From Candidatus Jorgensenbacteria bacterium GW2011_GWA1_48_11 (GTDB lineage: Bacteria > Patescibacteriota > Minisyncoccia > UBA6257 > GWB1-50-10): a stretch of 64,000 nucleotides of DNA. Every line of letters starts with the position of its first letter. Within the stretch, counting starts at the first letter, position 1. This document shows positions 1 through 64,000 of the stretch, in pieces. The stretch spans positions 101,910-165,909 of the forward strand of contig LCPF01000001.1 in assembly GCA_001003475.1 (NCBI GenBank), in the 5' to 3' direction. The notes beneath the pieces are model-generated. The model was not told the DNA's origin. It made no database searches and was given only the letters and a program-made list of their open reading frames with translations. The translations under genes and the position numbers were made by a program.

Positions 1-2357
1 AAGGAAACGGTCAAATTGCCGCTTGTCACAATGGTTTGCGCCTGGCCATTACCGGCAAAGGTAATGTCCGAACCGTTGGTCAACGAATTGCCTGTATCCT
101 TACCCACGGCCGTGAGGGCCGAGGTTGAGGAAGCCACCCGGAAGGTGTGAGTAACGCTCGCGGAAGTTGACGAAGCAACATTGGCCGTGAGGTACAAATT
201 CACCGGAGTAGCGCGCGCCACCGTAATCGCTGACGAGAAGTTAAAGGTGACGGTCGCGGCGTTCGTGGCCGTGGACGCGCTCGTTGTAAGAGCCGTGCCA
301 CCGGCATTCGGATCGCCGTTATACATCACCAAGTTCGTGATGCCAGTGTAGAGACTATCACTCGACGTATCGGTGACAATAATCTTCGTGACACTCACGT
401 CTTCACCGCCAGCCTGCGAATTCAGCTGAATCTGGGCAAAGACATAACCATTCGTGCCCACCACGACCGAATTGGCCGTAGGTTGCGCGAGGGTCGTCAC
501 GCTCAAAGCCGCTGCCTTAACCGCCAGAGCAATGCCATCGGTGGCCGCTGTTGCCGGATCAAGCAAGTCGTTCGTGACTAAACGCTTGACTTGGATAATA
601 TCGAACTCCTTGACTTGATAGCTGTCAATCGCTGTCGCGGTTGAAGGAATCGAGGATTCGATCGTAATGTAATTATCCTGACCCTGGGTCGCTATTGCGT
701 AAGTGGAGAGCGTAAAGGTGCTCGCGGTCGTCGCTGAAACACTGGACGCGCCTGTTGAGTAGACTGTCGCGCCGTTGACTTTCACGTAAACCGTGCCCGT
801 CAAAACGTGAGCGCCTACCGTTGAGGTCGCAATGTAGAAACTGACCTGCCGAAGCTCCATGTTCTCGCCAGTCGGCTTAAAGCTGTACTTGGCCAAAACA
901 ACGTTATTCGCGCCGGGCGTGATGGCGTTCGAGGGCGAGTCCGTCGTCCTCGTCAAAGTCGCCGTGCCCGAACCGATGGTCTGGATGTTAAAGCCATTAC
1001 CAACCGGGAAGCTCGAGTCGTTCGTGCCTGCGCCGGGGATAACCGAAACGCCGGTCGTTGCGCCACGCATGTCAATGTCGTAGTTGTTGTAAACCACGAG
1101 CTGAACCGTCTTGGTCGTACCGCCCAAAAGCTTGGCTTTGACCGTGAAGTCCTTGGTCAACCCCTTGTCAATGAAGAAAGGAGTGGCCAAATTAAACGTC
1201 ACGTTCTGGCCAACGGGATTGGCTGACGCCAAAACAGTGCCAGTCTGATCAAGCAACTGCACATCGCCGTAATCGCCGGCGCTGGCATTGCCGTAGTTGT
1301 AGAGAGTCAGACTCCAAAGATAAACTCCTTCATTCGAGGAATTTTCCTGGATTCTGAATTTCGTGATTTCCTGTTCGGCCGCCGGGTCAACATTCAAGGT
1401 TGAAGAGCCGGTCGAAGTCAGAACGTCCAAGGTGGTGGAAGCTAAGGCGCTCCCGCCGTTTACGACATTCATGGCATTCCCGGTTATCGGGAATGTTCCG
1501 GAAATCGAGGTGGTGTCAGCAGTAATCGCTGAAGCCGCCGCAACGCTGAAACCGACCGTGCCATTGTAGTTGCCGGTTAGAAGATTAAACCTAACCAAGA
1601 AACTGGTTGACTGACCCGCCGCGACCGTAATCGGCGCTGCCGGGAAAGTGATGCCAATGGTGTTATCGGCATTGATGGAAGTAATGACATTGCCGTGCCG
1701 CACGCCGGAGGCATCAACAACATCCACTCCGTTCAAATTGGTGTTGGCCACGAAGCCGCTTTTCATCAAGGTGACTCCAGTGACGTTCACCGCCTTTGAA
1801 CCGGCAGTCAGGCTAACCTTTAACGCGGGGTTAAAGGCCGTGCCCGAACCAAGCGTTCTGGCACCCGGCGTATCCGCCGCTAACGAAACAACGAGATCGG
1901 TACCAGCAGGAACGACTACGACTGGACCGGTGGTGCCGGTAGTCGTCGTGCCTGCGGTGCTACCTATGGCCGCTCTGGTCAAAGGACCAAAATAGCCGAC
2001 AGCCGGTGAGATGCTGCGCGATTTCTGCCAAGCCGCCAAAGCCGTCCTAGTCAAGGGACCAAAGTAAGCGGTTGGCGCAGCAATATTCAGAAAGCCGGCG
2101 TTAATTAAGACCTGCTGTAAGGCACTGACATCAGTCCCTTTGCTACCCACGGTGAGGTCGCGAGTAAAACTCGAGGTAACTGTGCCGGTGCCGGCAGTGC
2201 CTAACTGAGCCTGCAAAGCCTGAATCTGTTGCAACAAAGCCGCAATTTGAGCCTGTAATTCAGCCGTGGTCGCCGCTCCCGCTACCGGGAAGCTCGCGCC
2301 AACCAACCAAACCATCGTTGTCAAGGATAAACCTATCGAAACTAATTTTCTTTTCAT
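1..2357 (-). CDS. Large secreted cell-surface protein, partial (C-terminus beyond window start). It has a signal peptide, a coiled-coil, tandem peptidoglycan-binding (PG_binding_1-like) repeats and a long Thr/Ser/Gly-rich beta region.
   Basis: Manual minus-strand translation from ATG at 2357 is open to position 1: MKRKLVSIGLSLTTMVWLVGASFPVAGAATTAELQAQIAALLQQIQALQAQL, then GSKGTDVSALQQVLINAGFL...YFGPLTRTALAAWQKS and a second YFGPLTRAAI copy. It is absent from the ORF track because it runs off the window edge. Confidence 0.7.
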   Translation of the reverse strand, partial: MKRKLVSIGLSLTTMVWLVGASFPVAGAATTAELQAQIAALLQQIQALQAQLGTAGTGTVTSSFTRDLTVGSKGTDVSALQQVLINAGFLNIAAPTAYFGPLTRTALAAWQKSRSISPAVGYFGPLTRAAIGSTAGTTTTGTTGPVVVVPAGTDLVVSLAADTPGARTLGSGTAFNPALKVSLTAGSKAVNVTGVTLMKSGFVANTNLNGVDVVDASGVRHGNVITSINADNTIGITFPAAPITVAAGQSTSFLVRFNLLTGNYNGTVGFSVAAASAITADTTSISGTFPITGNAMNVVNGGSALASTTLDVLTSTGSSTLNVDPAAEQEITKFRIQENSSNEGVYLWSLTLYNYGNASAGDYGDVQLLDQTGTVLASANPVGQNVTFNLATPFFIDKGLTKDFTVKAKLLGGTTKTVQLVVYNNYDIDMRGATTGVSVIPGAGTNDSSFPVGNGFNIQTIGSGTATLTRTTDSPSNAITPGANNVVLAKYSFKPTGENMELRQVSFYIATSTVGAHVLTGTVYVKVNGATVYSTGASSVSATTASTFTLSTYAIATQGQDNYITIESSIPSTATAIDSYQVKEFDIIQVKRLVTNDLLDPATAATDGIALAVKAAALSVTTLAQPTANSVVVGTNGYVFAQIQLNSQAGGEDVSVTKIIVTDTSSDSLYTGITNLVMYNGDPNAGGTALTTSASTATNAATVTFNFSSAITVARATPVNLYLTANVASSTSASVTHTFRVASSTSALTAVGKDTGNSLTNGSDITFAGNGQAQTIVTSGNLTVS

Positions 2358-2373
2358 TTATTGTGTTTTTGTT

Positions 2374-2549
2374 TTCGACTTAATTAATGAGTTTTCGCTA
2401 ATAATGCTAATTTCAGCAAATAATGCGAATTCGCGTTATTAAAACTGATTTGCGTTATTCGCGATTACTCTTTTATCGACCTAAAATTTTTACTTTTAGG
2501 TGCGTCGACCTTTATTTTTTCGGGAAGCGCTAATTCCTGTTTTCGACCT
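2374..2549. repeat. Four direct copies of a TTTTCGACCT-like 10-11-mer (2374-2383, 2473-2483, 2503-2512, 2539-2549) within an AT-rich 740-bp noncoding region.
   Basis: Seen directly: ttttcgactt, tttatcgacct, gcgtcgacct, gttttcgacct. ATCAGC-containing repeats also occur at 2611-2647 and 2693-2710. Confidence 0.6.
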
Positions 2550-2911
2550 ACCGCCGACTTAGTGAGGATCAGTGGCAGAAGAAACAAAGAATTAACGGTT
2601 AGTAATATAATTATCAGCATCAATCAGCTAAATCGGCATTTATCAGCGTTTTCTTATCTTTCTTAATCTCTGTTTCTTGAACGCTGATTTATGCGGATGC
2701 GAACTGATGCTTACGGATATTTTAAAAAAGCTCGCTTGGAAGCGAGGCTGGATGCAAACAAATAACCCAGGATGACAAACGACCAATAACAATTTCTCGC
2801 CAATGTTATTAGTTATTCGTTCTTGGTTATAAATTCCGCACTAGCTTAGCCTCACTCTAAGCTTTTTCTTAATAGATAATCTAGACCAAAGAACTGTCAA
2901 AAGCAAGAGCT

Positions 2912-2920
2912 TGTGGATAA
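2912..2920. promoter_or_regulatory. Perfect DnaA-box-like 9-mer TGTGGATAA (reverse complement TTATCCACA).
   Basis: Exact match to the E. coli-type DnaA box consensus. It is a single site in a long AT-rich intergenic region. Confidence 0.3.
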
Positions 2921-3094
2921 TTCTTTCGTTGCGGTGTTTCAGTAAGTATAACGATTAGCGCGAGGCTGCGTTACTTGAAAAACACCAGCATTAATGGGCT
3001 TAAATTAGATCTTCCGCTGTTTTTGGACAAAACCGTCCGGGGCGAATACTTTTAACGTCAGCCCAATGCGGCGGCGGAACGAGGCGCGCCGGCG

Positions 3095-3838
3095 TCAATA
3101 AACCGACCACCGGGCCGTGGCCAAAATCAAAATCGCGAAAAAGACGAAAAAGGTCAGCTGCCGAAAAAGGAAAGACAGATTTAAAACCCCTTTGAAATAA
3201 GTCGCAATGCCGTCTCTCGTCAAAAGCAGGATTAAAACGAGAAAAGCGGCGGCGTTCATGAAGCCGATCGGCAAAAACATGAGCCCGACCGCAAGTTCGG
3301 CGGCCAAAAACGCGAGAACGAAAGCCGCGATCGAGAGCCGCCGGCCCGGCAAGCCGAAAAAGCGAAAACATTCCCGCCAGATGAAAAATGTGAGCGCGAA
3401 AACGGCCAAAAGCCACCCAAACAGGGTTGTCGGCCGGATTAAATAAAAAATCGGCATCAAAATCATGATAAGAAGACCTGTATTCAAAACATTATAAAAA
3501 ACGAAACGGTCCTGGAAAAAAAGGGCGGCCAGGCCCAAAACCAGAAAAAAGAGAAGGGCAAAAAGAAAAAGCGTCAGGGGGCCGAAAACAGGCAGATTGA
3601 CGAATGCCAAACCCAGATAAGCGGCCAGCGGCAAAAGCCAAAAAGAAGCCCGCAGAAATTTCCGCTCTTCGGGCAGGGAAAAATAATCGTAAAGCAGAAC
3701 GGTGATAAAAATCGCCGTCGGCCAAAAACCAAAATTGGTCCGCCAGGCCCAAAACAAAATTAGGGTCGCGAAAACCGTTTTAGAGAGCAACCTCCACGCG
3801 GTCCTGTCCTTTAAGAACGATTGAAATTTTTTGGCCAT
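3095..3838 (-). CDS. Polytopic integral membrane protein, function unknown.
   Basis: 247-aa ORF that is almost entirely hydrophobic helices. Its 5' end overlaps the clpB 3' end by 59 nt, so the true start may lie downstream. Confidence 0.5.
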
Positions 3839-6410
3839 CTTTAATTGTTCCCCGAATCATTTTATCAGCCAGCGCGTCGACGATTACCTTCTGGATCAAA
3901 CGCTTGATCGGCCGGGCGCCGTAATCCGGGTCAAAACCGTTCTTGGCTAAGTACTGCCGCACGCCGGCATTGATCTCAAGGTGAATCCCCCGATCCTTCA
4001 ACCTTTCGGCCACTTGTTCAAGCTGAATGCCCACGATTTTTTCGATGTCTTTTTTGGTCAAAGCGTTAAAGATTATAACCTCATCGAGCCGGTTCAAGAA
4101 TTCGGGCTTGAAAGTTTCCTTCAGGGCCTTCATTGCCTTTTCCCGAAAAATCTCCTCCTTGGTTTCGGCCTCGGACTCGCTTTTGGCGCCGAAACCCACC
4201 TCGGACATCTCGCGGAAATACTGACTGCCGATATTCGAGGTTAAAATAATGATGCAGTTTTTGAAATTCACCGCCCGCCCCTTGCTGTCGGTGAGGCGAC
4301 CGTTATCGAGCATCTGCAAAAGAATGTTGAAAACTTCGGGATGGGCCTTTTCGATCTCGTCGAAAAGAATCAGGCTGTAAGGCCGATGGCGCACGGTTTC
4401 GGTGAGCTGGCCGCCCTCGTCGTGGCCGACATAGCCGGGCGGCGAGCCGATCAAACGCGAAACCGAATGCCGTTCCATGTATTCGGACATATCGATCCGC
4501 ACCAGGGATTTTTCGTCATTAAACATGAAATTAGCCAAAGCCCGCGCCAATTCGGTCTTCCCCACGCCGGTCGGACCCAAAAATATGAACGATCCGGCGG
4601 GCCGGTCTTCGGGCGCGAGGCCCGCCCGGCTCCGGCGCAAAGCCCGGGCCACGGCCTGGATGGCTGCCGTTTGACCCACCACTCTTTCCGCCAGCTCTTC
4701 CTCAAGCCGAGCCAGCTTTTTCATTTCCGATTCGAGCATCCGTGAAACCGGGATGCCGGTCCAGCGCGCAACCACGCCGGCGATATCTTCTTCGTCAACG
4801 TATTCCCTGATGAACCTGCCTTCCAGTTTTTCATTTTTGAAATATTTCTTCTCAAACAACTTCAAGCCGCGTTCGGCTTTGGGCAATTCGCCATAAATGA
4901 TTTGAGCAACCCGTTCCAAATCTCCTTCCCGCTCGGCCACTTCGGCTGCTCGCTTGAGATCATCGATTGATTTACGCAAATTATGGATGTTCCCGACGGA
5001 GATCTTTTCGGCGTGCCATTGGGCCGAAAGGCCGTCATTTTCCTCTTTCAGGGTTTTGAGCTTTTTGTCGATTTCTTTGCGCCGCGCCAGGCTTTTCTTC
5101 GTTTTGTCTTTGGTCAAGCTGGATTTTTCTATTTCCAATTTCGTGATTTCCCGGCGCAGTTTATCGAGCTCGGTCGGCACGCTGTCCGATTGCAGTCGTC
5201 GGGCGGCCGAAGCTTCGTCAATCAAATCAACGGCCTTGTCCGGCAAAAACCGGTCCGGAATGTAACGGGCGCTCAAGTTCACGGCCGCAAGAATCGCTTC
5301 GTCGGAAATCTTTAATCCATGATGCATTTCATATTTTTCCTTTAAGCCGCGCAAAATCGCCACGCTGTCCTCAAGAGTCGGTTCTTCAACGAGAATGGGC
5401 TGGAACCGCCGTTCCAGAGCCGCATCTTTTTCAATATATTTCTGATACTCTTTTAAGGTCGTGGCGCCGATCGCGTGCAATTCGCCGCGCGAGAGAGCCG
5501 GCTTCAAAAGATTCGAGGCGTCAACCGCCCCTTCGGCCGCGCCCGCGCCCACGATCATATGGATTTCATCGATAAAAAGGATCATCCGGCCGGCCGACTG
5601 CTCGATTTCGCGCAAAAAGGCCTTAAGCCGGTCCTCGAATTCGCCCCGGAATTTCGTGCCGGCGATCAATGACCCGAGATCAAGCATGATTATCTCCCGG
5701 TCTTTCAAGGACTCGGGCACTTCGCCCGAGACGATGCGCTGAGCCAATCCCTCAACGATGGCGGTTTTCCCGACGCCCGGCTCGCCGATCAAAACCGGAT
5801 TATTCTTGGTCCGCCGGCTCAAAATTTCCATGAGTCGCCGCAATTCTTCCTCCCGGCCCACCAATGGATCCAATTTCCCGTCCTTAGCCTTGTTCGTAAG
5901 ATTGATCGCGTATTTCTCGAGAACCTGAAACTTGCTCTCCGGCGTCTCGTCCGTCACCCGCACCGAGCCCCGCAACTGAGCTAAAATTTTGATGAGTGTT
6001 TCGCGTTTCGCGCCGTAACGAGCCAGAAGTTCCTGGGCCGCCGACGGCAAATCCAAGATGGCGAGAACCAAATGCTCGCAGGAGACGAATTCGTCCTTAT
6101 GCTTCATCGCAATTTCGGCCGCCCGGTCCAGAATTCTCATAAGCTCCTGGGAAAGATACATCTGGCCGACCGAACCGCCCGTAAAAATCTTGGGCAGATG
6201 ACTCAACTGATTTTCCAGTTCCCGCTCGAGATCCGATAAATTGACGTTCGCCCGCAAAAGCATCGGCCGCACCAAAGTCTGCTCGTCGGTCAAAAGCGCG
6301 CTCAAAAGATGCAAAGCCTTCAATTCGCCTTGATTTTGACGAGCCACGAGCTCCTGGGCGTTCTGCAGAGCCTCTTGGGCCTTAATCGTAAAACGGTGGA
6401 AATTAGGCAT
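3780..6410 (-). CDS. clpB: ATP-dependent chaperone ClpB (two AAA+ modules plus a coiled-coil middle domain).
   Basis: 876 aa with Walker A motifs GEPGVGKTA and GPTGVGKTE. Walker B motifs ILFIDEIH and [11 protein letters not shown] are intact, and there is a long coiled-coil M-domain. Confidence 0.92.
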
Positions 6411-6523
6411 GTTTTAATTATATCGCTTCGCTCATAATTACTTCATTCAGAAAAGATAGAGACCAAATTTCGATCTTTCTCCTCGTTTGTAATTATAGAA
6501 AATTATAAAACGGTTTGCTAAAA

Positions 6524-6550
6524 TTAGCAAACTAGCGAGACGAGTGCTAA
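6524..6550. promoter_or_regulatory. CIRCE-like inverted repeat (HrcA operator) upstream of clpB: TTAGCAAAC-N9-GAGTGCTAA.
   Basis: Right arm is identical to the CIRCE consensus GAGTGCTAA and the left arm matches 7/9, with a 9-nt spacer. A second palindrome TTTGCTA-AAAT-TAGCAAA at 6514-6531 overlaps the left arm. Confidence 0.55.
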
Positions 6551-6560
6551 TAAAGACGGT

Positions 6561-7823
6561 TTACTGGTCGGTTGGCCGGGGGGCAAACGTAACCGACAGA
6601 TCCAGAACCCGGCCGCCGCGCCAAACCTTGAGGCCGACAGAATCGCCAACGTTGTGCTGCTGGATCAAATACCCCAAAGAATGGTCCTGGTCGATTTTCT
6701 GACCGTCTAATTCCAAAATGACGTCTTCGGCCTCGATTCCCGCTTTCGCGGCCGGCGAATCCGGGATCACGGCCGGGCCCTCCCTAGAACCGCGGACCAA
6801 AGCGCCATAGTCAACCAATAATTTCTGCTGCTCCGCCAGGTCCGGCGTCACGGCAAGATAGCGCACCCCAAGATACGGCGTTTGAATGCCGCCGGTTTGC
6901 TTCACCGAATTCACGTCCCGTTTGGCCTGGTTGATCGGGATGGCAAAACCAATGCTCTGAGCACCCGAGGCCATCGCCACGTTAATGCCGATCACCTCTC
7001 CTTTCAGATTTAAAAGCGGGCCGCCGGAATTACCGGGGTTAATGGCCGCATCGGTCTGAAAAACGCCCTGAAGCGTTTCTTGGCCGAAGCCGCCACCCGA
7101 AGCCGTGACCGTCCGGGCCAATCCCGAGATCACGCCCACCGAAACCGTGTTCCGAAATTCACCCAAAGCGTTCCCGATCGCAATCGCGGTCTGACCGAGC
7201 TGGACCGAATCAGAATTACCCATCACTACCGGCTTAAAACCCGTGCCGTCTATTTTAATGACGGCCAAATCCTGGACCGGATCGCGGGCCAAAACTCTGG
7301 CATCGTATTTCTTGCCGTCGTTCGTCAAAACCGTGTATTGAGCCGAGGCGTCCGTAACAACATGTTTGTTCGTCAAAATCAAACCGTCGGCCGAAACGAA
7401 AAAGCCCGTGCCGCCGCCCACTTCCTGAAGCTTGGTTCCTTTCTCGCAAGGCTGGGAAAATTGAAAACTTTGACCGCCGAAAAATTGCTGGAACTCCGGC
7501 GGCAAATCGCCGAAAGGATTATAGGGACAATTTTCAATCACGGGCAGGTCTTTCGCAATGACGATCGAAACCACGCTCGGCGCCGCATTCTTCACCGCGC
7601 CAATCACGGCCTCCTCGTAATCAATGACCGGCTTGTAGAGCGCGACCGGCGTTTTCGCCGTGCTGGTCGCCACGCCTGTCGTCGTGGAAGTCGCATTGCC
7701 CCGGAACAAATTCAAAAAATCGTCCAGAAGACTGGCCTTGACGTTCTCGACCGAAACCGATGAGCCGGCAAGGCCGCCGACTAAACCAACAATAATTATT
7801 AAAATTAATAATTTTCTGCTCAT
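6561..7823 (-). CDS. htrA: HtrA/DegP-family trypsin-like serine protease with a C-terminal PDZ domain and an N-terminal membrane anchor.
   Basis: Contains GNSGGPLLNLKGEVIGIN (catalytic Ser motif), His/Asp region TNKHVV / DLAVIKI, and a PDZ-like C-terminus. Confidence 0.85.
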   Translation of the reverse strand: MSRKLLILIIIVGLVGGLAGSSVSVENVKASLLDDFLNLFRGNATSTTTGVATSTAKTPVALYKPVIDYEEAVIGAVKNAAPSVVSIVIAKDLPVIENCPYNPFGDLPPEFQQFFGGQSFQFSQPCEKGTKLQEVGGGTGFFVSADGLILTNKHVVTDASAQYTVLTNDGKKYDARVLARDPVQDLAVIKIDGTGFKPVVMGNSDSVQLGQTAIAIGNALGEFRNTVSVGVISGLARTVTASGGGFGQETLQGVFQTDAAINPGNSGGPLLNLKGEVIGINVAMASGAQSIGFAIPINQAKRDVNSVKQTGGIQTPYLGVRYLAVTPDLAEQQKLLVDYGALVRGSREGPAVIPDSPAAKAGIEAEDVILELDGQKIDQDHSLGYLIQQHNVGDSVGLKVWRGGRVLDLSVTFAPRPTDQ

Positions 7824-7846
7824 GCTATTAAATTTTGCTGAAAAGA

Positions 7847-8632
7847 TTACTTGATTTCGTAGCGTAAAGTCACGTTAACGGTAACTTCCTGCGAGCCCGG
7901 CTCAATCGAAGGCGCTGGCATGCTTTCGCTCGCGTCTCCGCCCATACCCATCGCTTTGCTGTAGTAAATCGGCTGGGGATAATAATTGTTTTCGTCTAAG
8001 CCAAGGAGTCGGCCAACGCTGAACCCGCCGGCTCGCGCAACAATCTTCGCCTGCGCCTGAGCCTTTTGAATAGCAAGAGTTCTGGCTTGGTTCTTGACTG
8101 CGGTCGGATCGTCAATTGTGAAGTTCAAGCCCGAGGTCTGATTCGCGCCAGCCGCGACAACGCCGGACAAAATATCGCCCACCTTGCTGAAATCCCTAAC
8201 CTTGACCAAAACCGCCTGACTAATGGTATAGCCGACGATTTCCGAAGGCGGACAAGGCGTCGCGCTCGAAAGCGGACCGGTCGGACAGCTGTAATACTGG
8301 TAACGGGGAGTGATGTTATATCCTTGGGTTTTTACGTCCTTAGCGTCCACGCCTTTATCTTTTACGTATTCGATGGCGGCGTTGGCCGCTTCGGTATTCT
8401 TTTTTTCCGAATCGGCGATATTCTTGCCGCCCTCGGTCACAACGCTAAAGGTAAATTCGGCCACGTCGGGCACGGCCACCACCTTACCTTCGCCTGTCAC
8501 GACAAAACTCCGAAAAGACGACGGCTGGATGGAACGGGCGTAAGAATCAACGTAACTCCAAGCCGAATAGCCCAAAAGCAAAATCGTGATGATGCCGGCG
8601 ACCCCCAAATAATTTTTAATGCGTGTATTCAT
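7847..8632 (-). CDS. SIMPL/DUF541 (YggE/BP26-like) periplasmic protein.
   Basis: 261 aa with an N-terminal TM/signal. The overall pattern resembles the SIMPL family (two repeated alpha/beta halves). Assignment is from recollection of the family, not a search. Confidence 0.5.
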   Translation of the reverse strand: MNTRIKNYLGVAGIITILLLGYSAWSYVDSYARSIQPSSFRSFVVTGEGKVVAVPDVAEFTFSVVTEGGKNIADSEKKNTEAANAAIEYVKDKGVDAKDVKTQGYNITPRYQYYSCPTGPLSSATPCPPSEIVGYTISQAVLVKVRDFSKVGDILSGVVAAGANQTSGLNFTIDDPTAVKNQARTLAIQKAQAQAKIVARAGGFSVGRLLGLDENNYYPQPIYYSKAMGMGGDASESMPAPSIEPGSQEVTVNVTLRYEIK

Positions 8633-8655
8633 GATCTTATTTTAAAAACCGAAAC

Positions 8656-9819
8656 CTATTTAGTCAAACGGCGGAAAATATTAATAGCCGCCTTGATTTC
8701 CGAACGGGTCGTTGGCCGCCCGAAACTAAAGCGCAGGCTGGCCTGAATTCGCTCAATCGGCCAACCAACCGCTTTTAGCACGTGCGAAGGCTTTGAAGAA
8801 CGGACCGAGCAGGCCGAGCCGGAGGAAACGGCAAGGCCGGCCATGTCGAGCTTAATCAAAAGCTCCTCGCTTTTAAAACTCGGGAAATAAACGTTCAAAA
8901 TATTAGGCAAGGAATTTTCCAAAACGCCGTTGCTTTCGACCCGAGGATAAACCTTCTTGAGCGCTCGCCAAAAATAATCACGCAATTCCCCGATCCTTTC
9001 CGATTCTTTTTTGCGGCATTCTCCCGCGAGCCGAACCGCTTCGCCGAAACCGACGATGCCCGGCACGTTTTCCGTACCCGAACGAAATCCCGATTCCTGG
9101 CCGCCGCCGGTCGTGATCGGGGACATTTTATCTTTAACGCCGTTTTTTATATACAAAGCGCCAATGCCCTTGGGGCCGTAAATTTTGTGGGCCGAAAGCG
9201 TCATCAAATCCACGCCCAATCTATGGACGTTGCAATCCATATACTGGAATGCTTGGACGGCGTCAGTATGCAATAAAATTTCGTGGTTGAAATTCTTGAT
9301 GATCTTCGAGATTTCGGCAATCGGTTGAATCGTTCCAATTTCATTGTTTGCGTACATTACGGAAACCAAAATCGTCCGCTCATTCAAGACGTCTTTGAGT
9401 GCTTTGAGATCGACTGATCCGTCCTTCTCGACCGGCAAATAAATAACTTCTGCTCCTTCCCGTTCCAAATCTCTAGCCGTTTCTAGAACCGATTCGTGCT
9501 CTATAGCCGAGATAGTTAATCTCGGCCGCTGATCAATGCTGATTTCGGCAGGTTTATGCTGATGCGATTTTGCTACGCCGCGCAAGGCCAGATTATTGGC
9601 TTCGGTGGCCGAACTCGTAAAAATTATTTCCCCGAAATCGGCGCCAATCGCTTCACTGACGATCTGCCGCGCATTATCTACGGCCGCCATGGCCGACTGG
9701 CCGAAGGAATGAAGCGAACCGGCGTTGCCGTAATTCCTGCCGAAATAAGGCGTCATCGCCTGCTGAACCAAAACATCCACGGGCGTCGAGGCCGCATAAT
9801 CGAAGTAAATCCCCTTCAT
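8656..9819 (-). CDS. Cysteine desulfurase (NifS/IscS family, class V PLP aminotransferase fold).
   Basis: PLP-lysine motif SAHKIYGPKGIGALY and catalytic loop SSGSACS. Confidence 0.85.
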   Translation of the reverse strand: MKGIYFDYAASTPVDVLVQQAMTPYFGRNYGNAGSLHSFGQSAMAAVDNARQIVSEAIGADFGEIIFTSSATEANNLALRGVAKSHQHKPAEISIDQRPRLTISAIEHESVLETARDLEREGAEVIYLPVEKDGSVDLKALKDVLNERTILVSVMYANNEIGTIQPIAEISKIIKNFNHEILLHTDAVQAFQYMDCNVHRLGVDLMTLSAHKIYGPKGIGALYIKNGVKDKMSPITTGGGQESGFRSGTENVPGIVGFGEAVRLAGECRKKESERIGELRDYFWRALKKVYPRVESNGVLENSLPNILNVYFPSFKSEELLIKLDMAGLAVSSGSACSVRSSKPSHVLKAVGWPIERIQASLRFSFGRPTTRSEIKAAINIFRRLTK

Positions 9820-9825
9820 TGCGGG

Positions 9826-10329
9826 TTAATTACTATTATTGTTATTTGTTTCGGTTTCCACTTTCTCCACCATTCCGTACAAATCGATTTTTCTTAAAAT
9901 AAAAAGCAGAAGAGCCGTACCGACGGCGGCAATGGCGGCAAAGCCCAAAAGGCCGATGCCGCAGAGGACGCCCACGGCGGCCACGAACCACACGGTCGCG
10001 GCGGTCGTAAGCCCCCGCGGCTGGATGCCTTCCTTCACGATAATGCCGGCGCCCAAGAATCCCACGCCCACAACCACGTTCGCCACGGCCCCCAAAAAAC
10101 CGCTATTCCGAGCCAAGACGTCCCGGAGATGTTCGGCGTCCAAACTCACGATATACGGCAGCATTAATCCGACGATGGAAAATATCGCCGCGCCGGCCGC
10201 CACCATCATGTCAGTCCTCACGCCCGCTCTTTTCCCCACCAACTCCCGTTCCAGGCCGATTACGGCGCCCAAAACTATGGCTACGGCCAAACGCAAAAGC
10301 ATTGTTTCCAAACTCAAGGGTTGAATCAT
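9826..10329 (-). CDS. MgtC/SapB-family membrane protein.
   Basis: 167 aa with 4-5 TM helices and the family-typical GLERE motif near the N-terminus. Confidence 0.6.
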   Translation of the reverse strand: MIQPLSLETMLLRLAVAIVLGAVIGLERELVGKRAGVRTDMMVAAGAAIFSIVGLMLPYIVSLDAEHLRDVLARNSGFLGAVANVVVGVGFLGAGIIVKEGIQPRGLTTAATVWFVAAVGVLCGIGLLGFAAIAAVGTALLLFILRKIDLYGMVEKVETETNNNNSN

Positions 10330-10351
10330 GTCTTTATTTTATCACAAGACG

Positions 10352-18189: not shown

Positions 18190-18625
18190 ACAACTGAATA
18201 AATTGAGGGTGATTGCGCCCAGCGCCGATTCCGCCGCGCGGGGGCGGGCTTTGATTTTCATTGAAGGCGAGCCCCGCCGCTTCCCGCCGGTCCTGGCTTG
18301 GGCGAGTGTTTTCGCTCTGATTATCCTTGTTTTTTCCGTTTCTTACCAAACGTTAATCTCCCCGGCCACTAATATTATCTCCGCTTCTTTAAACTCCGAC
18401 CAATTAAACCAGGAGTTTAATAATTTGAGCATTAACATCGAGCTCAAGGATATTTCTTACCGCCAAAACGTCAATCAAGCGATTGCTTCCGCCATCAGCG
18501 AAATTGAATCCAACGAAGCCCGGCATTTGAATCCGGATGTTTTAAAATCAGAAGAGCAAAACCTTAACATTAATTCCACAACCGACCCCCAGATAGACCA
18601 ATTGCTGAAAACTATAATTTTGTAA
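18161..18625 (+). CDS. Putative anti-sigma factor (single-pass membrane protein), overlapping the 3' end of the ECF sigma gene.
   Basis: 154 aa with a short cytoplasmic N-terminus, TM helix VLAWASVFALIILVFSV, and an extracytoplasmic Asn/Ser/Gln-rich domain. Assignment is from position and architecture only. Confidence 0.45.
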   Translation: MLTTQKDLIKQLNKLRVIAPSADSAARGRALIFIEGEPRRFPPVLAWASVFALIILVFSVSYQTLISPATNIISASLNSDQLNQEFNNLSINIELKDISYRQNVNQAIASAISEIESNEARHLNPDVLKSEEQNLNINSTTDPQIDQLLKTIIL

Positions 18626-18630
18626 AACCA

Positions 18631-19611
18631 ATGAAGAACTTCTTGATCGGGCTTCTCTTGATAAGCCTCAGTCAAATCTCTGTCGCCGAAGTTTCGGCCG
18701 CCCAAGACGGCCAAAGCGGCGTTCAGCAGGCTTTTACGGCCGTCCAAAACAGCATTGACGATTTGATCACGGCCAAAGACCAAGGCAGCGCCGATGACCT
18801 GGCCTTGCGTCTGCAAGCTTTTAAAAAAGTGATCGGTCTTTCGGTTTCCGAAACAAAAAACCTGAAAGTGAAGCTCTTGAGCGCGAATACGGACAACAAT
18901 AAAGACATCCAGGCCTGGCAGAAAAACATGACGGCGGCGCTGGATAGGGCCCTGAACTATTATGACGACCAGGGCCAGGAACTCGACCAAATCGACAACC
19001 TCGATCTTGAAACCATTAAAAACCTGGCTTCGGATTTCAAGGCTTGGCGCGACGAAAATTACCTGCCCATCGCCGACCAAATCAACAGTTTCGTCTTGAT
19101 CCAAGAAGAAAGAAATGCGATCAGTGTGGCTGAAAAGCGCGCCCAGAAAATCGGGATTGACATCAAAAATCTTCCGAAGGCAAAAAATTTCAGTCCCGGA
19201 ACGATGCTGGCCGACGCCAAAAACAAAATCAGCGAAAGCAAGAAGCTTAACGGCAAAGCTTACGACTTATTCCTAAGCCAGTTTGTAGAAATAAAAAGTT
19301 CGAGCACGGCGCCTGCCGCGCCCGATACCAAACCCGCCGCCACCTCGAGCATAGACGTCGGGAGCCTGACGCCCGTCACTTTGAACCCGGACAATGCTTC
19401 GAGCACCGTGAGCGATAACGCCAGTACGACCGCGGGTACAAACGCTTCGTCAAATGCCGCAAATACCGCCGCGAATGCTTCGAGCACCGAGGTGAGTCCT
19501 CCTCCGCCACCGTCAATAAAAGACCTGATCAAGGCCTCTTTGAACAAAATCAAAGACGCCTACCAAGTCTTTATTGAGATGAGCAATTCTGTGAGGAAAT
19601 TGCTCAGTTAA
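18631..19611 (+). CDS. Secreted protein with signal peptide and a low-complexity Ala/Ser/Thr/Asn C-terminal region, hypothetical.
   Basis: MKNFLIGLLLISLSQISVAEVSAAQ signal peptide; lies immediately downstream of the sigma/anti-sigma pair. Confidence 0.55.
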   Translation: MKNFLIGLLLISLSQISVAEVSAAQDGQSGVQQAFTAVQNSIDDLITAKDQGSADDLALRLQAFKKVIGLSVSETKNLKVKLLSANTDNNKDIQAWQKNMTAALDRALNYYDDQGQELDQIDNLDLETIKNLASDFKAWRDENYLPIADQINSFVLIQEERNAISVAEKRAQKIGIDIKNLPKAKNFSPGTMLADAKNKISESKKLNGKAYDLFLSQFVEIKSSSTAPAAPDTKPAATSSIDVGSLTPVTLNPDNASSTVSDNASTTAGTNASSNAANTAANASSTEVSPPPPPSIKDLIKASLNKIKDAYQVFIEMSNSVRKLLS

Positions 19612-19651
19612 CGAAAAACCCCTGATGTGAAGTCAGGGGTTTTTCGTTAAC
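19607..19651. terminator. Bidirectional intrinsic terminator: 19-bp perfect palindrome with G/C core stem cccctga/tcagggg flanked by A/T runs.
   Basis: gttaacgaaaaacccctgatgtgaagtcaggggtttttcgttaac, between convergent genes. Confidence 0.8.
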
Positions 19652-19674
19652 TATCTCTAGAGCTCTAAAGATAT

Positions 19675-19965
19675 TTATTTGACCGCTTCTTTCAAAACCT
19701 TACCGGCTCTGAATTTCGGCTTGGTTGAAGCGGCAATTTGAATGCGTTCGCCGGTTTTCGGATTAACACCCATGCGCGCTGCCCGCTTGACCACTTTAAA
19801 AGTGCCAAAACCGGCAACGGCGACTTCTTCACCGCGGCCCAAGGTTTTTACGATAGTGTCAAAGACCGCATCCACGGCCATTTCTGCCTGTTTTTTGGTT
19901 TCAATAGCGGCAGCTTTCATCACCGATTCCACAATACCAACTTTCTTCATGTTATTATTTTCCAA
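19675..19965 (-). CDS. hup: HU/IHF-family nucleoid-associated DNA-binding protein.
   Basis: GFGTFKVVKRAARMGVNPKTGERIQIAASTKPKFRAGKVLKEAV (HU arm motif). Two TATAAT boxes lie upstream. Start may be the internal Met 15 nt downstream. Confidence 0.85.
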   Translation of the reverse strand: MENNNMKKVGIVESVMKAAAIETKKQAEMAVDAVFDTIVKTLGRGEEVAVAGFGTFKVVKRAARMGVNPKTGERIQIAASTKPKFRAGKVLKEAVK

Positions 19966-20038
19966 GTAAATCTAAGTCTTCGACCTTTTAATTCGTTTTT
20001 ATTATAGCAAATTATAGCATATTTAGCCCGCCACCCGC

Positions 20039-21571
20039 CTAACGAGCGTATTCCACGGCCTTCACTTCCCTGATAACCGTCACTTTGATCTCGCCGGGGT
20101 ACTGAACCTCGGACTGGATCTTTGCGGCAATGTCCTTGGCCAAACGCAGGGCGCCGAAATCGTCGATTTTCTCGGGCGTGACGAACACCCGCACTTCCCG
20201 GCCGGCCGCGACGGCATAAGACTGCTTCACGCCTTCAAAACCGTTCACGACTTTCTCTATTTCCTCCAAGCGGCGCAAATATTTCTCCAGGGTATCGCGC
20301 CGGGCGCCGGGCCGAGCCGCCGAAATCGCGTCGGCCGCCGCCACGACGTAAGATTCGGGCGTGGCAAAAGGGTATTCGTCGTGATGAGCTTCCATCGCCT
20401 GAATCACTGATTCGGCAATGTTGTATTTCTTGAGGAGTTTTCGGCCGAGCTCAACGTGCGTTCCCTCGACTTCATGATCGATGGCTTTACCGATATCGTG
20501 GACCAGAGCGCCGCGTTTCGCCACGTCCACGTTCAAGCCCAACTCGCCGGCCATCATGCCGGCAATATGAGCCACCTCGACCGAATGCGTCAAAACGTTT
20601 TGGCCGTAACTTGTCCGGTAATTCAACCGACCCAAAAGCTGGATGATTTCTTTGGGCAGATCAAGAATACCCACTTCGTAAGCCGCTTCTTCGCCGATTT
20701 TTCTCACCCGGGCATCAAGCTCTTCACGAGCTTCTTCCACTTTCTCTTCGATCTTCGCCGGCTGAATCCGGCCGTCCTTAATTAATTTTTCCAAAGCGAT
20801 TTTCGCCAACTCCCGACGCATCGGATCGAAAGAAGACAAAAGGAGGCTTTCGGGCGTTTCGTCAATTATGACCTCAACGCCGGTCAGTCTTTCAAAAGCC
20901 CGAATATTCCGGCCTTCCCGGCCGATGATCTTGCCCTTAATTTCCTCGTCCGGTAGATTGACCACGCTTGTCGTCACGTCCGAAACCGAAGAGCGGGCGT
21001 AACGCTGGATGGCCGAAGTGATGATCTCGACGCTTTTCTTCTCGATTTTGTCCCTCTCTTCTCTTTCCAGGAAAGCCAGTTTCCGGCCCAAATCCTCGCG
21101 AGACTCTTCTTCCAATTCTTTGTAAAGCCTGGCTTTCGCTTCTTCTTTGGAGAGACCGGCTACTTTTTCCAGTTCCTTGACCGCTCTTTCTTGAGCCGCC
21201 CTCGCTTCCGTTTCGAGGCTCGTCAATTTCTCCAGTTCGGCTTTGTTTCTTTCTGATTCCCCCGCCAGATCCCGTCTTTCGGACTCCAATAAGTCTTCCT
21301 TTTTCAGAAGACGTTCCTCAAGCCGGCGCAACTCCTGCTTGCGCTCTTTTTCCTCTTTTTGGATATCGACCAGAATTGAGGCTGCTTTGTCCTGAGCCTC
21401 AAGAACGATGGTTTTAACCTTTTCCCTGGCCTCTTCCAGTTCTTTTTGGGCCTTACGCTCGGTCGAATCCTTTAACCTGAGAGCAAAACGCTGCCGCAGA
21501 TAATAACCCGCGGCCAACCCGATTAATATCCCTAACGCACCTATGAGCCAAACGCCAGAATTCGTGAACAT
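20039..21571 (-). CDS. rny: Ribonuclease Y (N-terminal TM anchor, coiled-coil, KH and HD domains).
   Basis: TM MFTNSGVWLIGALGILIGLAAGYYL, KH motif IIGREGRNIRAFERLTGV, HD motif HSVEVAHIAGMMAGELGLNVDVAKRGALVHDIGKA. Confidence 0.9.
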   Translation of the reverse strand: MFTNSGVWLIGALGILIGLAAGYYLRQRFALRLKDSTERKAQKELEEAREKVKTIVLEAQDKAASILVDIQKEEKERKQELRRLEERLLKKEDLLESERRDLAGESERNKAELEKLTSLETEARAAQERAVKELEKVAGLSKEEAKARLYKELEEESREDLGRKLAFLEREERDKIEKKSVEIITSAIQRYARSSVSDVTTSVVNLPDEEIKGKIIGREGRNIRAFERLTGVEVIIDETPESLLLSSFDPMRRELAKIALEKLIKDGRIQPAKIEEKVEEAREELDARVRKIGEEAAYEVGILDLPKEIIQLLGRLNYRTSYGQNVLTHSVEVAHIAGMMAGELGLNVDVAKRGALVHDIGKAIDHEVEGTHVELGRKLLKKYNIAESVIQAMEAHHDEYPFATPESYVVAAADAISAARPGARRDTLEKYLRRLEEIEKVVNGFEGVKQSYAVAAGREVRVFVTPEKIDDFGALRLAKDIAAKIQSEVQYPGEIKVTVIREVKAVEYAR

Positions 21572-21806
21572 GTTGATTTATGAATTTGTTTTTTGCCCCC
21601 TTCAAGAAACCAAAACAAGTCCTTTCCTTGGGAAAGATCCGTCGATTTTTCGAAAATTGACTGATGGAAGTAATGCTCATTACTTGCCGGATTTATTTCT
21701 GAATCGCGAAGAGGGTTGTTTCGACGTTTTAATGATTCGAATGAATGCATTTTAGCCCGGAACGCCGGCTTTGTAAAGGCGTTTTTTTGAGCTAAAATTA
21801 GGCTAT

Positions 21807-23354
21807 ATGAAGCGGACTTTCGTGCTCGTGATCCTGGACGGCTGGGGCCTTGGCCCCCAAAACGAATCCAATCCGATCTATAAGGTAAACCCCCAAGCGA
21901 TTCAATTCGTTCAGAATAATTTTCCAGCCGGCGCTCTTCAGGCGTCGGGCATTGCAGTGGGCCTTCCCTGGGAAGAGGAGGGTAATAGCGAAGTTGGCCA
22001 CCTCACCTTGGGCGCCGGCAAGGTTCTCTACCAATATTTCCCCCGCATCACGATGGCGATCGACGACGAAAGTTTTTTTAAAAATCCGGCCCTGCTTAAA
22101 GCTTTCGAAAAAGCCAAGACCAGTCAATCCGCCGTTCATTTGATCGGCATTTTAACCGACGGCAACGTCCATGCTTCCCTCAAGCACCTTTCCGCCCTGA
22201 TCGAAATGGCCAAACGGGAGAATTGCCAAAAATTATACCTCCAGCTCTTTGCTGACGGCAAAGACAGCTCGCCCCGCTCGGCCCTGAGCCTTATTCAAAA
22301 ACTGAACGCCGAGATCCAAAAGAAGGGCGTGGGCGTCCTCGCAAGCTTCACGGGCCGCTATTATGGCATGGATCGCGACAATCACTGGGACCGAACCGAA
22401 ACCGCCTACCGGGCTCTATTGGGTGAAGCGCCGGACAAAAGCTCGGCCGAAGAAGCCCTCAAAAAAGTCTTTGATCGGAATTTAAGCGAGGAATTCACGG
22501 CGCCGACGATTGTCGCTTCTCACCCGATCCAAGACAATGATTCCTTGATTTTTTTCAATTTCCGGGAAGATAGCATCCGTCAAATCGCCGAACCGTTCAT
22601 TCTGCCCGGCTTTAAAAAATTTCCAATCGTTCTCCCAAAAAATCTCTTCGTCGCGACCATGACCGAATATCGCGAGGATTTCAAAGTGCCGATCGCTTTC
22701 CCCCGGGAGACTATCGAAAAACCTTTGGGTTGGGCCTTGGCCGAAAATCAGAAAACCCAGCTTCGCATTGCCGAGACCGATAAATACGCCCACGTCACTT
22801 ATTTCTTTAACGGCTTGAGGGAAACGCCCTTCCCGAACGAATACCGAATTCTAATCCCCTCAAAAAGTACCATCCACCTGGATGATTATCCGGAAATGAT
22901 GGCCTCGGCCATTACCGACCGGATTTTGGTCGCCTTAAACGACGGCGGATTTGATTTTATTTTGGCGAACTACGCCAACCCCGACCTCGTTGCCCATACC
23001 GGCAATTTCGAAGCGACAGCGAAAGCAGTGAGGGCGGTGGACCGGGAAATAGAAAGGCTTGTTAAAAACGTTCTCGCGCAGAATCACGTAGCAATAATCA
23101 CCTCCGATCACGGCAATGCCGAGGAACTGATCGACCTCAAGACCGGCGAACCGGAAACAAAACACGACACGAACCCCATCCCGTTCTACCTGGTAGCCAA
23201 AGAATTCCAAAAAACCAATCCAATCGAAAGCAGTACCGGACGCTTACCGGTGATCGGCATGCTATCGGACGTAGCCCCGACCATTTTATCTCTGATGAGA
23301 CTGCCGATTCCGAAAGAAATGACCGGCCAAAACCTGCTTGACCAGCTGATTTAA
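21807..23354 (+). CDS. gpmI: 2,3-bisphosphoglycerate-independent phosphoglycerate mutase.
   Basis: 515 aa with N-terminus VLVILDGWG and the metalloenzyme/alkaline-phosphatase-like motifs ITSDHGN... Confidence 0.9.
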   Translation: MKRTFVLVILDGWGLGPQNESNPIYKVNPQAIQFVQNNFPAGALQASGIAVGLPWEEEGNSEVGHLTLGAGKVLYQYFPRITMAIDDESFFKNPALLKAFEKAKTSQSAVHLIGILTDGNVHASLKHLSALIEMAKRENCQKLYLQLFADGKDSSPRSALSLIQKLNAEIQKKGVGVLASFTGRYYGMDRDNHWDRTETAYRALLGEAPDKSSAEEALKKVFDRNLSEEFTAPTIVASHPIQDNDSLIFFNFREDSIRQIAEPFILPGFKKFPIVLPKNLFVATMTEYREDFKVPIAFPRETIEKPLGWALAENQKTQLRIAETDKYAHVTYFFNGLRETPFPNEYRILIPSKSTIHLDDYPEMMASAITDRILVALNDGGFDFILANYANPDLVAHTGNFEATAKAVRAVDREIERLVKNVLAQNHVAIITSDHGNAEELIDLKTGEPETKHDTNPIPFYLVAKEFQKTNPIESSTGRLPVIGMLSDVAPTILSLMRLPIPKEMTGQNLLDQLI

Positions 23355-23461
23355 AACCCTCACAGGTTATCCACCATGCCCTTGACACGGCTTTGTATCT
23401 GACTATTATTGAAATTACTCTAAAACAGAGAGGGAAGTTCTTTAACAACGGACGTATCTGG

Positions 23462-23862
23462 TCGTAAGGCAGAGAGCGCACTCAAGCCCGGCAGGGAAAC
23501 CTGTTTCGGTTCAGAGTCGCGATCTAGGCCGTACCGCCAGTTCACTCGGGTATGCAAAGGCAGCTGCGCGCACACATCGGTAAAGGCGAATACACTGCGG
23601 GGTAGCGAGCGAGTTTGGGGAGACAATTCCTCTGCTCAGAGAAGGGGGTAAGCATCCCCTGCTCAAAATCCAACAGGATCCGCTGGGGATTAGGTCCTCG
23701 CGAGGACCTAGTAGTGCCCACCGTGCGAATGGCCACGCACGCTCGCCCGCCCACACCCGAGTTGAAATACCAGGCCGCGGTTGGCTGGTCGTGCCGAGCA
23801 AGGCTGGACTGTAGCTCCAGATCCCCTACTCGGCGCGGTCAGTCAACCGCGCCTGCCGCCCC
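23462..23862 (-). ncRNA. rnpB: RNase P RNA (bacterial type A-like), reduced.
   Basis: Minus-strand reading shows conserved RNase P blocks CACGACCAG...CAACCGC, GGUACGGCC...CUGAACC, ACAGUCCAGCC (P4-like), CCGGGCUUGAG, plus a P1-type pairing GGCAGGCGC/GCGCUCUCUGCC. The region is about 60% GC, highly structured, and is covered only by mutually overlapping spurious ORFs in the track. Confidence 0.55.
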
Positions 23863-23904
23863 CCCGCTTTGCGGGGGGTTTTCACAATCTGCTAAAATAA
23901 AAGC

Positions 23905-24270
23905 ATGAAATTCATCGGCCGATTCATTCTCCATGTCATCTCAAACAGCATTGCTATTTGGCTTGCCGCCAAATACATCGTTGGCTTTACCTTCAGCGGC
24001 ACCTTAACCGAACTTCTTGTTGTTGCTCTAGCCTTAACCTTGATCAATACGTTTATCCGGCCGTTTATCAAAATTGTCCTGGGACCTTTTGTTGTCCTCA
24101 CCTTCGGCCTTTTCACGATCGTGATCAATGCCGGCATGCTTTATTTGCTTGACATCTGGAGTCCGGCTCTTACAATACAAGGGTACGCAGCGCTCCTCTG
24201 GGCCACTATTTTAATCGGCCTCGTCAACTTCGTTGTCGGTCTTGGCGTAAAAACCCTCGAAAGCGAATAA
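23905..24270 (+). CDS. YvlD/Phage_holin_4_2-family small membrane protein.
   Basis: 121 aa with 4 TM helices and pattern IAIWLAAKYIVGF...LVVALALTLINTFIRPFIKIVLGPFVVLTFGLFTIVINAGMLYL, typical of this family. Confidence 0.6.
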   Translation: MKFIGRFILHVISNSIAIWLAAKYIVGFTFSGTLTELLVVALALTLINTFIRPFIKIVLGPFVVLTFGLFTIVINAGMLYLLDIWSPALTIQGYAALLWATILIGLVNFVVGLGVKTLESE

Positions 24271-24271
24271 A

Positions 24272-24490
24272 ATGCTTACTATCGCGCAAATAATCGTTTC
24301 CATAATCCTAATCGGTTTGGTTCTCGTTCAAGAACGTTCCTCCGGCCTTTCCGGCGTTTTCGGCGGCGCCGGCGGCACTCCCTATCAGACTCGACGGGGG
24401 CTTGAGAAAGGAATTTTTTGGGCCACCATCATCGCCGCGGCCGTCTTTGCAGCATTAGCCATTTATCATCTCCTTGTTTTTCAGATTTAA
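24272..24490 (+). CDS. secG: Preprotein translocase subunit SecG.
   Basis: 72 aa with two TM helices and a central Gly-rich loop SGLSGVFGGAGGTPYQT, typical of SecG. Confidence 0.65.
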   Translation: MLTIAQIIVSIILIGLVLVQERSSGLSGVFGGAGGTPYQTRRGLEKGIFWATIIAAAVFAALAIYHLLVFQI

Positions 24491-26093
24491 ACTAATTTTT
24501 CGGAATTTTTCCCGCAGGGAAAAATTATTTTTCTTTGTTCTGGGCGTAATTTTCATCGTGACGTCGGTGACGCGAGTTGTTTTGGCCGTGAGCGAAAACA
24601 GCGCTTTCGTGCCGGTCGCCGGCGGTTCTTACAAAGAAGGCGTGGTGGGTCAACCGATCGCCGTGAATCCCCTAATTTCCCAGAACCAACCCGATTTGGA
24701 CATAAGCGTCCTTGTTTACGCCAAACTCGCCGATCTCGTAACCGCGTACGACGAAAGCAAGGACGGCCGGGTTTACAGCCTGAAGCTTAAGGAGGGGATG
24801 AAATGGAGCGACAACGAGCCCCTGACCTCCGACGACGTTATTTTCACCATTCAAACGATTCAAGATCCCAGCACGAAATCGCCGCTCTCGAAAAACTGGC
24901 AAGGCGTGGTCGCGGAACGAATGAGCGAGCTCCAAATCCAGCTGAATCTGCCGGCGCCTTATGCTTTTTTTACGGACAACATCAACAGCCTTTTGGTTCT
25001 GCCCAAGCATATTTTCGGCGCGATTCCACCGGCCAATCTTACGCTTTCCGAATACAATTTGGAACCGATTGCGGGCGGCCCCTATCGTTTCAAAGAATTG
25101 ATCAAAAGAAAGGATGGTTTTATCACCGATTACGTTTTAACCGTGAACCCAAACTATCCCGGCGAGACGCCTTATATCAAAGATTTTTATTTTAAATTCT
25201 TTAGCGATACCAACAGCCTCATTGACGCCTTGAAGCTGCGGCAAATCAACGGTTACGGCAGTCTGACGCCCTTGCCGGCGGCCATGGAAAGCTTGAGCAA
25301 CGTTCAAATTGAAAGGATCCCCATGCCCCGCTATTATGCGATTTTCATGAACCAGAACGTGAACCCGAATCTTAAAAACGCCGGTCTGCGCAAGGCCCTT
25401 CTTGAAGCGGTTGATAAGGATCGGATCAATAGCGATGTTTTCGGCGGCAAGGCGAACGTCATCCAAGGCCCGCTTTTCGATTTGTCGACGACGACCGCCG
25501 ACGCTTCCCTGTCCCTTGACCTTGCCAATGCCAAAAACCTCGTGAGCAATTTCAAGAAAAACAACAAACTGACCTTGAACCTGGTTGTGCCCCAAATCGA
25601 CTTTCTCCAAAAAACCGCCGAGCTCATCAAAGAAGACTGGCTCGCGGCCGGCGTTGACGAAATCGACGTGACCACGCTTTCGCCCGACGATTTGATGAAC
25701 AACGTCGTGAAGGCCCGGAACTACGAACTTTTGCTTTTTGGGAACGCCCTTGAGAATCCTTCGGATCTTTTCCCTTTCTGGCATTCTTCGGGTCGGTTTT
25801 ATCCGGGCCTGAATCTCGCCCTTTACCAAAACTCAAAAACGGACAATTACCTTGAAGCCGTTCGCGAGACAAACGACCCGAACCAGATTCAAACCCATCT
25901 TAAAAATACCCTCAACCTGATCCGCGCCGACAACCCGGCTATTTTCCTTTTTTCCCTGCCCTATACTTACATTCACACGAACAATCTCTCCGGCTTCGCC
26001 TTCGCAAACAATGACCGGTTTTTAATCGCCCCGGCCGACCGCTTTCAAGGCGCCAATCAGTGGTCAGTTTCGATGGTTCGGGTTTTAAAATGA
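24474..26093 (+). CDS. Membrane-anchored solute-binding protein, family 5 (oligopeptide/dipeptide/nickel-type ABC substrate-binding fold).
   Basis: 539 aa with an N-terminal TM anchor. Segments such as VVGQPIAVNPL, KLKEGMKWSDNEPLTSDDVIFT and RYYAIFMNQN resemble SBP_bac_5. No cognate permease or ATPase is adjacent. Confidence 0.55.
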   Translation: MFFRFKLIFRNFSRREKLFFFVLGVIFIVTSVTRVVLAVSENSAFVPVAGGSYKEGVVGQPIAVNPLISQNQPDLDISVLVYAKLADLVTAYDESKDGRVYSLKLKEGMKWSDNEPLTSDDVIFTIQTIQDPSTKSPLSKNWQGVVAERMSELQIQLNLPAPYAFFTDNINSLLVLPKHIFGAIPPANLTLSEYNLEPIAGGPYRFKELIKRKDGFITDYVLTVNPNYPGETPYIKDFYFKFFSDTNSLIDALKLRQINGYGSLTPLPAAMESLSNVQIERIPMPRYYAIFMNQNVNPNLKNAGLRKALLEAVDKDRINSDVFGGKANVIQGPLFDLSTTTADASLSLDLANAKNLVSNFKKNNKLTLNLVVPQIDFLQKTAELIKEDWLAAGVDEIDVTTLSPDDLMNNVVKARNYELLLFGNALENPSDLFPFWHSSGRFYPGLNLALYQNSKTDNYLEAVRETNDPNQIQTHLKNTLNLIRADNPAIFLFSLPYTYIHTNNLSGFAFANNDRFLIAPADRFQGANQWSVSMVRVLK

Positions 26094-27079
26094 CCGTGGA
26101 ACGTTACGAAGAAAATATTTTAGCGTTCAATAAGCAGCTCGGCTTTTCGGGTCTTTCGGATTACAATCTCGGAAAATTAAAAAGCAGCCGAAAGCCGGAC
26201 GCCGTTATGATCTTAGGCATGGGCGGTTCGGGCTTGCCTCAAAACATTATCGCTAAACTCGGCCCTTCTCTCGGCCTCAGAACGGCGATCCTGGACTGGA
26301 AGGATTACGGCCTTAATCCTTATGCCGGTTTTTTCAAAAATCCCCTCTTTATTTTTATTTCTTTCTCGGGAAATACCGCCGAGGTTATTTCGGGATTGCA
26401 AAAACTCATCAAGGGCAAAAAAAAGAAATCAATAGCCGTCATTGCGGGCGGCGGCCAGATGCGGGGAATCGCAGAACGTTTTAATCTGCCGTTCGTCACC
26501 TATTCCGCCCGGGGCTTGACACCGAGAGAAGCGCTGGGTTACAATTACTACGCCTTAATCAAAGTGCTCCGCAGCGTTTTTCCGGGAATTAAAACCCGGA
26601 ACCTCTCAAAAAGAATAAAACCAACTGGTTTTAGAAACGCCGCGAAGAACCTCGCGAAACAAATAGGTTCGAGAATAACTCTCGTCTATACCGATTCTGC
26701 CCATTCCCACCTCGGCTACATTTGGAAAACGAACCTGAACGAAACCGCCAAACTGCCCGCTTTCAACAACGTTATCCCCGAATTCCTGCACAACGAAATT
26801 ACGGCTTTCGAAAACAAACATTATCCCTTCTTCGCTATTTTCCTGAGTGACCCGGCCGCTCCCGGAATCATTAAGGAAAAAACCGAGGTGGTCCGAAAAA
26901 TACTCACGACCGTCAAAATACCCAACGTCTCTCTGAAATTGGCCGGCCGCAACGAAGAGGAAAAAACCTGGAATTCGATAATTCTTTCCCATCTAACCGG
27001 TTTTTACCTCGCTAAAATAAATAAGATCAGCCCAACCCAGACTCGTCTTATTGACCAGCTTAAGCATTTAACAAAATAA
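26060..27079 (+). CDS. SIS-domain sugar-phosphate isomerase, probable bifunctional phosphoglucose/phosphomannose isomerase (archaeal-type PGI/PMI).
   Basis: Contains ILGMGGSGLPQNI and FISFSGNTAEV (SIS motifs). The true start may be the Met at 26090. Confidence 0.55.
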   Translation: MVSFDGSGFKMTVERYEENILAFNKQLGFSGLSDYNLGKLKSSRKPDAVMILGMGGSGLPQNIIAKLGPSLGLRTAILDWKDYGLNPYAGFFKNPLFIFISFSGNTAEVISGLQKLIKGKKKKSIAVIAGGGQMRGIAERFNLPFVTYSARGLTPREALGYNYYALIKVLRSVFPGIKTRNLSKRIKPTGFRNAAKNLAKQIGSRITLVYTDSAHSHLGYIWKTNLNETAKLPAFNNVIPEFLHNEITAFENKHYPFFAIFLSDPAAPGIIKEKTEVVRKILTTVKIPNVSLKLAGRNEEEKTWNSIILSHLTGFYLAKINKISPTQTRLIDQLKHLTK

Positions 27080-27087
27080 TGCCTCGC

Positions 27088-27169
27088 GGGCAGGTGGTGA
27101 AATTGGCAGACACGTACGGTTCAGAGCCGTATGCCGCAAGGCTTGAGGGTTCAAATCCCTCCCTGCCCA
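27088..27169 (+). tRNA. tRNA-Leu (anticodon CAG), type II with a long variable arm.
   Basis: GGGCAGGTGGTGAAATTGGCAGACACGTACGGTTCAGAGCCGTATGCCGCAAGGCTTGAGGGTTCAAATCCCTCCCTGCCCA. Confidence 0.8.
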
Positions 27170-27187
27170 CAGAAGAAAACAAATAAA

Positions 27188-28951
27188 ATGCACAATTCTA
27201 GACACTCGAGCGGACGAAGCAATCTTGTCCGAACAAGAAGAGTTATCACGCCGAAACCAAGAAGCGCCTCGGAAGCCGGCAGCAAGGAAGAAACCTTGCG
27301 TTGGGTCGCCTTGGGAGGACTCGAAGAGATCGGCCGCAATATGATGTTCTTCGAATATAAAGACGAAATCGTCATCATCGACGCCGGCTTGCAGTTCCCC
27401 GAAGAAGAAACGCCGGGCATCGACTACATCATTCCGAACACGACCTACCTCGAAAGCCGCAAACAAAACATCAAAGCACTCATCATCACCCACGGGCACT
27501 ACGACCACATCGGCGCCATTCCTTACATTTTGGGCAAGCTCGGCAACCCGCCGATTTATACGACGCGCCTGAGCAAGGAAATTATCCTGAAACGGCAGGA
27601 CGATTTTCCGAATTCGCCGAAACCGATTTTCCAAATCGTCAAAGGCGAAGAAACGATCCAATTGGGAAAATATTTCTCGATTACTTTTTTCGATGTTTTC
27701 CACAATATTCCCGAGGGCTTCGGCATGATCATCAGGACGCCGATCGGCAAAATCGTCCACCCCGGCGAATTCAAATTTGACTACGACCACGAGGGCAACC
27801 CCAAGGGCCTGGACGTTTGGAAAAAAGTGGGTGAAGAAAAAATCCATACCCTAATGATCGATTCCACCGGCGCCGAGACGCCTGGTTTCGCTCTTTCCGA
27901 AAGAATCGTTGAAAAGGAGCTTGAAAAGCTCTTTAAGAGCGCTTCTGGCCGGATCATTGTCGGTACTTTCGCTTCGCTCCTGGACCGCTTGGCCGAGATC
28001 ATCAAGATCGCCGACCGGCTGGGCCGCAAAATAGCGATCAGCGGCTTTTCCATGAAAAGCAACATCCAGATCGCTCAAAACCTGGGTTACATGAAAATTC
28101 CCAAAGGCACGATCATTCCCCTCGAAGAAATCAACAAACACAAAGATGAAAAGATTCTCATTCTTTGTACCGGCGCCCAAGGCGAACCCAATGCCGCTCT
28201 GATGCGGGTCGCGAACGGCGAACACCGCCACATCCACCTCAAAACGACCGACACGATCATCCTTTCTTCGTCGATCGTGCCCGGCAATGAACGCAGCGTC
28301 CAAAACCTCAAGGACAATCTGGCACGGCAGGGCGCCACGATCTATCACTACAAAATGCTCGATATCCATTCTTCAGGCCACGCACCGCAGGAAGAATTGA
28401 AAACCGTGATGAAACTAGTGAAACCGAGATTTTTCCTGCCGATCCACGGCTATTATTTCATGCGCTGGCGGAACGCTAAAACGGCCCAGGAAGCCCTGGG
28501 CTTGAAATCCGAGGAAACGCTTTTGGCCGACAACGGCCTAGTAGTAGAACTCAGGAAGGATTCGGCTAAAGTCACGGACGAACAACTGCCGGCTTATTAC
28601 GTCATGGTCGACGGTTTGGGCGTCGGCGACGTGGGCGAGGTCGTCCTGCGCGACCGCCGGACGCTCGCCCAAGAAGGCATGATCGTCATTATCGTTTCGA
28701 TCAGCCGCCAGAACGGCCGCATCCTGAAAAACCCGGACATTATTTCCCGCGGTTTCATTTACCTCAAAGAAAACCAGGAGATGCTCGAGGAAATCCGCAA
28801 AAAGATCCGGGGCATCATCGGCCGCATCCCTGCCCATCAGCCGCTTGACGCCGACTACTTAAAAACCCTGGTTCGTGACCAGATCGGTCAATTCTTATAC
28901 AACAAAACCGAGCGTAGACCAATGATTCTGCCGGTGATAATAGAAATTTAA
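27188..28951 (+). CDS. rnj: Ribonuclease J (metallo-beta-lactamase, beta-CASP and C-terminal domain).
   Basis: Contains ITHGHYDHIGAIPYI (HxHxDH), EIGRNMMFFEY and the beta-CASP region. The track ORF starts at 27131 inside tRNA-Leu, so the start is moved to Met at 27188. Confidence 0.85.
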   Translation: MHNSRHSSGRSNLVRTRRVITPKPRSASEAGSKEETLRWVALGGLEEIGRNMMFFEYKDEIVIIDAGLQFPEEETPGIDYIIPNTTYLESRKQNIKALIITHGHYDHIGAIPYILGKLGNPPIYTTRLSKEIILKRQDDFPNSPKPIFQIVKGEETIQLGKYFSITFFDVFHNIPEGFGMIIRTPIGKIVHPGEFKFDYDHEGNPKGLDVWKKVGEEKIHTLMIDSTGAETPGFALSERIVEKELEKLFKSASGRIIVGTFASLLDRLAEIIKIADRLGRKIAISGFSMKSNIQIAQNLGYMKIPKGTIIPLEEINKHKDEKILILCTGAQGEPNAALMRVANGEHRHIHLKTTDTIILSSSIVPGNERSVQNLKDNLARQGATIYHYKMLDIHSSGHAPQEELKTVMKLVKPRFFLPIHGYYFMRWRNAKTAQEALGLKSEETLLADNGLVVELRKDSAKVTDEQLPAYYVMVDGLGVGDVGEVVLRDRRTLAQEGMIVIIVSISRQNGRILKNPDIISRGFIYLKENQEMLEEIRKKIRGIIGRIPAHQPLDADYLKTLVRDQIGQFLYNKTERRPMILPVIIEI

Positions 28952-28960
28952 GGCCGATTT

Positions 28961-28992
28961 GCCCCGCACCAACGCGAAGCTTTGGTGCGGGG
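28961..28992 (+). terminator. Strong G/C hairpin (10-bp stem ccccgcacca/tggtgcgggg) after rnj, flanked by 25-nt direct repeats.
   Basis: gccccgcaccaacgcgaagctttggtgcgggg. There is no clean U-tract, so terminator function is uncertain. Confidence 0.4.
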
Positions 28993-29074
28993 TGATTCTG
29001 CCGGTCATAATCGAAATATGAGCAAACAATCCCGCACTAACGGGTTTTTGTTTCTAAGAAGTCGTATTATACTG

Positions 29075-30148
29075 GAAGATATGAAACCAATTCTCGTTTC
29101 CGGCATCCAACCGACAGGCAAGCTCCATCTGGGCAATTATTTGGGCGCCTTGAAGAATTTTGTCGCTCTCCAAGATTCCGGAAAATACAGCTGCTTTTTT
29201 TTCATCGCCGACCTTCACGCTTTGACTGAGAATCCCGATCCAAAAAAATTAAATGAGGGTGTTTTGAATTTAACAATTGATTTTTTGACGGCTGGCATCA
29301 ATCCCAAAAAATCCATTATTTTTCTACAATCGGAAATACCAGCCCATTCAGAATTAACCTGGATTTTAAATACAATAACACCCCTCGGAGAACTAAAAAG
29401 AATGATTCAATTTAAATTTAAGGCGAGGGCTATTTGGGAATATCTAGACAAAAAACATCAAGACGAAAAAAACTACACCGGTCAAGTAAGCGATGAATTT
29501 GCTAATAAATTAGTTGAGGAAAATATAGAAGCCAACGCTAACGCTGGTCTCGTCGATTATCCCATTCTTATGGCTTCTGATATTTTGCTTTACAGCACCA
29601 AATTCGTACCCGTGGGCGAAGACCAGGACCAACATCTAGAACTGACCAGAACCCTGGCCCGCAAATTCAACAATAAATTCGGTAGAACTTTCATTGAACC
29701 ACAGGGGCTGCACACCAAAGTGCCTCGCTTGATGAGTTTGGATGATGCCACGAAAAAAATGTCCAAATCCCGGCCAGCCGGCTGTCTTTTTTTGGATGAT
29801 TCGCCTGAAATAGTCCGTAAAAAAATAAAGCGCGCCCAAACAGACTCGGGCCGGGAAATTAAATACGACCCAAAAAACAAAGCTGCCGTGAGCAACCTTA
29901 TCTCAATTTACGCCGGCTTGACCGAAAAACCAATTGGCGAAATTGAGCGTAAATTCAAAAACTCCAATTATGCCGGCTTCAAGAAAGATTTGGCCGAAGT
30001 CATTGTCAAAGCCCTAAAACCTTTCCGGGAAAACAAATTAAGCAAAAACGCGGCTGAAAAAATCCTACGCGCCGGCACCAAAAAGGCGAATGTTGTTGCC
30101 GCAGAAAAACTTCTGGAAATCAAAAAGAAAATCGGCTTAATTTTTTAG
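29075..30148 (+). CDS. trpS: Tryptophan--tRNA ligase.
   Basis: Class I aaRS with QPTGKLHLGNYLGAL (HIGH-type) and KMSKS. The track ORF begins at 28982 inside the upstream hairpin/repeat, so the start is placed at MKPILVSG (29075), preceded by a TATACT -10 and a GGAAG RBS. Confidence 0.85.
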   Translation, partial: EDMKPILVSGIQPTGKLHLGNYLGALKNFVALQDSGKYSCFFFIADLHALTENPDPKKLNEGVLNLTIDFLTAGINPKKSIIFLQSEIPAHSELTWILNTITPLGELKRMIQFKFKARAIWEYLDKKHQDEKNYTGQVSDEFANKLVEENIEANANAGLVDYPILMASDILLYSTKFVPVGEDQDQHLELTRTLARKFNNKFGRTFIEPQGLHTKVPRLMSLDDATKKMSKSRPAGCLFLDDSPEIVRKKIKRAQTDSGREIKYDPKNKAAVSNLISIYAGLTEKPIGEIERKFKNSNYAGFKKDLAEVIVKALKPFRENKLSKNAAEKILRAGTKKANVVAAEKLLEIKKKIGLIF

Positions 30149-30336
30149 AATCTGCAAAAATAAGCGCTCTGCGGCCGCATAGTGCTATGCTATAACATAG
30201 CATCTATTTTTTACTGTTTTCTTTATTGTCTTGTTATTCTGTGATGGGATTCCGCTATGACATGTTATAGCGCCCCAATTTATTCTTATAAGAAGAAAGG
30301 GCGCCATGAATTTCCATGACGCCGCGACCTAATGCA

Positions 30337-30360
30337 AAAGGCCCGCGCATGGCGCGGGCC
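30337..30360 (-). terminator. Intrinsic terminator of the GC-rich island operon (9-bp G/C stem followed by UUUUG on the minus strand).
   Basis: Minus strand reads GGGCCCGCGCCAUGCGCGGGCCUUUUGCAUU. Confidence 0.6.
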
Positions 30361-30384
30361 CGAACCAAAAACGGTTCCATACTG

Positions 30385-30522
30385 CTACTTCTGCCGGCGG
30401 CGGCCGTGACCGCGACTGTCGTCGGAGAGCTTCTCGCCCCTCATCCGCGCCCGAATCTCCTGGTCACGCAGGCGCTTGTCGCGCTTGCGGTCGGGCGCCG
30501 GCTTCGACGGCATCGGATTCAT
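30385..30522 (-). CDS. Small basic protein (45 aa) in the GC-rich island, in the same frame as the upstream ORF across a TGA.
   Basis: MNPMPSKPAPDRKRDKRLRDQEIRARMRGEKLSDDSRGHGRRRQK; GC3 about 88%. Not in the track (<60 aa). Confidence 0.35.
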   Translation of the reverse strand: MNPMPSKPAPDRKRDKRLRDQEIRARMRGEKLSDDSRGHGRRRQK

Positions 30523-30555
30523 GGCGCGGCTGATGCGACGCTCCACGCTTGCCAG

Positions 30556-30735
30556 TCAGTCCAACCGGGCCTGGAAGCAACCGACCTCACGCCGAGCGCA
30601 ACGGATATCGTTCACCGCGATGAGCTTCTGCTCGTCCGTCTTGGCCGTAGCCAGACGCTCACGGCCGATCTTCACCCGCGACTGCCAGAGCTTGAGGCTC
30701 GCCTCGAGCTCCGCCCGATTCAGCTGCTCGGCCAT
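30556..30735 (-). CDS. Small protein (59 aa) in the GC-rich island, hypothetical.
   Basis: MAEQLNRAELEASLKLWQSRVKIGRERLATAKTDEQKLIAVNDIRCARREVGCFQARLD. AGGAGG lies 5 nt upstream of the ATG and GC3 is about 90%. Not in the track (<60 aa). Confidence 0.45.
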   Translation of the reverse strand: MAEQLNRAELEASLKLWQSRVKIGRERLATAKTDEQKLIAVNDIRCARREVGCFQARLD

Positions 30736-30867
30736 ACCGCCTCCTGTCAGAAGTTATCCTGTTTGACGTTAAAGAACCATTGGGTTTCCCCGCCTAAATT
30801 TTCAAAATATTTCAAAAACTTAGGTGGGTGGGCGACCGAAGTCGCCCATGTGCTGCAAAGACAATGC

Positions 30868-31245
30868 CTAGCGATGAAACAACTCCTTGATGAGATCCGG
30901 CCACCGCGGATCACTCATGCGGTAGATCACGATCACGGGTGGGTTGTATGCCGGACACAGTTCACCGTGAGTATCAACCGTCAAGGGCCGAAACATGCCG
31001 AAAACGCAGACGTCTCCCTCTCCCGGGCGAGGGTTAAAGGTGACGACGAACAGTTTGCCGTCACTGTACCGCACCAGATCTCCTGGCGCGAGCGTGGACA
31101 GCGACTCGGCCATCGCCTGACGTTGCGCCATCTGTTCGGGCGTGAACTTCGCCTTCCCAAGAAGCATCACCGTCAGACCAATGATGGCAGCTAGCAACGA
31201 CAGGGGGACAGCGCCGTGAAAAAACACCCTCGGTCCGCTCATCAT
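30868..31245 (-). CDS. Membrane-anchored protein (N-terminal TM plus about 90-aa soluble domain) in the GC-rich island, hypothetical.
   Basis: 125 aa with GGAGGA directly upstream and GC3 about 70%. The opposite-strand 292-aa ORF (30316..31194) is judged an antisense shadow. Confidence 0.5.
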   Translation of the reverse strand: MMSGPRVFFHGAVPLSLLAAIIGLTVMLLGKAKFTPEQMAQRQAMAESLSTLAPGDLVRYSDGKLFVVTFNPRPGEGDVCVFGMFRPLTVDTHGELCPAYNPPVIVIYRMSDPRWPDLIKELFHR

Positions 31246-31406
31246 TCCTCCGCATCTTACCTAATTAAGGGGTTGATTATCTTTGCGAATTGGGCGTTTC
31301 CCAATTCATCGTGCTAATCATATTATAGCATAGAATATACCATCCTGTCAATAGGAAAAAGCCCTATTTTATAAGACTTTCTAAGCCTTCCTTTATTTTC
31401 ATCTCT

Positions 31407-34400
31407 CTACTGCGGTTTTCTAAGGCCCAGCCAAAGCGGCCAATTATCCAACTTTGTTTCCAGTTCAATGTGGAATTTCGGCGACTTCCTATACTCCACG
31501 GCTTTGGCGCCGACTTCTTTCTTGATTAAAGTTTCGTTTTTCTCCATTAAATAAACCAATTCTTTGGCCGGACTCTCAAAAATCAGAATTAGTTTATCCT
31601 TCGGTTCGAATTTCCCGTCCTGCCGCATCTGCTGGATTATTCTCACCAGGTCCCTTAGCCAGCCTTCTTCCCTAAGCTCGTGGGTAATCTCCGTATTCAG
31701 CCAAACTTCTTCTTTCAATTTCGGCTCGTGCAAAACTCGCTTCACGTTTATCTCTTCTTTCAAAACTTCCAAAAGATCGCCGCTTCCTTTCAGGACGTTT
31801 CCTTTGATCTTTATTTCCGAAAGCGGCTGACGGACTTTAATGCCGGCCTCCGCCCGCTTGGCCAAGGCGGCCGTGGCGATTTTTCGCACCTCGGCCATAT
31901 CCGCCAGTAATTTTGAATTTTGAATTTTTCCGCCCGAGGCGAATCCGCCTTTAGCGGAGAATTTTGAATTACCCTTGGACCAGTTCTCTAAATGGACCGA
32001 AAGCTTATTGTCGGTATGGAATGATTTATACAGGGCTTCGGCGAAAAACGGCGTGAAAGGCGCAATAAGCTTGCTCGTCTCCAAAAGGACGTATCCCAAG
32101 ACAGCCGAAGCGACTGCGTAATCCCTCTGGCTTTCCGGCTTCCCGCCTGCGCGGGCGGGCTGGAATCGGCGGCGCGAACGCCGGATATACCAGCGCGACA
32201 GGTCGCCCACGAATTCTTCTATTTCCCTGGCCGCCACATTCGCTTCGTATTTATCCAGTTTTTTAGTGACGCTTAGAATAATTTCATTCAGCCGAGCCAA
32301 GATCCATTTGTCCAGAACATTCATTGATTTTGGGTTCGGCAACTTGAGTTTCGAGCTCTTATCAGCGTAAGTTTTCCAAAAAACGAAGGAGTTGTACAAA
32401 AGTGCGATGAACTGGCTGCTCGCCTTCCCCAGATCGGCCTCATTGAAACGCTTGGGCTCGCCTGGCGGATTGACCGTGTAAAAATACCAGCGCACGGCAT
32501 CAGCGCCGTATTTATTGATCATCACCCACGGATCGACGACGTTGCCCTTCGACTTGGACATTTTCTGACCGTTCTTATCGAGGATGTGCCCCAAACAAAT
32601 GACGTTTTCGTACGGCGCGCCTTTGCCGAGCAATGTCGCCACGGCCAAAAGCGTGTAAAACCAACCCCGGGTCTGATCAACGGCCTCGGAAATGTAATTG
32701 GCCGGAAATTCCAGCTTGCTCTTGCCGTCAAAAGGATAATGGACCTGGGCAAAGGGCATGGCGCCGGAATCGAACCAAACATCAACCACTTCCTTTACCC
32801 GCTGCATTTCGCCGCCGCATTTATCGCAATCAAATACAAATCCGTCGATATAAGGCCGGTGCAGGTCCATCGAGCCGTTCTCGTCGCGAGGCAAGCTTCG
32901 AAAAACTACCGCTTCGCTACCGCCGGTTTCCACAAAATCGTCGCCTCTCTTTTCTTTCTCGCTGATTGCCTCACCGTCACTCCAGCCGTTCATCACCGTC
33001 GCCATCATCCAAATCGGATACTCGTGGCTAACGACGACGATCGTTTTCCCATCGTGCTTCTTTTCCATCGTTTCCAAAAATTCGTAAACCCGGCGTTTCA
33101 AATCGGTCAAATTCTCCCCTCCGGCCGGCCGCTTCATGAAAGCTTCCCAATAAGACGGATAAAATTTGTCGTATTCGCTCATCGGACGACCGTTCAACTC
33201 CCCCACGTTTATCTCGCGCAAACGCTCGTCAAAAAACAGCTTGGCGCCCGGGATTTTCGCCTTAATCGCTTCCGCTGTTTCTTTTGTACGGGTAATATCC
33301 GAAGCGTAGATAAAACCAACTCTTTTACCGGCCAATTTTTTGGCGAGTTTTTCCGCCTCAACCTTTCCCGCGAAAGTAAGATGGTTTGGAAACGGTTCTG
33401 GATAAGAACTGTCAATTTCCCTTATGTTGCTTTCGGCCTGGCCGTGACGGACTAAAATGTAATGATTTCTGCTTTTCTCCGCGGCTTTTTCCAAATCTTG
33501 GACGCCCCCGATCGCGCGACGGACGCCGCACTTATCGCAGGCCCAGATTGGCAGCGGCGTGCCCCAATACCGCTCGCGGGAAAAATTCCAGTCGTTGACA
33601 TCGCGAAGCCATTCGCCGAACCGGCCGTTCTTCACGTTCGCCGGCACCCAATTGATCTTGCTGTTATTAGTTAAAAGCTTTTTTTTCAATTTGCTCATTG
33701 CCACAAACCAGGAATCGCGGGCATAGTACAAGAGCGGCGTATCGCAGCGCCAGCAAAAAGGATAGTCGTGCTTATATAACTCGGTTTTTAATAAAAGGTT
33801 TTTGCTTCGCAGATATTTGATTGTTTTTTCTTCAGTCGCCTTGTCTTTTACGTACAGTCCGCCCAAACCGCCCGGCACCTCGGATTTAAACAAGCCCCGC
33901 TCATCCACCAGGTGATGCTCCGGCAGGCCGATCTTTTTGCCCAAATTGTAATCGTCCACGCCATACATCACGGCCGTATGGACCACCCCCGTTCCATCTT
34001 CGGTCGTCACGAAATCGGCCGAGTAAACCTTATAGGCTTTTTTGTCCTTCAAGGCTGGTATATTGAAAAGCGGTTCGTATTCGAGGCCGATCAAATCTCG
34101 AGCCTTAACAAACGATGCTCTTGCTTCAATTCCTTCGTTAGGGAAATTCGCATTTTCAAAAATACCAACATTTGCACCGTTTGCCCAAATTAACTTGTCG
34201 TTATTTTTTATGCGTCCTTCGGGGTCCGGTTTTTTAACGCTATATTCCTCAATAACATATGAAATGTTATCCCCCACCGCAAGCGCTACATTTCCTGGTA
34301 GAGTCCATGGCGTTGTAGTCCAAGCAACAATGAATGTTTGATTATCAGTCGTAAACTTTCCGATCTTCTGACTCGGCTTTAATCTAAATTTTACATAAAC

Positions 34401-35012
34401 CGAGTTTTCTTCGACTTCCTTGTAGCCCTGAGCCAGCTCATGCGAAGAAAGGGACGTGCCGCAACGCGGGCACCAAGGCACGACTTTATGCCCCTTATAA
34501 AGCAATTTCTTGTTCCAAACCCGCTTCACGATCCACCAAAGGGTTTCAATGTAGGAATTTTCGTAGGTGATGTAGGGGTTCTCGAGATCAAGCCAAAAAC
34601 CGATGCGCTCGGTTAATTTCTCCCACTCGTCCTTGTAAAGCCAGACGAGTTCTCGGCACTTTTTATTGAATGCGGCGACGCCGTACCGCTCGATGTCCTG
34701 TTTGGATTTAAACCCTAATTCCTTTTCCACCTGCACCTCGATCGGCAAACCGTGGGTATCCCAGCCAGCTTTCCGCTCGACAAAAAAACCGGTCATTGTC
34801 TTGTAGCGGGGAATAAGATCTTTGAAGGCCCGCGCCAGAACGTGATGAATCCCCGGCTTGGCATTGGCGCTGGGCGGCCCTTCATAAAAAATGAATTTTT
34901 TCTTCTTTTTGCCGACGACCAGGGACTTTTCGAAAATCTTATTTTTTTTCCAAAAATCCAGGACTTTTTCTTCGATTTCCGGCAATTTGAATTCTTTTAA
35001 TCCGTGAAGCAT
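31407..35012 (-). CDS. ileS: Isoleucine--tRNA ligase with an inserted histidine-phosphatase (PGAM-like) domain.
   Basis: HIGH region PPSANAKPGIHHVLA, KMSKSKGNVVDP, editing/CP1 region, Zn-binding Cys181/184 and Cys420/423. The 1201-aa length is explained by a roughly 230-aa insert (aa 497-728) carrying LVRHGQAESN and VVSHEYPI. Confidence 0.9.
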   Translation of the reverse strand: MLHGLKEFKLPEIEEKVLDFWKKNKIFEKSLVVGKKKKKFIFYEGPPSANAKPGIHHVLARAFKDLIPRYKTMTGFFVERKAGWDTHGLPIEVQVEKELGFKSKQDIERYGVAAFNKKCRELVWLYKDEWEKLTERIGFWLDLENPYITYENSYIETLWWIVKRVWNKKLLYKGHKVVPWCPRCGTSLSSHELAQGYKEVEENSVYVKFRLKPSQKIGKFTTDNQTFIVAWTTTPWTLPGNVALAVGDNISYVIEEYSVKKPDPEGRIKNNDKLIWANGANVGIFENANFPNEGIEARASFVKARDLIGLEYEPLFNIPALKDKKAYKVYSADFVTTEDGTGVVHTAVMYGVDDYNLGKKIGLPEHHLVDERGLFKSEVPGGLGGLYVKDKATEEKTIKYLRSKNLLLKTELYKHDYPFCWRCDTPLLYYARDSWFVAMSKLKKKLLTNNSKINWVPANVKNGRFGEWLRDVNDWNFSRERYWGTPLPIWACDKCGVRRAIGGVQDLEKAAEKSRNHYILVRHGQAESNIREIDSSYPEPFPNHLTFAGKVEAEKLAKKLAGKRVGFIYASDITRTKETAEAIKAKIPGAKLFFDERLREINVGELNGRPMSEYDKFYPSYWEAFMKRPAGGENLTDLKRRVYEFLETMEKKHDGKTIVVVSHEYPIWMMATVMNGWSDGEAISEKEKRGDDFVETGGSEAVVFRSLPRDENGSMDLHRPYIDGFVFDCDKCGGEMQRVKEVVDVWFDSGAMPFAQVHYPFDGKSKLEFPANYISEAVDQTRGWFYTLLAVATLLGKGAPYENVICLGHILDKNGQKMSKSKGNVVDPWVMINKYGADAVRWYFYTVNPPGEPKRFNEADLGKASSQFIALLYNSFVFWKTYADKSSKLKLPNPKSMNVLDKWILARLNEIILSVTKKLDKYEANVAAREIEEFVGDLSRWYIRRSRRRFQPARAGGKPESQRDYAVASAVLGYVLLETSKLIAPFTPFFAEALYKSFHTDNKLSVHLENWSKGNSKFSAKGGFASGGKIQNSKLLADMAEVRKIATAALAKRAEAGIKVRQPLSEIKIKGNVLKGSGDLLEVLKEEINVKRVLHEPKLKEEVWLNTEITHELREEGWLRDLVRIIQQMRQDGKFEPKDKLILIFESPAKELVYLMEKNETLIKKEVGAKAVEYRKSPKFHIELETKLDNWPLWLGLRKPQ

Positions 35013-35048
35013 GGGTGAAATACGGTAATCAAATCTTAATCAAAAAAC

Positions 35049-36635
35049 CTACATCTTGCTAGGTTTGGTGAGGCCAAGAATGTCCAAAAGGTTTTCGAAA
35101 ACCACGAGCGCGCCGTGAACCAAGCTCAAACGGGCGTCAGCCAAAATTCCGTTGCTTTCGCCAATCACCCGTTCTTTCTCGTAGAAATTATGGAAGGTTT
35201 TGGCGAGTTCGATCGCATAACGCGTCAAGCGATGAACCCGATAATCTTCGGCGGAATCGGAAACGAACTCCGGAAATCTCGCCAGCTGTTTCAAAAGAGC
35301 AATGTCCTGAGGCGTCTTCAAGCTCGCCAAATTCTTGTGGGTCGGCTTGAATTTGGCCTTTTTAGCGATGTTTCTGGCCCGAACATAGGCATATTGGGTG
35401 TAATAAACCGGGTTTTTATTGGACCGCTCCTTGGCCAAGCCCAAATCGAAATCCATGTGGCTTTCCGGCGCGTGCATTAAGAAAAAGAACCGAGCCGCAT
35501 CAGCGCCAACCTCACTCACTAATTCCTCGAAAGTCACGAAAGCGCCTTTGCGTTTGGACATCTTCACTTCCCGGCCCCCCTCCACCAAACGCAAGGCTTG
35601 AGTAATTAAAATTTCGAGGTCAAGACCGATAATACTCGCCGCCGCCTTCATTCTCGCTACATAACCATAATGATCCGGTCCCAAAATAAGGATTTTGCGG
35701 TCAATTCTCCTAGCCTTAGTCTCCAAATTGTGTCCGCTATCGGCAAGAATGTACGTGGGATCGCCGTTGCTTTTGACGATGACCCGGTCCTTATCGTCGT
35801 CGAATTTCGTTGTTTTCAGCCATAAAGCCCCTTCTTTTTCGTAAGTCAATTTTTTTCGTTTGAAAATCCTAAGCGCTTTTTCGACAAAACCCTTCTTACG
35901 AACGTCTTTCTCTTCGCTCGTATAGCGGTTAAACCTGATTCTGGCCTTCTTCTCGAGAACCAGCCTGATCGCCTTTAGAAATTCGCCGGCGGCTTTTTGG
36001 CCAACTCTGATCGGCTGACCGGCGTTTTTTTTCACGAAAACGGAGTTTTTGTTGGCCCAGGCTTCAATGTATTCACCTTTGTAAAATTGTTCTTCTTTGG
36101 GAATCAGCTTCAGGGCGGCGACCATGGATTTACCCAAAGTCAAAACCTGATTGCCGGTATCGTTCACGTAGTACTCCCGCTCCACCTTGTGTCCCGCCGC
36201 CGACAAAACATTTCCGAGAATGTCGCCCAAAAAACCGCCCCGGCCGTTGGCTAAGGTAAGGGGACCGGTAGGGTTGGCCGAAACGAATTCCAATTGGATT
36301 TTCTTTTTTGACGCCGCTTTAACGCGGCCATAATTCTTTTTGCCCCTAAGAATCTCTTTCAAGCTCTCATGCCAGGCTTCGGGCGCAATCCAAAAATTTA
36401 TAAAACCGGGGCCGGCCACTTCTATTTTCTGGAAAAGGTTTTTGGGGGCGGCTTTCTTAATGGCGGCCGCGATCGTGAGCGCTTCTTGGTAGGGTGTGCC
36501 GCCTCTTTTTTGGGCCAGCCGAAAAGCGACATTCGTCGAATAATGCCCCTGTTTTTCCTCGTCGGGAGAAGTTATTTCTATTTTTACGTTTTCCCTAACG
36601 GCTTGTCTTAAGAATTTCAACACTTTTTCTCTCAT
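35049..36635 (-). CDS. argS: Arginine--tRNA ligase.
   Basis: Contains SANPTGPLTLANGRG (HIGH-equivalent) and KMSKRKG. Start trimmed to MREKVLKFLRQAV (36635), because the track start 36713 would overlap divergent smpB. Confidence 0.85.
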   Translation of the reverse strand: MREKVLKFLRQAVRENVKIEITSPDEEKQGHYSTNVAFRLAQKRGGTPYQEALTIAAAIKKAAPKNLFQKIEVAGPGFINFWIAPEAWHESLKEILRGKKNYGRVKAASKKKIQLEFVSANPTGPLTLANGRGGFLGDILGNVLSAAGHKVEREYYVNDTGNQVLTLGKSMVAALKLIPKEEQFYKGEYIEAWANKNSVFVKKNAGQPIRVGQKAAGEFLKAIRLVLEKKARIRFNRYTSEEKDVRKKGFVEKALRIFKRKKLTYEKEGALWLKTTKFDDDKDRVIVKSNGDPTYILADSGHNLETKARRIDRKILILGPDHYGYVARMKAAASIIGLDLEILITQALRLVEGGREVKMSKRKGAFVTFEELVSEVGADAARFFFLMHAPESHMDFDLGLAKERSNKNPVYYTQYAYVRARNIAKKAKFKPTHKNLASLKTPQDIALLKQLARFPEFVSDSAEDYRVHRLTRYAIELAKTFHNFYEKERVIGESNGILADARLSLVHGALVVFENLLDILGLTKPSKM

Positions 36636-36690
36636 TGGAGTTAATTTTACCCTGTTAGGAACAATATTTCTAACGCGGTAAAATAAGGTC

Positions 36691-37128
36691 ATGCCCGAAT
36701 TGGCTATAAACAAACGCGCTTTTTTCGACTACGAAATTCTCGAGAAATTCCCGGCCGGCCTCGCCTTGACCGGCCACGAAACCAAATCCATCAAAATGGG
36801 CCGGGCCAACATCGCGGGCGCCCATGCCGTTAGCCGAAACAACGAGATTTTCCTCCTAGGAATGGACATATCTTCTTTTCAGCCGAAAAATGCGCCGCCG
36901 GACCACGAACCGCAAAGGACAAGAAAACTGCTTTTAAAAAAGGAAGAGATCAAATATTTAACGGGAAAAATCCAGTCCGGATTGACACTCCTTCCGATAA
37001 AACTCTATACTGACCGCGGGTTGGTGAAAATAGAATTGGGCTTGGGCCGCGGCCGGAAAAAACAGGACAAGCGCGAGGTATTGAAAAAACGCGAAACCCA
37101 GAAAGAGATTAGAAAATTCAAAATTTAA
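36691..37128 (+). CDS. smpB: SsrA-binding protein SmpB.
   Basis: 145 aa: FDYEILEKFPAGLALTGHETKSIK...LLLKKEEIKYL; sits immediately before tmRNA. Confidence 0.9.
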   Translation: MPELAINKRAFFDYEILEKFPAGLALTGHETKSIKMGRANIAGAHAVSRNNEIFLLGMDISSFQPKNAPPDHEPQRTRKLLLKKEEIKYLTGKIQSGLTLLPIKLYTDRGLVKIELGLGRGRKKQDKREVLKKRETQKEIRKFKI

Positions 37129-37131
37129 TAC

Positions 37132-37490
37132 GGGGATGATGGGCTTTGACAAAATCCCATCCGATAAATTGCAGGCCGAGCCGATCGTCTCGTCCCTAAG
37201 CCGACTAACGTCGGCCGGGACCCCGGCGCATAGCGCTTAGGGGTAAATCCGGTCAAAAACTTTCAACTGCCAACAGCAATGTTGCAGCGCCGGCTTTCGC
37301 TTTAGCTTAAGCCGACCATCGGACCACGATGCCTAATAGTGGGCCTCCGGTGTCATAATTAGGCCCGCCGCAACCAATGGTTCTAAATTGCGGCCAGATT
37401 CAGAACCAAAAACTGCCGCCTCAAGCGGATAAGCTTGTAGATTGTTTGTCGGATAAATTTTGGACGCGAGTTCGACTCTCGCCATCTCCA
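37132..37490 (+). ncRNA. ssrA: tmRNA (SsrA), one-piece; CCA not encoded.
   Basis: 5' GGGGAUGAUGGGCUUUGAC...UGCAGGCCGAG (conserved P2). Tag ORF GCC AAC AGC AAU GUU GCA GCG CCG GCU UUC GCU UUA GCU UAA gives ANSNVAAPAFALA*. 3' end is GGACGCGAGUUCGACUCUCGCCAUCUCCA (T-arm plus acceptor pairing with 5' GGGGAUG). Confidence 0.9.
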
Positions 37491-37690
37491 CTAGATAAAC
37501 TGTCGCTCGGAATTCTATATTGCAACGGACTTTTTTGAAGTCGGCCTTAAAAAGTTATCCCCAGTCGGCACTTTTGACTCCGGTCAAAACCAATTTAGAA
37601 TTAAATCAGATCGTCGTCAGATTAATACTCGCACCAACAGGGCTAACCCTGTCAAAAGAACATGTAGGTGTTCAAGATATGTGAAAGCAC

Positions 37691-37742
37691 GCTCCCGGCT
37701 AGCGGACCACAACTCCCAGCGCGGGAGCTTTTTCGTTTTTTG
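37691..37742 (+). terminator. Intrinsic terminator (stem gctcccg/cgggagc, then T-tract tttttcgtttttt).
   Basis: Read directly from the sequence, 200 nt after the tmRNA 3' end. Confidence 0.6.
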
Positions 37743-37751
37743 GGGAAAATG

Positions 37752-37780
37752 TTGACGCTCTAAAAACTAGTTGCTATACT
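37752..37780 (+). promoter_or_regulatory. Sigma-70-type promoter TTGACG-17nt-TATACT upstream of infC.
   Basis: gTTGACGctctaaaaactagttgcTATACTc with exact 17-nt spacing. Confidence 0.6.
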
Positions 37781-37831
37781 CTAACCATCCAATACCGAAT
37801 AAATAATCAAATAACCGCTCCGGAGCTCCGA

Positions 37832-38287
37832 GTGATCGACGCGAAAGGCCAAAGCTTGGGCGTCTTGAAACGTGAAGACGCCTTAAATTTAGCCAAGGCA
37901 GAGGGCGTAGATTTGATCGAGATCGTGCCGACGGCCCGACCGCCGGTCGCGAAAATCATTAGTTTTGATAAATTCCGGTATTATCAGGAAAAAGAAGAAA
38001 AAAAACAAAGAACGACCCAAAAAGCCAAGGAATTGAAGCATGTGAGAATTTCGCCGCGAGCCGCGGAAAACGACCTTAAGATCAAAGCGACCCTGGCCGA
38101 CGAATTTCTCGAAAAGGGACACAAGGTGGAAATCAACTTGTATCTAAGAGGGCGGGAAAAGGGCAATCGGGATTGGAACGCCGAAAAGCTGAAACAATTC
38201 CTCGGCATGATCAAAACGCCCTACCTGGTGACGATGACGCCCCGCCCCGGCGGCCGCGGCCTCGTTGCCCAAATCATGAAAAAATAA
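37832..38287 (+). CDS. infC: Translation initiation factor IF-3.
   Basis: GTG start with GGAG 7 nt upstream. The in-frame upstream sequence (RINNQITAPELR) also resembles the IF3 N-terminus, so a non-canonical AUA/AUC start further upstream is possible, as is typical of infC. Confidence 0.8.
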   Translation: MIDAKGQSLGVLKREDALNLAKAEGVDLIEIVPTARPPVAKIISFDKFRYYQEKEEKKQRTTQKAKELKHVRISPRAAENDLKIKATLADEFLEKGHKVEINLYLRGREKGNRDWNAEKLKQFLGMIKTPYLVTMTPRPGGRGLVAQIMKK

Positions 38288-38421
38288 TCCCTCACCCTTC
38301 GAAGATAGAAAGCTTAATTCAAAAATAAATCATGTTTAAGGATAAAATAAGAAAATCAAATAAAGGGTCGTTGATTCACGAAGACCGCTTCCAAAAAAGC
38401 GTAATCTTTGAAGAGTGAGGG

Positions 38422-38592
38422 ATGAAAAACAGCGTTTCTAAAAGAATAAAAATAAAAAAGAGCGGCAAAATCCTGAGACGGGCGATGGCTTTGGGCCATT
38501 CCCGGGGCAATAAAAGCACGGTTCAGATGCAGAGGAAAGCCGGTTTCCGCTCGCTTGACGTCAATATCAAAAAACTCAAGGGTTATTTCTAA
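38422..38592 (+). CDS. rpmI: 50S ribosomal protein L35.
   Basis: 56-aa Lys/Arg-rich ORF MKNSVSKRIKIKKSGKILRRAMALGHSRGNKSTVQMQRKAGFRSLDVNIKKLKGYF with a GAGG RBS, placed between infC and rplT. Not in the track (<60 aa). Confidence 0.75.
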   Translation: MKNSVSKRIKIKKSGKILRRAMALGHSRGNKSTVQMQRKAGFRSLDVNIKKLKGYF

Positions 38593-38594
38593 AC

Positions 38595-38942
38595 ATGTCG
38601 CGGGTCAAAAGAGGCAAAAACAGCAATAAAAAAAGAGAGAGTCTCCTTAAACACACCAAGGGTTTTCGGTGGGGCCGCAAGAGCAAGGAAAGAGCGGCCA
38701 AGGAAGCTCTGCTTCACGCCTGGAGCCGGGCCTTCAAGGGACGCAAGGAAAAGAAAAGAGAATATCGCGCCCTCTGGAACGTGCGTTTGAACGCCGCTTT
38801 GAGGATTCACGGCTCGAAATACAGCGTTTTCATGAACGCTTTGAAAAAGAAAGACGTGAAATTGGACCGCAAAATTTTAGCCGAGCTCGCCCAAAAAGAA
38901 CCCGAGGCTTTTAAAAGAATCCTGGATTTCACAAAATCCTAA
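38595..38942 (+). CDS. rplT: 50S ribosomal protein L20.
   Basis: MSRVKRGKNSNKKRESLLKHTKGFRWGRKS... Confidence 0.9.
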   Translation: MSRVKRGKNSNKKRESLLKHTKGFRWGRKSKERAAKEALLHAWSRAFKGRKEKKREYRALWNVRLNAALRIHGSKYSVFMNALKKKDVKLDRKILAELAQKEPEAFKRILDFTKS

Positions 38943-39238
38943 AATCGCCAGCCGAATTTCTCCAAATCGATTTTCCCTTTCACGATTGTCACGCCTTCTT
39001 TTTTAAGAAGGTGGTTTTTTTGGCGCTCGCCCGAAGCGTAACCGCCGATTCCTCCCCCGCCTTGAACCACCCGGTGGCAAGGCACCTGGGGCGCCCGGTG
39101 ATTTTTATTCAGGGCGTTGCCAACGGCCCGCGAAGCCTTGGGCCGACCGAGCGCTCGGGCTACCGCCTTGTAAGTCGCAACTTTACCTTTTGGGATTTTT
39201 CTGATCGCCAGATAAACTTTTTCCTCGAATGAGGTCAT
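38939..39238 (-). CDS. Methylated-DNA--protein-cysteine methyltransferase, DNA-binding/active-site domain only (minimal MGMT/Ogt-like).
   Basis: 99 aa with active-site motif VPCHRVV and HTH IPKGKVATYKAVARALG. Confidence 0.75.
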   Translation of the reverse strand: MTSFEEKVYLAIRKIPKGKVATYKAVARALGRPKASRAVGNALNKNHRAPQVPCHRVVQGGGGIGGYASGERQKNHLLKKEGVTIVKGKIDLEKFGWRF

Positions 39239-39638
39239 AGGCTTTTTTTAAATTGTTTTTGAGATTTTGGTACATGAGCATCCGGACGGCATCCTTATAC
39301 AGAAACCAGCCGTAACCATTGTGCTCTTCGGAAAGCCGAACTTGGCCCTGCCGCGTTTCGGCCAGGAAATAAATCACGATTTTGAAGACTTTCTGCTTTT
39401 CGCGGCTGAAAACAAACCGGTCGTAAACCTTGAAACGGGGGTCGAATTTGAGTTCGTTCCGGCCCAAACCGGTCTCCTCCTTGATTTCCCGGACAGCCGC
39501 ATCGTAAGACCCTTCCCTCGCTTCAATCTTACCCTTGGCGAAATTCCAATAGCGGCCGCCGTGGTACAAAAGCAAAAATTTGGGACCCTCTTTGGTCCGT
39601 CGATAAATAACGATGCCAGCCGCTGTTTCTTTGGTCAT
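39183..39638 (-). CDS. NUDIX hydrolase.
   Basis: Nudix box GKIEAREGSYDAAVREIKEETGL. Its 3' end overlaps the start of the MGMT-like gene by 56 nt in another frame. Confidence 0.8.
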   Translation of the reverse strand: MTKETAAGIVIYRRTKEGPKFLLLYHGGRYWNFAKGKIEAREGSYDAAVREIKEETGLGRNELKFDPRFKVYDRFVFSREKQKVFKIVIYFLAETRQGQVRLSEEHNGYGWFLYKDAVRMLMYQNLKNNLKKAYDLIRGKSLSGDQKNPKR

Positions 39639-39639
39639 G

Positions 39640-41364
39640 CTACTTAAGCAATTTTAGCATTTTCTCGACCGGCCAGATATTAATGATGTCCGTTGGTTTG
39701 GCCCAGCCGCGGCGGGCTTGAGCCAAGCCGTACTCAAGGTAAGCGAAGTGGGGGGCGGCATGGGCATCGGAATCAATGCTCATCTTTACGCCGGAGGCCA
39801 CGCACTTCCTGATATATTCGTCCTTAAGATCGAGCCGGTCTGGATAAGCATCGATCTCGAGGATTGTCCCGGTCATTTTGGCGGTTTTCACGATCTCATC
39901 AATATCCAAATCGTAAGCCTCGCGACGGTTGATGACCCGGCCGGTCGGGTGGAATAAGATGTCGACGTTTTTATTCTGCATCGCTCTTTGGATACGCCCG
40001 GTTTGTTCTTTGCGGCTCAAATTGAAATAAGAATGGACCGAAACGCCGACCACGTCGAGCCGGGCCAAAGTTTCGTCTTTCAGATCTAAAGCGCCGTCTT
40101 TTAAAATATCGCATTCGGTCCCCTTCAATATCCTAATTTTTTGGTTTCGGGTTCTGAATTTTGAGTTTAATTTGTCGATTTCGACCCCCTGCTCTTTGAT
40201 CTTTTTATCGTCCAAACCATGGGTCATGGCCAATCTTTTGGTGTGGTCTGTTATCAAAATGTATTCCAAGCCCGCGTTCATGGCCGCTTCGGCCATTTTT
40301 TCGATCGAATCGCGGCCGTCAGTCCAATTAGTCTGGACTTGGAGATCGCCTTTTAGATCACCGTAGCGTATTAATTCCGGCAAATCGCCTTTCTTCGCCA
40401 ATGCAATCTCGCCCAAATCTTCACGCATCTCGGGCTCGATATAACCTAAACCAAGCGCTTTATAGATTTCTTCTTCGGTTTTGCCGGCGATCTGACGCCT
40501 GCCCTTGAAAAGGCCGTACTCATTCAACTTATAGCCTTTTTTGATTGCGATTTCCCGAAGAGCAATGTTGTGGCTCTTCGAACCCGTAAAATAGTTCAAA
40601 GCCGCGCCGTAAGAGGCTTCGGGTACGATCCGTAAATCAACATCCAAACCCGATTTCAGCTTGACCGATGATTTTGTTTCGCCTTTGGCGAAAACCCCCG
40701 CCACCTCGGGCATATTCACAAAATAATCCATGATCGGCCTGGGCCTTTCGGAGACGGCAAGAATATCGATGTCGCCAACCGTTTCCTTGCGCCGCCGGAT
40801 CGAACCGGCGACGACTATTTTTTTGGTCTCTTTGAGCTTCCTTAAGCGACCCTCGATGTCCCGGATAAAAGACATGGTAAAACCGAGAACGAAACGGCCC
40901 TGGTTATTTTTCGTAAATTCGATGCCGCGCAGGATGTTTTCCTCCGATTTCCCGCCAAAACCCTCAAGTTTTCTGATCTTGCCGGCTTTAGCCGCCTTTT
41001 CCAAGTCGGGGAGGTTTCTTATTTTCAGTTTTTGATAAAGCTTGAAAATGCTTTTGGGGCCAAGGCCCTCAATGGCCTTGAAAGAATCCAGATCGATCGG
41101 TGTTTTCTTCTTGAGTTCGCTGTAATATTTGACCCGGCCGGTTTTCACCATTTCTTCGATCTTCTCCGCGATTGAAACGCCCACGCCCGGCAATTCTTCA
41201 AGGGCCTTAAGGCCGCCTTTTTTGTAAATTTCGGCCGCTTCCTCTTCTAGATTCTCGATCACCTCCGCGGCTTTCCGATAGGCCTGGGGCTTGAAAGGCA
41301 CGTTCGCTATCTCCAAATAGCCGGCGATGCCGCTTAGGACAGACGAAATATCTTTATTATTCAT
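39640..41364 (-). CDS. DNA polymerase X family protein (Pol-beta-like nucleotidyltransferase plus C-terminal PHP phosphoesterase domain).
   Basis: HhH motifs LPGVGVSIAEKI, Pol-beta-like GSIRRRKETVGDIDILA, and PHP-domain HTxxSDG-like motifs TNWTDGRDS / ITDHT / SVHSYF. Confidence 0.85.
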   Translation of the reverse strand: MNNKDISSVLSGIAGYLEIANVPFKPQAYRKAAEVIENLEEEAAEIYKKGGLKALEELPGVGVSIAEKIEEMVKTGRVKYYSELKKKTPIDLDSFKAIEGLGPKSIFKLYQKLKIRNLPDLEKAAKAGKIRKLEGFGGKSEENILRGIEFTKNNQGRFVLGFTMSFIRDIEGRLRKLKETKKIVVAGSIRRRKETVGDIDILAVSERPRPIMDYFVNMPEVAGVFAKGETKSSVKLKSGLDVDLRIVPEASYGAALNYFTGSKSHNIALREIAIKKGYKLNEYGLFKGRRQIAGKTEEEIYKALGLGYIEPEMREDLGEIALAKKGDLPELIRYGDLKGDLQVQTNWTDGRDSIEKMAEAAMNAGLEYILITDHTKRLAMTHGLDDKKIKEQGVEIDKLNSKFRTRNQKIRILKGTECDILKDGALDLKDETLARLDVVGVSVHSYFNLSRKEQTGRIQRAMQNKNVDILFHPTGRVINRREAYDLDIDEIVKTAKMTGTILEIDAYPDRLDLKDEYIRKCVASGVKMSIDSDAHAAPHFAYLEYGLAQARRGWAKPTDIINIWPVEKMLKLLK

Positions 41365-42029
41365 TTATTGATGTCGAGCGGCGCGTGATCCTTAATAATC
41401 ACATCCGCCTCCCGGGTCGGCTTGGGCAAAACCAAATTCGGCACCATTATCAACGTCAAGGCGCTCGTAAAGGAGAGGACGCTGCCGAAGATGAAAACCG
41501 CCGGAAAACCCCACAAACTGACCAAGCCGCCGCCCACAAAAGCGGCGAGGCCGCTTGCAAGGCCGACGCTCGTGCTGTCCAACGACCAATCGAGAGCGTA
41601 TTTTTCTCTGTCCAGATGGCGCGAGAAGATCGAGGACCAGGAAGGGATATAGAGCCCGAAACCGACGGCCTGGATCAGAGTCACAAAAAACAAAGCGCCA
41701 ACGCTCCTCACCAAAAGGAAAGAAATGGCCGCAAGGCCGGTAATCATCAAAGCCGTGATTAGGGTATAAAAATCATCTTTCTCGCCGTCGTGTTTATCCA
41801 AATAAACGGCAATGGGCACCTGAAGAACGGATTTAACGATCCAGTAAATGGCTGCGGCAATGCCCACGCTTAGGATCGTCGCGCCGGGCACTTTCTGGAC
41901 GACGAAAACCGAAAAGACCGGCGAAATCAAACCCCAACCGCCCCAAAGCGTGAGGTCGGCCAGGATCAGGTGCTTAATGACACGATTAACCTTGATGTCC
42001 TTGACGTTAATATCTATCTTGATGCGCAT
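41361..42029 (-). CDS. Six-TM membrane protein resembling a half-size MFS-type transporter domain.
   Basis: 222 aa with 6 predicted TM helices. It may be a stand-alone half or a remnant. Confidence 0.4.
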   Translation of the reverse strand: MRIKIDINVKDIKVNRVIKHLILADLTLWGGWGLISPVFSVFVVQKVPGATILSVGIAAAIYWIVKSVLQVPIAVYLDKHDGEKDDFYTLITALMITGLAAISFLLVRSVGALFFVTLIQAVGFGLYIPSWSSIFSRHLDREKYALDWSLDSTSVGLASGLAAFVGGGLVSLWGFPAVFIFGSVLSFTSALTLIMVPNLVLPKPTREADVIIKDHAPLDINK

Positions 42030-42032
42030 AAC

Positions 42033-44543
<2,511 letters not shown>

Positions 44544-44544
44544 G

Positions 44545-44910
44545 TTAGAAGCTTATGATTATCCGCCAGACGAGATAAGGCGGCGTTAAGATCCAGAAAA
44601 CATAAAGAAGGGTGGCGACTGCGAAAAAAATCAGATAAACAAAACCGCCGAAAATGAGACGGAAAAATCGGAAGATAAAACCCAGAACATAACCGATCAC
44701 GGAATAATCCTTGTAAAGCGGCTGGAAAAGATTCTTAAGGGTGATGCGCCAGGCCAAATAACGGTCCAGACGCTCTAGGCGGTCGATCACGAAATTGGAG
44801 TAAACCCGGGCGCTTTTCACGTACCAGTGGCGCAAAAACTCGAAAAGCCGGTAAAAAAATCGCTCGCCCAAATAAGCCAAAGCTCCAAGCATAATTCCAT
44901 TATAACCCAC
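44545..44910 (-). CDS. Small polytopic membrane protein, co-operonic (1-nt gap) with the membrane-anchored AAA+ gene.
   Basis: 121-aa hydrophobic ORF. Confidence 0.45.
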   Translation of the reverse strand: MGYNGIMLGALAYLGERFFYRLFEFLRHWYVKSARVYSNFVIDRLERLDRYLAWRITLKNLFQPLYKDYSVIGYVLGFIFRFFRLIFGGFVYLIFFAVATLLYVFWILTPPYLVWRIIISF

Positions 44911-44957
44911 CGCTGGAATTATTGAATTTCTTCCCGATTATAAACAGTATCGGGCGT

Positions 44958-44995
44958 TTGTATAAAAAGAGAACCGCCGACACCTTGGCGGTTCT
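44958..44995 (-). terminator. Intrinsic terminator for the 45016..45342 gene (10-bp stem plus UUUUUAUAC on the minus strand).
   Basis: Minus strand reads GCCGCCGAGAACCGCCAAGGUGUCGGCGGUUCUCUUUUUAUAC. Confidence 0.6.
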
Positions 44996-45015
44996 CGGCG
45001 GCTGATGTTTTTCCC

Positions 45016-45342
45016 TCAAAGCGGGATGCCGGATACGAAAACAATAAACCACAGTATCCAGGCGTAGAGGGAGAAGCGGTTGAAATAGGTCTCGAACTTC
45101 CCGTGGGCGCGGATTGCGAGCAGCGCCCAGGAAAAATGCAGGGCCATAATGAGAAGCGAAGCAAGTCCGGAGATGGTGTGCAGGGTGAAACGCCATCTTT
45201 CGGCGGCGACAACGCAGAGAAATACCGTGCCGCTGAAATCGGCGATGAGGGCGCATCCGAAGAGAATGACCATCCAGAGATGCAGTCGGTGCTTGAAACG
45301 GTGAGACCAGATGACGGTGGTGTAGAGAACGAACGCGATCAC
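45016..45342 (-). CDS. Four-TM small membrane protein, hypothetical, with atypical C-ending codon usage.
   Basis: 108 aa, MIAFVLYTTVIWSH... Third codon positions are dominated by C (TTC, CTC, ATC, ACC), unlike neighbouring genes. The alternative 150-aa Arg-rich frame (44900..45352) is judged spurious. Confidence 0.5.
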   Translation of the reverse strand: MIAFVLYTTVIWSHRFKHRLHLWMVILFGCALIADFSGTVFLCVVAAERWRFTLHTISGLASLLIMALHFSWALLAIRAHGKFETYFNRFSLYAWILWFIVFVSGIPL

Positions 45343-45442
45343 GAATAGCCATTCGAGCGGCCGTATTTCTGCCTCCGGGAACGGGTCGGGAGATCTAGAA
45401 CAAATATAGCAGGGAGAGATTTTGTGTCAAAGGTTTCTGCTC

Positions 45443-46693
45443 TTAAAATAAGCTTTTTTGGCTGGCTAAAGATTCTCTTTCGGCGTCGTCAAAAATTTTG
45501 ATTTTTCCATATTCGCCGTCATAACCCGGCTCAATACGAACCTTGCCTTGCCGCATCCGCAAAACGCCTTCGGCCACGGCCGGCGGCAAATTGCTTTTCA
45601 AATCCGATTCGGAAACATTGATCATTAAGTTCAATTCCGACCCGAGGTTCTTAACGGCTGCCTCGTATTCTTTCCAAACCGCCCTGGACTGAACGCCGAC
45701 GCCCAGAGCTTCGGCGATAATCTCGTCAAAGGGCACAAAACTATGATACGTTTTGGCCCAGCCCGGCCTAAAGCCGGCCGGCCGGTCCAGGGCCGCCAAT
45801 TCGTCAATCCGCGCCGCGACGCCGACCGTAACCGGCCGGCCGCAGGAAGGACAAAGACCTTTGTTTTTTTTGGTTTCCTCCGGCGTTAGCCGCACGCCGC
45901 AGGCCAAGTGACCGTCATAATGGTATTTCCCTTCTTCTGGAAAAAATTCGATGGTGCCCTCGAATTCCGGCCCGCGGGTTTTCAAAGCGTCCATTATCCC
46001 CCGATAAGACATTTCTGTATTGAAAATTGACGCTTCCCGGCCCAAGCGGTGCAAAGAGTGAGAATCGGAGCTCGACATGATCGCTTTTTTGTCCAAAAAA
46101 GGAATGCGCCAGTTCATCGGCGGATCAGAAGACAAACCGGTCTCGATGGCAAAGATTTGCGGCTCCAGCTCGTCAAAACACTCGCCGAGAGAATTAAAGC
46201 CTGACTTCGAGCCAAAAACGCCGAACCACGGCGTCCAGACGTGAGCCGGGATCAAGACGCTCTCGGGTGAAGCGTTCAGTAATATCTTCAAAAGTTCCTT
46301 CGAATCCAGACCGATAATCGGCCGCCCGTCGGATTTTAAATTGCCCAACCAGCCCAACTGGGTATTGATTTTTTCCGCCACTTCAATCGAAGGCGCGTAA
46401 ACCAGGTGGTGGACGCGCCGGCCGCGGCCATTTTTGGTGTAAACGCAGCTGATCTCGCCGGAGAGCACGAACCGCATTTTATAATCGGAGTTTTTCAAAC
46501 GGTAAAGACCTGGCTCGGCCGGCTCCAATTTTTCCTTGATGTCCTTAAACCACAAAGGGTGGGTAAAGTCGCCGGTGCCCAGAACCTGAATGCCTTTCTT
46601 GTCGGCCCAAGACGCCAAATTTTCTAGGACCATCTGCGGACTTACGGCCCTCGCGTATTTGGAATGAATCTCAATATCGGCAATGAACCTCAT
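45443..46693 (-). CDS. Endonuclease Q (EndoQ)-like PHP-fold nuclease with a C-terminal zinc ribbon.
   Basis: Motif pattern DIEIHSKYARAVSP, VLGTGDFTHPLW, RRVHHLV, PAHVWTPW, SDSHSLHRLGREASIF, GKYHYDGHLAC and CPSCGRP follows the EndoQ family blocks as recalled (not searched). Confidence 0.6.
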   Translation of the reverse strand: MRFIADIEIHSKYARAVSPQMVLENLASWADKKGIQVLGTGDFTHPLWFKDIKEKLEPAEPGLYRLKNSDYKMRFVLSGEISCVYTKNGRGRRVHHLVYAPSIEVAEKINTQLGWLGNLKSDGRPIIGLDSKELLKILLNASPESVLIPAHVWTPWFGVFGSKSGFNSLGECFDELEPQIFAIETGLSSDPPMNWRIPFLDKKAIMSSSDSHSLHRLGREASIFNTEMSYRGIMDALKTRGPEFEGTIEFFPEEGKYHYDGHLACGVRLTPEETKKNKGLCPSCGRPVTVGVAARIDELAALDRPAGFRPGWAKTYHSFVPFDEIIAEALGVGVQSRAVWKEYEAAVKNLGSELNLMINVSESDLKSNLPPAVAEGVLRMRQGKVRIEPGYDGEYGKIKIFDDAERESLASQKSLF

Positions 46694-46697
46694 TAGA

Positions 46698-47414
46698 TTA
46701 TTTTACTCTAACGATGCAGAAAGGCGTCATCTCGTCGCTTTGGCCAAGCGGATTGTCGCGAAACAAAACTCGGATGAATTTTTCCGTTATTTTTGCGCTG
46801 GTTTTCGCCAGGGAAAAAGCGCCCTGATAATTGGCGTCCAGAATAACCACTTCATGGCGAAGTTTTTCTTTGGCTTTTTCCGCAAAACCCTTAGGGTCCA
46901 ACGGCGCGAGCTTCGCGTAATGGGCGTATTCGAGAATAGTGAACGACATCGGGCAATCAATAGACTTGGCCTGCTTGCCGCAGATCAAGTAAAAAAGGCC
47001 CTTGATGCCCAAAGGCCTTGTCAGGGCCGAAGCCGCCGCCGCAAAAAGCACCCGCCATAAACCGGCCTCTTCGATAAAAAGCTGCATCGCCATGGGCGTG
47101 CCGTGGCCGAACCCCTTGAATTTTTTTGTGCCGTAATTGGTCCGGATTTTTCTCGCCAAAAATCTGGCCAATCCCGACGGCTTGATATCGTTCATGTTTA
47201 TGACCCGGCCTTGGGTCACGGCCAGAACTTTCTCGCTTACGAAAACAAGATCGTCGGCCAAAAGATGGGGACTTACGTATTTTTGAAGCAAAACCAAAAG
47301 GTCTTCGTTTTGCTTGATAATGTGGGTTTTGACCGGCAGCCTTAAATAAATCTTGCCGTTCACGTCAACCTCCAAACTCTTGCCGGGATTGGGCTTAAAA
47401 ATCTGATCGGTCAT
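46698..47414 (-). CDS. CofE-like protein (F420-0:gamma-glutamyl ligase family, PF01996-like), function unassigned.
   Basis: DLVFVSEKVLAVTQGRV and LAPLDPKGFAEKAKEKLRHEVVILDANYQG parallel the CofE motifs DVLVVCSTVISKAEGR / LPPLDPDGSAEKLR...VIITDTNGR. Confidence 0.5.
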   Translation of the reverse strand: MTDQIFKPNPGKSLEVDVNGKIYLRLPVKTHIIKQNEDLLVLLQKYVSPHLLADDLVFVSEKVLAVTQGRVINMNDIKPSGLARFLARKIRTNYGTKKFKGFGHGTPMAMQLFIEEAGLWRVLFAAAASALTRPLGIKGLFYLICGKQAKSIDCPMSFTILEYAHYAKLAPLDPKGFAEKAKEKLRHEVVILDANYQGAFSLAKTSAKITEKFIRVLFRDNPLGQSDEMTPFCIVRVK

Positions 47415-48790
47415 CTTGTGCCCTCGAGAGGAATCGAACCTCTGTTGCCTCCTTCGGAGGGAGACGTCTTATCCATTAGACCACGAGGGCTACGTCCTAT
47501 ACCCAATAAGATACCAATCACAAGCCATAACATCAACCGGCCGCTCTGGAGGTCCCACAAAAAATGATCGGAAAACCCTCCAATGAGCAAGGCTAGAAGC
47601 AGCGTCCCCGCCGTTATTATTCTCGGATTGTTTCGCGAATTCCCGAGGCAGCGGACGAAAATCCGCACCAGAAAGAAAATAAAAATCAGGCTCGCCAAAA
47701 CGCCGATTTCGGCAGCCATCAGGAGGTATAAATTGTGGATCGGCTGCCAGCGATTCACGGTGTCCAAACCGTAGTTTTGAAACAGCTTTGTTTCAATGCC
47801 GAAAAGCATCTCGTTGCCGATGCCCACGCCCAAAGGGTGCTGGCCCACGATTTGAACCGCCATCCTGTTATAAATCAGCCGGTCGTTAATCGAGGAGTCT
47901 ATCGCGAGCCTGGCTCGCGGAAAAATCGCCCAGCCCATGGTGATTAAAAACAATAAAAAACAGGCCCCCAGGATTACAGCCAATCCCGATATCCGGCGCC
48001 GATAATCTCTATTGAGGGCGGCCCAAACAAGGAAGATCAAACTGGCCAAAATCGCCGTAATCCAACCGGAACGGGAAAAAGTGAAGATGAGCGCAAGACC
48101 GATAAAAAAGATGCCGACAGCCGAAAGAATCCTCGCCCCAAAGTTTTTCGCTTCAAGATAGAAATAATAAAAGCTGATGAGCCCCAGGACCAAAAAGGCC
48201 GCCAGAATATTGGCGTGGGACATGGTGCCATAAGCCCGCATCAGCCGCCCGCCGGCCACGGAAATCTCGGAAACGCCTTTGACGAAAGGACTGGCCAGAG
48301 ATTCGCCCAAAAAATAAAGACCCAGACTGTGCTGGAACTTGAACTGCCAAAAAGCGACGAAGGATTGAAAAAGAGCGCCTAAGCCGAGAGCGCTAAAAAT
48401 TTCGTGATTCTTTAAAACGCCGGTCTTAAGCAGGTAGCCGAGAACGAGAGCCAAGCCCATTCCCAAGATAAGATGGACCAATTGGTACAAGGCCAATGAT
48501 TTGTTAAATGCAAAAAAAACAGAAACGAGCGCTGCCGCCAAGAATAAAGAGAGTAGAATAAAATTCGGTTTGTCGTCCAGCCTTGTTCTCGTCCGCCGCC
48601 ACTCCAAGAAAGTCAAAAACAAGAAATACGCCAAAAATAATTCGCTTGCGTAAAGAAAAGCGGAATTTAGCTCGCTGACACTACCGGCAATGAAGGGATA
48701 AATGAATTTTTTAGTGCCGAAAGGCAGCCAAATCAAAAACAAGAAAAAGAAAAATCGGATTTGTTTATTTCCTTTGAAAATTTGTTTCAT
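47411..48790 (-). CDS. O-antigen ligase/polymerase-like (Wzy_C family) polytopic membrane protein.
   Basis: 459 aa with about 10 TM helices and Wzy_C-type motif PIHNLYLLMAAEIGVLAS. The last roughly 26 codons of the ORF run through tRNA-Arg(CCG) on the same strand, so the real stop is uncertain. Confidence 0.6.
   Translation of the reverse strand: MKQIFKGNKQIRFFFFLFLIWLPFGTKKFIYPFIAGSVSELNSAFLYASELFLAYFLFLTFLEWRRTRTRLDDKPNFILLSLFLAAALVSVFFAFNKSLALYQLVHLILGMGLALVLGYLLKTGVLKNHEIFSALGLGALFQSFVAFWQFKFQHSLGLYFLGESLASPFVKGVSEISVAGGRLMRAYGTMSHANILAAFLVLGLISFYYFYLEAKNFGARILSAVGIFFIGLALIFTFSRSGWITAILASLIFLVWAALNRDYRRRISGLAVILGACFLLFLITMGWAIFPRARLAIDSSINDRLIYNRMAVQIVGQHPLGVGIGNEMLFGIETKLFQNYGLDTVNRWQPIHNLYLLMAAEIGVLASLIFIFFLVRIFVRCLGNSRNNPRIITAGTLLLALLIGGFSDHFLWDLQSGRLMLWLVIGILLGIGRSPRGLMDKTSPSEGGNRGSIPLEGTR
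47419..47490 (-). tRNA. tRNA-Arg (anticodon CCG).
   Basis: Reverse complement GCCCTCGTGGTCTAATGGATAAGACGTCTCCCTCCGAAGGAGGCAACAGAGGTTCGATTCCTCTCGAGGGCA. Confidence 0.85.
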
Positions 48791-49896
48791 AGAAAGGTGT
48801 TAAAAACGGTATAGCCGAGCGCCACGCCAAATACCAAATAGAGCGGCCAACCGAACCAACGCCAAGGATTTTTTGGGAAAGCCCGGCGCCACATCTTCAC
48901 CACAAAGATTCCCTCGAGGGCCAGGAAAATGCCGCCGGTAAAAACCAAAGCCGAAAGAAAATCCTTGAAACCGGCAAAGTACAAAAAAAGCGGTCCCAGC
49001 GAAGCCACGAGAACGCTCGCCGTCTTCCCCAAGCCCAGATCAAGCTGCATGATTTCCTTCACGTTGACCGCGATCACAAAATAAGAAGTTAAAATGGCCA
49101 AAAGGCCGGCCAGGCCGAGACCGGCTAAAAGCGCCGGACTCAAAAAACCGAGGCTGTTCACGGCTTCGGGCGAAACGCCCGGATTCAGCTTTAAAACGCC
49201 GATTATGAAAAGGGTGTAGATAAAAGCCGGAATAAAAGTGCCGAAAAATACGGCTTTCCCCAGAGAAAAACTTTGGTTTGCGGCCCGGCTCCGCCGCCAT
49301 TCCTCGACAACCTTGGAAATGGCCGGCCGGCCTGCCAGAGCAAACAAAATCGGGCCGAAGGGTAAAAAAAACAAAGACCAGTCCAGAGATTGACCAAAAG
49401 GCGTGAGCAACGGTTTGGGAAAAGAGACAAAGAAAACGATGAAAATAATTATCAAAATCCCCAAAGCGCCGATGAATTCGGAAAGACCCAGCCACCTCAA
49501 ATCCAGCAAAACGAAAGCGGAACCAACGAACCAAAAAATAAAAAGCACGCCCAAACCGGCGTCGGGCCAAACCAAACGCAGGAAAACCGGCGCCAAAATC
49601 AGGTAAATGGTGAGGACAAATAAAAGCTCCAGGAGAATCGACCAGGAAGCGAAAATGGCCAGCGGTTTTTTCAAATAGATCCTGGCGAAATAGAAAAACT
49701 GGTGCTTGCCCGGCTCGACCGCGACCACCCGCGCGTACATCAGGTGGATTGCGAAATAAACGGCCGCGAAAAAAAATAAATAAAAAAAGCCGAGGACCAG
49801 GCCCAAACGGCTTACGAGATAGGGCAAGGCGAACATGCCGGCGCCCACAATCGTCCCGGCAAGCACCGTGATTGCCAATAAAAAACCCCTGTTCAC
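48787..49896 (-). CDS. Amino-acid permease, aromatic amino acid (Trp/Tyr) permease-like HAAAP family.
   Basis: 369 aa with about 11 TM helices and N-terminal motif VLAGTIVGAGMFALPY. Confidence 0.6.
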   Translation of the reverse strand: MNRGFLLAITVLAGTIVGAGMFALPYLVSRLGLVLGFFYLFFFAAVYFAIHLMYARVVAVEPGKHQFFYFARIYLKKPLAIFASWSILLELLFVLTIYLILAPVFLRLVWPDAGLGVLFIFWFVGSAFVLLDLRWLGLSEFIGALGILIIIFIVFFVSFPKPLLTPFGQSLDWSLFFLPFGPILFALAGRPAISKVVEEWRRSRAANQSFSLGKAVFFGTFIPAFIYTLFIIGVLKLNPGVSPEAVNSLGFLSPALLAGLGLAGLLAILTSYFVIAVNVKEIMQLDLGLGKTASVLVASLGPLFLYFAGFKDFLSALVFTGGIFLALEGIFVVKMWRRAFPKNPWRWFGWPLYLVFGVALGYTVFNTFL

Positions 49897-49899
49897 TTT

Positions 49900-50184
49900 T
49901 TATTCCTCGGCAAAAACCTCGTCGCCTTCCCGCACTTTGTCGCCGACCTTAATGCCCACCTCCTGATTCTTTTTCGCTTCGGCGATCGCTTGATGGTCAT
50001 ACTGCATCGATTTGATCGGTTCGCTGAAATCGGTGGTCGCGCCTTTGAAATGAACCTGTTCGCCGACCTTAACCGTCTTATTGAACTTCACGATCGCCAC
50101 TTCGATGCCGCCGTAATAGTGGGTCACGACGCCGATCGGTTTCCCGACGACGGGCTTTGGCTTTGATTTTGAAAACCAACCCAT
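49900..50184 (-). CDS. Small soluble protein, hypothetical (possible EF-Tu domain-2-like beta-barrel).
   Basis: 94-aa ORF in an operon with 4-12-nt spacings. Fold guess only. Confidence 0.35.
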   Translation of the reverse strand: MGWFSKSKPKPVVGKPIGVVTHYYGGIEVAIVKFNKTVKVGEQVHFKGATTDFSEPIKSMQYDHQAIAEAKKNQEVGIKVGDKVREGDEVFAEE

Positions 50185-50196
50185 GATAAATTCCGT

Positions 50197-50814
50197 TTAA
50201 ATAATCCGACCTTTGATGCCGTTTTTATTCTCTTCGGATTCGATGAGATCAACAAGCTTATCGATCAGATCCGCCGGCTCCTTGCTGAAAATGACCCGGC
50301 CCGGTCCGCGATGAGCCTCTTCGATGATCTGAGGCAGCATGTCGGTCGTGCCGCCGGTGCCCAAAAGCACGCCTTGGGGCTTTTGGTCTTCAAAAGCGTC
50401 GGTGAACTCGTTCAGGGTGCCGATACGGCCGCAGAGGAAAACTGCGGCATCGGCCGAGCGGGTCAAAAGCAGGTTCCGGCCCGAGTACTCGAAACCGGTG
50501 TAAATGATCAAATCGTGGTAATCGACCGGCAAATGATAGGTCTTGATGTGTTGAAGTTTCGAAACGGCCGGCGAAATGCCGATCACGATGCCGCCTTCGG
50601 CTTTGGCGCCCTTGGCCGCCCAATAGGGAATGCCGGTCGTGGCGCCGGTCACGAGGACCAGGCCGCGCTTCGCGATTTCCCGACCCACGATTTCGGCTTT
50701 CTCGAGGGCATCGGGCGCGCAATGACCGGTTTCGGCGGCGCCAGAAACGCAAATTTTGTATTTCAAATGATGACTGTGGTTATGATTTTTAACAGCCTCT
50801 TCTTTTTTGGGCAT
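50197..50814 (-). CDS. LOG-family (Rossmann, lysine-decarboxylase-like / TIGR00730-type) protein.
   Basis: Contains CVSGAAETG...GLVLVTGATTGIPYWAAKGA and a PGGxGTxxE-like GRIGTLNEF. The track start 50880 overlaps the upstream gene end, so the start is trimmed to Met at 50814. Confidence 0.55.
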   Translation of the reverse strand: MPKKEEAVKNHNHSHHLKYKICVSGAAETGHCAPDALEKAEIVGREIAKRGLVLVTGATTGIPYWAAKGAKAEGGIVIGISPAVSKLQHIKTYHLPVDYHDLIIYTGFEYSGRNLLLTRSADAAVFLCGRIGTLNEFTDAFEDQKPQGVLLGTGGTTDMLPQIIEEAHRGPGRVIFSKEPADLIDKLVDLIESEENKNGIKGRII

Positions 50815-50824
50815 AGCCTTTTTA

Positions 50825-52180
50825 TTATAGCACCACTGATTCGCCGACTTTTGGTATTTCAGCTTCGACTGCCAAATCATCCCTGATCCTCTGAGCGAGA
50901 GACAGGGATTCGGTGGGTTCGCCTTGAACCACGAAAATCTTTCTCAGGCTACCGCGCATCATCTCAACCCATTTTAAAAGCTGGGGCTGGTCGGCGTGAG
51001 CGGAATAACCGCCAAAAGATCTAATCTTGCAGCGGACCGGCACGGTCTGACCCAAAATCTTCACCGTCTTCGCGCCGTCCAAAATCTGGCGGCCCAAAGA
51101 ACCTTGCCCCTGGAAACCAACAATAAGCAGGGCGCTTTTGGGATCGGGGATATAACGCACTTCGTGGTGCAAAATCCGGCCGGCATTGGACATGCCCGAT
51201 CCGGCAATGATGATTTTGGGCGGCGGCACGTTGTTTATCTCCTTGGACTGTTCTGTAGTTAAAGTCATGTGCAGCCCGGGAAAATTGAAAAAGCCGTCGC
51301 CTTGCCTCATTTGCTCGATGGCCTCCGGGCGGAAATACAAGGGGTTGTCGGAATATTTTTGGTAAACCGCTGTTAACTTGATGGCGAGAGGGCTATCGAT
51401 ATAGACCGGCGCCCGGGGAATGCGTTTGTTTTCGACAAGTTCGTTTAATTCGAAAATTAGGCTTTGGGTTCGTTCCAAGGCAAAGGCCGGAATCATCAAG
51501 ACGCCGCCGGACCCGACGATCTCTTCGACGAAATCTTCGAGTAAATCTTTCCGGTTGGGCGATTTTTCGTGAACCCGGCTGCCGTAAGCTGATTCGATAA
51601 GCGCGTAGTCGGCCCGCGGAATATACTCGGTTGGCCGGATGAAAGGCGTCGGCATGTTGCCTAGGTCGCCGGAAAAAGCAATGGTCTTACCCTCGGCTTT
51701 AACGAGAATGCTTGCCGCGCCCAGGACGTGTCCGGAATTGTAAAGCTCGACTTCGAAATCCCCGACTTTCACTTTTTCATGGTAGGAGATTTTCTGCCAA
51801 AAACCCATGAGCCGGGTCACGTCACCGACCTCGTAAGGCGGTTTGTGGCCGCGGTCAATGGCCTCTTCGCGCAAAATATGCTCGGCGTCCAAAAGCAAAA
51901 GTTCGGCCGCGTCCTTGGCCGGCGGCGTTGAAAAAACCCGACCTTGAAAACCGGCTTTTTGGAGCTGCGGCAATCGGCCGATATGATCGACGTGAGGATG
52001 GGTAACGAAAACCGCCGAGATCTCCTCCGGCTTATAGGGAAATTTCTCGAAGTTCTGCTTTTCGAAATAATGCGACCCTTGGAACATGCCGCAATCGATC
52101 ATTATTTTCCCGTTGCTGGTTTCTAAAAGATAGTTGGCTCCGGTCACTGCTTGGGCGCCGCCGCAAAAAGTTAAACGCAT
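50825..52180 (-). CDS. MBL-fold beta-CASP ribonuclease (CPSF73/RNase J-like RNA-metabolising metallo-hydrolase).
   Basis: Contains HPHVDHIGRLPQL (HxHxDH) and FSGDLGN, with the beta-CASP architecture at 451 aa. Confidence 0.7.
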   Translation of the reverse strand: MRLTFCGGAQAVTGANYLLETSNGKIMIDCGMFQGSHYFEKQNFEKFPYKPEEISAVFVTHPHVDHIGRLPQLQKAGFQGRVFSTPPAKDAAELLLLDAEHILREEAIDRGHKPPYEVGDVTRLMGFWQKISYHEKVKVGDFEVELYNSGHVLGAASILVKAEGKTIAFSGDLGNMPTPFIRPTEYIPRADYALIESAYGSRVHEKSPNRKDLLEDFVEEIVGSGGVLMIPAFALERTQSLIFELNELVENKRIPRAPVYIDSPLAIKLTAVYQKYSDNPLYFRPEAIEQMRQGDGFFNFPGLHMTLTTEQSKEINNVPPPKIIIAGSGMSNAGRILHHEVRYIPDPKSALLIVGFQGQGSLGRQILDGAKTVKILGQTVPVRCKIRSFGGYSAHADQPQLLKWVEMMRGSLRKIFVVQGEPTESLSLAQRIRDDLAVEAEIPKVGESVVL

Positions 52181-52188
52181 ATCGTGAA

Positions 52189-53478
52189 TTATATCATTGG
52201 CTGGGAAGCGTTCCTTAAAATCTCTTCGGCCATCTTCCGTTCATTCCAGGGAATTTTCTCGCCCCGGGCCAGATGAAGCCAGGCCTCGCTTCCCTTGCCG
52301 GTGATGACGACGACATCGCCTTTTTTCGCCAAAGAAACGGCGTGTTTCAGGGCCGCCCGCCGGTCCAAAACACGGAAATGGTCTTCGGGCCCGCATTTCG
52401 GAACCGTTGCTTCGAGAAAACCGTTTTCGATCTGCCGGATGATCTCGTTGGGATTTTCATCGTAGGGATCTTCGTTCGTCAAAACGATCTTATCGCAGTA
52501 AGTGGCCGCGATTTTGCCGATTTCCGGCCGCTTCCATTTGTCCCGGCCGCCGCCGGCCGAACCCAAAACGCAGATCATTTTTCCCCGCGACCGCGGTTTG
52601 AAAGACTTTGGTTCCAGGGTTTCGTAAACCTGTTTCAACGAATCGGGCGTGTGGGCATAGTCAACCACGACCGCAAAAGGCTCTTTCTGGACGAACTCGA
52701 GGCGGCCGGGGGCGCCCCGAAAATTAGTCAGGGCTTTCTCGATGATCGGCCAATCGATGTTTTGAGTTCGCGCGAAAGCCACGGCGGCCGCCGCGTTTTC
52801 CAGGTTAAAATCCGCGAGAAGCCAATCCCCCAAAAGCCTCCGCCCGGCTTTGGAATTCAGTTTGTACCGGCGGCCAACCTCGTGATTGACCAAATCGTGC
52901 CGGCTGTAAAGAATTATCTCCCGATTCGGCGTCCGGCGGGCCGCTTCTTCAAAATAATGGTGACTGCCGTCCTCTTCGTTTATGAAAAAATATTTTTTGG
53001 TTTTTTTGGAAAAAGCCAGATATTGAAAGAATTTGAGTTTGGCCGCGCGGTAATTCTCGAAAGAACCGTGATGCTCGATATGCTCCGGCGCCAGATTCGT
53101 CATGATCGCCGCGTCCCAATCCGTGAATTCGTGGCGATGTTGGAGCACGCCCTCCGAAGTCACCTCGATCAGCGCGAATTCGGCGCCGGCCCGAACCGCC
53201 TCGTCGAGGAAGCGCTGAATTTGGAACCGGCCCGGCATGGTGTTGCCCGTCAAGTTTTCTTCGGTTTTACGGCCGACTTTTCGCCGAATCGAGGACAAAA
53301 GGGCGGTTTTTTTGCCGCCTGCCTCGAGAATGGCATTAGTAAGCTCCAAAACCGTCGATTTGCCTTTGGTGCCGGTAACCCCCAAAACGAATATTTTGCG
53401 GCTCGGCCGGCCATACCAACAACTGCCCAGCAAGGCCAAGAACCAATGGTAAAAATTACGGATTTTCCTCATTGTCAT
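52189..53478 (-). CDS. Mur ligase family protein (MurE/MurF-like ATP-dependent amide ligase).
   Basis: P-loop VLGVTGTKGKSTV, ALIEVTSEGV and DYAHTPDSL (Mur ligase central domain). At 429 aa it lacks a long N-terminal domain. Confidence 0.6.
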   Translation of the reverse strand: MTMRKIRNFYHWFLALLGSCWYGRPSRKIFVLGVTGTKGKSTVLELTNAILEAGGKKTALLSSIRRKVGRKTEENLTGNTMPGRFQIQRFLDEAVRAGAEFALIEVTSEGVLQHRHEFTDWDAAIMTNLAPEHIEHHGSFENYRAAKLKFFQYLAFSKKTKKYFFINEEDGSHHYFEEAARRTPNREIILYSRHDLVNHEVGRRYKLNSKAGRRLLGDWLLADFNLENAAAAVAFARTQNIDWPIIEKALTNFRGAPGRLEFVQKEPFAVVVDYAHTPDSLKQVYETLEPKSFKPRSRGKMICVLGSAGGGRDKWKRPEIGKIAATYCDKIVLTNEDPYDENPNEIIRQIENGFLEATVPKCGPEDHFRVLDRRAALKHAVSLAKKGDVVVITGKGSEAWLHLARGEKIPWNERKMAEEILRNASQPMI

Positions 53479-54077
53479 TTCCTGTAACTCAGGTTTTTGA
53501 GGGCGGCCCGCAATCTCTCCTCTATGGTTTTTAAATTGGGGTTTAACTCGCTCAAAACCCGCCTCACTTCCTGGCGGGAATACCCCAGGCTGATCAAGGC
53601 TTCTTCCACCTCCATGTCTAATCCCATCCTTTCGGTCAGGGTTTTCGAGCCCGGTATTTTAATCTTGGTTTGCAGTTCCAGGATTATCCGTTCGGCCGTT
53701 TTCTTGCCGATGCCCGATGTCCGCGTGAGAAGTTCCGTCTTTTTTTCCAAGATCGCCGCCATCACGTTCGCCACCGAATCGATGTCAATAATGCCCAGAG
53801 CGGTTTTGGGCCCCACCCCGGAAACGGTGTTCAGCATTTCGAAAAGCCGCAGCGCGTCTTCCTCGAGAAAGCCGTAGAGCTCCAACTGATCTTCACGCAC
53901 GTAAAGAAAGCAAAAAACCTTGACCGCGGCTTCTTTTTTATTCAATTTCAGAAGGGTTTGTTTGGTCGTCGCAACCTTGAAGCCGACGCCGCCCACCTGG
54001 ATCACGAAAAAATTATCGCCTTTCTCCGCAATTCTGCCCTCCAAAGAATAAATCATTTCTTTATTATTATAACCCAT
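53475..54077 (-). CDS. ruvA: Holliday junction DNA helicase RuvA.
   Basis: MIYSLEGRI...FFVIQVGGVGFKV (OB domain) and HhH motifs VSGVGPKTALGII / SGIGKKTAERI. Confidence 0.85.
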   Translation of the reverse strand: MGYNNKEMIYSLEGRIAEKGDNFFVIQVGGVGFKVATTKQTLLKLNKKEAAVKVFCFLYVREDQLELYGFLEEDALRLFEMLNTVSGVGPKTALGIIDIDSVANVMAAILEKKTELLTRTSGIGKKTAERIILELQTKIKIPGSKTLTERMGLDMEVEEALISLGYSRQEVRRVLSELNPNLKTIEERLRAALKNLSYRK

Positions 54078-54107
54078 TGATTTCGGGATAAATATTCGGG
54101 ATTGCGA

Positions 54108-54136
54108 TTGACAGTTCGAGCCTCATCGGCTTTAAT
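54108..54136 (+). promoter_or_regulatory. Sigma-70 promoter TTGACA-17nt-TTTAAT, 9 nt before the rpsT ATG (near-leaderless).
   Basis: gaTTGACAgttcgagcctcatcggcTTTAATggaaaccatATG. Confidence 0.6.
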
Positions 54137-54145
54137 GGAAACCAT

Positions 54146-54400
54146 ATGCCCAGAACCAAATCGGCCAAAAAAGCGCTTCGCCAGAACGCGCGGCGGCGCG
54201 AATCGAACCTGAAGAGAAAAATTGCTCTCCGGGAAACGTTGAAAGAATTCCAAAAATTGGTCAGGACCGGCAAGTTAAACGATGCCAAAAAATACCTGCC
54301 TCAGGTTTATAAAAAACTCGATAAGCTCGCCAAAATCGACTTCATTAAGTTCGGCCGGGCCGATCGCCTGAAATCCCGCCTCGCCAAGAAAGTAAAATAA
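54146..54400 (+). CDS. rpsT: 30S ribosomal protein S20.
   Basis: MPRTKSAKKALRQNARRRESNLKRK... Confidence 0.9.
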   Translation: MPRTKSAKKALRQNARRRESNLKRKIALRETLKEFQKLVRTGKLNDAKKYLPQVYKKLDKLAKIDFIKFGRADRLKSRLAKKVK

Positions 54401-54401
54401 T

Positions 54402-55208
54402 CTAACCGAGAACGAAAGCGAGAAGCGCTTCTTCGTACTCCAAGCCGCCGCTTTTGATCGAAACGTCGTATTCGGCAAAACGGCCGAGATCTTTCCCTTG
54501 AGCCTGGTAAGCCAGAAGGTTGAATAAATAAGCCGGCTCCTCTTTCGTCATGATCAAATCCTCAAGCCAGAAGAGTCGTCGACCGACGGTGCGTTCAAAA
54601 AAGATATTTTTTGTCTTAAGAAAGGAAAAATCGCTTGCCGCCGGCCGGATCGCTTTCTGAAGGTCGACCAAAGAAACGGGTTTTTGAAAATTCGCCAAAG
54701 CGATTTTTTGAAGCTCGTTCTCCAAGATCCAACTACGTTCGCCTTGCTTCAGAAGATGGGCGTTTAAGAATCGCCAAGCTTCGGGCGTAAAAACAAGATC
54801 GTGCTTGGCGGCTTCTTTTTTCATGAAACCGTTCAATGCTTCGCCGGTCAATTCTTCGAATAATTGCGTCTGGACCGGCGGTTTGAGGAGAAAATCAAGG
54901 GAGCGCGGCGGCTTTTTGGTGTCGGATATCAAAATAAAGGTTTTGGGGTTTTCCAGTTCGGCCTTAAGCGCGCTACGCCAATCTTTCTCATCGACGCCGT
55001 TGCTTTCCTTCACCACCAAAATCTTCGAGTCAACGAACATCGATGGTTGGGCCAAAAAATCCCTGCCTTTTTGCCAGTCTTCCGGTGCCGCCCCGAGATC
55101 AACTTGAAGAAAATCGATGTTTTCGTGCTTCGTTTTATAGGCGGCGATTAATTCCCCGAGTTTTTGGTGGCGGCGGTAGGAATCTTCACCGTAAAGAAAG
55201 ATTATCAT
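54402..55208 (-). CDS. holA: DNA polymerase III delta subunit.
   Basis: Starts MIIFLYGEDSYRRHQK, is 268 aa, and has the conserved position next to rpsT. Confidence 0.65.
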   Translation of the reverse strand: MIIFLYGEDSYRRHQKLGELIAAYKTKHENIDFLQVDLGAAPEDWQKGRDFLAQPSMFVDSKILVVKESNGVDEKDWRSALKAELENPKTFILISDTKKPPRSLDFLLKPPVQTQLFEELTGEALNGFMKKEAAKHDLVFTPEAWRFLNAHLLKQGERSWILENELQKIALANFQKPVSLVDLQKAIRPAASDFSFLKTKNIFFERTVGRRLFWLEDLIMTKEEPAYLFNLLAYQAQGKDLGRFAEYDVSIKSGGLEYEEALLAFVLG

Positions 55209-55215
55209 TCGAGAA

Positions 55216-56136
55216 TTATTTCATTTTTTGGCAGCGGGGGCAGAAATGAGCCGATCGGCCGCCCACTTTGATTCTTTGAATCGGGGCGCGGCACCGCGGA
55301 CAAGGCTCGTCTTCCCGCTGATAAACATATCTTACCTTATCATAGCCGCCGCGCCGGCCCGAAGCGTCGCGGTAATCGTCGATCGAGGTGCCGCGCAAGC
55401 GCAGAGCTTTCCTCAGAATCGATCTCATGGCCTGATAAAGTTTTTTCAGCTGTTTAACCCCGAGGGACTCGACCCGCGTTAAGGGGTGGATTTTCGCCGC
55501 CCACAGGATTTCATCGGAGTAAATATTGCCAATACCGGCAATGAACCGCGGGTCCATCAAGACTTGCTTGATCCGGCCTTTTTTTCTTTCGAAAATTTTC
55601 CCGAATTCCGCAAAACCGAAGTTGGGCAAGAGCGGTTCGGGACCGAGGTTTTTGAGGTCGGGCAAATCGAAAATCTTCTCCCGGGGACCGCAGAGAATTT
55701 TCGCGAAGCGCCGCAAGTCTGACAAAGCGAGCATCCGGCCATCATCCAAAAAAAGGATCAGTCGGATGAAACGATTCTTGGGATCGATCATTGGGCCCCC
55801 GCCGGAAACCGGCAGCCATTCTTGACCGGCCCAAGCATCGGCGAGACTTTTGTTCCTGGAACGACTGGCTTTTTGCCACTGCCCGACCAAAAGATGACCG
55901 CTCATTTTTTGGTGAACCAGCAGCAGATGATTATCCGAAAGGTGAATTAAAACGTTTTTCGCCCGCCGGTCGACGCCGGTCACTTTTTTGCCGATTACGA
56001 GGCGGCGAAATCCGTTTTCGGTCCTCGGCAGTTTGAAATATTTCGGCCAATCGGTCCAAAGACCGACGATTTTGCGGCCGCGCAAATTCCGGTCCAAACC
56101 TTTCGCAATCGTTTCCACTTCGGGCAATTCGGGCAT
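55216..56136 (-). CDS. mutM: Formamidopyrimidine-DNA glycosylase (Fpg/MutM).
   Basis: N-terminal MPELPEVE (catalytic Pro2/Glu3), H2TH region, C-terminal zinc finger CPRCRAPIQRIKVGGRSAHFCPRCQ. Confidence 0.9.
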   Translation of the reverse strand: MPELPEVETIAKGLDRNLRGRKIVGLWTDWPKYFKLPRTENGFRRLVIGKKVTGVDRRAKNVLIHLSDNHLLLVHQKMSGHLLVGQWQKASRSRNKSLADAWAGQEWLPVSGGGPMIDPKNRFIRLILFLDDGRMLALSDLRRFAKILCGPREKIFDLPDLKNLGPEPLLPNFGFAEFGKIFERKKGRIKQVLMDPRFIAGIGNIYSDEILWAAKIHPLTRVESLGVKQLKKLYQAMRSILRKALRLRGTSIDDYRDASGRRGGYDKVRYVYQREDEPCPRCRAPIQRIKVGGRSAHFCPRCQKMK

Positions 56137-56222
56137 GGAATCATTTTAAAACAAGTTGGTTTTAAGGGCGAATTGGGAATTTTTTCTTGCTAATCGTCCT
56201 TTTTAGCGATAAGCTTTAAATA

Positions 56223-57914
56223 ATGCTTTCCTCGTCAAAAGATCTGGAGGAAAAAATAGCCAAAGACCGCCGGGAGGCTGAGGAAGCCGACGCGAAACGC
56301 CGCGCCCAAAAAAACCAACTCCCTTATTTGGATTTGATTTCAACCAAGGTGCCCACAGAAATCAAAGCCATGGCCCTCGTGCCCGAGACAGAGGCGAAAC
56401 AGGCGCTTCTCGCCCCGCTCCAAATCGTGAGAAAAACGATCACGGTCGGGGTTTTCGACCCGGAAAAACCCGAAGCCAAAACGATCATTGAGGGGCTGAA
56501 AAAAAACTTCACGGTCAATCTTTTTGTGGTCTCCCTGGCCGGCCTGAACCACGTTTGGAGCTATTATCAATATCTCGTTCCCGAGACAGAAATTACGGGC
56601 CGGGTTGAGATCAACGAAGGCAACCTGAAAAAACTGGTCGAGGAAATAAAAAATCTTGAGGACCTGAACAGCGTCATTGCCGATTTCAAGAGCCCGCTTG
56701 TTTCCCAAATTCTCGAAATCGTTTTGGCCGGCGCCTTGTCTCTCAAGGCTTCGGATGTCCACCTCGAACCGACCGAAAAAACCGGCCTTCTCCGGTTGCG
56801 CATCGACGGCTTCCTTCACGATGCTTATAGGGATTTTTCGACCCAAGTTTATAAATCGATCGTCACCCGCATCAAGCTCCTCTCTGGTCTCAAATTGAAC
56901 GTCACGGCCGAACCGCAGGACGGCCGCTTCACTATTAATTTAAAAGATCGGGACATCGAAATCCGCACCTCACTTATTCCTTCGGAATACGGCGAAACAG
57001 CCGTCCTGCGGCTCCTAGATCCCATCTCTCTTAAGGTTAATTTGGAAGATTTGGGCTGGCGCGAAGACGACCTCGCCATAATCAAAGCTGAAATCGAAAA
57101 ACCGAACGGCCTGATCCTGAACACCGGTCCGACCGGTTCCGGCAAAACCACGACGCTTTACGCTTTTTTGAGAAAGGTCTCGCGGCCGGAAATAAAAATC
57201 ATCACCATTGAAGACCCGATTGAATACCACCTGCCGGGTATTTCCCAAACCCAGGTCGATCCGGAAGCAAACTACACTTTTGCCTCGGGTTTGCGCTCGA
57301 TCTTACGCCAAGACCCCGACATCGTCCTCGTCGGCGAAATTAGGGACAAAGAAACAGCCGAAATCGCCTTAAACGCTTCCTTGACCGGACACCTGGTCCT
57401 CTCGACGCTCCACACGAACGATGCGGTGGGCGCCATCCCCCGCTTGATTGATCTCGGCGCCAAAACCCAAATTCTAGGACCGGCCTTAAGTCTCGTCATC
57501 GCCCAACGCTTGATCCGCCTGCTTTGCCCGAACTGCAAGAAAGAAAACAAAATTAACGAGAAGGTTTTGGCGCAATTGAAAAAATTCTTGGCTGCCCTGC
57601 CGCCGAGGGTGAAACGCGATAAATACGAGGCTTTTCTCGAACAAAAAAACCCCGGCCTCTACGAGCCGGTTGGCTGCCTAAAATGCAATCAGTTGGGTTA
57701 CCGCGGCCGCACTTCGATTTTCGAGCTTTTCGCGGTGAACGATCAAATCGAAGAAACAATCTACAAAAACCCGACCGAAATCGAGCTCAAAAAACTCGCC
57801 CAAGGCCAGGGCATGGTAGAGATGCAGACCGACGGTATTTTAAAAACGATCGAAGGCGTAACAAGTTTGGACGAAGTTGAAAGATTGACCGGCCGCGTCG
57901 ATTGGCTGCATTGA
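56223..57914 (+). CDS. Type II secretion / type IV pilus assembly ATPase (GspE/PilB family).
   Basis: Walker A LILNTGPTGSGKTTTLYA, His box, tetracysteine CPNC...CLKC, Walker B DIVLVGEIRD. Confidence 0.85.
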   Translation: MLSSSKDLEEKIAKDRREAEEADAKRRAQKNQLPYLDLISTKVPTEIKAMALVPETEAKQALLAPLQIVRKTITVGVFDPEKPEAKTIIEGLKKNFTVNLFVVSLAGLNHVWSYYQYLVPETEITGRVEINEGNLKKLVEEIKNLEDLNSVIADFKSPLVSQILEIVLAGALSLKASDVHLEPTEKTGLLRLRIDGFLHDAYRDFSTQVYKSIVTRIKLLSGLKLNVTAEPQDGRFTINLKDRDIEIRTSLIPSEYGETAVLRLLDPISLKVNLEDLGWREDDLAIIKAEIEKPNGLILNTGPTGSGKTTTLYAFLRKVSRPEIKIITIEDPIEYHLPGISQTQVDPEANYTFASGLRSILRQDPDIVLVGEIRDKETAEIALNASLTGHLVLSTLHTNDAVGAIPRLIDLGAKTQILGPALSLVIAQRLIRLLCPNCKKENKINEKVLAQLKKFLAALPPRVKRDKYEAFLEQKNPGLYEPVGCLKCNQLGYRGRTSIFELFAVNDQIEETIYKNPTEIELKKLAQGQGMVEMQTDGILKTIEGVTSLDEVERLTGRVDWLH

Positions 57915-58172
57915 AAACAAAAAATCCCGAAGCAAGATCTGTGGGCAGCCCCAGGAAAGGCTTTAAACTCTTCTTAAAAAGATAAGGAGAGAAAGGAGTC
58001 TTCTGAGGAGCCACCGAGCCAAAGCAAGGTGGTCCTTAAAAATCTAAGAAGAAATCCCAATACCCACAGGTCTTGATTTAGGATTACAACGGTTAGTTTA
58101 GCATAAAGGTTTTGATTTGTCAATACCGAAATTGGGTCAAAAAAGCTATGCTTTTGATATAGAATCAAGACC

Positions 58173-59174
58173 ATGATCAAGCCCGACAATAAACAAAACG
58201 AGGTTGAGGAAGTTATCGATCTCACTCTGCGGCCGACCCGTTGGGAAGATTACGTCGGTCAAGAAAAAATAAAAACCAACCTCAGGCTCATGATTGACGC
58301 CGCTAGACAGCGTCATGAAGTCTGCGATCACCTTCTCTTCTACGGCGGGGCGGGTTTGGGAAAAACCACCCTTGCTTACATCATCGGCCGAGAAATGAAC
58401 GCCAACATCAGAACGACTTCCGGCCCGGCTCTCGAGAAAGCCGGCGACGTCGCCGCCATTCTCTCGAACGTCGAACCAGACGAAATTCTCTTTATTGACG
58501 AAGCTCATCGGATAAACAAACTGGCGGAAGAAGTCCTTTACCCGGCCCTCGAAAGCCGCAAGCTTTTTCTCGTCGTCGGCAAAGGCCCGTCGGCCCGCAC
58601 TCTTTCTTTGGATCTGCCGCCTTTCACGGTTATTGCCGCCACGACCAAAGTCAATCTGCTTTCTGGTCCGCTCCGCTCTCGCTTCGGCGCCACTTTCCGT
58701 CTGGATTTCTACAAAATCGAGGATATCCAAAAAATCATCAAGCGGTCCGCAGAGATCCTAAAATCGGAAATCACGGCTGGCGCCGTCTCGTTCTTAGCGA
58801 ATGCCGCCCGGTTTACGCCGCGGGTTGCGAACCGCCTTCTAAAACGGGCCCGCGATTACGCCCAGGTCTACAGCAACGACGTCATCGACGAAAAAGTCGT
58901 GATAAAAACGCTTGAGATGCTCGAGATCGACGAATTGGGCCTGGAACCGGCCGACCGGCGGCTACTCGACATTATTGTCAAAAAATTCAACGGCGGGCCT
59001 GTAGGCGTGAAAGCGCTGGCCACCGCCCTAAACGAGGAGGTTGGTACGATCGAGGACGTAATCGAGCCGTTTTTGATGAATATTGGCCTTCTTCATCGGA
59101 CGCCGGCTGGCCGAATCGCCACCCTCGCCGCCTACAAACACCTTAAAGTTCCAGCCCACACCAAACTTTTTTAA
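58173..59174 (+). CDS. ruvB: Holliday junction DNA helicase RuvB.
   Basis: Contains LLFYGGAGLGKTTLAYII, ILFIDEAHR and a winged-helix C-terminus. Confidence 0.9.
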   Translation: MIKPDNKQNEVEEVIDLTLRPTRWEDYVGQEKIKTNLRLMIDAARQRHEVCDHLLFYGGAGLGKTTLAYIIGREMNANIRTTSGPALEKAGDVAAILSNVEPDEILFIDEAHRINKLAEEVLYPALESRKLFLVVGKGPSARTLSLDLPPFTVIAATTKVNLLSGPLRSRFGATFRLDFYKIEDIQKIIKRSAEILKSEITAGAVSFLANAARFTPRVANRLLKRARDYAQVYSNDVIDEKVVIKTLEMLEIDELGLEPADRRLLDIIVKKFNGGPVGVKALATALNEEVGTIEDVIEPFLMNIGLLHRTPAGRIATLAAYKHLKVPAHTKLF

Positions 59175-59175
59175 A

Positions 59176-59631
59176 ATGACGGTGAAAAGCCTTTCCGCCC
59201 GAGCCACCCAAGCATTGGCCGGCGCCATTGGTCAAAAAATGTTGCGGGGCCGAATCAAACAGAGGTTGGGCCGCGCCCTCGTTATCGGTCTTTCGGGCGA
59301 ACTCGGCACCGGCAAAACCACCTTCATTCAAGCCTTGGCTAGAAAACTCGGCGTCAAAAATCGCCTCACGAGCCCGACTTTTTTAATCATGCGGAATTAT
59401 AAGATCCGTAGCGGAAAATTCCGAAGATTTTTTCACGTTGATGCCTACCGGTTGAAAAAACCCGAGGAGCTCCTCGCGCTCGGCTTCAAAGAGGTCGTTG
59501 AGGAACCGGCGAACGTTATTCTTATTGAATGGGCGGAAAAAATAAAGAAGGTCCTGCCCCCAAAAATGCTCTGGCTCGGTTTCCGCCACGGCCGAAAAGA
59601 AAACGAGCGTTTTATAAAGACAAATTTATGA
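59176..59631 (+). CDS. tsaE: tRNA threonylcarbamoyladenosine biosynthesis protein TsaE (YjeE P-loop ATPase).
   Basis: Contains LVIGLSGELGTGKTTFIQALARKLG...SPTFLIMRNY. Start moved to MTVKSLSA (59176), because the track start 59083 overlaps ruvB. Confidence 0.8.
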   Translation: MTVKSLSARATQALAGAIGQKMLRGRIKQRLGRALVIGLSGELGTGKTTFIQALARKLGVKNRLTSPTFLIMRNYKIRSGKFRRFFHVDAYRLKKPEELLALGFKEVVEEPANVILIEWAEKIKKVLPPKMLWLGFRHGRKENERFIKTNL

Positions 59632-62099
59632 AAAATTTCCTGATCGTCGATGCGAACGCTCTCGTCCACCGCGCCTTCCACGCTCTGCCGCCCCTAACGA
59701 CGCCTGACGGAGAACCGATCGGCGCGATCTACGGCCTCACGAGCACGCTTTTTAAAATTCTTAGGGATCACGAACCGGATTATATTGTGGCCGCTTTCGA
59801 CCGGCCCGAGCCGACCTTTCGGGACGAACTCTTCAAGGAATACAAGATTCAGCGGCCGCCCGCCCCCGACGAACTGGTAAGCCAGATCGTGAAAGCCCGC
59901 GAGCTTTTCAGGGAATTCGGCATTACCACCCTCGAGCGGGCCGGCTTTGAAGCCGACGACATTATCGGTTCGCTCGTCGAGAAATTCGGAAGGGCTACCG
60001 GCGACGACTTGAAGATTACAATCTTAACCGGCGACCTGGACACCCTCCAGCTTGTCCGCGGAAACGACGTTGTGGTGATAACGCCCAAAAAGGGCCTAGG
60101 CGAAACAATGACTTACGACGAAACGGCGGTCAAAGAACGTTTCGGACTCCTGCCAAAACAAATGCCCGATTACAAAGGTTTGGTGGGCGACCAATCGGAT
60201 AATATTCCCGGCGTCGCGGGCGTTGGTCCGAAGACGGCGGAAAAACTTCTGGGAGAATTCGGCGATTTGGAAAAACTTTATGAAAAAATGGATATTGCTC
60301 ATCCGCTCGCTAAAAAAGTGATTGCCCGCAGAAAAGAAGCGCTGTTTTCCAAAAAACTGGCGACGATCGCGAAAAATGTCCCGCTTGAAACCAAACTCAG
60401 CGATCTGGCCTACAAAGGCCCGAACCTCGAGAAGCTAACCCGCTATCTCACTAAATTGGGCTTTACCAGCATTGTGAACCGCCTCCTCAAACCCGATTCG
60501 GCGTCCGAGTCCCGAAATCTTTTCGAAGCCGGCAAAGACCAATTGCCCGCCGACACCGTAGTTTTTCTCGATGCCGCGGCGGCGCTAAAGGAAAAAAACG
60601 AACTTTTTTCTTCGGTCTTGAAAATTTCTTTCGACTGGAAAGATACAATGAAACGGTTGGCGGAGGCGAACCTTGAGGTGGCCGATCCGATTTTCGACCT
60701 CGAAATAGCGGGCTGGTTAATCGATCCAGACCAAAAAGATTTTTCTTTTACGGCTTTGGGCCGGAGATTTCTATACCAAAACCTCGACCCCAAGAACCCC
60801 GATCATTTCGCCGCTCTCTTTAATTATTTGAGCGCTAAAATCGAAGAATATGGTTTGGATTTTGTTTTTGAGAAAATCGAAATGCCGGTCGTAAAAATTC
60901 TGGCGGCAATGGAACGGCTCGGCGTTGAAATCGACGGTCAAGCACTCCTCGTTCTGAAACAAGAAATAGAAACCGAATTGGATCAAACCGCAAGGAAAAT
61001 TTACGAAACCGCGGGCGGCGTTTTCAATATCAACTCCCCGAAGCAGCTCGGCCAGAAACTTTTTGGGGACATGAAAATCGGCGGCAAAACGAAGAAAACC
61101 AGCACCGGCCAAGTCTCGACCGCCGAGGAGGCTCTTCGCGCTCTCGAAGGGAAAAACCCGATCATTGGTCTTGTCCTCGGGTACCGGGAAAATTTCAAAA
61201 TAAAAACTTCCTTTGTCGAACCGCTCATCGCTCTGACTGATCGTGATCACCGGGTGCGCACAACGTATCTTCAAACCGGCACGGCCACTGGCCGCCTGGC
61301 CTCGGAAAAACCGAACCTGCAAAACATCCCCCAAGAATCAAAATGGTCCAAAAGACTAAGAAGCGCTTTCGTGGCTGAGATGGGGTCTAGCCTGCTCTCT
61401 TTTGACTATTCCCAAATTGAACTGCGGCTCTTAGCGCATGTTGCCCAAGACCAAAAACTAATCCGGGCCTTCCTTGAAAACAAAGACGTTCACAGCCTCA
61501 CCGCCGCTCAGGTCTTCAACGTACCCTTGGAAAAAGTGACGCCGGAAATGCGTCGCCTCGGCAAAACCCTTAATTTCAGCGTTGTCTACGGCATGGGCGC
61601 GCGAGGCCTCAGCCAAACAAGCGGTCTTTCGCTGGCTGAAGCGGAGAATTTCATCGACGAATATTTTCACGATTTTCCGGACATAAAAACCTGGCAAGAA
61701 AGGACAAAAAACGAGGCTGCTGCCTTAGGCTACGTTTCGAATCTCAACGGCCGCCGCCGCTGGCTTTTGGGTATTAATTCGCCTAATCAGCGCCAAAGAG
61801 CCGAATTGGAACGCCGAGCAACCAATATGCCCATCCAATCGTTGGGCGCCGACATCATTAAATTAGCGATGATTAAAAGTTTTGAATTTCTGAAAGAACG
61901 GGGCTGGCTCGCCTCAAAAGCAAAACCCCTTCTTTCTATCCACGACGAATTGCTCTTCGAGGTTCGGAATGATATTCTAAAGGAAATTGCAGCGCCTTTG
62001 GAAAATATCATGGAATCGGTTTATAAAATCGCAGTACCGCTCAAGGTGGAAATCAAAAACGGCGAAAACTGGGGGGCGATGAAGCCGTATAAAACATGA
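59628..62099 (+). CDS. polA: DNA polymerase I (5'-3' exonuclease plus polymerase domains).
   Basis: 5'-nuclease motifs LIVDANALVHRAF...GYEADDIIG, polymerase motif A DYSQIELRLLAH, motif B RRLGKTLNFSVVYG, motif C HDELLFE. Start placed at MKNFLIVD (59628). Confidence 0.9.
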   Translation: MKNFLIVDANALVHRAFHALPPLTTPDGEPIGAIYGLTSTLFKILRDHEPDYIVAAFDRPEPTFRDELFKEYKIQRPPAPDELVSQIVKARELFREFGITTLERAGFEADDIIGSLVEKFGRATGDDLKITILTGDLDTLQLVRGNDVVVITPKKGLGETMTYDETAVKERFGLLPKQMPDYKGLVGDQSDNIPGVAGVGPKTAEKLLGEFGDLEKLYEKMDIAHPLAKKVIARRKEALFSKKLATIAKNVPLETKLSDLAYKGPNLEKLTRYLTKLGFTSIVNRLLKPDSASESRNLFEAGKDQLPADTVVFLDAAAALKEKNELFSSVLKISFDWKDTMKRLAEANLEVADPIFDLEIAGWLIDPDQKDFSFTALGRRFLYQNLDPKNPDHFAALFNYLSAKIEEYGLDFVFEKIEMPVVKILAAMERLGVEIDGQALLVLKQEIETELDQTARKIYETAGGVFNINSPKQLGQKLFGDMKIGGKTKKTSTGQVSTAEEALRALEGKNPIIGLVLGYRENFKIKTSFVEPLIALTDRDHRVRTTYLQTGTATGRLASEKPNLQNIPQESKWSKRLRSAFVAEMGSSLLSFDYSQIELRLLAHVAQDQKLIRAFLENKDVHSLTAAQVFNVPLEKVTPEMRRLGKTLNFSVVYGMGARGLSQTSGLSLAEAENFIDEYFHDFPDIKTWQERTKNEAAALGYVSNLNGRRRWLLGINSPNQRQRAELERRATNMPIQSLGADIIKLAMIKSFEFLKERGWLASKAKPLLSIHDELLFEVRNDILKEIAAPLENIMESVYKIAVPLKVEIKNGENWGAMKPYKT

Positions 62100-63379
62100 A
62101 GGGTTTTTTTGATGCCTTGAAGACTTTCGGTAAATCGCCGAACATCGTTGCTTGGTGGATGATTCTGACGCTAGTCGTCGCGGTGACGACAATCGACGTT
62201 CTGAACCTGCCGTTTTTTTTGGCTATTTTAACCTCGATTGTCGTTCTGGGCCTGATTATCTTCACGACCTACAACCTGACCAAATTTGCCTTGCTTAAGG
62301 TAGAAGCTGATTTTAACGAAAAGGAATTGACGTCCCTCGTCCAAAACTTAAAAGACGGTGTTTTGATCTACGACCCCGCGTTCAAAATTATCAGCCTCAA
62401 CAACGCGGCGGAAAATATTTTCGGCCTTCAAGCAAAAGACGTGCTGGGCCTCACCATCTACCCGGGCTTGCTAAAAAACCCGCGACTCAAAGTCATTACG
62501 CAGGTTGTTTTTCCGTCTCTTGCCCCCGCCGTCTCCTCGATTTCCGAAGGCGGCTGGCCCCAAGTCGTGGATCTCAACCTCGAAAATCCCGACTTGAGAT
62601 TGAGAACGGTTTTGAATAAAATCGAGAACGAAAAGAAACAAACCGTCGGTTTCCTTAAAATCATCCAGGACCGGACGCGAGAAGAGGGTATTTTAGAATC
62701 AAAAGGCGAATTCATCACGACCGCCGCCCACCAACTAAGAACCCCTTTAACCGCTCTCCATTGGACTCTTGAAAGTCTCGCTAAAAAAGAAAAAGAGCCG
62801 GACTTGAAGGAGTTGAGCACGGAGGGACTTAAGGTGGCCGAAAGGGCCCTTAAAATCATCAACGACCTTCTTGACGCGGCCAAGATCGAGGAGGGAAGGT
62901 TCGGCTACCGCTTCAAAGAAACCAACCTGAATGAATTCCTGGAAGAATTGATTGCTCAGGCCAAGGCCCTGACCGCCGAATACGGCGTCAAAATCTACTT
63001 CGCTGCCGCCCAAACTTACCTGGTGCAAGCGGATGCCGAAAAATTAGGCATTGCTGTTTCGAACCTGATCGACAACGCGATCAAGTACAACGTCAAAAAC
63101 GGTTCGGTTACGATTACCCTCGATCCCGCACCGGACGCAGTACGGTTAGAGATAAAGGACACGGGCGTGGGCATCCCCGAAGAAGAAACCAAGAAAATGT
63201 TCGGTAAGTTCTACCGGGGAACGAACGTGGTCCAAATCGAACCGAACGGCAGCGGCTTGGGACTCTATATCGCCAAAAACATAATCGAAAACCATGGCGG
63301 GAAGATAAATTTGAGTTCGGTTCTTGGTCGCGGCACAACTTTTTCGATAATCCTCCCGCTCAGCAAAGGCCAAAATTAA
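62096..63379 (+). CDS. Sensor histidine kinase (2 TM, PAS-like, HisKA, HATPase_c).
   Basis: H-box TAAHQLRTPLTAL, N-box LIDNAIKY, G1 IKDTGVGIP, G2 GSGLGLYI. No response regulator is adjacent. Confidence 0.85.
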   Translation: MKGFFDALKTFGKSPNIVAWWMILTLVVAVTTIDVLNLPFFLAILTSIVVLGLIIFTTYNLTKFALLKVEADFNEKELTSLVQNLKDGVLIYDPAFKIISLNNAAENIFGLQAKDVLGLTIYPGLLKNPRLKVITQVVFPSLAPAVSSISEGGWPQVVDLNLENPDLRLRTVLNKIENEKKQTVGFLKIIQDRTREEGILESKGEFITTAAHQLRTPLTALHWTLESLAKKEKEPDLKELSTEGLKVAERALKIINDLLDAAKIEEGRFGYRFKETNLNEFLEELIAQAKALTAEYGVKIYFAAAQTYLVQADAEKLGIAVSNLIDNAIKYNVKNGSVTITLDPAPDAVRLEIKDTGVGIPEEETKKMFGKFYRGTNVVQIEPNGSGLGLYIAKNIIENHGGKINLSSVLGRGTTFSIILPLSKGQN

Positions 63380-63395
63380 AACAATTCGTGCTCAT

Positions 63396-63932
63396 ATGGC
63401 CGGTCACAGCCATTGGAAACAAATAAAGACCCAGAAGGGGGCGGCCGACAAAAAACGCGGCCAGGTTTTTTCCAAGCTACTGGCTGCGATTTCCGTCGCC
63501 GCCCGCAGCGAGCCCAATCCTCAATTCAACATCAGGCTTCGGGCCGCGATCCTCAAAGCTAAAGAGAACCACGTTCCCCAAGAAAGCATCGAGCGGGCAA
63601 CCAGTAGGGTTTTGGGCCAAAACGAAAACGCCGAAGAACTGACGATAGAAGCTTACGGTCCCGGCGGTTCAGCTCTGATTATTGAAGCCATAACCTCGAG
63701 CAGCAACCGCACTATGAACGAATTGAAGCAGATTTTAAAAGATCATGACGCAAAACTCGCCCCGCCCGGCAGCGTCCGTTGGGCTTTTGATCCGCCCCAG
63801 GGCGAATTTTTCGATTGGCGGCCCAAATTTCCTCAAACCCTCGACTCCCTGACCAAAGAAAAAAACGGAGTTTTGATCGCGGAACTCAAAAATCAAACCG
63901 ACGTCCAAAACGTTTACACCAATATCAAATAA
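63396..63932 (+). CDS. YebC/PmpR-family probable transcriptional regulator.
   Basis: MAGHSHWKQIKTQKGAADKKRGQVFSKL, the family N-terminus; 178 aa, shorter than typical. Confidence 0.8.
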   Translation: MAGHSHWKQIKTQKGAADKKRGQVFSKLLAAISVAARSEPNPQFNIRLRAAILKAKENHVPQESIERATSRVLGQNENAEELTIEAYGPGGSALIIEAITSSSNRTMNELKQILKDHDAKLAPPGSVRWAFDPPQGEFFDWRPKFPQTLDSLTKEKNGVLIAELKNQTDVQNVYTNIK

Positions 63933-63935
63933 ATA

Positions 63936-64000
63936 TGATTGTTTTAGGGCTTGATCCAGGCACCATAAGAATCGGCTACGGCTTCATTGAGGTCCGGGGC
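63936..64000 (+). CDS. ruvC: Crossover junction endodeoxyribonuclease RuvC, 5' partial (continues past window end).
   Basis: MIVLGLDPGTIRIGYGFIEVRG, matching the RuvC N-terminus with catalytic Asp (LGLDPG). Confidence 0.75.

Follow-up and report, generated by a model that had tools for sequence, protein, structure and literature searches.

What occupies the gap between trpS and ileS in the groundwater CPR genome Candidatus Jorgensenbacteria GW2011_GWA1_48_11, which of its strands is coding, and is it native to this lineage? The two genes are convergent and lie 1258 nt apart in the 64-kb stretch of DNA analyzed here (hereafter, the window), in a wider neighbourhood of housekeeping genes (rnj, argS, smpB, and tmRNA). 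GenBank calls a single hypothetical protein on the plus strand of the gap. The original prediction proposed instead a self-contained and compositionally foreign cassette of three small genes on the minus strand, with its own regulation and acquired horizontally (Table 1).

The same island, with the same neighbours, identical junctions, and 0-1 SNP, is present in at least eight independent public assemblies, which derive from several samples and assemblers and were judged without reads. This DNA is therefore real and fixed in one Jorgensenbacteria population. Because the same sequence and neighbours recur in all of these assemblies, a misassembly, which had been named as one outcome that would refute the proposal, is ruled out to the extent that assemblies alone, with no reads, permit.

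Table 1. Coordinates in the window of the predicted elements of the island and of the flanking host genes.
Feature	Position	Strand	Remarks
trpS	29081/28982-30148	+	PF00579, E 2e-71; host gene on flank
trpS terminator-like hairpin and T-run	30182-30212	+	host side, outside GC-rich core
Second 10-bp hairpin, then CUUUCUUCUU	30300-30323	-	left edge of GC-rich core; 3' region fold z = -3.3
292-aa ORF	30316-31194	+	GenBank hypothetical protein UY23_C0001G0138; judged antisense shadow
Terminator-like hairpin GGGCCCGCGC-CAU-GCGCGGGCC, then UUUUGCAUU	30339-30361	-	terminator/fold prediction
p53 (GTG start; 45 aa from ATG at 30522)	30385-30546	-	pI 11.8, very basic; putative ORF
p59 (59 aa), predicted basic helical hairpin	30556-30735	-	helices 7-29 and 34-58; orphan
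Shine-Dalgarno AGGAGG for p59	30740-30745	-	4 nt before ATG
Intercistronic RNA hairpins	30788-30847	-	fold -49.7 kcal/mol, z = -3.8
Long A+U-rich hairpin	30788-30828	-	intercistronic; unique in window
8-bp G+C stem with UUCG loop	30830-30847	-	intercistronic; unique in window
p125 (125 aa; 124 aa from second ATG)	30868-31245	-	N-terminal TM anchor; orphan
Shine-Dalgarno GGAGGA for p125	31246-31251	-	3 nt before second ATG
Perfect 8-bp inverted repeat GAATTGGG-N5-CCCAATTC	31287-31307	-	5' leader, within longer imperfect hairpin 31274-31320
Predicted sigma-70-type promoter TTGACA-18-(TG)nTATAAT	31322-31351	-	12/12 matches; ~75 nt upstream of p125 start codon
ileS	31407-35012	-	PF00133; host gene on flank, co-oriented with island

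In composition, no other part of the window deviates as strongly as the island. Windowed profiling, suggested as a check of the foreign core, showed that positions 30296-31260 are its highest-GC part (59.7% vs 49.9% for the whole window), that both the top 400-nt window (0.670; mean 0.499, sd 0.044; z = 3.9) and the top 900-nt window (0.604) coincide with this core, and that the core also ranks among the top 2% of windows in tetranucleotide distance. The value of about 62% GC given originally is too high for the core as a whole: only its 3' half (30296-30740) reaches 65%, against 58% in the p125 part and 45% in the spacer at 30741-30867. The three minus-strand ORFs share one frame and have a coding-type, three-base GC periodicity, with GC3 values of 0.71 (p125), 0.83 (p59), and 0.89 (p53 or its 45-aa version), as anticipated (70-90%), against 0.59 +/- 0.06 in host genes; the GC excess is strongest at these third positions (0.83-0.89).

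The host background turned out to differ from the A/T-rich third positions that had been assumed, since, at the GC3 just given, only the two-fold codons for E, K, and Q favour A (GAA/AAA/CAA, 64%). It is precisely here that the island deviates, with 32 of its 36 E/K/Q codons ending in G (GAG/AAG/CAG) vs 36% in the host (p = 1.5e-10). The strong foreign signal comes from p59 and p53, where the choice is G-ending in 24 out of 24 cases (14/14 in p59 alone). Taken alone, p125 is marginally foreign (GC3 z ~1.9; 8/12 E/K/Q codons G-ending, p = 0.04) and lies near the top of the host range, and the AT-rich promoter and leader DNA (34% GC) could be host-derived.

Concerning the coding strand, the plus-strand ORF is the annotation as deposited, and its 292 codons are uninterrupted even through the AT-rich spacer. 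However, its codons lie in exact antisense register with those of all three minus-strand ORFs, and few stops are expected in the antisense frame of such GC3-rich ORFs, which avoid TTA, CTA, and TCA. Moreover, its GC1 (0.70) exceeds its GC3 (0.63), Leu, Arg, and His are abundant in its product, which has no homologue, and neither a Shine-Dalgarno (SD) site nor a host-type -10 box precedes its ATG, whereas promoter, SD sites, and terminators are all predicted on the minus strand, whose ORFs are also called by independent gene callers (JGI, ENA, Logan). A comparison of conservation between the strands returned homologues for the ORFs of neither. We judge the plus-strand ORF to be an antisense shadow, as originally suggested, which corrects the public annotation; that it is instead the real gene, with the minus-strand ORFs as its shadows, is very improbable.

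The largest of the three proteins, p125, has the membrane anchor ascribed to it, at residues 11-29 (Kyte-Doolittle 19-residue mean 2.29), followed by an amphipathic helix and a domain of ~70 aa that is probably beta-rich. Structure prediction (AF2), also called for originally, was run on p125 and p59. The p125 model is unusable (pLDDT 46), and the fold search was carried out without it, while p59 gives a confident helical hairpin (pLDDT 96.3), for which Foldseek returned from the PDB only generic hairpin or bundle matches, none at E <= 0.001. The third ORF, described as a 45-aa basic protein, is indeed very basic, but extends to 53 aa when read from a GTG that lies 10 nt past the p59 stop and has no SD; the alternative ATG likewise has nothing upstream. 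It is in the p59 frame, with a single TGA and three codons between the two, and its GC1/2/3 is 0.69/0.52/0.89. From its sequence it is probably disordered, and we treat it as putative, its translation being the least secure among the three predicted ORFs. The spacer between p125 and p59 holds five in-frame stops.

The predicted signals give these ORFs the layout of a transcription unit. The promoter upstream of p125 is the only full TTGACA-N16-18-TATAAT arrangement in 64 kb, where 0.01 would be expected, and would leave a 5' leader of ~70 nt. The inverted repeat within this leader may act as a stem-loop of the leader or as an operator; the fold of the hairpin (-18.5 kcal/mol, z = -1.65) is not significant alone. 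SD sites had been announced for all three ORFs and are found for p125 and p59 only. Similarly, the segment 30741-30830 had been thought to combine a hairpin and a promoter; hairpins are present at 30788-30847, but a search of the segment revealed nothing promoter-like, the promoter lying upstream of p125 instead. The intrinsic terminator expected near 30337-30360 corresponds to the first of the two 3' hairpins encountered by a transcript of the island. Promoter and terminators are, to be clear, sequence predictions only. The 3' tail of the host 16S rRNA, where an anti-SD would sit, falls outside the window, and the SD sites are to be read as putative. Neither the island nor its hairpins have copies elsewhere in the window.

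Such strongly folding segments (z = -3.8 and -3.3) would also be expected if the GC-rich stretch were a structured non-coding RNA. However, only the intercistronic and 3' regions are strongly structured, the ORFs display three-base periodicity and SD sites, and Rfam covariance models run over 29900-31700 gave no match even at E <= 1. We give practically no credence to a structured RNA or, given the identical junctions described above, to an assembly chimera.

The signals of the island are unlike those of its surroundings. In the window, GGAGG precedes the start of 0 out of 48 host genes, and in about a third of them a -10 box lies 6-8 nt upstream of the ATG, a proximity which suggests leaderless mRNAs. 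The island, with its SD sites, long leader, and full -35 box, thus differs from all 48 host genes examined. A search of the literature for CPR translation of the leaderless or SD-less type returned nothing directly relevant.

We then compare the locus with that of relatives. Ten genome loci (L009-L014, L020, L029, L038, and L040) retain the ileS/trpS/rnj synteny and four metagenome loci (L089, L091, L095, and L096) the ileS/trpS adjacency, and the island ORFs are present in none of them. The gap between ileS and trpS is 8-127 nt in five of the genome loci (L011, L013, L014, L038, and L040) and ~6 nt in L096, while in other relatives the slot is filled by other, unrelated genes, orphan-like hypotheticals whose GC is that of their own genomes. 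The slot downstream of ileS is therefore recurrently variable. This comparison favours an island, as had been foreseen, on the understanding that the relatives are distant (IleS/TrpS 52-63% identical) and that 'absent from sisters' is a family-level statement; no close sister was found in the genome scan (best IleS identity 59%) or in the metagenome scan (best TrpS identity 63%).

The same variability might indicate that the three genes are native and lineage-specific, either fast-evolving or born de novo in a variable slot, and that their composition reflects amino-acid content or a local mutation bias. Consistently with this alternative, the slot of relatives harbours other orphan-like hypothetical genes, no donor was found, p125 falls inside the upper host range, and the promoter region is AT-rich and host-like. 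However, the slot genes of relatives match the GC of their own genomes, the excess in the island is largest at third positions, the synonymous E/K/Q choice in p59 and p53 is entirely G-ending, and SD, long leader, and full -35 box are unlike 48/48 host genes examined. We consider a native origin unlikely. Composition, the island-free syntenic site in relatives, and foreign expression signals together support horizontal acquisition. As no donor or homologue was found anywhere, we infer the transfer itself from composition and signals only.

Scans of the three ORFs and of the plus-strand ORF against Pfam, PHROGs, PADLOC, and NCBIfam returned no significant match, in agreement with the initial impression that none of the three proteins belongs to a nameable family. 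The best PADLOC match (E = 0.095) covers 12 residues. A word-indexed search of 5.8 billion clustered proteins with p125, p59, and the plus-strand product retrieved only self-matches, and a sequence search of the PDB retrieved nothing. A full HMMER scan of p125 against 1.84 billion representatives added five matches (E 1.6e-8 to 2.5e-4), which we rejected. All five are long proteins built of tandem repeats, from unrelated families (SpaA prealbumin, YadA stalk, Big_13), and their E-values are low because weak per-repeat scores add over 4-11 stretches. No similarity to phages or plasmids was detected at the DNA level or by tblastn, a Mycobacterium-phage match at E = 0.1 being dismissed as chance, and scans of IMG/VR gave no match. 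No donor lineage was identifiable in the protein, phage, plasmid, or IMG/VR searches. Near the island there is no integrase, transposase, or other mobility gene, nor a tRNA gene, and flanking repeats are short and at chance level. One of them, a 14-nt inverted repeat (30185-30198 / 31320-31333, 13/14), was attributed to chance: by our estimate, 1.8 kb should contain ~0.3 such pairs, or more where the DNA is AT-rich, and its two arms overlap the trpS terminator and the island -10 box.

These searches also bear on the original label of a toxin-antitoxin, abortive-infection, or phage-derived module, which found no backing in PADLOC, PHROGs, Pfam, NCBIfam, or the phage, plasmid, and IMG/VR data. 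A novel module of the toxin-antitoxin, abortive-infection, or superinfection-exclusion type, with p125 as effector and p59/p53 as regulators or antidotes, would fit the small co-transcribed genes, the TM protein, the leader inverted repeat as a possible operator, and a foreign, strain-specific character that is frequent among accessory defence genes. However, PADLOC yields nothing below E = 0.09, Pfam and NCBIfam none, the sole PHROG 'holin' match has E = 0.16, no defence or mobile genes adjoin the island, and architecture alone is non-diagnostic. We regard such a module as distinctly unlikely. The island has in common with type II toxin-antitoxin and abortive-infection loci its small genes, packed into one compact operon, and a palindrome close to the promoter, but it carries no toxin, antitoxin, or defence domain, and its gene sizes and order match no defined family. 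It also differs from a holin/lysis cassette, as the holin match is not significant and the locus has no endolysin-like ORF.

We thus favour, with moderate confidence, the view that the island is a recently acquired, self-sufficient accessory unit of 'moron-like' type, lodged in the variable slot after ileS in one Jorgensenbacteria population. Its foreign GC and codons, its own predicted promoter and terminators, and its SD sites agree with the self-contained minus-strand cassette first proposed. Morons are reportedly autonomous extra transcription units of lambdoid prophages, a notion associated with Hendrix and co-workers. The island is similar to them in being a small insert of deviant composition between unrelated genes, with a sigma-70 promoter and a factor-independent terminator of its own (here predicted), but it lies between housekeeping aminoacyl-tRNA synthetase genes of a CPR chromosome rather than within a prophage, and has no phage similarity. 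Like genomic islets, it has atypical GC, codon usage, and tetranucleotides, is absent at the syntenic site of relatives, and occupies a variable slot; unlike them, it measures only ~1.1 kb and lacks an integrase, a tRNA target, direct repeats, and an identifiable donor. Finally, it shares with CPR ORFans small proteins, one of them membrane-anchored, with no homologue in ~15 billion proteins, but departs from them in that its composition, SD sites, long leader, and full -35 box differ from those of the host.

Such a moron-like unit would rely on its own promoter for transcription and probably also receive read-through from ileS, since our terminator search found no convincing terminator for that gene. 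The intercistronic hairpins may stabilize, or partly terminate, the p125 segment, in which case p125 and p59/p53 would be expressed at different levels. p125 would cross the membrane once, as an anchor, and expose a small domain outside the bilayer, and the p59 hairpin would probably pair into a four-helix bundle. As for p53, its translation might be coupled to that of p59, the product being a basic, disordered tail protein with a possible affinity for nucleic acid; alternatively, p53 might be what remains of the C-terminus of a former p59-p53 fusion, now cut off. The donor would be an organism or element of ~65% GC with SD-led translation. Our best guess for the cellular role is a dispensable membrane-associated accessory function rather than a housekeeping one.

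Orphan small proteins are commonplace in CPR genomes, and for this reason a specialist may not be very surprised by the island. The find is modest overall, and adds three new sequence families. It is nevertheless a clean case, with well-defined limits, of recent import into a reduced CPR genome, and an SD-led, leadered cassette within an SD-less, leaderless-looking genome may provide a handle on foreign gene expression in CPR.

There is also a slim chance that p125, p59, and p53 form a previously unseen membrane-acting system, captured from a high-GC organism or mobile element and still functional, with its foreign SD-led signals kept. Exclusion, defence, or toxin-antidote activity are examples of the functions that might be envisaged for such a system, and its donor may have been the host bacterium of this presumed episymbiont. 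If so, the island would constitute a natural test of whether the CPR ribosome can use SD-led foreign mRNAs.

The source genome belongs to the CPR/Parcubacteria and comes from groundwater. Its trpS and ileS genes converge as described in the original prediction, which the Pfam matches of both bear out (Table), and leave 1258 nt between them. This interval holds the island, a GC-rich stretch (core 30296-31260) whose three ORFs, p125, p59 and p53, lie on the minus strand, downstream of ileS and in the same orientation. The best-supported reading is that the island is a self-contained accessory operon of recent import that sits in a variable slot downstream of ileS, 'moron-like' in design by analogy with the morons of phages.

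Concerning the slot, we could not find any close sister genome in the collections searched. Among genomes, IleS identity reaches 52-59% in the best matches; these include Parcubacteria-type MAGs, one of them from Jorgensenbacteria and many deposited under the label 'Saccharibacteria'; the best metagenome match has 63% TrpS identity. Ten genome loci (L009-L014, L020, L029, L038, L040) share the order ileS-> <-trpS <-rnj, and ileS also adjoins trpS in four metagenome loci (L089, L091, L095, L096), with rnj next where the contig suffices. Stop to stop, trpS and ileS lie 8-127 nt apart in the five loci L011, L013, L014, L038 and L040 and about 6 nt apart in L096; in the remaining relatives the gap is filled with various hypothetical genes unrelated to the island. 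Because the gap is empty to short or differently filled across relatives, it is a recurrent variable slot. Several relatives, just 52-63% identical, accordingly have trpS and ileS nearly adjacent without the island, the arrangement to be sought in sister genomes. The island is a unique occupant, and the sole GC-rich one among those measured: fillers of the genome loci are close in GC to the genome around them, except in L029 (0.45 versus 0.53). Two filler types are small families common to several MAGs, and no filler has a convincing Pfam assignment.

The same sequence recurs in JGI, ENA and Logan assemblies of several runs (SRR1658343, SRR1658465, SRR1658472, JGI 3300009285, SRR29904083/84, ERZ27254729, ERZ4903055), the ENA contigs from SRR1658465 and SRR1658472 being labelled PRJNA268031, groundwater metagenome. 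Every long-enough public contig has the island between ileS and trpS. Over 3.5 kb, two contigs each have one SNP (30358 G>C, 30428 A>C) and the copies are otherwise 100% identical; on a further ENA contig, of 684 nt, p59 differs by one substitution (K32E). Diversity is therefore too low for a selection test. As sequence and junctions agree across assemblies, the chimeric join raised as a possible artefact is excluded as far as assemblies, without reads, allow.

The island is compositionally foreign. Against a window mean GC of 49.9% (sd 0.044 for 400-nt windows), the 64-kb maxima for 400-nt (30340-30739, 0.670) and 900-nt windows (30317-31216, 0.604) both fall inside it, so that the predicted GC-rich core stands, at 59.7% rather than about 62%. 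Its GC is uneven: 65.4% in 30296-30740, 44.9% in the spacer 30741-30867 and 58.0% in 30868-31260. Its tetranucleotide profile differs from the window average by a distance of 0.470, versus 0.316 +/- 0.051 (top 2%). Host third positions were wrongly described as A/T-rich, since GC3 is 0.59 +/- 0.06 in 53 long host ORFs. GC1/GC2/GC3 are 0.61/0.43/0.71 in p125, 0.67/0.43/0.83 in p59 and 0.69/0.52/0.89 in p53. The sharpest codon contrast concerns two-fold purine-ending codons: GAG/AAG/CAG make up 36% in the host (per-gene sd 0.14) and 32/36 in the island (binomial p = 1.5e-10). Since this share is 24/24 in p59 and p53 together and 8/12 in p125 (p = 0.04), the foreign signal is strong for the p59/p53 half and merely suggestive for p125. 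A native origin of the island genes, in whose favour are the marginal atypicality of p125 and the lack of a known donor, is unlikely. At the other compositional extreme, the stretch with the lowest GC in the window (12030-12929, 0.34) contains a 218-aa ORF, which may likewise be foreign or atypical.

Features of the island, its surroundings and the corresponding slot in relatives (window coordinates unless a locus is named)
Feature	Position	Strand	Remarks
ORF in lowest-GC stretch	12220-12876	-	218 aa; GC3 0.30; weak matches to DUF7411 and QueC/PP-loop ATPase families
trpS	29081-30148	+	PF00579, E 2e-71
Second tandem hairpin	30300-30323	-	z = -3.3 for tandem-hairpin region
Plus ORF	30316-31194	+	292 aa
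First tandem hairpin	30339-30361	-	9 G-C pairs, then UUUUGCAUU
p53	30385-30546	-	GTG start after TGA and three codons, in frame of p59
p59	30556-30735	-	AGGAGG, 4 nt, ATG
p125-p59 spacer		-	132 nt; five in-frame stops
Spacer hairpins		-	8-bp G+C stem with UUCG loop, long A+U-rich stem; -49.7 kcal/mol, z = -3.8
p125	30868-31245	-	preceded by GGAGGA
Leader	between promoter and p125	-	~70 nt
Inverted repeat in leader	31287-31307	-	perfect, 8 bp, GAATTGGG-N5-CCCAATTC; fold z -1.65, alone not significant
Predicted promoter	31351..31322	-	TTGACA-18 nt-TATAAT with upstream TG; 12/12 positions
ileS	31407-35012	-	PF00133 and anticodon-binding domain
PF00300 insert in IleS	32979-33458	-	residues 519-678, E 1.6e-32
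tmRNA gene	37132-37493	+	tag peptide ANSNVAAPAFALA
Example host starts with leaderless-type signals	6410(-), 8632(-), 10329(-), 13681(+), 24270 region, 37128 region, 52180(-)
Filler, 226/228-aa family	L009 9490-10170; L089 2771-3457
Filler, 281-355-aa family	L010 9511-10374; L012 9783-10850; L020 10017-10862
Filler, 143-aa coiled-coil protein	L029 9544-9975
Filler, 109-aa membrane protein	L091 1898-2227
Filler, two genes	L095 5538-7363

The island is built as a single unit, whose transcription, translation (that of p53 above all) and hairpin role are predicted at most. Its full-match TTGACA/TATAAT promoter is unique in 64 kb (0.01 expected), and the tandem hairpins at its 3' end agree with the intrinsic terminator foreseen there. 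The internal hairpin/promoter segment survives in its hairpins alone, a consensus scan giving no minus-strand promoter inside the unit; likewise, Shine-Dalgarno (SD) sites proposed for all three ORFs are present for p125 and p59, and absent ahead of both the p53 GTG and the ATG further downstream. The p59 and p53 ORFs, in the same frame and parted by just TGA and three codons (30556-30558/30546), have a layout that would fit termination-reinitiation coupling or a nonsense split of a ~116-aa ancestral protein. As we found no convincing terminator between ileS and the island promoter, read-through from ileS is plausible.

Host genes of the window appear largely leaderless and SD-independent. GGAGG occurs within 25 nt of the start in 0/48 of them, and a strict SD in 1/48 when any in-frame start in the first 50 codons is allowed, equal to an internal control region (1/48); GGAGG is scarce throughout the window (74 observed, ~127 expected). 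A TAnA[AT]T box stops 6-14 nt short of the start codon in 15/48 host genes (background 3%), in 13 of these at 6-8 nt and in ten at exactly 6 nt, with no evident TTGACA -35 box upstream, a spacing that by sequence is the signature of leaderless mRNAs. The island departs from this norm on three counts, with its full -35/-10 promoter, long leader and canonical SD sites, which form another, independent indication that it is foreign; such SD-led, leadered signals among SD-less, leaderless-type genes raise its interest somewhat. Because the promoter sits in AT-rich DNA (31261-31406, 34% GC) outside the GC-rich core, the acquired segment probably reaches to about 31351.

The minus strand is very probably the coding one. 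All three ORFs share one reading frame, to which the plus ORF is exactly codon-aligned in antisense, and the sense strand avoids TTA, CTA and TCA, which leaves the antisense frame poor in stops. It is the minus strand that bears the promoter, the two SD sites and the terminator hairpins; the plus ORF has neither a ribosome-binding site nor a host-type -10 box before its ATG, and its GC1 (0.70) exceeds its GC3 (0.63), mirroring the sense pattern. These features uphold the view of the plus ORF as an antisense shadow. Protein searches gave no homologues for the products of either strand, so that a conservation test between strands is uninformative, which leaves sequence signals as the basis of the assignment. 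The minus ORFs are what three independent pipelines predict. In GenBank, this genome is annotated with the shadow instead, identical to KKU91532.1/KKW12025.1 ('hypothetical protein UY23_C0001G0138', 635,647-nt contig), and this mis-stranding adds somewhat to the island's interest.

Cellular function is likewise predicted at most. p125 has one strongly hydrophobic segment (residues 11-29, KD19 2.29), beyond which its model gives a helix and a few strands at low confidence (pLDDT 46, unusable). p59 is predicted with high confidence to form a two-helix hairpin (pLDDT 96.3), and its fold search gave just generic matches (CopM, membrane-fusion-protein hairpins, designed bundles), none at E <= 0.001. 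p53 (pI 11.8, 19 K+R in 53 residues) is probably disordered. In a full HMMER search of 1.84 billion representatives, p125 matched only itself and five tandem-repeat proteins; the latter belong to mutually unrelated families and were rejected as score-accumulation artefacts. None of the three proteins has a meaningful match in Pfam, NCBIfam, PHROGs or PADLOC, nor any in PDB sequences; phages, plasmids and IMG/VR contigs show no similarity at the DNA or protein level, and Rfam no matching family. The toxin-antitoxin, abortive-infection and phage labels originally attached to the island are thus without positive evidence, and that it represents a new module of such a type is improbable. The island is a genuine, well-delimited feature of an ordinary kind, a small horizontally acquired orphan islet.

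As to the flanking genes, the interior of trpS has a low-GC segment (29195-29594, 0.35); gene calls on identical public contigs give just the C-terminal 248 aa of the protein, and the full ORF is intact, with the HIGH-motif region. In IleS, a histidine-phosphatase (phosphoglycerate-mutase-like) domain is inserted between the two catalytic-domain halves, and the RHG motif is present in the orthologue of L089, the sole relative checked for this insert. The tmRNA gene belongs to an ordinary housekeeping context, and the identical public contig L002 has smpB a few kb away from ileS.

Follow-up and report, generated by a model that had tools for sequence, protein, structure and literature searches.

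Aminoacyl-tRNA synthetases are among the most conserved of enzymes, and those of bacteria seldom gain catalytic domains. The closest described counterparts of the protein considered here are the type-2 (eukaryote-like) bacterial isoleucyl-tRNA synthetases (IleRS) of T. thermophilus (1ILE) and P. megaterium (IleRS2; 8C8U-8C9D), with which it shares a HUP core, a CP1 editing domain, two CxxC zinc sites, a KMSKS motif, and a type-2 C-terminal region with DUF5915. In IleRS2, a GXHH variant of the class I HIGH motif has been linked to mupirocin hyper-resistance (Brkic et al. 2023, PMC10485003). On the phosphatase side, mycobacterial MutT1 is reported to act on 8-oxo-(d)GTP and diadenosine polyphosphates, and the activity of its RHG domain itself is described as unknown (PMC11784022). 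The literature searched gave no published description of a histidine phosphatase nested in an IleRS, which agrees with an earlier note on this DNA that had taken such an arrangement to be undescribed.

The locus lies in the window, i.e., the whole 64-kb stretch of DNA that was analysed. Its synthetase gene and the two class I motifs are placed as follows:
31407..35012, minus strand: ileS, one uninterrupted ORF for a type-2 isoleucyl-tRNA synthetase of 1201 aa in which a His_Phos domain is nested
34842..34853, minus strand: GIHH, aa 54-57, in place of the class I HIGH motif, of which GXHH is a non-canonical variant; GXHH in 117/121 clade members
32550..32564, minus strand: KMSKS loop motif, aa 817-821; found in 120/121 clade members

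The single frame that had been read for these 1201 aa holds without interruption, and the ORF scores 843 bits against NCBIfam TIGR00392 (ileS; equivalog cut-off, 621.4) in a match that the insert splits in two. A Pfam scan returned tRNA-synt_1, likewise split in two, together with His_Phos_1 (PF00300), and in the PDB the protein is matched best by T. thermophilus 1ILE and the P. megaterium IleRS2. The earlier note had called the flanking synthetase intact, and this is right for the KMSKS motif, for the CP1 editing motifs WTTTPWT and GTGVVH, which are conserved in the clade, and for the Cys181/184/420/423 zinc site, but not for the HIGH motif, which reads GIHH. Both zinc sites are conserved across the clade too. 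The GXHH form, associated with mupirocin hyper-resistance and shared with hyper-resistant IleRS2, is thus almost universal in the clade. Apart from this variant the class I signatures are those of an IleRS, and isoleucine-specific charging of tRNA(Ile) is predicted. Scores against the MupA/MupB models NF000257 and NF000258 (730 and 801 bits; cut-off, 1900) and against the model for GNAT-containing IleRS, NF040702 (312 bits; cut-off, 1999), fell below threshold. The AF2 model of the full-length protein has a pLDDT of 86.4 and a pTM of 0.78, with 87-93 in the junction blocks, and we are confident in reading this model as predicting a rigid integration of the phosphatase domain into IleRS. Many proteins of the clade are named merely "class I tRNA ligase family protein" by NCBI, and their annotation could therefore become more specific.

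The insert interrupts the second zinc knuckle of the synthetase:
33528..33539, minus strand: first half of the second zinc knuckle, C492-D-K-C495, equal to T. thermophilus C461/C464 in the alignment; Cys 98-100% conserved
32898..33470, minus strand: inserted histidine-phosphatase domain, aa ~515-705 (~191 aa; Pfam match aa 519-678), boundaries from the T. thermophilus alignment
32817..32828, minus strand: second half of the second zinc knuckle, C729-D-K-C732, equal to T. thermophilus C502/C504 in the alignment; Cys 100% conserved

Alignment to canonical IleRS fixes the insertion point between the residues that correspond to T. thermophilus K482 and P483, with no native residue lost, at the tip of the loop in the native knuckle. 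This knuckle closes the CP2/CP3 connective region and stands about 10 residues ahead of the re-entry into the catalytic core. Positions 32829-33524, which had been given for the phosphatase, correspond exactly to aa 497-728, the span separating the two CxxCG motifs. The domain does lie within this span, but only about aa 515-705 are foreign; on either side of them, aa 497-514 and 706-728 have native IleRS counterparts in the alignment. Equating the site with that of the leucine-specific domain of LeuRS was rejected, as the insert is found two beta-strands upstream of KMSKS, whereas the LeuRS domain precedes KMSKS directly.

The earlier note had also drawn attention to two near-identical 16-nt motifs flanking the insert. 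These are indeed present, at 33524-33539 and 32813-32828 on the minus strand, and differ at 1 of 16 nt, where shuffled sequences lead one to expect 0 such pairs. The proposal that they mark a duplicated insertion boundary nevertheless fails. The CDKCG pair represents the native CxxC halves (T. thermophilus C461xxC464 and C502xC504). Relatives without the insert also possess the two halves, at a distance of about 35 aa (34-37 aa in the Patescibacteria IleRS without insert). Identical pentapeptide pairs were counted in 3 of 109 homologues, where chance alone would give 2.0, and beyond the 16 nt the DNA of the motifs is no longer similar. The four knuckle cysteines are conserved at about 100%, with variable residues between them. 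The GC and GC3 of the insert equal those of the rest of ileS; its codon-usage distance is an outlier (0.489 vs 0.390 +/- 0.037), but this measure is confounded by amino-acid composition and was taken against a reference that contains its own chunks. In IleRS, the zinc-knuckle loop may be naturally permissive to the insertion of domains.

By profile, catalytic core, and alpha/beta fold, the insert belongs to branch 1 of the histidine phosphatases, and a phospho-histidine activity is predicted. PF00300 matches aa 519-678 in the full ORF (E 1.6e-32, 113.2 bits; gathering score, 21.7), and a scan of the insert alone gave an equally strong match (E 7.5e-34, 117.5 bits). The motifs that the earlier note had read in it (LVRHGQAESN, ASDITRTKETAEAI, and VVVSHEYPIW) were all located in the ORF, and the catalytic residues are placed as follows:
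33441..33449, minus strand: R522-H523-G524, the RHG motif with the nucleophilic histidine; R and H 100%, G 97% conserved (n=121)
33288..33290, minus strand: R575, the second phosphate-binding arginine (TRTKETA motif); 100% conserved
33213..33215, minus strand: E600, the general acid/base; 98% conserved; aligns with the glutamate of PhoE ERLREI (1EBB/1H2E), E83 by our numbering
33024..33026, minus strand: H663, the second catalytic histidine (SHEYPIW); 100% conserved

R522, H523, R575, E600, and H663 are thus conserved at 98-100% across 121 sequences, N529 being counted with the same catalytic set, and the catalytic residues are invariant as well in a mixed alignment of embedded, stand-alone, and fused domains. 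Overall identity is 44% for the insert vs 66% for the IleRS core. In 74% of members the second His is followed by Glu, where Gly is usual. The AF2 model of the domain alone (pLDDT 86, pTM 0.83) retrieved PspA (4IJ5/4IJ6), PhoE (1H2E), Rv2419c, and CobC as its top Foldseek matches; 270 PDB entries matched at E<=1e-3, and among the matches listed all belong to the histidine-phosphatase family. Pfam, alignment, AF2, and Foldseek accordingly agree with the earlier claim of a full branch-1 fold, catalytic residues included, inside IleRS. We infer that the domain would be an active phosphohydrolase working by the usual mechanism of the family.

The domain scores below the curated subfamily thresholds, and no clade member scored reached an NCBIfam equivalog cut-off. 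Scores were 75-80 bits (cut-off, 350) for the PspA-type phosphoserine phosphatase NF045917, 75-78 (162.9) for the CobC alpha-ribazole phosphatase TIGR03162, and 21 (74.5) for SixA TIGR00249, with 21-35 bits for SixA across the scored clade members. The dPGM models NF038349 (83-87 bits; cut-off, 225) and TIGR01258 (17.6; 81.7) were missed too. An iPGM is encoded at 21807-23351 in the window and also at two further embedded loci (L011/L012), so a dPGM role for the domain is unnecessary; a glycolytic mutase was rejected on both grounds. The PADLOC defence-system library gave no match to the phosphatase. Median pI is about 9 (embedded, 9.1; stand-alone, 9.7), typical of these proteomes.

A search of relatives, which the earlier note had suggested, finds the insert clade-wide: 120 of the 120 best homologues carry PF00300 at the same site in IleRS. 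Clustered at 90% identity, proteins of this architecture form at least 120 clusters; they come from NCBI, JGI, ENA, and Logan assemblies and lie on contigs of up to 775 kb. With more than 100 independent assemblies in agreement, some contigs exceeding 700 kb, the architecture is therefore not an assembly chimera, as the earlier note had itself maintained in denying an assembly join. At 50% identity the insert is present in at least 81 clusters (of the 150 nearest cluster representatives, 81 have the domain within IleRS), and the same insertion site could be demonstrated for 78 of these 81 by projection of alignment coordinates; a stricter regex recognised 24 of 54. Scanning species-representative genomes with a single sequence returned 3 loci. 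In a neighbour-joining tree of 140 domain sequences the outgroups are scattered, with 19 state changes, a topology compatible with one or with several fusion events and with either direction. Taxonomic breadth was read from source names (Jorgensen-, Wolfe-, and Liptonbacteria, Paceibacterota, Minisyncoccia) rather than from a proper census. Judged from these sequences, a large Parcubacteria-type clade carries the nested phosphatase as its norm, and it is no peculiarity of one genome.

Gene order connects the nested domain with stand-alone relatives, by way of the gene next to ileS:
35049..36713, minus strand: argS (arginyl-tRNA synthetase, ArgRS), an ORF directly upstream of ileS across a 36-bp gap; in sister lineages a stand-alone His_Phos gene occupies this gap

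The sister-lineage operon, headed by UMP kinase, runs pyrH-argS-(NUDIX)-His_Phos-ileS, with a NUDIX gene present and with an ileS lacking the insert, and it holds the closest stand-alone relatives of the domain. In five independent stand-alone loci (L001, L002, L004, L018, and L019) the phosphatase gene adjoins argS, and at all 4 of those whose contig extends sufficiently it lies upstream of an ileS without a His_Phos insert. None of the five embedded loci (the window, L008, L009, L011, and L012) has a stand-alone copy within 10 kb, and argS abuts ileS in those with upstream flank. P0139, also stand-alone but more remote at 30% identity, has an unrelated gene context. Elsewhere the domain is fused to the C-terminus of ArgRS (P0212, L013) or to that of TsaC, the threonylcarbamoyl-AMP synthase (P0272/P0240, L015), whose gene overlaps the ileS stop at a locus that also encodes a CCA-adding enzyme and TGT. 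Other lineages have 2-4 tandem copies inside IleRS. One IleRS (P0303, L002) has a NUDIX domain in its CP1 region, a singleton among 120 relatives. The wider setting is a conserved translation-gene cluster of smpB, infC, rplT, argS, ileS, and recO.

We consider it probable that the nested gene is an ancient, vertically inherited fusion whose product would be a bifunctional IleRS/phosphatase tied to adenylate-forming tRNA enzymes. A PhoE/PspA-like branch-1 phosphatase is spliced into the second zinc-knuckle loop of IleRS; His523 would attack a terminal phosphate to give a phospho-histidine intermediate, which water would hydrolyse with E600 as acid/base; and fusion would bring 1:1 co-expression and co-localisation with the adenylate-forming enzymes. 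The operons and fusions lend a link with aminoacylation chemistry more plausibility than the sequence alone had given it, although that link could be mere co-expression in a conserved translation-gene cluster. The earlier note had offered, as speculation, aminoacyl-adenylate, Ap4A-type by-products, phosphorylated tRNA, and antibiotic-like inhibitors as candidate substrates. As substrate class we put forward, tentatively, a nucleotide-derived phosphate from reactions that convert ATP to AMP and PPi; this may be PPi, a nucleotide with one or two phosphates, or what the NUDIX hydrolase encoded nearby produces. Ile-AMP itself is not favoured. Rather doubtful is the narrower proposal of a dedicated partner of IleRS, ArgRS, and TsaC that would destroy a product or by-product of the ATP to AMP and PPi reaction at its source, e.g., as a pyrophosphatase pulling aminoacylation, or would restore a phosphorylated tRNA 3' end. 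To our knowledge, no branch-1 histidine phosphatase is established as a pyrophosphatase. A search for a family-I pyrophosphatase with E. coli Ppa as query gave no match in the 64-kb window and the fetched loci, which make up too small a share of any genome to bear on the question. The domain is internal in IleRS and C-terminal in ArgRS and TsaC, and it also exists as stand-alone forms; direct substrate channelling is therefore not required.

The alternative that fares best, though we hold it to be unlikely, is that a housekeeping phosphatase (for phosphoserine, sugar phosphates, or a broad PhoE-like range) without any link to aminoacylation was fused from the argS-ileS operon in a genome-reducing lineage, with co-expression as the only gain. 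The closest solved structures, the phosphoserine phosphatase PspA and the broad-specificity PhoE, fit this well, as do stand-alone forms that work without IleRS and an attachment geometry that varies by partner; moreover, the unrelated NUDIX domain in one IleRS is sporadic, and ileS therefore tolerates accidental captures. Chance capture sits less easily with four arrangements that all involve tRNA adenylate-forming enzymes (a gene upstream of ileS, a domain inside ileS, and fusions to ArgRS and to a TsaC whose gene overlaps ileS), or with an insert in the catalytic-domain region of an essential enzyme that has been retained across a deep radiation with invariant catalytic residues and even multiplied to 2-4 copies, and the equivalog cut-offs of PspA, CobC, and dPGM are unmet.

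We regard as improbable a tRNA 3'-end phosphatase, which would strip a 3'- or 2'-phosphate (or, with NUDIX, a pyrophosphate) from the CCA end as built-in repair or as an anti-toxin. The HD domain of bacterial CCA-adding enzymes, which has phosphatase activity, offers an analogue; we know of no branch-1 histidine phosphatase that acts on RNA ends. Both IleRS and ArgRS bind the tRNA 3' end, but TsaC is not known to bind tRNA, and the ArgRS-fused domain is attached at what we take to be the anticodon-binding end, far from the CCA end. The company of a CCA-adding enzyme and TGT at the TsaC-fusion locus would suit such a role, as would NUDIX genes beside the stand-alone phosphatase and a NUDIX domain in the CP1 region, which handles the 3' end. 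The basic character of the domains (median pI about 9) is equally marked in stand-alone forms and typical of the proteomes, and no PADLOC or defence match accompanies them.

Very improbable, in our judgement, is a protein phosphohistidine phosphatase like SixA or the MutT1 RHG domain, which would act on NDK or a signalling kinase and couple translation to the nucleotide pool. Small branch-1 members act on phospho-His proteins: SixA is reported to act on Ndk (PMC12934123) and MutT1 on sensor kinases (PMC12407098); the pairing of NUDIX with an RHG domain is known from MutT1, and SixA matches do occur. These matches are weak (21-35 bits vs a cut-off of 74.5), however, the MutT1 RHG domain is dispensable for NDK dephosphorylation (PMC11784022), and the neighbourhood offers no evident target protein.

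Accessory domains of synthetases are often non-catalytic. A catalytically dead structural or regulatory module, adding surface for tRNA or a partner, would agree with this and with the Glu that replaces Gly after the second His in 74%, but the conservation of catalytic residues at 98-100% in a domain of 44% identity makes it still harder to credit. Least of all can we believe in a recent acquisition with a duplicated target site or in a chimera: the paired 16-nt motifs that suggest it, differing at 1 nt, are native halves found in insert-less IleRS, without excess of identical pairs or similarity beyond 16 nt, the insert has the base composition of its gene, and the independent assemblies share the architecture.

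A whole radiation of ultra-small, host-dependent bacteria, with a minimal metabolism of which little is understood, keeps an apparently active phosphatase in the catalytic-domain region of an essential synthetase. The "Rosetta-stone" pattern, in which the domain recurs beside ArgRS, IleRS, and TsaC in operons or fused to them, suggests that phosphate is handled in a step, so far unrecognised, with a link to tRNA charging or adenylate chemistry. Should that step be by-product removal or tRNA 3'-end restoration, branch-1 histidine phosphatases would gain a new class of substrate, and the activity would be a new one among those coupled to synthetases.

Set against known systems, the protein exceeds type-2 IleRS by about 191 residues at a place where solved IleRS structures have a loop of about 35. 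Its inserted domain resembles PhoE (1H2E/1EBB), PspA (4IJ5), Rv2419c, and CobC in fold (Foldseek E ~1e-13 to 1e-12, target-normalised TM-score 0.65-0.74), in the RHG / R / E / H catalytic set, and in a compact size without the C-terminal tail of the mutases. It differs from them in being just 21-30% identical, in the N-x-Y before RHG and the P-x-W after the second His that mark its clade, and in being nested in or encoded beside tRNA-synthetase genes. Mycobacterial MutT1 joins an N-terminal NUDIX to a C-terminal RHG domain much as NUDIX and His_Phos genes are operon neighbours here, but it has no synthetase link, and the sequence likeness seen is a weak match on the NUDIX side. Lastly, the NF040702 family (ileS_w_GNAT) and the NUDIX-containing IleRS (P0303, L002) are alike in that an IleRS hosts a foreign catalytic domain and is still annotated as a synthetase, whereas the domains are others and the NUDIX lies at a different site, in CP1.

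Synthetase and phosphatase memberships coexist in the isoleucyl-tRNA synthetase (IleRS) of the window, i.e., the protein passes for IleRS (843 bits against the 621-bit cut-off of TIGR00392, the NCBIfam ileS equivalog) as well as for branch-1 histidine phosphatases. Its closest solved proteins are the type-2 IleRS of T. thermophilus (1ILE) and P. megaterium (PmIleRS2), and it falls below the cut-offs of the NCBIfam models for MupA/MupB and GNAT-containing IleRS. Pfam orders the protein as tRNA-synt_1 in two pieces, Anticodon_1 and DUF5915, with His_Phos_1 (PF00300) between the synthetase halves at aa 519-678 (E 1.6e-32; 113 bits, the gathering score being 21.7). The gene and its first signature motif are as follows:

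31407..35012, minus strand: ileS, ORF of 1201 aa in a single unbroken reading frame
34842-34853, minus strand: class I HIGH motif as GIHH (GXHH variant), aa 54-57, shared by 117 of the 121 clade members

The interval 32829-33524, in which an earlier note had placed the phosphatase, corresponds exactly to aa 497-728, and the phosphatase and knuckle motifs quoted there are all found in the protein; the HIGH motif, taken there as canonical, is the GXHH variant instead. KMSKS is kept in 120 of the 121 clade members and the editing motifs are conserved too, which together with GXHH argues for a working synthetase. GXHH has been found to confer mupirocin hyper-resistance on IleRS2 (Brkic et al. 2023, PMC10485003), and given the presence of this motif in the clade, the whole insert-bearing clade is predicted to be hyper-resistant. 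No discontinuity in GC content was detected across the insert junctions, the GC/GC3 of the insert (0.483/0.55) being equal to that of the N-terminal core (0.47/0.569).

All of the best 120 homologues of the window IleRS carry PF00300 (54-63% identity, 1140-1373 aa). NCBI, JGI, ENA and Logan assemblies all contribute, with contigs reaching 775 kb, and the homologues with names belong to Patescibacteria, Parcubacteria, Jorgensen-, Wolfe- and Liptonbacteria, Paceibacterota and Minisyncoccia. The insert was also searched exhaustively with HMMER against 1.84 billion cluster representatives. Of the best 150, 81 are embedded in IleRS (both flanks being present in 54), about 50 are stand-alone and 177-213 aa long, and the small remainder has other architectures. 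When alignment coordinates were projected, 78 of the 81 embedded representatives shared the same insertion site, the three exceptions being longer-linker and multi-copy forms. A word-index search with the insert alone missed every full-length embedded homologue, even the 100%-identical protein P0001, although 81 embedded representatives came up in the exhaustive one; word-index negatives are thus to be taken cautiously. Since the same architecture occurs across assemblies from all four sources and the site is nearly constant, an assembly chimera is ruled out, as the earlier note had held. The comparisons show that the insertion is old and was made at one site.

That site lies in the second zinc knuckle. 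Aligned by phmmer to T. thermophilus IleRS, residues 7-513 match T. thermophilus 7-482 and residues 715-1018 match 488-793. The first knuckle half, WACDKCG, is equivalent to vC461qaC464g and the second, DCDKCGG, to aC502aC504gg, and these four cysteines, all visible in the alignment, make up the second zinc-binding site of the T. thermophilus enzyme. As the window segment SLPRDENGSMDLHRPYID is the counterpart of T. thermophilus KPLPEPFDPHRPYVD, the foreign segment spans aa ~515-705; it entered between the residues equivalent to K482 and P483, and no native residue is deleted. In insert-less Patescibacteria IleRS (loci L001, L002, L004 and L015) this knuckle is present too, and its loop is ~35 residues long; the sequence is WECEKCDARKVISSIGELTKLSGKTLEDVHKPYIDDATFACECGG in L002 and WKCDKCNTQEVFASADELEKMSGQKVTDLHKDVVDEVVFSCKCGG in L001, and L004 and L015 are similar. 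The catalytic HUP core resumes with its second half at PmIleRS2 residue 513 (Brkic et al. 2023, PMC10485003), which corresponds to the "VIDVWFDSG" segment in the alignment to the window IleRS, so the knuckle closes the connective-peptide region as its final element. This region is called CP2 by Brkic et al. 2023 (PMC10485003), and Chen et al. 2024 name the connective parts CP core, CP1, CP2 and CP3.

The two CDKCG motifs had been read as a duplicated insertion boundary, and their 16-nt stretches (33524-33539 and 32813-32828) do differ by one base. Both are native knuckle halves, however, and match here by chance: in an alignment of 121 insert-bearing sequences, conservation of the four cysteines is 98-100%, whereas the positions between and behind them are free to vary, an identical pentapeptide occurs in both halves in 3/109 sequences (1.96 expected if the halves are independent), and the similarity in the window DNA ends at the 16 nt. 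There is therefore no target-site duplication. The earlier interpretation was right on the domain, on where it sits and on the gene being intact; the duplicated boundary falls, as does the implied uniqueness, the insert being the standard IleRS form in a large clade.

Modeled alone with AF2, the insert reaches a mean pLDDT of 86.3 and a pTM of 0.83. The best Foldseek matches are the phosphoserine phosphatase PspA (4IJ5/4IJ6, E 2e-13), followed by PhoE (1H2E), mycobacterial hydrolases, Rv2419c, CobC and a riboflavin-pathway HFP, and a PDB sequence search agrees with this placement. The full-length model (pLDDT 86.4, pTM 0.78) has scores of 90-97 over the insert and 87-93 at either junction, which leaves no floppy linker. 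Across the 121 sequences, R522, H523, R575, E633 and H663 are 100% conserved, R641 99%, E600 98% and N529 88%, while identity to the window protein is only 44% over the whole insert (66% for the IleRS core), which indicates that selection acts on catalysis by the insert. The conservation on both sides shows a polypeptide, predicted to be bifunctional, with both active sites under purifying selection. The curated cut-offs of dPGM, PspA, CobC, GpmB and SixA are all out of reach for the embedded, the stand-alone and the fused members of the clade, so the substrate is not readable from family membership.

Gene order was compared among the window and loci of its relatives (L numbers):

Window, L009, L011, L012 (embedded): smpB - argS - ileS[His_Phos] - trpS, argS abutting ileS
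L008 (embedded): the same order, the upstream part missing from the contig
L018: argS, 2 bp, His_Phos (194 aa), 4 bp, ileS with only a 38-aa gap at the knuckle
L001: pyrH - argS - NUDIX - 205-aa ORF - His_Phos - 18 bp - ileS (968 aa, without insert) - recO
L002, L004: argS - conserved 47-49-aa ORF - His_Phos - ... - ileS (without His_Phos insert) - recO
L019: end of argS, then His_Phos
L013/L014, 8001-10070: ArgRS with C-terminal His_Phos (P0212), in the order smpB - argS::His_Phos - recO
L015/L016, 8001-9179: TsaC (threonylcarbamoyl-AMP synthase)::His_Phos (P0272; a second such protein is P0240)

The embedded and stand-alone states are complementary at one syntenic position, in 5 versus 5 independent loci. 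The argS-ileS gap of the window is 36 bp, and no second, stand-alone copy was found within 10 kb of the embedded loci of the window, L009, L011 and L012. The closest stand-alone relatives are not dispersed in their genomes, and that of L001 is 46% identical to the window insert. The TsaC::His_Phos gene has its start overlapping the stop of an insert-less ileS, with genes for CCA-adding enzyme and TGT adjoining. At the IleRS site itself, two tandem copies occur in P0213, P0252 and P0253 and four matched stretches in P0198, and stand-alone phosphatases are also found as tandem pairs; the two copies of P0252 are separated by a repeat of part of the C-terminal junction. The short ORFs between argS and His_Phos (L002 7770-7913, L004 7841-7990) are 36% identical to each other and have no family match.

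Further features of the window lie around this cluster:

28982-30148, plus strand: TrpRS ORF, listed start TTG
37132-37493, plus strand: tmRNA gene, Rfam score 101.6 bits, encoding the tag peptide ANSNVAAPAFALA

The tmRNA gene is immediately downstream of smpB (36691-37128). The TTG of TrpRS is ~34 residues ahead of the likely real start (MKPILVSG...), and its Pfam match, split in two stretches, suggests that it has an internal insertion compared with the model. Between ileS and trpS, 1.2 kb (30200-31250) have a GC content of 0.55-0.66 (~0.45 around) and ORFs of 292 aa (plus strand) and 125 aa (minus strand, N-terminal hydrophobic segment), without Pfam matches for the ORFs or an Rfam match; the position is empty in L011 and holds an unannotated 207-aa gene in L012. 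This stretch may be a horizontally acquired piece.

The phosphatase clade is thus repeatedly tied to IleRS, ArgRS and TsaC through adjacency or fusion. The more distant relative P0139 (30% identity) has an unrelated gene context, which argues that the association belongs to this clade and not to the superfamily.

NUDIX enzymes recur beside these genes. The L001 operon also encodes UMP kinase (pyrH) and a NUDIX pyrophosphohydrolase, and L002 has stand-alone NUDIX and His_Phos genes directly upstream of the following gene:

L002, 10066-13515: Moranbacteria-like IleRS of 1149 aa (P0303), its CP1 region interrupted by a NUDIX domain

This domain shares 29% identity with the related NUDIX of the L001 operon and is absent from the 119 closest relatives of P0303 (0/119), so this insertion is recent and sporadic. 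Mycobacterial MutT1 is known to pair NUDIX with an RHG phosphatase and reportedly acts on 8-oxo-(d)GTP as well as on diadenosine polyphosphates (PMC11784022); it is a lead and not an answer, because the role of its own RHG domain is unclear (PMC11784022). Elsewhere in the window (39183-41364, minus strand), the gene for a PolX-family polymerase, which matches HHH_8, DNA_pol_B_thumb and, weakly, PHP, precedes a NUDIX gene of 151 aa with a weak match to the mycobacterial MutT1 model, a pair conserved in L009, L011 and L018.

IleRS, ArgRS and TsaC have in common a link to tRNA function, and all three convert ATP and a carboxylate to an acyl-AMP and PPi. The phosphatase would act on a phosphate compound arising around such reactions, with His523 attacking the terminal phosphate and E600 as acid/base, as in the family, and fusion would give stoichiometric co-expression and proximity. 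Our favored, still tentative, substrate is a nucleotide-derived phosphate, which could be PPi, an NMP or NDP, or whatever the NUDIX partner releases. The most novel interpretation, a by-product-clearing or tRNA-end-repair phosphatase coupled to the synthetase, has a low probability. Three points speak against tight coupling: attachment geometry varies between partners, stand-alone forms occur, and the conserved translation-gene cluster alone could explain part of the adjacency. Direct action on Ile-AMP is chemically unlikely, since histidine phosphatases target terminal phosphates rather than acyl-phosphate diesters. Also unlikely is a glycolytic mutase role, given an equivalog score far under the cut-off and the iPGM encoded in the window (21807-23351), L011 and L012.

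These sequences have been public for years with precomputed Pfam matches. The architecture is undescribed in the searchable literature, the coverage of which mostly leaves out subscription journals, so absence there is no proof; recent papers on IleRS evolution and structure mention neither a phosphatase nor Patescibacteria. Among known phosphatases, the insert groups with the compact phosphatase-type branch-1 members, whereas the longer mutases are further down the Foldseek ranking. A synthetase with an accessory catalytic domain is a known category, and the nested phosphatase is a robustly real and widespread case of it.
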